The notes: a model not told the origin generated them from the sequence alone. Shown: positions 1 to 21,657, counted from the stretch's first letter. The stretch: 21,657 nt of DNA from Promethearchaeota archaeon Loki_b32 (GCA_005223125.1 NJBH01000048.1:1-21657), one strand, 5' to 3'. Program-made: numbers and translations.

Positions 1-1
1 T

Positions 2-262
2 GAAAGTGGAGAATATGAATATGATACCTCTAAATTAGAAATTGGAATAGGAGATTTGGCATTTTATAGTATGCTAACTTCAAGTGCACTTGTTCAAACA
101 AATAATATAATAGTGATGATTTTAACTGCTGTTGCTATTATCATAGGAACGGGTATTACAATTTCAGGATTAAAAAGAAATAAGTTATTACCCGGTTTGC
201 CGATATCTATTTTTCTAGGGATCTGTACAATGTTATTTTCATGGTTTATTTTTACAATCTAA
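2..262 (+). CDS. Presenilin-family GxGD intramembrane aspartyl protease, C-terminal part (5' truncated by window edge)
   Basis: The frame is open from nt 2: ESGEYEYDTSKLEIGIGDLAFYSML...VAIIIGTGIT...LLPGLPISIFLG. GIGD (44-55) is the catalytic GxGD motif and PGLP (191-202) is the PAL motif. This is collinear with presenilin LGLGDFIFYSVL...VAILIGLCLT...LPALPISI. The ORF-track start at 56 is internal. Confidence 0.9.
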   Translation, partial: ESGEYEYDTSKLEIGIGDLAFYSMLTSSALVQTNNIIVMILTAVAIIIGTGITISGLKRNKLLPGLPISIFLGICTMLFSWFIFTI

Positions 263-357
263 GATCTTAAATGAGGATGCAAAAAATAGTATAATAAGAA
301 AATTTATTCTAAAATGATTCTTAACAACAACTTTTATTATCCTCTTAACTTATTAAA

Positions 358-365
358 TTTATAAA
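358..365 (+). promoter_or_regulatory. Putative TATA box for the dehydrogenase gene (probably leaderless transcript)
   Basis: TTTATAAA ends 25 nt before the ATG at 391, a typical archaeal spacing. The AT-rich background limits certainty. Confidence 0.4.
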
Positions 366-390
366 AAATAATAATGGTAAAGATGTTCTA

Positions 391-1575
391 ATGATTGATA
401 TTAGTAACTTTAAAGAATTTTCAGTTATAGGCGCTGGCACAATGGGTCGTGAGATTGCCCAAGTAGCGATCATGTCTAATCAATTTGAAAAAGTAAATTT
501 ATGGTCAAGAACTCAGAAAACATTAGATATCGCAGCCAATTTTATTGAAACTGGTCTTAAAAAATTAGAAACTAAAGGATTATTGGGAGAAAACTCTGCT
601 AAAAATCTTTTGGAAAAACTAGTTATAGAAAAAGATTTTGAAAAAGCTTCTAAAGCCGATTTTATAGTTGAGTCAGTACCAGAATTCATGGATCTTAAAC
701 AGTCAACTTTCAAAAAATTAGGAAATTTTGCTCAAGAACACACAATACTTGCTACAAATACATCTACAATGAGTATCACAGAAATAGCATCTAGTTCTGG
801 TAGACCTGATAAAGTAGTTGGTATGCATTTTTTTATACCTATACCCGTACTTGAATTGATTGAGCTTATTAGAGGTAAACAAACTTCCGATGAAACTTTT
901 GAAATTAGTGCTGCCATTGGTGAATCCCTTCCTTGCATTAGAGGAAAAAAATTTATTGCACGAATTGAAAAAGAAAGTCCGGGATTTATCGTTAATAGAT
1001 TAACGATTGCTAGTGGATCGTATATAGATTGGCTAACTGATATTGCGATGGAAAAAGGAATTCAATGGAAAGATCTTAATGAAGATCTTATTGTTCCAAA
1101 TCAAATGGGGATTCTAGCAAAAAGGGATTACTTAGGATTAGATGTAATTCGTAACGCTGCTAAATATTTTGAAGAAAAAATTTCTCCGGACTTTGCTACC
1201 GGAAAAGCTTTAACCAAACTAATTAATGAAGGTAATTTAGGAAGAAAAACGGGAAAAGGTTTTCTTGAATGGACCGAAGATGGAAGACCTATAACTCATG
1301 GAGCAAAAAGAGCTAACTTAGGGAATTTGGAGTGTTTCATGGCTCTTCAAATGAATGAAGGATGTAGGCTCTTAGAAGAAGGAATTGTTTCGAGTTATGA
1401 AACAATTGATAGGACTATGATTGCTGGAATGCGTTCGCGTGGTCCATTCGAATCTGGAATTGATAGATATCAAGAATGGTGCAAATTATTGGATGATTTT
1501 GCGGAAAATTCAGGGAAAACCTATTTTCGCCCATCTAAATTAATGCGATCAGGAGATTTTCTGAAATATAAGTGA
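391..1575 (+). CDS. 3-hydroxyacyl-CoA dehydrogenase family protein (NAD(P)-binding domain plus duplicated C-terminal domain)
   Basis: Motifs GAGTMG, ADFIVESVPE, LATNTST, GMHFF, PGFIVNR and GNLGRKTGKGF. A second C-domain follows (NEGCRLLEEG...IDRTM...GPF). Confidence 0.92.
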   Translation: MIDISNFKEFSVIGAGTMGREIAQVAIMSNQFEKVNLWSRTQKTLDIAANFIETGLKKLETKGLLGENSAKNLLEKLVIEKDFEKASKADFIVESVPEFMDLKQSTFKKLGNFAQEHTILATNTSTMSITEIASSSGRPDKVVGMHFFIPIPVLELIELIRGKQTSDETFEISAAIGESLPCIRGKKFIARIEKESPGFIVNRLTIASGSYIDWLTDIAMEKGIQWKDLNEDLIVPNQMGILAKRDYLGLDVIRNAAKYFEEKISPDFATGKALTKLINEGNLGRKTGKGFLEWTEDGRPITHGAKRANLGNLECFMALQMNEGCRLLEEGIVSSYETIDRTMIAGMRSRGPFESGIDRYQEWCKLLDDFAENSGKTYFRPSKLMRSGDFLKYK

Positions 1576-1680
1576 TACTTCAATGAACATTTTAGATAAA
1601 GAAAGAAATGTTAAATTCAAGTTCTTTTTTACTATTTACTAAAAAGAAAAAAACTCTAAATAAGCTTTATTGAATTATAA

Positions 1681-1959
1681 ATGTCTGAAAAAGAAGATGC
1701 ACCCATAACAGGGTTAGAAAAAATTATGGTTTATTTTAATGAAATTCTTGAAATAAATCATCCTATCGCTATTGCTAAAATTGTGGAAGATACAGGCTTT
1801 TCCTGGAGTTTTATTAAGAAAACATTAGCTAAAATAAAAGAAGAATACGATGGTTTCCATTTCGAAAAATCCGGAAGCACATGGATCATTTGGAAAGATC
1901 GAAATCATTTAATAAAAAAACTTGATGAAACATGCTCCCATTTATTAGATGAGCCTTAG
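1681..1959 (+). CDS. Small winged-helix (HTH)-like protein, putative DNA-binding regulator
   Basis: The 92-aa pattern 'PIAIAKIVEDTGFSWSFIKKTLAKI' is HTH-like and is followed by the beta-hairpin wing 'FHFEKSGSTWIIW'. Confidence 0.6.
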   Translation: MSEKEDAPITGLEKIMVYFNEILEINHPIAIAKIVEDTGFSWSFIKKTLAKIKEEYDGFHFEKSGSTWIIWKDRNHLIKKLDETCSHLLDEP

Positions 1960-1965
1960 AGGATG

Positions 1966-2166
1966 TTATTTTTCCTTTCTATACATAAAATTACTATTTT
2001 TTTCGACCTTATTTTGAATATATTTAAGTAACCATAGTAGTTCTTCTTTTGTACATCTATCTATTAAATCCAATAAATTTTCTGTCCAAGATTCTGTACA
2101 TTGTTCACATTCGAATACAAAATCAAGTTTTAATTGTGCTTTTTCACTGCTCATTATCTTCATCAT
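1966..2166 (-). CDS. Small hypothetical protein with a CxxC motif
   Basis: 66-aa ORF containing FECEQC followed by amphipathic helices. It fills the space between neighbours and is co-oriented with 2200..2430. Confidence 0.55.
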   Translation of the reverse strand: MMKIMSSEKAQLKLDFVFECEQCTESWTENLLDLIDRCTKEELLWLLKYIQNKVEKNSNFMYRKEK

Positions 2167-2199
2167 TAATGATCTTGATTTATTAAGAATGGAATTTAC

Positions 2200-2430
2200 T
2201 TAAAAATATAATCGACACCGAATACTCACAAAATCTTTTCTACTTATAGAGTACACATCTTTTGATTGCTCATATCTAAAATTTTTTACATTTAAGGGCA
2301 TACATTCCACAACTCTAAAAAACACTCTATTATCTTTTATCCATAAATGATCTACCATAATGCTGATTTTATCGGTTATTCCTGTGCTGTAAATTTGAAA
2401 TCCTGAAAGTGTTTGTAGTTTAGATTCCAT
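2200..2430 (-). CDS. Small hypothetical protein (beta-rich)
   Basis: 76-aa ATG-start ORF with normal composition and a TATA-like TTTAAATT about 25 nt upstream. No family recognised. Confidence 0.6.
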   Translation of the reverse strand: MESKLQTLSGFQIYSTGITDKISIMVDHLWIKDNRVFFRVVECMPLNVKNFRYEQSKDVYSISRKDFVSIRCRLYF

Positions 2431-2715
2431 ATCTTTTATTAATATATACTAATTTAAACCACAGTATTTAAAAAAAAAATAATTTGAGATGGAAAATTAT
2501 GGTACTTTTGTCTTTTTTAATTTTTGTCTCCCTCCTCCAAATAGCTTAAGTGCCATAAAAATCAATTCTTTCTCGATTTTGAGTTAAATGCTTTATCAAA
2601 TGGAATAAGATCGTCTGTTTTATACGATGGTCATTATTGAATCTCGAAGTGCTTATTTAAATATCACTAATTTTAGAATTTATCAAAAATGAGTCAAAAG
2701 AAAAATGTTTAATAT

Positions 2716-2735
2716 TAGTGTGAAATTTCACACTA
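2716..2735. promoter_or_regulatory. Perfect 20-bp palindrome TAGTGTGAAATTTCACACTA, putative transcription-factor operator
   Basis: Exact self-reverse-complement. It lies immediately downstream of TATA-like TTTAATAT (2708-2715), which has a purine-rich BRE-like run upstream, and 36 nt before the start at 2772. Confidence 0.7.
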
Positions 2736-2771
2736 TCACACAATCAAAAAAATTGAACATGGTTAAATTAA

Positions 2772-3716
2772 ATGAAAATTGAAAAATCGAGCCAAGATCT
2801 CGAAAATGAAGTGATCTATGCTGGTTTATGCATCCATTGTGGGAGTTGTAATGCTTTTTGTCCGCACATGGATTTTAACACAGAAAATGGAGAAGCCTAT
2901 GTCGTAGATGAATGTGCTGAAACCGTAGGTCTCTGTTATAATTCTTGTCCTAGAAGTTTTCTCCCTATATCAGAAATAGAACAAAAATTGTTTGGAAAAA
3001 CCCGTATTGATTTAGCTGTTGGAGTTTATAACGATATTATTCAAGTAAAATCAAAAAATAAAGATGACATTTTATACAATCTTGTTGTTGCTGCTTTTGA
3101 TGCTGGAATAGTAAAACACATGGTTTTAGGTGAACCAAAAAGTAAAAAACCCCCTGTTGCTTTCCCTGTTGTCGTTGATAATGCTAAAGACGCTAAACAA
3201 TACATACCAAAAGCTACAATGGATAATGCTGGACCTTTGATTACAGGAATTGGTCAAGCTTATAAAGCTTATAAGCGAGATATTGGAATCCTTGCTAATC
3301 CTTGTCATATACAAGGCCTTGCAAAGATTCTAGTCTCTGATTTTAATACTGGAGCAGAACATACTTCATTAAGAATAGCGTATGCTTGTTCTTCCGGAGG
3401 CATGACAGGCTGCAAATATTGTACTGATTTCTCTGGTGAATTTTCAGATATTTCCTACTCTCCATGGGGTGCTCCAAAAGGCTCTGGAGAAGCGTTATTA
3501 ATTATTCGAACCGAGACTGGTCAAAAGCTTGTTGATACTGCTGTTAAAAATAAATTGATCGAAATTACAGATTCAAATCCAAACTTATCAGAAATGAAGA
3601 GATTTCTAAATAAAAAACGTAAGAAAAATTTTCTAACCCTTCTTGGTAAAGATTTAATAGAAGCTAAGTATTTAAATCTTAACGTTGATGAGTTAAAAGA
3701 TATTCTTGAAGAGTAA
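2772..3716 (+). CDS. Coenzyme F420 hydrogenase/dehydrogenase beta-subunit (FrhB/FdhB)-like Fe-S protein with N-terminal ferredoxin domain, atypical
   Basis: CIHCGSCNAFCP and C...GLCYNSCPR ferredoxin motifs. FrhB-type motifs NPCH, GCKYCTDF..EFSDIS and LLIIRTETG. Confidence 0.85.
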   Translation: MKIEKSSQDLENEVIYAGLCIHCGSCNAFCPHMDFNTENGEAYVVDECAETVGLCYNSCPRSFLPISEIEQKLFGKTRIDLAVGVYNDIIQVKSKNKDDILYNLVVAAFDAGIVKHMVLGEPKSKKPPVAFPVVVDNAKDAKQYIPKATMDNAGPLITGIGQAYKAYKRDIGILANPCHIQGLAKILVSDFNTGAEHTSLRIAYACSSGGMTGCKYCTDFSGEFSDISYSPWGAPKGSGEALLIIRTETGQKLVDTAVKNKLIEITDSNPNLSEMKRFLNKKRKKNFLTLLGKDLIEAKYLNLNVDELKDILEE

Positions 3717-3723
3717 TATAATA

Positions 3724-3757
3724 AATTTTTCTATTATTTTTATTTCCTTTTATTTTA
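3724..3757 (+). terminator. T-rich tract after the FrhB-like gene, probable archaeal terminator
   Basis: Consecutive oligo-T runs directly after the stop codon, in a convergent intergenic gap. Confidence 0.35.
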
Positions 3758-3796
3758 ATCCTAATATTATTGCTCTAAAAAGAGTTATTATATTTA

Positions 3797-4324
3797 TTAA
3801 ATCATATCTCGTTTTTTAAGGATCGAACGAGTTAAGGTTTCGAAAAGCATCTTATTATTTTCACCACTCTTAGAGGAAGTCTCAAAAAAGTAGTCTAAAT
3901 TATATTTTTCTTTTAATTCTTCAGCATGTTCATTTTTTACACTTCTTCTAATGTCTGCTAAATCAAGTTTTTCTCCAACTAAGATAAATACAGGATTAAT
4001 GGCATTTTCATTGACAATATTAAACCATTCATCCAAACTATCAAAACTTGTTCGTCTTGTTATATCATAACAGAGTAAGCACCCAGTTGCTCCTCGAGAG
4101 TAATTAGGTAAAAATAATCTAAAACGCCTTTCCCCTGCAAAATCCCAAATTTGTAATCTAATATTAATATTATCAATATCGATGTCGTAAGTTGCCAAAT
4201 CTGTACCTATCGTTATCTTTTGAGGAATAAACTGTCCTGTTGTTAATCTCTGAATCATGGTACTTTTACCTACTCCTCCATCTCCCACGATAACAATTTT
4301 AAAGAGCATCTTTCGCTGAGCCAT
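3797..4324 (-). CDS. Rab/Ras-superfamily small GTPase (Asgard-type)
   Basis: G1 GDGGVGKST, G2 TIG, G3 WDFAGE, Rab-like 'RFR...YSRGA', G4 GEKLD, G5 ETSSK. No C-terminal Cys prenylation motif. Confidence 0.95.
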   Translation of the reverse strand: MAQRKMLFKIVIVGDGGVGKSTMIQRLTTGQFIPQKITIGTDLATYDIDIDNINIRLQIWDFAGERRFRLFLPNYSRGATGCLLCYDITRRTSFDSLDEWFNIVNENAINPVFILVGEKLDLADIRRSVKNEHAEELKEKYNLDYFFETSSKSGENNKMLFETLTRSILKKRDMI

Positions 4325-4390
4325 GTTCCGGAACCTAATTCTTTTGAGGATATTATTTATAATAATATAAGTGATGATTTTAATAAATTT

Positions 4391-5266
4391 TTATTCACTA
4401 TTCAATTGTTTTTTAATTTTATTACTCAATGCTTTAAGGTTTTCAATTATTTTTATCTGTAAGTTTCTTGGTAGTGACTCAATAATCTTATCTAACTTTT
4501 CTTTACTAAAATTATTAACAGCTTTATAATTGAAAGTCAGTAGAATTATCGATAAAACTGGTGGAATGATAAGGATTCCAAAGAAAAAATATGAGAGAAT
4601 TATTGGTTGATAACTTGGAAGAAAATATTGCATACCCAGACTTGGAAAATTAATTAAAAGTACATTAAATATCAAATTGACAATGTTCAATATTATGAAT
4701 ATAAAGAATGTAATGAGAGAGCTTACCTTTAAATTTTTATATTTTAAGAAAGAGATGATATTTTTTAAATCTCTTGAGAATTGAGAATCAATCTTTTCCT
4801 CAAGTGGATCAGTTATAATTTCTATTTTTGTATACTTCCATAAATCAATAAAAATCCAAAAAAAAGCAAAAGTGTAAAAAAAAACAAAAAATCCTGTAAA
4901 ATATATCATGTAACTATCGATTAAATGAGGATTGTATAATGATTCAGCACCTAACCAGAAAATTAAGATTAATTGAAATAGTGAAGAGAAAAAAAATCGA
5001 TTTGCATTTATACGTTCTAAACCTAAAGGATTATAAATAACAAGACTATTTTCAAATTCAGTTTTATTCTTATTTGTATTAAGAATACGAAAAAATAGTG
5101 AAAATGTGAAAGTTATTAGGGGAAATAGCAATAAGAAGATATTATCCCATGCTTGGCTGATTATTATTAGAAAGAGGAACATGAATAAAATTATATCTCG
5201 TAGAAGACTCTCAGAGATTAAGTTTCTTAATGTCAAATGATGATTCTTATTATTTTTTTCGTTCAT
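4391..5266 (-). CDS. Hypothetical polytopic membrane protein (about 6 TM)
   Basis: 291-aa ORF with about six long hydrophobic stretches and a charged helical C-terminus. No family recognised. Confidence 0.75.
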   Translation of the reverse strand: MNEKNNKNHHLTLRNLISESLLRDIILFMFLFLIIISQAWDNIFLLLFPLITFTFSLFFRILNTNKNKTEFENSLVIYNPLGLERINANRFFFSSLFQLILIFWLGAESLYNPHLIDSYMIYFTGFFVFFYTFAFFWIFIDLWKYTKIEIITDPLEEKIDSQFSRDLKNIISFLKYKNLKVSSLITFFIFIILNIVNLIFNVLLINFPSLGMQYFLPSYQPIILSYFFFGILIIPPVLSIILLTFNYKAVNNFSKEKLDKIIESLPRNLQIKIIENLKALSNKIKKQLNSE

Positions 5267-5441
5267 TTTTTTATTAAAATATATGAAATAAATAAATTTT
5301 TACGATTTTAATCTAAAACATTATCATTGAGAATAAAAACCTTTGGCTCTTATTCAATAGCCAAAAAATTTTAATTAAGCATACTATTTTATTTCACTAT
5401 AAATCTCAAACATATTAATGCTGTAAGTGTGTGTAGAAATT

Positions 5442-6539
5442 ATGAGTAAAGAAATAAATGATATTAAAAAAACTGCGCTCTACGAGATTCATTTAAAACA
5501 TGGTGCCCGGATGGTTAGTTTTGCTGGATGGGAAATGCCAGTTCAATATGAAAGTATAATAAAGGAACATGAAGCAGTTCGTTCTTACGCGGGAATATTT
5601 GATATTTCGCATATGGGTGAATTTCTACTTGAAGGTAAAGATGTCATTGAATTTCTTCAATATATAATGATAAATGATTTAAAGTTATTGGAACCATCTA
5701 AAGGTCAATATTCTTGTATGTGTTATGAAAATGGAACAGTGATAGATGATCTTGTATATTATGAGGAAAACCCCGAGCGTTTTAGAATGATCGTTAATGC
5801 AGCTAATATTGAAAAAGACTTCCAATGGTTAACTGATCATTTAGAAGAATTTGATGTTAAAATCACAAATCTATCAATGAAAAGATCTCGAATAGCATTT
5901 CAAGGACCCAAAGCTGATGAAAATCTTCAACCCCTTGTGGATGTCGATCTTTCTCAAATTAACAGGTTTTATTTTGCCCATTGCAATATTCAAAGTAATC
6001 CTATCTTCATAGCAAGAACAGGGTACACCGGAGAACGAGGATTTGAAATCTCCTTTGAAAATGAATTCGCAGAAAAAATATGGAATTCACTACTAAATAC
6101 AGGAGCCAGTCCGGCAGGTTTAGGAGCGAGAGATTCGTTAAGATTAGAAGCTTGTTATTCTTTATATGGTCATGAGATAAGTAATTCTATAACTCCTGTT
6201 GAAGCCGGACTAAGTTGGTTAGTAAAACCAAAAGAAGGGATTGATTATATCGGAAAAGAAGTTTTAATGAACCAAAAATCTGAAGGAACTAAAAGAACTA
6301 TAGTTGGTCTTAACTTGGTTGACAAAGGTATTATTAGAGAGCATTTTAAGATATTTAAAAATGGTAACAATATTGGTTATGTTACTTCTGGAGGATATTC
6401 GCCTACACTAAAAAAAACTATAGGTTTAGGGCTTGTTGAGAAGCAGTATAGTGAAATAGGAACGAAAATTGAGATTGAAATTCGCAACAAACTCTTGGGG
6501 GGAGAAATTGTCACTACACCATTTTACAGAAATGTGTAA
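5442..6539 (+). CDS. gcvT: Glycine cleavage system T protein (aminomethyltransferase)
   Basis: Motifs FAGWEMPVQY, FDISHMG, RTGYTGERGFEI, GLGARDSLRLEA and VTSG.YSPTL. The ATG at 5442 is preferred over the GTG at 5427. Confidence 0.96.
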   Translation: MSKEINDIKKTALYEIHLKHGARMVSFAGWEMPVQYESIIKEHEAVRSYAGIFDISHMGEFLLEGKDVIEFLQYIMINDLKLLEPSKGQYSCMCYENGTVIDDLVYYEENPERFRMIVNAANIEKDFQWLTDHLEEFDVKITNLSMKRSRIAFQGPKADENLQPLVDVDLSQINRFYFAHCNIQSNPIFIARTGYTGERGFEISFENEFAEKIWNSLLNTGASPAGLGARDSLRLEACYSLYGHEISNSITPVEAGLSWLVKPKEGIDYIGKEVLMNQKSEGTKRTIVGLNLVDKGIIREHFKIFKNGNNIGYVTSGGYSPTLKKTIGLGLVEKQYSEIGTKIEIEIRNKLLGGEIVTTPFYRNV

Positions 6540-6563
6540 TAAACTATAAAATACAATGAAAAA

Positions 6564-6968
6564 GTGAAAATTATGGATTATGAATTTCCTGATGGTTTAA
6601 AATACGCAACAACACATGAATGGATAAGAATTGAAAATTCAATAGCAACAGTTGGAATTACTGACTATGCCCAACATCAATTTGGTGATATAGTATTTGT
6701 GGAACTCCCTGAAGTTGGTATGGTATTTGAAAAAGGAAGTAATGCTGCAGAAATTGAATCAGTAAAAGCTGTTGGTGATTTAATCATGCCATTATCAGGA
6801 GAAATTATTGGAGTAAACCAAAATCTTGCTGGTACTCCAGAACTTGTGAATTCTTCTCCATTTGTGGATGGATGGATGATAAAACTAGCGTTTTCTCACG
6901 CGAGTGAAATAGATGAGCTTTTATCTGTTGATAAATATAAACAAATAATCCAAAATGAAGAACATTAA
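6564..6968 (+). CDS. gcvH: Glycine cleavage system H protein (lipoyl carrier)
   Basis: Motifs THEW, VGITDYAQ..FGDIVFVELP, lipoyl-Lys motif IESVKA, and PELVNSSPFVDGW. The start may be the ATG at 6573. Confidence 0.96.
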   Translation: MKIMDYEFPDGLKYATTHEWIRIENSIATVGITDYAQHQFGDIVFVELPEVGMVFEKGSNAAEIESVKAVGDLIMPLSGEIIGVNQNLAGTPELVNSSPFVDGWMIKLAFSHASEIDELLSVDKYKQIIQNEEH

Positions 6969-7026
6969 TATTTTTTTCTTTAATGATTTAATTAATTCGT
7001 AATAAATTCTTAAGAGGGAATTTAGT

Positions 7027-8367
7027 TTGGATTTTATTCCTCATAATGATAAAACGATTGCAGAAATGTTGGATGTTATTGGTGTAAAATCTTTACAAGA
7101 ACTATTTCAAGACATTCCTAAAGATTTAATAATAGAAAAACTTAATTTACCTTCAGGTTTATCTGAACCAGATCTCTTAAAACAATTTGAGAAGATTACT
7201 CAAAAGAATAAAGTATATTCGAGTTCTTTCTTAGGAGGAGGATGTTACAATCATTATATTCCATCTTTAGTTGATTTTGTAACCTCGAGATCTGAGTTTT
7301 ACACTTCCTATACACCCTATCAAGCTGAGGCAAGCCAAGGTTACTTACAAGCTATTTATGAATATCAGACAATAATTTCTCGACTCACTCAAATGGATGT
7401 TGCCAACGCTAGCATGTACGACGGGTCAACTGCTCTTGCTGAAGCGGCTATTATGTCAACAATTATTACACGTAAAGATACTATCATATTGTTCAAGGGG
7501 ATTCACCCAGAATATGAAGAAGTTGTTAAAACTTATTGTTGGGGGCAAAATATCAATATTGTATATGCAAGTGAAGATAATTTAATTGAGAAATTAAATG
7601 GTAATGTGGCAGCATTATTATTTCAAAGTCCAAATTTTTTTGGTGATATTGAAGATATCTCCAAATTCGCCAAAAATATAAGAGAAATTGCCCCTAATTG
7701 TTTAATTATTCAAGCAATGACCGATCCAACTTGTTTAGGTATTTTAAATCCACCAGGGTTAACTGATATAGATATTTTTGTCGCTGAAGGACAATCTTTT
7801 GGTTTGGGTCTCTCTTTTGGTGGACCTGGGTTAGGAATCTTTACTGCAAAACAGAAATACTTAAGGAAGATGCCAGGAAGACTGATTGGAAAAACAACAG
7901 AAATAAATGGAGAAAAAACGGGATTTATTTTAACTCTGCAAGCACGAGAACAGCATATACGAAGAGAAAAAGCTAGTTCAAATATTTGTACTAATCAAGC
8001 ATTATGCGCGTTGGCAACATTAACATATCTTTTAGCTTTGGGAAGAACTGGTTTAAAAGAAGTTGCCACTCAAAATATTCAAAAAGCTCATTACGTAAAA
8101 AAAGAATTAAGTAAGATTCCCGGTTACGAAATATTAAATAAGAAACCAACGTACAATGAGTTTTTAGTCAAATGTCCAAATATTGATTCTTTAATTAACC
8201 TATGCAAACAACGAGATCTTCAACCTCCTCTAAAAATCTCAAGTTATTATCCTGAAATGAAAGATATTGCATTAGTTTGTGTAACTGAAATGAACTCCAA
8301 AAATTCGATTGATACCTTTCTTGAAATAGCGCGTATAGTATCAAATAATAAAACGGAGGGAGAATAA
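7027..8367 (+). CDS. gcvPA: Glycine dehydrogenase (decarboxylating) subunit 1
   Basis: Motifs FLGGGCYNH, TSYTPYQAEASQG, NASMYDG, FGGP and LQAREQHIRREKASSNICTNQ. TTG start. Confidence 0.96.
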   Translation: MDFIPHNDKTIAEMLDVIGVKSLQELFQDIPKDLIIEKLNLPSGLSEPDLLKQFEKITQKNKVYSSSFLGGGCYNHYIPSLVDFVTSRSEFYTSYTPYQAEASQGYLQAIYEYQTIISRLTQMDVANASMYDGSTALAEAAIMSTIITRKDTIILFKGIHPEYEEVVKTYCWGQNINIVYASEDNLIEKLNGNVAALLFQSPNFFGDIEDISKFAKNIREIAPNCLIIQAMTDPTCLGILNPPGLTDIDIFVAEGQSFGLGLSFGGPGLGIFTAKQKYLRKMPGRLIGKTTEINGEKTGFILTLQAREQHIRREKASSNICTNQALCALATLTYLLALGRTGLKEVATQNIQKAHYVKKELSKIPGYEILNKKPTYNEFLVKCPNIDSLINLCKQRDLQPPLKISSYYPEMKDIALVCVTEMNSKNSIDTFLEIARIVSNNKTEGE

Positions 8368-8369
8368 TA

Positions 8370-9806
8370 GTGATTTCTAATATTCAATTGATTTTTGATA
8401 AAGAAAACGAAGGTAATCAACAAAATTTCGTTCCTAAAATGGATATAGATCAAACGGAACTTGATGAAATCTTACAAGCAAGTTTGCTAAGAAAGGATTT
8501 GCCGATTCCAAATATTCCAGAAATAAATATAGTTCGCCATTTCATTAGATTAAGTAATAAAAATTATGGAGTTGATACGGGAATTTATCCATTAGGTTCT
8601 TGTACCATGAAATATAACCCAAAAGTAAATGAAACAATTGTAAAATTACCTGGCTTTACACGTATTCATCCATTACAAGAAGAAAATCAAGGTTGTCTTG
8701 GATTACTTTATCATATTTCAAAACAATTAGGAGAAATAACTGGTATGGATGGATTTACCTTACAACCTGCAGCTGGAGCTCACGGAGAATTAGTAGGTTT
8801 ATTAATAATAAAAAAGTATTTCGAGAGTAAAGGAATTAAAAAACAGAAAATTATTGTTCCAGATTCTGCGCATGGAACTAATCCCGCATCAGCGAAAATG
8901 GCAGGATTTTCAATTATTGAGTTAATATCAAATGAATTTGGAGAGATTCCCTTAGATCAATTAGAATTTGCAATGCAAGATGGTGATGTTGCTGGAATTA
9001 TGCTCACTAATCCTAATACTTTAGGAGTTTTTGACAGACAGATAAAGGAGATTACACGTATTGTACATGAAAATGGGGGATTATGTTATTATGATGGAGC
9101 CAATTTGAATCCGATGTTAGGGATATGTCGTCCCCGAGATATGGGATTTGACATTGTTCACTTAAATTTACATAAAACTTTTTCTACTCCTCACGGAGGA
9201 GGTGGACCTGGCTCAGGACCTATAGGAGTAGTAAAAGAATTAATTCCATTTCTCCCAATACCATGTTTAATCTCAACTGAAAATGGCATTGTGTGTAGAG
9301 AAATTGATAATAAATCTATTGGAAGAATAAAAGCTTTCTGGGGGAATTTTGGAGTGATCGTTAGAGCATATGCCTATATTTTGGCGTTAGGCTCTGAAGG
9401 GTTAAAAAAAGTTGGTCAGATAGCTGTTTTAAATGCTAATTATTTAAGAATTTTATTACAACAAAAATATATACTTCCTTACAATCGAATCTGTCAACAT
9501 GAGTTTGTGCTCTCAGATCAAGGAATCCCTAATGATATTACAACCGAAGATATTGCAAAACGTATTCTTGATTATGGAATATACGCACCAACTATTTATT
9601 TTCCATTAATAGTTCCTGGGGCTTTGATGATAGAACCTACAGAAACCGAATCAAAACAATCGTTAGATTATTTTATTGAAGTAATGAATAAAATTTATGA
9701 AGAAACTAAGCAAAATCCCGAACTTTTGAAAAATGCCCCTCAAAATATGCCTGTTAAACGCTTAGATGCGGTTCTTGCCGCAAGAAAACCCATTCTTCAT
9801 GATTAA
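8370..9806 (+). CDS. gcvPB: Glycine dehydrogenase (decarboxylating) subunit 2
   Basis: Motifs PLGSCTMKYN, QPAAGAHGE, SAHGTNPASA, YYDGAN, PLP-Lys motif HLNLHKTFSTPHGGGGPG, and MIEPTETE. Confidence 0.96.
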   Translation: MISNIQLIFDKENEGNQQNFVPKMDIDQTELDEILQASLLRKDLPIPNIPEINIVRHFIRLSNKNYGVDTGIYPLGSCTMKYNPKVNETIVKLPGFTRIHPLQEENQGCLGLLYHISKQLGEITGMDGFTLQPAAGAHGELVGLLIIKKYFESKGIKKQKIIVPDSAHGTNPASAKMAGFSIIELISNEFGEIPLDQLEFAMQDGDVAGIMLTNPNTLGVFDRQIKEITRIVHENGGLCYYDGANLNPMLGICRPRDMGFDIVHLNLHKTFSTPHGGGGPGSGPIGVVKELIPFLPIPCLISTENGIVCREIDNKSIGRIKAFWGNFGVIVRAYAYILALGSEGLKKVGQIAVLNANYLRILLQQKYILPYNRICQHEFVLSDQGIPNDITTEDIAKRILDYGIYAPTIYFPLIVPGALMIEPTETESKQSLDYFIEVMNKIYEETKQNPELLKNAPQNMPVKRLDAVLAARKPILHD

Positions 9807-9826
9807 CAGTTCATTTTAAATTAGTT

Positions 9827-10660
9827 CTAATCAGTCCAAAAGTTTTGCGCTAAGCTTCTTCTCTTTTTCCAAAGTTCGTTTTTTTGAGAAAAACCCATGA
9901 CTCCAGCACCTCGATCAGCATCCTTTATTTTCCACATTCCACTGACTGCCCCTGTTAACGCACCTGATAAGACTTCAAAACCCTGCGCTGTATAAAGATC
10001 GCACTCTACACCTTTATTTATTATAAATTTAAGTTGTCTCATACCTTGCTGATTTTTGGATTTGAGTACCTCGAGTAATTTCTCAACCTCATTATCGAGT
10101 TGATCATTAGGAACTACGCGATTCCATAAATTCCATTCTACTGCTCGTTGGGCTATGTGAAGGGCGCCTATTAAATTGATTTCCTTTGCTCGACGTCTTC
10201 CAATAAGGCGAGATAATCTAGTTGTTCCACCCCATCCCGGGGTTATTCCTACATCTACTTCTGGCATTCCCCACTTTGCTCTCTCTGTTGCAATGACAAA
10301 ATCACACACCATTGTTATCTCTAATCCGCCTCCGACTGCAAAACCATCTACTGCAGCAATAGTAATTTTATCTAACTCTTCAATTTGATTTGCCATATTT
10401 TGATAGTATCTTACACGTCGAGTTATTCCATTCGCGTCGCCCCATTTTAACATTTCGGTAATATCATCACCTACACTAAAATTGTTTCCAGCGCCCTTAA
10501 TTACTAAAAATTTTAGCTTAGTAGATCGGCGAACCAATTCTATGGCGCTTACTATTTCATCAGATAGTTGCATACTTAAAGCATTTAAAACTTTTGCCCG
10601 ATTTAGTGTGATTCTCGCTACTTGATTTTTCTCTTCATAAATTAATTGTTCAAATTTCAT
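9827..10660 (-). CDS. Enoyl-CoA hydratase/isomerase (crotonase) family protein
   Basis: Motifs ITLNRAKVLNALS, FSVGDDI, AAVDGFAVGGGLE and GMPEVDVGITPGWGGT. Both catalytic Glu positions are present. Confidence 0.93.
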   Translation of the reverse strand: MKFEQLIYEEKNQVARITLNRAKVLNALSMQLSDEIVSAIELVRRSTKLKFLVIKGAGNNFSVGDDITEMLKWGDANGITRRVRYYQNMANQIEELDKITIAAVDGFAVGGGLEITMVCDFVIATERAKWGMPEVDVGITPGWGGTTRLSRLIGRRRAKEINLIGALHIAQRAVEWNLWNRVVPNDQLDNEVEKLLEVLKSKNQQGMRQLKFIINKGVECDLYTAQGFEVLSGALTGAVSGMWKIKDADRGAGVMGFSQKNELWKKRRSLAQNFWTD

Positions 10661-10851
10661 AATAGTTAATTGACCAAGTATCTATATTAATCTTGTTTTA
10701 AAATAATTTTAATTATGAAAATAATGAGTAAATTTTTATTATATTACAATTTTAACCATGTTTGCTTTGGAATAAATAAATTTTTATAGTCTATGGTAAT
10801 ATAAGTTCTAAAGTAGTATAAGATACATAATTCAAAATTTGGTGTACAAAA

Positions 10852-12819
10852 ATAGATTATTTATCTTTTTTTCCTTACGAGCAATTCAGAGAAAATCAAG
10901 AAAAAATTACTAATCAGATTGAAGTAAGTTCAAGATCAAAAAAGATAACCCTATTATCAGCTCCTAATGGAGCAGGAAAGACTATAATTGCTTTATGTGG
11001 GCTTTTACCTTTAGCATATGAGAAAGATCTAAAAATTATTTATATGTGCAGAACACATTCTCAAAATCGTAGAATAATCAAAGAGTTAATTAAAATCTCA
11101 CAAAAAACCCTTGATGACAAACTTGGAATTAAACTTAACGGTCTTTCAATAAGAGGGAGAAATGAAATGTGCCTAAATAAAACTTTATTATCTCTTAAAT
11201 TAAATCCAAGGGACGCAATGTCTGTTTGTGGAGATTTAAGAAAGAATAGAAGTTGTTTATATTTTTTAAAATTATTAAAAAAGAAGGGACAAAATGAAAA
11301 TCCAATATCAATCGCACCAGAATTATTTAATAAACCTGTTGATGCAGAAGAACTAATAAATTTCTGTAAGGAAAAAAAATTTTGTCCATATTTCTTAAGT
11401 AAATTCTTACTTGAACATATGAAAGTAATTATCTGCAATTACCAGTGGATTTTCAATCCATTCATTCGAGATTCTTTTTTAGAATTTATTGGTCAAGAGC
11501 TTCAAAACTGTATATTAGTATTGGATGAGTGTCATAATATAATTGATGTCGCAACAGATGTAAATTCAAAAAAAATCACACCATATTTATTAAGACTTTG
11601 CTTAAAAGACTTAGAAATGTATAGATCCCATATCTTAATGCAGAGTTTTGTTAAAATATTATTAGACCTATTAAACGAGAATAAAAATAATCTAAGAATT
11701 GAAGAAAAAGCGGTAGTGCCAGATAAAATTTTAAAAATTATTCATAAAAGACTTGGCTTTCATGACTTAAATGGATTTAAGAACTTTATTGAAGAACTTC
11801 ACGATTTCAGTGTGTCGATTCATGAGGAGAAACTCGCTAATGGAGAAATTTCAAGAGACTATGTTGGATCTTTAGCAGAATTTTGGTTGAAATGGCTGAA
11901 GACATACACTTTAGATAACTATTTCTTTTGCTACAATCTGAAAGTAATTAAAGGAAAACGATCAATATCACTTGAAATAGTTGCATTAGATCCAAGAGAA
12001 ATTTCTATTCCTATCTTAAAAAAAAGTTATACATGTTTAAATCTCTCTGGTACTGTAAACCCTTATGTATTCAATAATTTAATGGGATTAAATGAATGTG
12101 GAAAGAGTTATAAAGGTATTATAGCAGATTCACCATTTAATCATAATAATATCAAGGCTGTTATCACTGAAGGAGTAAATACTAAAAGGGTTAATAGAAC
12201 ATCCAATATGTTCAAAAAAATGATTGGGAAAATTAGTGAAGTTTTACAATGTACTCCCGCAAATGTAGGAATTTTTTGCGCATCATATCAAATTCTTAAT
12301 GCTCTCGTTGAGAATGATATAGAATCTGTAGTATTAAATAATCATAAAAAAATGTTTGTTGAAGAACCTGGGCTATCCGCCTCTGAAAATGCTGCCTTAG
12401 TAGATGATTTCAAAAGTATGGCTTCAAATGGTGGAGCTGTTTTATTGGGCGTATGTGGAGGAAGAAATTCAGAAGGAGAAGATTACCCCGGCGGTTTCAT
12501 GAATTCTGTTATAATTGCTGGATTTCCGTATCATCTCCCAACTCCTAGAGTTGAAGCGAAAATCGCTTATTATAATAAAGTGTTTAAAAGACAAGGTTGG
12601 AATTTTGCTTACCTTTATCCAGCAGTACAAAGGGCTAACCAAGCTTCTGGAAGGCCTATAAGAAAACTCTCTGATAAAGGAGCAATAATTTTTATGGATG
12701 ACCGTTTTAAAGCAAAATATAAATGGATATCAGATTGGATAAGAAAAGAGTTAAAATTAATACCTGATATCCCTAATGCAATAATTAAAAATCTCTACCC
12801 TTTTTGGTTTAAGAAGTAA
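10852..12819 (+). CDS. XPD/Rad3-family Fe-S DNA helicase (SF2); true start upstream of the ORF-track call at 11044
   Basis: The same frame upstream of 11044 encodes FPYEQFRENQ (Q motif) and SAPNGAGKT (Walker A). Downstream are RTHSQ, four Fe-S Cys including CPYF, DECH, SGT, GRNSEGED, QASGRPIR and DDRF. The start is placed tentatively at ATA 10852. Confidence 0.9.
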   Translation: MDYLSFFPYEQFRENQEKITNQIEVSSRSKKITLLSAPNGAGKTIIALCGLLPLAYEKDLKIIYMCRTHSQNRRIIKELIKISQKTLDDKLGIKLNGLSIRGRNEMCLNKTLLSLKLNPRDAMSVCGDLRKNRSCLYFLKLLKKKGQNENPISIAPELFNKPVDAEELINFCKEKKFCPYFLSKFLLEHMKVIICNYQWIFNPFIRDSFLEFIGQELQNCILVLDECHNIIDVATDVNSKKITPYLLRLCLKDLEMYRSHILMQSFVKILLDLLNENKNNLRIEEKAVVPDKILKIIHKRLGFHDLNGFKNFIEELHDFSVSIHEEKLANGEISRDYVGSLAEFWLKWLKTYTLDNYFFCYNLKVIKGKRSISLEIVALDPREISIPILKKSYTCLNLSGTVNPYVFNNLMGLNECGKSYKGIIADSPFNHNNIKAVITEGVNTKRVNRTSNMFKKMIGKISEVLQCTPANVGIFCASYQILNALVENDIESVVLNNHKKMFVEEPGLSASENAALVDDFKSMASNGGAVLLGVCGGRNSEGEDYPGGFMNSVIIAGFPYHLPTPRVEAKIAYYNKVFKRQGWNFAYLYPAVQRANQASGRPIRKLSDKGAIIFMDDRFKAKYKWISDWIRKELKLIPDIPNAIIKNLYPFWFKK

Positions 12820-12823
12820 CTTT

Positions 12824-13996
12824 TTAATTTGGTTTAAATTTCCAAAAAATTATAAAAGTAGAAATTGCTGGAAATATAATCATAAAATACATGACAATAT
12901 AATAATCTGAATTAAAAACTGATAATAACAAACTGAATAATAACCCTCCCATAAAGCTTCCTGAAAAGACACTAGTGTTAGCAAAGCCCATATATTGTCC
13001 CTTATTTTTAGGGGTAGTTTTCTGAGCGATATATATGGTAGTAGCTGACCAATGCATAGAATAGCTAAAAGAAACTAAAAATTGGAAAAATAAATAACTC
13101 CAGAAATTAGTTGAAATAATGTATCCGAAAATAGTAATTGAGCTTAATATATAACCAATTATCATGAAAGATTTAATATTTTTAACGCTGATTACCCTTC
13201 CTATTACTAACATCTGAAAAAATTGTAATAAAAAGTTGATACCAATCAGAAATCCAATCTTGGTATCATTTCCTAAATGAAGACTCATGATTATTGCAAG
13301 GATTGGCATAATTGGTTTGATACTAAAATTTCTAAAAAATAAGCCATAATAGATCGACTGAGATATTGAAGTTCCTTCTTCAATATTATTTAAAAAAATA
13401 TGATTAGGTTTTTTGTCTACATCTTTATTATACCTTTCTAAGATTAAAGACCTCTTTTCCTTTATGAAAACAACGAAAAAAATGTTTGGCAAAGAAATTA
13501 GAAATATAAATAGAAAAATTTTCTCGATTCCATAAATATCAATAAAAATACCACCAGATTGGGCTCCTGCAAACCACCCCGCTACAACTATAGCGTTAAA
13601 GTAAGAAATTAGTGTTTTATCATCTTCTACTAATTCTGCAAATAAAGTCATTAATAGGTTAGATGATGCCATAAAAAAACCAAAAAAAAATAACAATATG
13701 ATTATTAATATCAAATTCTGAGTTAGACTTAAAAAAAAATAAGCGAAGGTAATACCAAGCGTTCCAAATAAAATGAATATAATCCTATTTTGCATCTTAT
13801 CTGAAAAAAAACCATATAAGGGGGGGAAAATAAAAGCGGTTAATGGAAAAATTGTAATTATAAGCTGCATTACTGGTCTTTCTATACCTAAAAATAATAA
13901 GTATTTAGGTATATAAGTGTAAACTATAATTCCAGCAGTATTAATTATAAAAATAGAAAATAAAATTAGAATGATTGATTTTTTTGATAAGATCAA
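12824..13996 (-). CDS. MFS transporter (paralog 2)
   Basis: 390 aa, about 12 TM in two bundles of six, motif-A-like GFFSDKMQNR. TTG start with AAGGGG upstream. Confidence 0.9.
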   Translation of the reverse strand: MILSKKSIILILFSIFIINTAGIIVYTYIPKYLLFLGIERPVMQLIITIFPLTAFIFPPLYGFFSDKMQNRIIFILFGTLGITFAYFFLSLTQNLILIIILLFFFGFFMASSNLLMTLFAELVEDDKTLISYFNAIVVAGWFAGAQSGGIFIDIYGIEKIFLFIFLISLPNIFFVVFIKEKRSLILERYNKDVDKKPNHIFLNNIEEGTSISQSIYYGLFFRNFSIKPIMPILAIIMSLHLGNDTKIGFLIGINFLLQFFQMLVIGRVISVKNIKSFMIIGYILSSITIFGYIISTNFWSYLFFQFLVSFSYSMHWSATTIYIAQKTTPKNKGQYMGFANTSVFSGSFMGGLLFSLLLSVFNSDYYIVMYFMIIFPAISTFIIFWKFKPN

Positions 13997-14112
13997 GTTT
14001 TATTCCCCTTTTAGAAATATATTAAACTATCTAACAATAATTACTTTTTTAAATAATTTATGAATTAAAAGCCTTTTTTGTAGAGGTAAAGTAAATTTTC
14101 CTTGAAATAAAA

Positions 14113-15285
14113 TCAATTATTTTTAAATTTTATTGCTATAATTAAAGTAGAAACAATCGGAAAAATAATCATAAATGACATAGAAATATAATAATTAGAA
14201 TGGAAAACTGTTAATAATAGGCTGAAAAATAGACCTCCTATTGTTGTACCCACGAAAACACTAGTGGTTGCGTATCCCATCAAGCGCCCTTTATTAATTG
14301 ATGTTGAGTTTTGAGCAATATATACAATCGTGGCCATCCAAAACATTGAATAACTTAAAGAGACTATAACTTGGAAAATTAGAAAACCCCAAAAATCAAC
14401 AGATATAATATACCCTAAAATAACTATAACAGATAAACAGTATCCTAAAATCATAAAAGCCTTAATATTTTTCTTGTTTAATATCCTTCCTAAAAATATC
14501 ATTATAAAAAATTGAAATAAAGGATTTATCCCTACTAACAACGCAATTTCAGTATGGCTAGATATGTAGAACCCCATAATAATTACAAGAATATTCAAAA
14601 TTGGTATAATACCAAAATTCCTAAAAAGAAGGCTATAATAAATTGATTTAGAGATATTGTTATCTTCTTCGAGATTATTATCAATCACTTTTTTTTCAAT
14701 ATATTCTGGTACTTTTTTATTATAATCTAATATTAATTGTCTATTTTCTCTAATGAACACAATAAAAATTATACTCAACATGAAAGTAATTAGTATAAAG
14801 AGGAATAAGTTTTCAACCCTAAAGATATCTATCATCATACCACCTATTAGAACACCAATGAAACTTCCAATTGAACAAATTGAGTTATAATAAGATATCC
14901 ATTTTTGGTCATTTTGTACTAATTCACTATAAAGAGTAAGAATAATAGTCAAAGATGAAGTAAAAAAGCCAAAAATAAATACTAGTATATTTAATATTAT
15001 AAAATTGCTTGTAAAAAGAAGGAAAACTAAAGTAATAAGAATTCCGACAGATCCAATAAAAATAAAATAAATTCTATTCTGGAGTTTATCTGAATACCTA
15101 CCTAATAAAGGTGGAAAAATAAAAAATGTAGACATTGCAAAAGTTATCGTTAATGTTACTATTGGTATGGGCACCCCTAAAAAATATAAATATGACGGTA
15201 AATAAGTATACAACATCATAATAGAGAGATAAATGAAGAAGACAGTTCCTAAAATGAAAGCTACAGATTTTTTTGATATTATCAA
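14113..15285 (-). CDS. MFS transporter (paralog 1)
   Basis: 390 aa, about 12 TM, GRYSDKLQNR, collinear with the neighbouring MFS. TTG start with GGAG upstream. Confidence 0.9.
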   Translation of the reverse strand: MIISKKSVAFILGTVFFIYLSIMMLYTYLPSYLYFLGVPIPIVTLTITFAMSTFFIFPPLLGRYSDKLQNRIYFIFIGSVGILITLVFLLFTSNFIILNILVFIFGFFTSSLTIILTLYSELVQNDQKWISYYNSICSIGSFIGVLIGGMMIDIFRVENLFLFILITFMLSIIFIVFIRENRQLILDYNKKVPEYIEKKVIDNNLEEDNNISKSIYYSLLFRNFGIIPILNILVIIMGFYISSHTEIALLVGINPLFQFFIMIFLGRILNKKNIKAFMILGYCLSVIVILGYIISVDFWGFLIFQVIVSLSYSMFWMATIVYIAQNSTSINKGRLMGYATTSVFVGTTIGGLFFSLLLTVFHSNYYISMSFMIIFPIVSTLIIAIKFKNN

Positions 15286-15362
15286 TTGCTCTTCTCCATA
15301 CTATAATATAGTGTTAAGACTGAAATTAAAATAAGAATAACAGATCTTTTAGAAATCATCAA
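15282..15362 (-). other. 26-aa mini-ORF homologous to the MFS N-terminus (truncated third paralog or coupled leader peptide)
   Basis: TTG-ATG start 8 nt after GGAG (15371-15374). Translates MMISKRSVILILISVLTLYYSMEKSN. Its TGA (15284-15282) overlaps the MFS TTG start (15285-15283). Confidence 0.7.
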
Positions 15363-15374
15363 TTAATTAACTCC

Positions 15375-17174
15375 TTACATATTCAGTGACCGAAGATTTT
15401 TTATCATTTTATATAAGTCGATTAATTTCTTAGAGACGATACTCCATCTAAAATTATTTTCTACTCTTTTATAACAGTTTTCTTTGATCTTATTGTAATA
15501 ACTCGGATCTAGTAATACTAAAGATTCAAGAATTTTATCAGGAATCTGATTAACTAACTGAAAATTTTCAGTTTCATATATTGCTTCCTTATCTTTTACC
15601 TTTTGACAAATTTCCTTTAATTTAAAAAGAGATATTAACGCCTCAGCAAATTGAGAGGGATTATTTTTATCAATCAAAATACCTGTACCTATTTCAGGAA
15701 AACTTCTAATATCTATTATAGATTCTTGAAAACCTCCAACTTTCGTTGCAATTACAGGTAATTTTGTCGACATTGCTTCTAAAGCGATAATGCCAAACGG
15801 TTCCCATCTCGACAATGCACAATAAACATCAGAAGAAATATGTGCGAGATGGAAAATATCCATAGCTACACCATAAATAATCCTTAAATTATTTGGATAT
15901 TTTTTAACAAAATGAGCATAATTTCGAATTTCATTTAAACTATAATCAGTAGGCAATATTAGGAATAAGAATTTGGCATTGGGGATTACTTCTATTACTT
16001 TAGGGATCCCATCAAAAATTGTTTCAAATCCTTTTTGTGGTGATATTCTTCCAGTAGTAATTACTAATGGACCTGATTCGTTGAAGGCTCTAATATATCC
16101 TCCTCTAATGAATTCATTACCATTTGAAATCTCATTAATTATATTCAATACTTTTTCTGAACGAATTAAGGGACTTTTATCTAAATTAGATAACTTATGA
16201 GTCAACAAATATTTCTTCATATCAGATATGGTTAAATTTTTATCTAAGGGTATTTGTAACACGTCCCTCATTTCATTTTCATGATTTTTTAACACTTGGT
16301 GGAAAATCTCATCATATTCCCAATCACATCCATCCCAGACAAAATTAGATTTGAATTCAATTAATTCATTACCACAATTTGGTATTATATCAGATTTTAA
16401 ATATGATTGACTTACAGTGGTCACCAAATCACTAACAAATGCACCTACCATTTCTATTGTAGGGTTTTGATATCCTTCGGTTATTTTTTTACAAGTAGTG
16501 AAAATTTCATTAAGAGTTAGTGCTTTAAGTCCCTCTTTTACATGGATAGTTATGGGTGTATGATCTATTCCACATGTTCTATAAAAATCAATAGGATATC
16601 TTGGCCATGTTAATAAATGGATAGTAATTAAAGAAGCTACATCTAACCCATTTTTAGCTAATATTTGTTTTATTCCTATGAATGGTATAACCGCATGATA
16701 ATCATGTATATGAATTATCTTTGGTAAGTCTTCTTTACGATTATCAATTAAAAAATCAACGTAACAACACATTCCTATACTAAAAAGGCTTATCTTTCCA
16801 CTAAGGGTATCTGGATTATAAACAATCTTATCATCAAGAAAATTATTAGTAAAAGGATTTTCCCCATGTAATACAATAATATTTACATTGTTGATTTTTA
16901 ATTTGTAAAAAGAAATATTATAGGTAGTTTCCGGTTCAAACATTCCAAACTGTGAAGAACTTATTTGTCCTACACAATTAAATGGTAGTTTTTCCAATTC
17001 GTGAGTTTTTTCAAGAATATGCAATTGACCATGTGAAGGAATAAAGACCGTGATTTCATAATCATTAGCTAGATGTTTTGCTTGATTTGCGGGTACTTCT
17101 CCAAGACCTCCTACTTTCACAATTCCCGCATATTCAAAAGTAAAAATCCAAATATTATCTTTGGCTTCTATCAA
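15375..17174 (-). CDS. glgA: Glycogen/starch synthase (GT-B glycosyltransferase)
   Basis: Motifs FEYAGIVKVGGLGEV (KxGGL), HIHDYH, TTVS, GRISPQKG and SRWEPFGIIALEAM. Confidence 0.88.
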   Translation of the reverse strand: MIEAKDNIWIFTFEYAGIVKVGGLGEVPANQAKHLANDYEITVFIPSHGQLHILEKTHELEKLPFNCVGQISSSQFGMFEPETTYNISFYKLKINNVNIIVLHGENPFTNNFLDDKIVYNPDTLSGKISLFSIGMCCYVDFLIDNRKEDLPKIIHIHDYHAVIPFIGIKQILAKNGLDVASLITIHLLTWPRYPIDFYRTCGIDHTPITIHVKEGLKALTLNEIFTTCKKITEGYQNPTIEMVGAFVSDLVTTVSQSYLKSDIIPNCGNELIEFKSNFVWDGCDWEYDEIFHQVLKNHENEMRDVLQIPLDKNLTISDMKKYLLTHKLSNLDKSPLIRSEKVLNIINEISNGNEFIRGGYIRAFNESGPLVITTGRISPQKGFETIFDGIPKVIEVIPNAKFLFLILPTDYSLNEIRNYAHFVKKYPNNLRIIYGVAMDIFHLAHISSDVYCALSRWEPFGIIALEAMSTKLPVIATKVGGFQESIIDIRSFPEIGTGILIDKNNPSQFAEALISLFKLKEICQKVKDKEAIYETENFQLVNQIPDKILESLVLLDPSYYNKIKENCYKRVENNFRWSIVSKKLIDLYKMIKNLRSLNM

Positions 17175-17421
17175 GTTAGTTCAATAATTATATCATGCAA
17201 TAAATTGTCTTAAATCCAAACATTAAGAATAATATCTAAAATAATTAAGTCTAATTCGTTAAAAAAAGAATTTTATTAAAACTTAATCAAAATTGGATTT
17301 GTTTGGTTCAAATACGACAAAAAGTAAATTTAATAATAATGTAATAATGGTAGTTGGTAATAAATCAAATAACGTACGAGTATGAACGAAATAATTAAAA
17401 GTAATAGTGGTGATAAATGAA

Positions 17422-17796
17422 ATGGTAGATATTGAAGTTATTGATACGGGAGCTTCCAGAGCAGGTCCTTATAGCCTAGGAATAAAAACAGGTAATCTTC
17501 TTTTTATTTCAGGACAAGTCACTACTCCAGATGCGAGAGATATAAAAGCTCAAACATTAGCGGCACTAGAAAAAATAAAGAATATTTTACAAGCAGCAGG
17601 AACAAGTGTATCAAACATAGTGAAAATAACTGTCTTTTTAAAAAATATATCCGATTTTAAAAAGATGAATCAAGCTTATAAAGAATTTTTTGAGCAAAAT
17701 GGTGTGTCAGAAAAATTTCCAGCAAGAAGTACAATCGAGGCGGTTTGTCCACTTCCATATGGATTAATTGAAATTGATGCTATAGCAGTAATATAG
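17422..17796 (+). CDS. ridA: RidA/YjgF/UK114 reactive imine deaminase
   Basis: Motifs GPYS, LFISGQ, KITVFL..ISDF..MN..Y, PARS (catalytic Arg) and IEIDAIA. GGTGA at 17409-17413 favours the ATG at 17422. Confidence 0.9.
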   Translation: MVDIEVIDTGASRAGPYSLGIKTGNLLFISGQVTTPDARDIKAQTLAALEKIKNILQAAGTSVSNIVKITVFLKNISDFKKMNQAYKEFFEQNGVSEKFPARSTIEAVCPLPYGLIEIDAIAVI

Positions 17797-17907
17797 TCCA
17801 AAACTTACGTAATTTTCTCTGTAACCTCTTTTCTTTATATTTTCTTCAGAAGATACTTTATATAGATAATAACATTTTCACTTTTATTAAGAATCATAAA
17901 ATTACTC

Positions 17908-19143
17908 ATGAGAATTATGCAGAATATGGAAAAGTTAATTATAGAAAAAATAGATGAAATGAGAGATGAAATAATCCTATTTCTTCAAAAATTAATTCAA
18001 ATACCTTCTGAAGTACCCCCAGGGAAATATAGAGAAATTTCTAAATTTGTTGCTTCAAAAATGAAAGAATTTGAAATAAATACGAAGGTAAAAAGAAATA
18101 ATATCATTGGGGAAATAGGTAATGAAAATGGACCATCTCTAATATTTAATGCTCATCTTGATACAGTTCCCACTTATGATGGCTGGACTATGGATCCTCA
18201 TGGAGGAGAAATTGTTGGGAACAAAATTTATGGTCGTGGTGCTGCTGATGATAAGGTATGTGTAGCCGCAGAAATTTTTGCTACTAAAGCTTTATTAGAT
18301 GCAGGAATAGATTTTAATGGAAAATTAATTATTACAGCTGTCATTAACGAGGAAATTGGCGGTTTATTAGGTACTGAATATATTGTAAAGGATGAAATTG
18401 TAAAAGGAGATGCTTGTTTATTAGGTGATGTTTGTTGTGATTATCCAGTTGCTTATCTAGGTGGAACCATGCAAATTAGTTTTATTATTAAAGGAATACG
18501 TCGCAATGCACAAGCTTATCCGGATTTACCTCCACCTAATCGTAATAATTATTCAGGAATAAACGCTATTGGAAAGATGGTGAAAATTATGAATTTCTTA
18601 ATGGATTTACAAGAAGAATTCAAACAAATGAAAACTAAATATCCTATCCCTCCTGATCTTCCATCGAAAGTAAGTTCAGTAAATTTTACAATGATAAATG
18701 GAGGCAATTCAGTAAACACAACTCCAGATTATTGTATTTTGCAATGCATAATTAGTGTCATTCCAGAAATGGATCTGGAGAATATTAAAGCGAGAATTTT
18801 TAATTTTGTAAAATCTCTTGAAAAAAAGGACCCAAACTTAAATATTACCACCCAAATAGGAGGTTATATAAAACCTCGAATAACAGAAACAAATTCTACT
18901 TTTGCAAAAGCAGTAAAAAATGCATTCAAGACTGTATTCGAAGAAGAAAGAGATTTTAAGACTTTTATACCAACTACTGATGCTCAATTATTTCAAGAAA
19001 AAGGTATAGAAACTATTTTAATTGGACCTCTTAGGGGAGAGAATAACCATCACGCTCAAGATGAGTTTGTCTACATAGAGGATGTAATAAATGTAACCAA
19101 AATCTATGCTTTAACCGCTTTGAATTATCTTAAAAAAAATTGA
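17908..19143 (+). CDS. M20 metallopeptidase (ArgE/DapE family)
   Basis: Motifs NAHLDTVP, YGRGAADDK, NEEIGG, INGG..VN..PD and HAQDEFV. A TATA-like TTTATATA lies at about 17858. Confidence 0.92.
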   Translation: MRIMQNMEKLIIEKIDEMRDEIILFLQKLIQIPSEVPPGKYREISKFVASKMKEFEINTKVKRNNIIGEIGNENGPSLIFNAHLDTVPTYDGWTMDPHGGEIVGNKIYGRGAADDKVCVAAEIFATKALLDAGIDFNGKLIITAVINEEIGGLLGTEYIVKDEIVKGDACLLGDVCCDYPVAYLGGTMQISFIIKGIRRNAQAYPDLPPPNRNNYSGINAIGKMVKIMNFLMDLQEEFKQMKTKYPIPPDLPSKVSSVNFTMINGGNSVNTTPDYCILQCIISVIPEMDLENIKARIFNFVKSLEKKDPNLNITTQIGGYIKPRITETNSTFAKAVKNAFKTVFEEERDFKTFIPTTDAQLFQEKGIETILIGPLRGENNHHAQDEFVYIEDVINVTKIYALTALNYLKKN

Positions 19144-19187
19144 TTACATAACTATTTATTCTATAGTTTTCATTAAAATGATGATTT

Positions 19188-20354
19188 ATGTGTGATACTC
19201 TAGTAGCCTTAGGGAATTCAACAGAAGATGGGAGTGTAGTTTTTGGGAAAAATTCGAATCGCCCATTTAATGAAGTTCAATTAATAACTTTTTCTCCTAA
19301 ATTAAAGTGTCTGAGAGGAGAAGAAGTAAAATGTACCTATATTTCAATTCCTCAAGTTTCTGAAACTGCAGCAGTTATATTAAGTCAACCATGGTGGATG
19401 TGGGGCGCAGAAATGGGGGCAAATGAATATGGTGTTGTTATCGGTAATGAAGCAGTCTATACACATGAACCATTAAGTAGCAAAGGATTATTAGGCATGG
19501 ATTTATTAAGGTTGGGACTTGAGAGAGGAAGAACAGCAAAAGACGCAATGGAGTCTATTCTTAACTTATTACAGAAATTTGGACAAGGGGGAGGTTGTGC
19601 TTATGATGATCCAAGTTGGATGTATCATAACTCGTTTATAATTGCAGATCCTAAAGAAGCTTATGTATTAGAAACTGCTGATAAGTGGTGGATAATTGAA
19701 AAAGTTAAGACTGTTAGATCAATTTCAAATGGTATAACAATTAGAGGGAAAGGAGACCTTAGAAAGAAAGGAATAATACAACATGCTATTGAAAAAGGAT
19801 ATTGTAAAAATGAAAACGATTTCGATTTTGCTGTAACCTTTTCAGGTTCTTCAATTTCTTCTATTCCTTCACCTTATTCAAGAGGAGGAAAAACTTCAAT
19901 TTTACTGAATGAGAATGTAGGTAAAATTACGTCAAAGTTAATGATGGAATTTCTGAGGGAACATCAAGCAGGAATTTGCATGCATGGAGATTTTGAGGCG
20001 ACAGGTTCTCAGGTTTCCCAATTAAGGAACGAAGGAAAATCAATTCACTGGTTTACAGGAACAACACTTCCATGTATCAGTATCTATAAACCTTATATTT
20101 TTCCTATTGAAGGCCAAAAATATTATAACCCTGGACCATATTCTATGATTGATTCTGATTGGTTTTGGCTAAAGCATGCAAGATCTAAACCTGTAAACAA
20201 AAAAATTGACCTTAAAAATATTGAGAATTCAATAATCTCAAGAGTAGATGATATTATAATTCAAGAAGACAAAATTACTAAAGAAAACTTCATGAATAAT
20301 ATAAAAATGCTCAATTTAGAAGCATGGAACAAATCCTATGAGATGATAAATTGA
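19188..20354 (+). CDS. Secernin-like peptidase (family C69, Ntn hydrolase)
   Basis: N-terminal MCDT nucleophile, FGKNSxR, LSQPWWMWGAEMGANEYGVVIGNEAV, GMDLLRLGLER and YHNSFIIAD. Confidence 0.92.
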   Translation: MCDTLVALGNSTEDGSVVFGKNSNRPFNEVQLITFSPKLKCLRGEEVKCTYISIPQVSETAAVILSQPWWMWGAEMGANEYGVVIGNEAVYTHEPLSSKGLLGMDLLRLGLERGRTAKDAMESILNLLQKFGQGGGCAYDDPSWMYHNSFIIADPKEAYVLETADKWWIIEKVKTVRSISNGITIRGKGDLRKKGIIQHAIEKGYCKNENDFDFAVTFSGSSISSIPSPYSRGGKTSILLNENVGKITSKLMMEFLREHQAGICMHGDFEATGSQVSQLRNEGKSIHWFTGTTLPCISIYKPYIFPIEGQKYYNPGPYSMIDSDWFWLKHARSKPVNKKIDLKNIENSIISRVDDIIIQEDKITKENFMNNIKMLNLEAWNKSYEMIN

Positions 20355-20361
20355 ATCTATT

Positions 20362-21657
20362 TTAATTAGTTTTATTTTTAATTTCTTTAAAGAGTTCTAA
20401 CATTTTTTTTTTTATAACGTATCCACATACGGGACTAAAACTAGCAAGTGGTTCATATCCACCTTCTTCAATATAATCTTTAGAAGGAAATAAGTATGAT
20501 ATCCAATCATTAGAATTTTGAAATATGAAGGAGTGCTTTCTTCCAGTAGGTGATTCACTAAGGAATAAGTCACCGTAATCCTCAAAAAGCTCCCCCGGTA
20601 CGGTCATAATACTAATTGATTTTGAATTCGATTCGTGTTTCAAATTGAACTTGATAAATTGTATTACAGTTCTTACATGCATTTTTAATTTTTTTCGCAT
20701 AATAGTAAAAGAAGGAAAGTTGGATTCTTCTAAAGTTATTTTTGCAACCTTCAGTAAAAGATATTTTTTAAGTGAATAAATTAGTTTGTTCCTGAACCAA
20801 GTTTTAGAGAAATATTTAAAATCTTTCATTGGAATCCAGAAGTAGTTTAAATAGAATTGAAATTCTAAATCATTATAATAATCTGTTTTAGGTATAGATC
20901 TTGTTAAATTTAATGCTTCTTCAGCAATAGTGTATCCTATTTTTTTTGTGTGATTGTATGTACCTAATTGATTATAGATCAATGATTTATCAAGGTCTAA
21001 TTGTTGATAATTTGTTCCACAGGTTGTAATAGGGGTTATGTCGCCAGCAGCACCATTAAAAAAAATCACCCCCACATTGTTATTGGTAAGCTGGGAAATT
21101 CTCTCTATAACTTTTCCAGGATAATCTGCTGATAGCTTGTTGTTTTGAAAAGATAATGTTGTTGGATGGCAAGAGTAATTAACAATAAATCCAATCAAGT
21201 TATTATTGTCTACATTAATGAAACTAATTACACCTAAATCTGGAATTGATTGTCGAGTTGGATGTCGTCTATTTATAACAATATCTGGATTAATCTTTTT
21301 TTTCGCCCATGCAATTTTACATGGTATTAAATTTTTAATTAAATCTTCAACCATTTTAATAATTTGCTGAACAAACCAGACAATATAAATATCACTTCTA
21401 TTTCTCCCAAACATTATTCCCTTCATTACATTTAACAAACCTCCAGGCCAATAAAATTCACCAGTGAGATCAGGGGCAGAATGAGTATGAGTAGAATGAA
21501 TTAATATTTGTTTGGGATCTAAAAATCGAAATTTTTCTTTAATTTTTCTTTTGATATAATCACATATAGATACGGGGATTTTCAATAAATCTAATGAAAT
21601 AAATAAGCACTGATCTCTTTCTAATTCTCTTTCTTCATTTGTAATTAAAACTCCGTA
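20362..21657 (-). CDS. Neutral/alkaline ceramidase-family Zn hydrolase (5' truncated by window edge)
   Basis: Motifs STHTHSAP, NYSCHPT, SADYPG, FFNGAAGDI, PGELF and GGYE. The frame stays open from 21585 to the window end (YGVLIT...LFISLDLL). Confidence 0.85.
   Translation of the reverse strand, partial: YGVLITNEERELERDQCLFISLDLLKIPVSICDYIKRKIKEKFRFLDPKQILIHSTHTHSAPDLTGEFYWPGGLLNVMKGIMFGRNRSDIYIVWFVQQIIKMVEDLIKNLIPCKIAWAKKKINPDIVINRRHPTRQSIPDLGVISFINVDNNNLIGFIVNYSCHPTTLSFQNNKLSADYPGKVIERISQLTNNNVGVIFFNGAAGDITPITTCGTNYQQLDLDKSLIYNQLGTYNHTKKIGYTIAEEALNLTRSIPKTDYYNDLEFQFYLNYFWIPMKDFKYFSKTWFRNKLIYSLKKYLLLKVAKITLEESNFPSFTIMRKKLKMHVRTVIQFIKFNLKHESNSKSISIMTVPGELFEDYGDLFLSESPTGRKHSFIFQNSNDWISYLFPSKDYIEEGGYEPLASFSPVCGYVIKKKMLELFKEIKNKTN

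Follow-up and report, generated by a model that had tools for sequence, protein, structure and literature searches.

What is the short open reading frame that lies between a glgA-like gene and a pair of transporter genes of the major facilitator superfamily (MFS) in the genome of Promethearchaeota archaeon Loki_b32? Its 26 codons read like a copy of the neighbouring transporters' own N-terminus. The first-pass annotation of the window (the whole 21,657-nt stretch that was analysed, NJBH01000048.1:1-21657 of GCA_005223125.1) allowed two origins for it: the scar of a third tandem MFS copy removed by deletion, or a retained leader peptide that mimics the first transmembrane segment (TM1) and couples the transporter to glycogen synthase. 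On the evidence set out below, the 89-nt interval that holds this ORF is very probably the neutral scar of a deleted third MFS gene, MFS-C, and not a selected small protein.

All features of the locus lie on the minus strand. The operon's first gene (15375-17174) encodes a 599-aa glgA-like glycogen/starch synthase of family GT5, whose translation matches Glyco_transf_5 (PF08323, 7e-21) and Glycos_transf_1 (PF00534, 1e-20) in Pfam and whose TAA stop occupies 15377-15375; orthologs with 66-97% identity stand upstream of the MFS array in all relatives examined. Behind it lie MFS-A (14113-15285) and MFS-B (12824-13996), which encode 390 aa each, are 53% identical to one another, and belong to clades A and B in a tree of the tandem MFS paralogs. 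Both proteins match Pfam MFS_1, at 91.7 and 112.2 bits against a gathering cut-off of 33.4. The position of the MFS-A start is confirmed by the related locus L052, which has ATG at the same site, and places that start 89 nt from the glgA stop.

The first-pass annotation was correct on every visible feature of the ORF in these 89 nt. The tetramer GGAG (15374-15371) abuts the glgA TAA and is followed 8 nt further on by TTG (15362-15360) and then ATG (15359-15357). From the first of these starts the ORF spans 26 codons (15282-15362; 25 codons from ATG) and translates as (L/M)MISKRSVILILISVLTLYYSMEKSN*. It closes with TGA at 15284-15282, which runs into the start codon of MFS-A, TTG at 15285-15283; stop and start together make up a 4-nt overlap, TTGA, at 15285-15282. 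The GGAG of MFS-A (15297-15294) lies inside the ORF. The 26-aa peptide has no match in Pfam, a Rfam scan of the interval matched no family, and folding the interval as RNA revealed no unusual structure (z = 0.44).

Aligned without gaps, the stub matches the 5' end of MFS-A at 34 of 54 nt and that of MFS-B at 37 of 54, and for both queries it is the best or second-best non-self match (second or third of all positions), in register with the start codons. Background scores at 43,206 positions (the window, both strands) average 16-17.5 with a standard deviation of about 3.5, and the best unrelated match reaches 32-33; the similarity to the MFS starts exceeds what AT-rich sequence yields by chance, by a margin that is not wide when judged on the window alone. 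The gap-free alignment to both MFS starts that had been reported for the whole peptide is thus real but shorter than claimed: only codons 1-17 are MFS-derived, and the last nine (LYYSMEKSN) are spacer DNA read through in the frame of the stub.

The gene from which those 17 codons derive belongs to neither of the two transporter clades present in this genome. An MFS protein tree of the locus and its relatives resolves three clades, A, B and C, with SH-aLRT support of 99-100 (100 for clade C). When the sequences that follow the glgA stop are compared across all loci, the first 62 nt past the stop in our genome (15313-15374) prove to be the MFS-C ribosome site GGAG, its 8-nt spacer, the TTG/ATG starts and 17 codons of MFS-C. 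The corresponding sequence of G001, a congener with an intact MFS-C, is a nearly base-for-base match to the stub, as are the 5' ends of other intact MFS-C genes, and in G001 as in our genome GGAG abuts the glgA stop. The start and 17 codons (..SKRSVILILISVLT) carry the clade-C motif ISVL(T/I), unlike the GTVFF of clade A or the FSIFII of clade B. Across the 66 nt that cover the ribosome site and 18 codons, the stub agrees with MFS-C of G001 and G016 at 51 positions and with that of G023 and G014 at 50, against 41 for its own MFS-A and 42 for its own MFS-B; mean scores over the same span are 47.3 to C, 43.2 to B and 41.7 to A, and the top four matches are all C. The margin of C over A and B is modest because all paralog 5' ends are alike, and some B genes in first position after glgA reach 47-49 of 66 against the stub. 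The remaining 27 nt of the interval (15312-15286) are the last 27 nt of a native MFS-C/MFS-A spacer: they align to the MFS-A-facing end of the C-A spacers in five relatives (G024, G043, L052, G009 and G020), where these spacers measure 96-137 nt, and also with the last 26 nt of a 137-nt interval in two loci, L050 and L056, described below.

That likeness among paralogs, which share the GGAG-N8-TTG layout as well, would also be expected if the stub had arisen by tandem duplication of a short stretch at the start of MFS-A or MFS-B in the same genome. We regard such a local partial duplication as extremely unlikely. The stub is nearer to the clade-C genes of other genomes than to its own A and B genes, it carries the C-type motif, and it stands at the exact position of MFS-C, abutting the glgA stop. 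In L050 and L056, moreover, more of the genuine C-A spacer survives behind the same stub.

What a loss of MFS-C looks like can be judged from loci sampled by an MFS-A search of 54 genomes of the genus, together with a single scan of metagenome contigs and another of genome contigs. In 10 congeneric genomes an MFS gene of clade C, complete in length, begins 12-24 nt past the glgA stop, and the stub in the genome of the window, G000, begins at 12 or 15 nt (TTG or ATG). The order after glgA is C-A-B in G024, G043 and G009, C-A in G020, and C-B in G023, G001, G008 and G021; in G016 and G014 MFS-C is followed by the end of the contig. Three further genomes (G012, G007 and G017) have B only. Within G000, an assembly estimated to be 95.5% complete, only MFS-A and MFS-B were matched in a search for a clade-C gene elsewhere (E<=0.001). 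The comparison of the glgA-MFS interval among relatives thus bears out the proposal of a lost third tandem copy: an intact third MFS is present at this position, and a short ORF with the stop/start overlap is not conserved.

We infer an ancestor with a C-A-B array behind glgA, made up of three MFS paralogs in tandem. A deletion of ~1.2 kb would have taken MFS-C from codon 18 to a point 27 nt before the MFS-A start. The MFS-C ribosome site and start codon(s) would have stayed, together with 17 codons now fused in frame to nine spacer codons, and these spacer codons would run by chance into the TGA that overlaps the TTG of MFS-A. The C-derived segment ends ...GTC TTA AC, and TTAAC is found at both inferred breakpoints, in codons 16-17 of MFS-C on one side and in the spacers of L052 and G043 on the other. 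Because of this shared pentamer, a microhomology-mediated deletion would fit the junction.

A junction of this kind could in principle be manufactured by an assembler. Tandem paralogs with near-identical 5' ends collapse easily in metagenomes, and G000 is a MAG of 71 contigs, in which a collapsed repeat could conceal an MFS-C that the organism still carries. We give this explanation next to no weight. An assembler that merged the repeated 5' ends would leave a clean join in frame, whereas here a piece of MFS-C runs into the middle of a non-repeated spacer, and no clade-C fragment occurs on other G000 contigs. Apart from a single substitution, AGT to GGT (Ser to Gly), the same 89-nt junction recurs in L049 (Ga0209977_10000451), an independent metagenome contig that is 97-98% identical to G000 across glgA and MFS-A and diverges completely past MFS-A. 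An analogous but different stub appears in two further, unrelated data sets, L050 and L056.

In L050 and L056 (= G050) the glgA-A interval is 137 nt long and consists of the C ribosome site, 19 codons and 69 nt of genuine spacer. The stub reads MLSK(R/K)SV(A/V)LILISVLIYEN* and stops 67 nt before MFS-A. Among the 54 genomes of the genus, a stub occurs in G000 and G050 only. The glgA tree places G001, with its intact MFS-C, as sister to L050/L056, and G000/L049 as a separate branch within the same six-member clade, which also includes G024 with its C-A-B array. The MFS-A tree agrees with the glgA tree in not grouping the stub bearers. Monophyly of the four stub bearers (G000, L049, L050 and L056), a group that was named after the tree had been seen, is rejected by an AU test on glgA (p-AU 3e-5).

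Two readings of this pattern are available. MFS-C may have been lost in two separate deletions, one of which left 17 codons and the other 19, or a single deletion allele may have spread by recombination and been shortened by another 48 nt in G000/L049. Recombination at the interval is plausible because L050 shares with G000 a 22-nt tract that is missing in L056, and TTAA repeats are the proposed ends of the second, 48-nt deletion that would turn the 137-nt form into the 89-nt form. The 5' breakpoints of the two stub lineages fall within 6 nt of one another (17 and 19 MFS-C codons), which counts against a neutral scar. This near-coincidence is the sole hint of anything beyond neutral decay, and it would be explained equally well by a hot spot for breakage where the conserved 5' segment ends.

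A neutral scar may nevertheless be read by ribosomes. Use of a ribosome site at these genes is suggested by the paralog starts, because GGAG or GGGG stands at -12 to -9 in 28 of 46 of them and a Shine-Dalgarno-like 4-mer in 35 of 46; the MAG contains no 16S rRNA, and so no anti-Shine-Dalgarno sequence with which to compare these sites. Since the stub keeps an intact GGAG-N8-TTG/ATG, it is probably translated into a short hydrophobic peptide of 25 or 26 residues. Judging from the layout, ribosomes that finish the stub at TTGA could go on to initiate again at the MFS-A start. Translation is tightly coupled across -4 overlaps in both archaea and bacteria, as shown in Haloferax volcanii and E. coli, while at gaps of ~20 nt the coupling is lost (Huber et al. 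2019, PMC6728339; Huber et al. 2023, PMC10666635).

These features give some substance to the idea of a co-opted leader micro-ORF, a stub kept by selection that feeds ribosomes to MFS-A at TTGA, encodes a peptide acting on the transporter, or both. The ribosome site and start are intact, the 4-nt overlap is in place and the GGAG of MFS-A lies inside the ORF. Most of the 96-137-nt spacer before MFS-A has been deleted, perhaps along with upstream signals that belonged to MFS-A, and stubs of similar length occur in two lineages that glgA does not group. We nonetheless consider a leader kept by selection improbable. MFS-A is not coupled to MFS-C in intact arrays, where it lies behind a spacer of ~96-137 nt, and for this reason any coupling in G000 would be a new by-product of the deletion, in our reading an accident with no selected function. 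Only G000 and L049 have the 26-codon ORF and its stop/start overlap, and at 97-98% nucleotide identity the two are too close to show conservation. The ORF, its tail and the overlap are not conserved, because other lineages have either the 19-codon stub, whose stop 67 nt from MFS-A is past coupling range, or, as in G005, G044 and G041, no stub at all. The proposed coupling of the transporter to the gene before it thus holds as a physical -4 layout but is confined to the G000/L049 lineage.

Substitution counts give no clear sign of selection either. G000 and L049 differ at one of the 89 nt, and the local dS of 0.024 (450-nt flanks) would predict 2.1 differences (P = 0.37); with the locus-wide dS of 0.069 the same count gives P = 0.015, but divergence is visibly lower near the junction. 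Between L050 and L056 the interval evolves faster than the flanking genes, at 91.9% identity (90% in the stub ORF) compared with 98.4% in MFS-A, 98.0% in MFS-B, 96.0% in glgA and 94.1% in the A-B spacer. The L050/L056 stubs differ by four synonymous and two non-synonymous changes (dN 0.047, dS 0.39), and the resulting dN/dS of 0.12 looks purifying at face value, from six changes of which three of the synonymous ones are linked and resemble one conversion tract. No clear constraint on the stub emerges from these counts. A retained leader peptide that mimics TM1, the second of the origins first suggested, also finds no clear support in the peptide itself: its uncharged stretch spans 16 residues, borderline for a membrane span, against 23 in TM1 of intact MFS-C.

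AcrZ, KdpF and MgtS are small single-pass membrane proteins that modulate transporters; they are conserved and have full-length TM helices. The stub peptide is likewise short, hydrophobic and encoded beside a transporter gene. Unlike them, it comprises roughly the first half of TM1, with its 16 uncharged residues, followed by fortuitous spacer residues, and it is not conserved. With the overlapping gene pairs whose translation is coupled (Huber et al. 2019, PMC6728339; Huber et al. 2023, PMC10666635) the locus shares the -4 overlap and a downstream Shine-Dalgarno sequence inside the upstream ORF. Classic coupled pairs overlap by ATGA, however, and the overlap here is TTGA; known pairs are conserved, and their products are usually subunits of a single complex, whereas here a 26-codon relic, probably translated, overlaps the next gene in one shallow lineage. 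The closer parallel is with the 5' pseudogene stubs that deletions leave in arrays of tandem paralogs, which this stub resembles in its positional orthology, in the 17 codons and upstream signals it has kept, in its missing remainder, in showing no clear constraint, and in remnants that differ in size between lineages. It departs from the usual stub of this type in that it stays open and ends in a 4-nt overlap, and so looks like a designed leader ORF. In short, the stub is an ordinary gene relic that mimics a coupled leader ORF and lacks the conservation that marks a coupled ORF or a small membrane regulator. A literature search combining Asgard, glycogen synthase and major facilitator found no paper.

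Were the relic co-opted after all, translation of MFS-A in G000 and L049 would depend on the relic MFS-C start and on reinitiation at TTGA, and selection would be keeping the 17- and 19-codon stubs in two lineages. We think it unlikely that this is so; if it were true, an Asgard archaeon would offer a gene remnant caught in the act of turning into a leader ORF for coupling. As a neutral scar the interval has little significance alone, being a clean and well-documented relic, but it does carry a caution for annotation: an open, overlapping mini-ORF with a ribosome site and a resemblance to its neighbour's N-terminus can arise purely from deletion in a tandem array.

The array itself turns over quickly. 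One to three MFS genes follow glgA, with several internal stops among them, and deletions have ended in different ways. In G005, G044 (= L054) and G041 (= L057) glgA and MFS-A meet at a clean 12-nt junction. This junction may stem from a C::A recombinant, though the K/R and V/I states at codons 5-9 are not diagnostic (MFS-A of L052 also has KR). A candidate for a fourth outcome in G006, a 3' stub of MFS-C without glgA, was dropped, the fragment abutting a run of N in its scaffold. Taken together, the arrangements show rapid birth-and-death turnover of the glgA-linked MFS array in this genus of Promethearchaeota, with differing deletion outcomes, a turnover that bears on the sugar-transport capacity inferred from MAGs of these archaea.

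In several lineages, the array of tandem MFS transporter genes downstream of glgA appears to be in decay. An internal stop codon lies inside MFS-A in three of 12 genus genomes: TAA in G020 (C4:10066-11226), TGA in G009 (C178:3601-4758) and TAG in G041 (C59:7958-9121). On contig L052, MFS-B is matched in two frames (2380-3310).

MFS-A was also compared between the window (14113-15285) and the metagenome contig L049 (3001-4164), which has the same stub of MFS-C behind glgA and is 97-98% identical across glgA and MFS-A. Over the first 600 nt of the gene we found 13 differences, nearly all of them amino-acid changing (dN 0.027, dS 0.004), and over the last 564 nt dN was 0.051 and dS 0.168. This uneven dN/dS pattern along the gene suggests relaxed constraint, a recombination boundary within MFS-A, or both. 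Homology between the two contigs ends sharply at the MFS-A stop (L049:4189-7164 versus window 12824-14112). MFS-B is absent from L049 within 3 kb past MFS-A, and the third gene of the operon has therefore been lost or replaced in this close relative. In the window, MFS-B is convergent with a plus-strand ORF of 591 aa (11044..12819), which ends 4 nt from the minus-strand stop of MFS-B (12819-12824), leaving hardly any space for terminators.

The MFS-C stub itself differs between two other loci that carry it, L050 (1232-1367) and L056 (2865-3000), whose MFS-A and MFS-B genes are ~98% identical. Within the stub they differ by a linked tract, ATT TCA GTC in L050 and ATC TCG GTT in L056. The L050 version is shared with the window and the L056 version with intact MFS-C genes, such as that of G001, which suggests that a short stretch was exchanged by gene conversion or recombination. 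In G006 (L035:~4560-4630, on C1), what looks like a C-terminal piece of MFS-C, with no glgA upstream, was rejected as a deletion scar and not counted: it adjoins a run of N in the single-scaffold assembly and marks a gap there.

At locus L064 (1334-1499; G057, C34), part of the glgA 3' end is present as an extra copy of 173 nt, 78% identical to the glgA tail of the window, directly 5' of an A-like MFS gene. This arrangement suggests that the array was built by tandem duplication of a unit made up of glgA tail, ribosome site and MFS gene. The copy terminates in TAAGGAGTTAATTAT, followed by the TTG of the A-like gene; the real glgA is found farther upstream, as is a B-like MFS gene.
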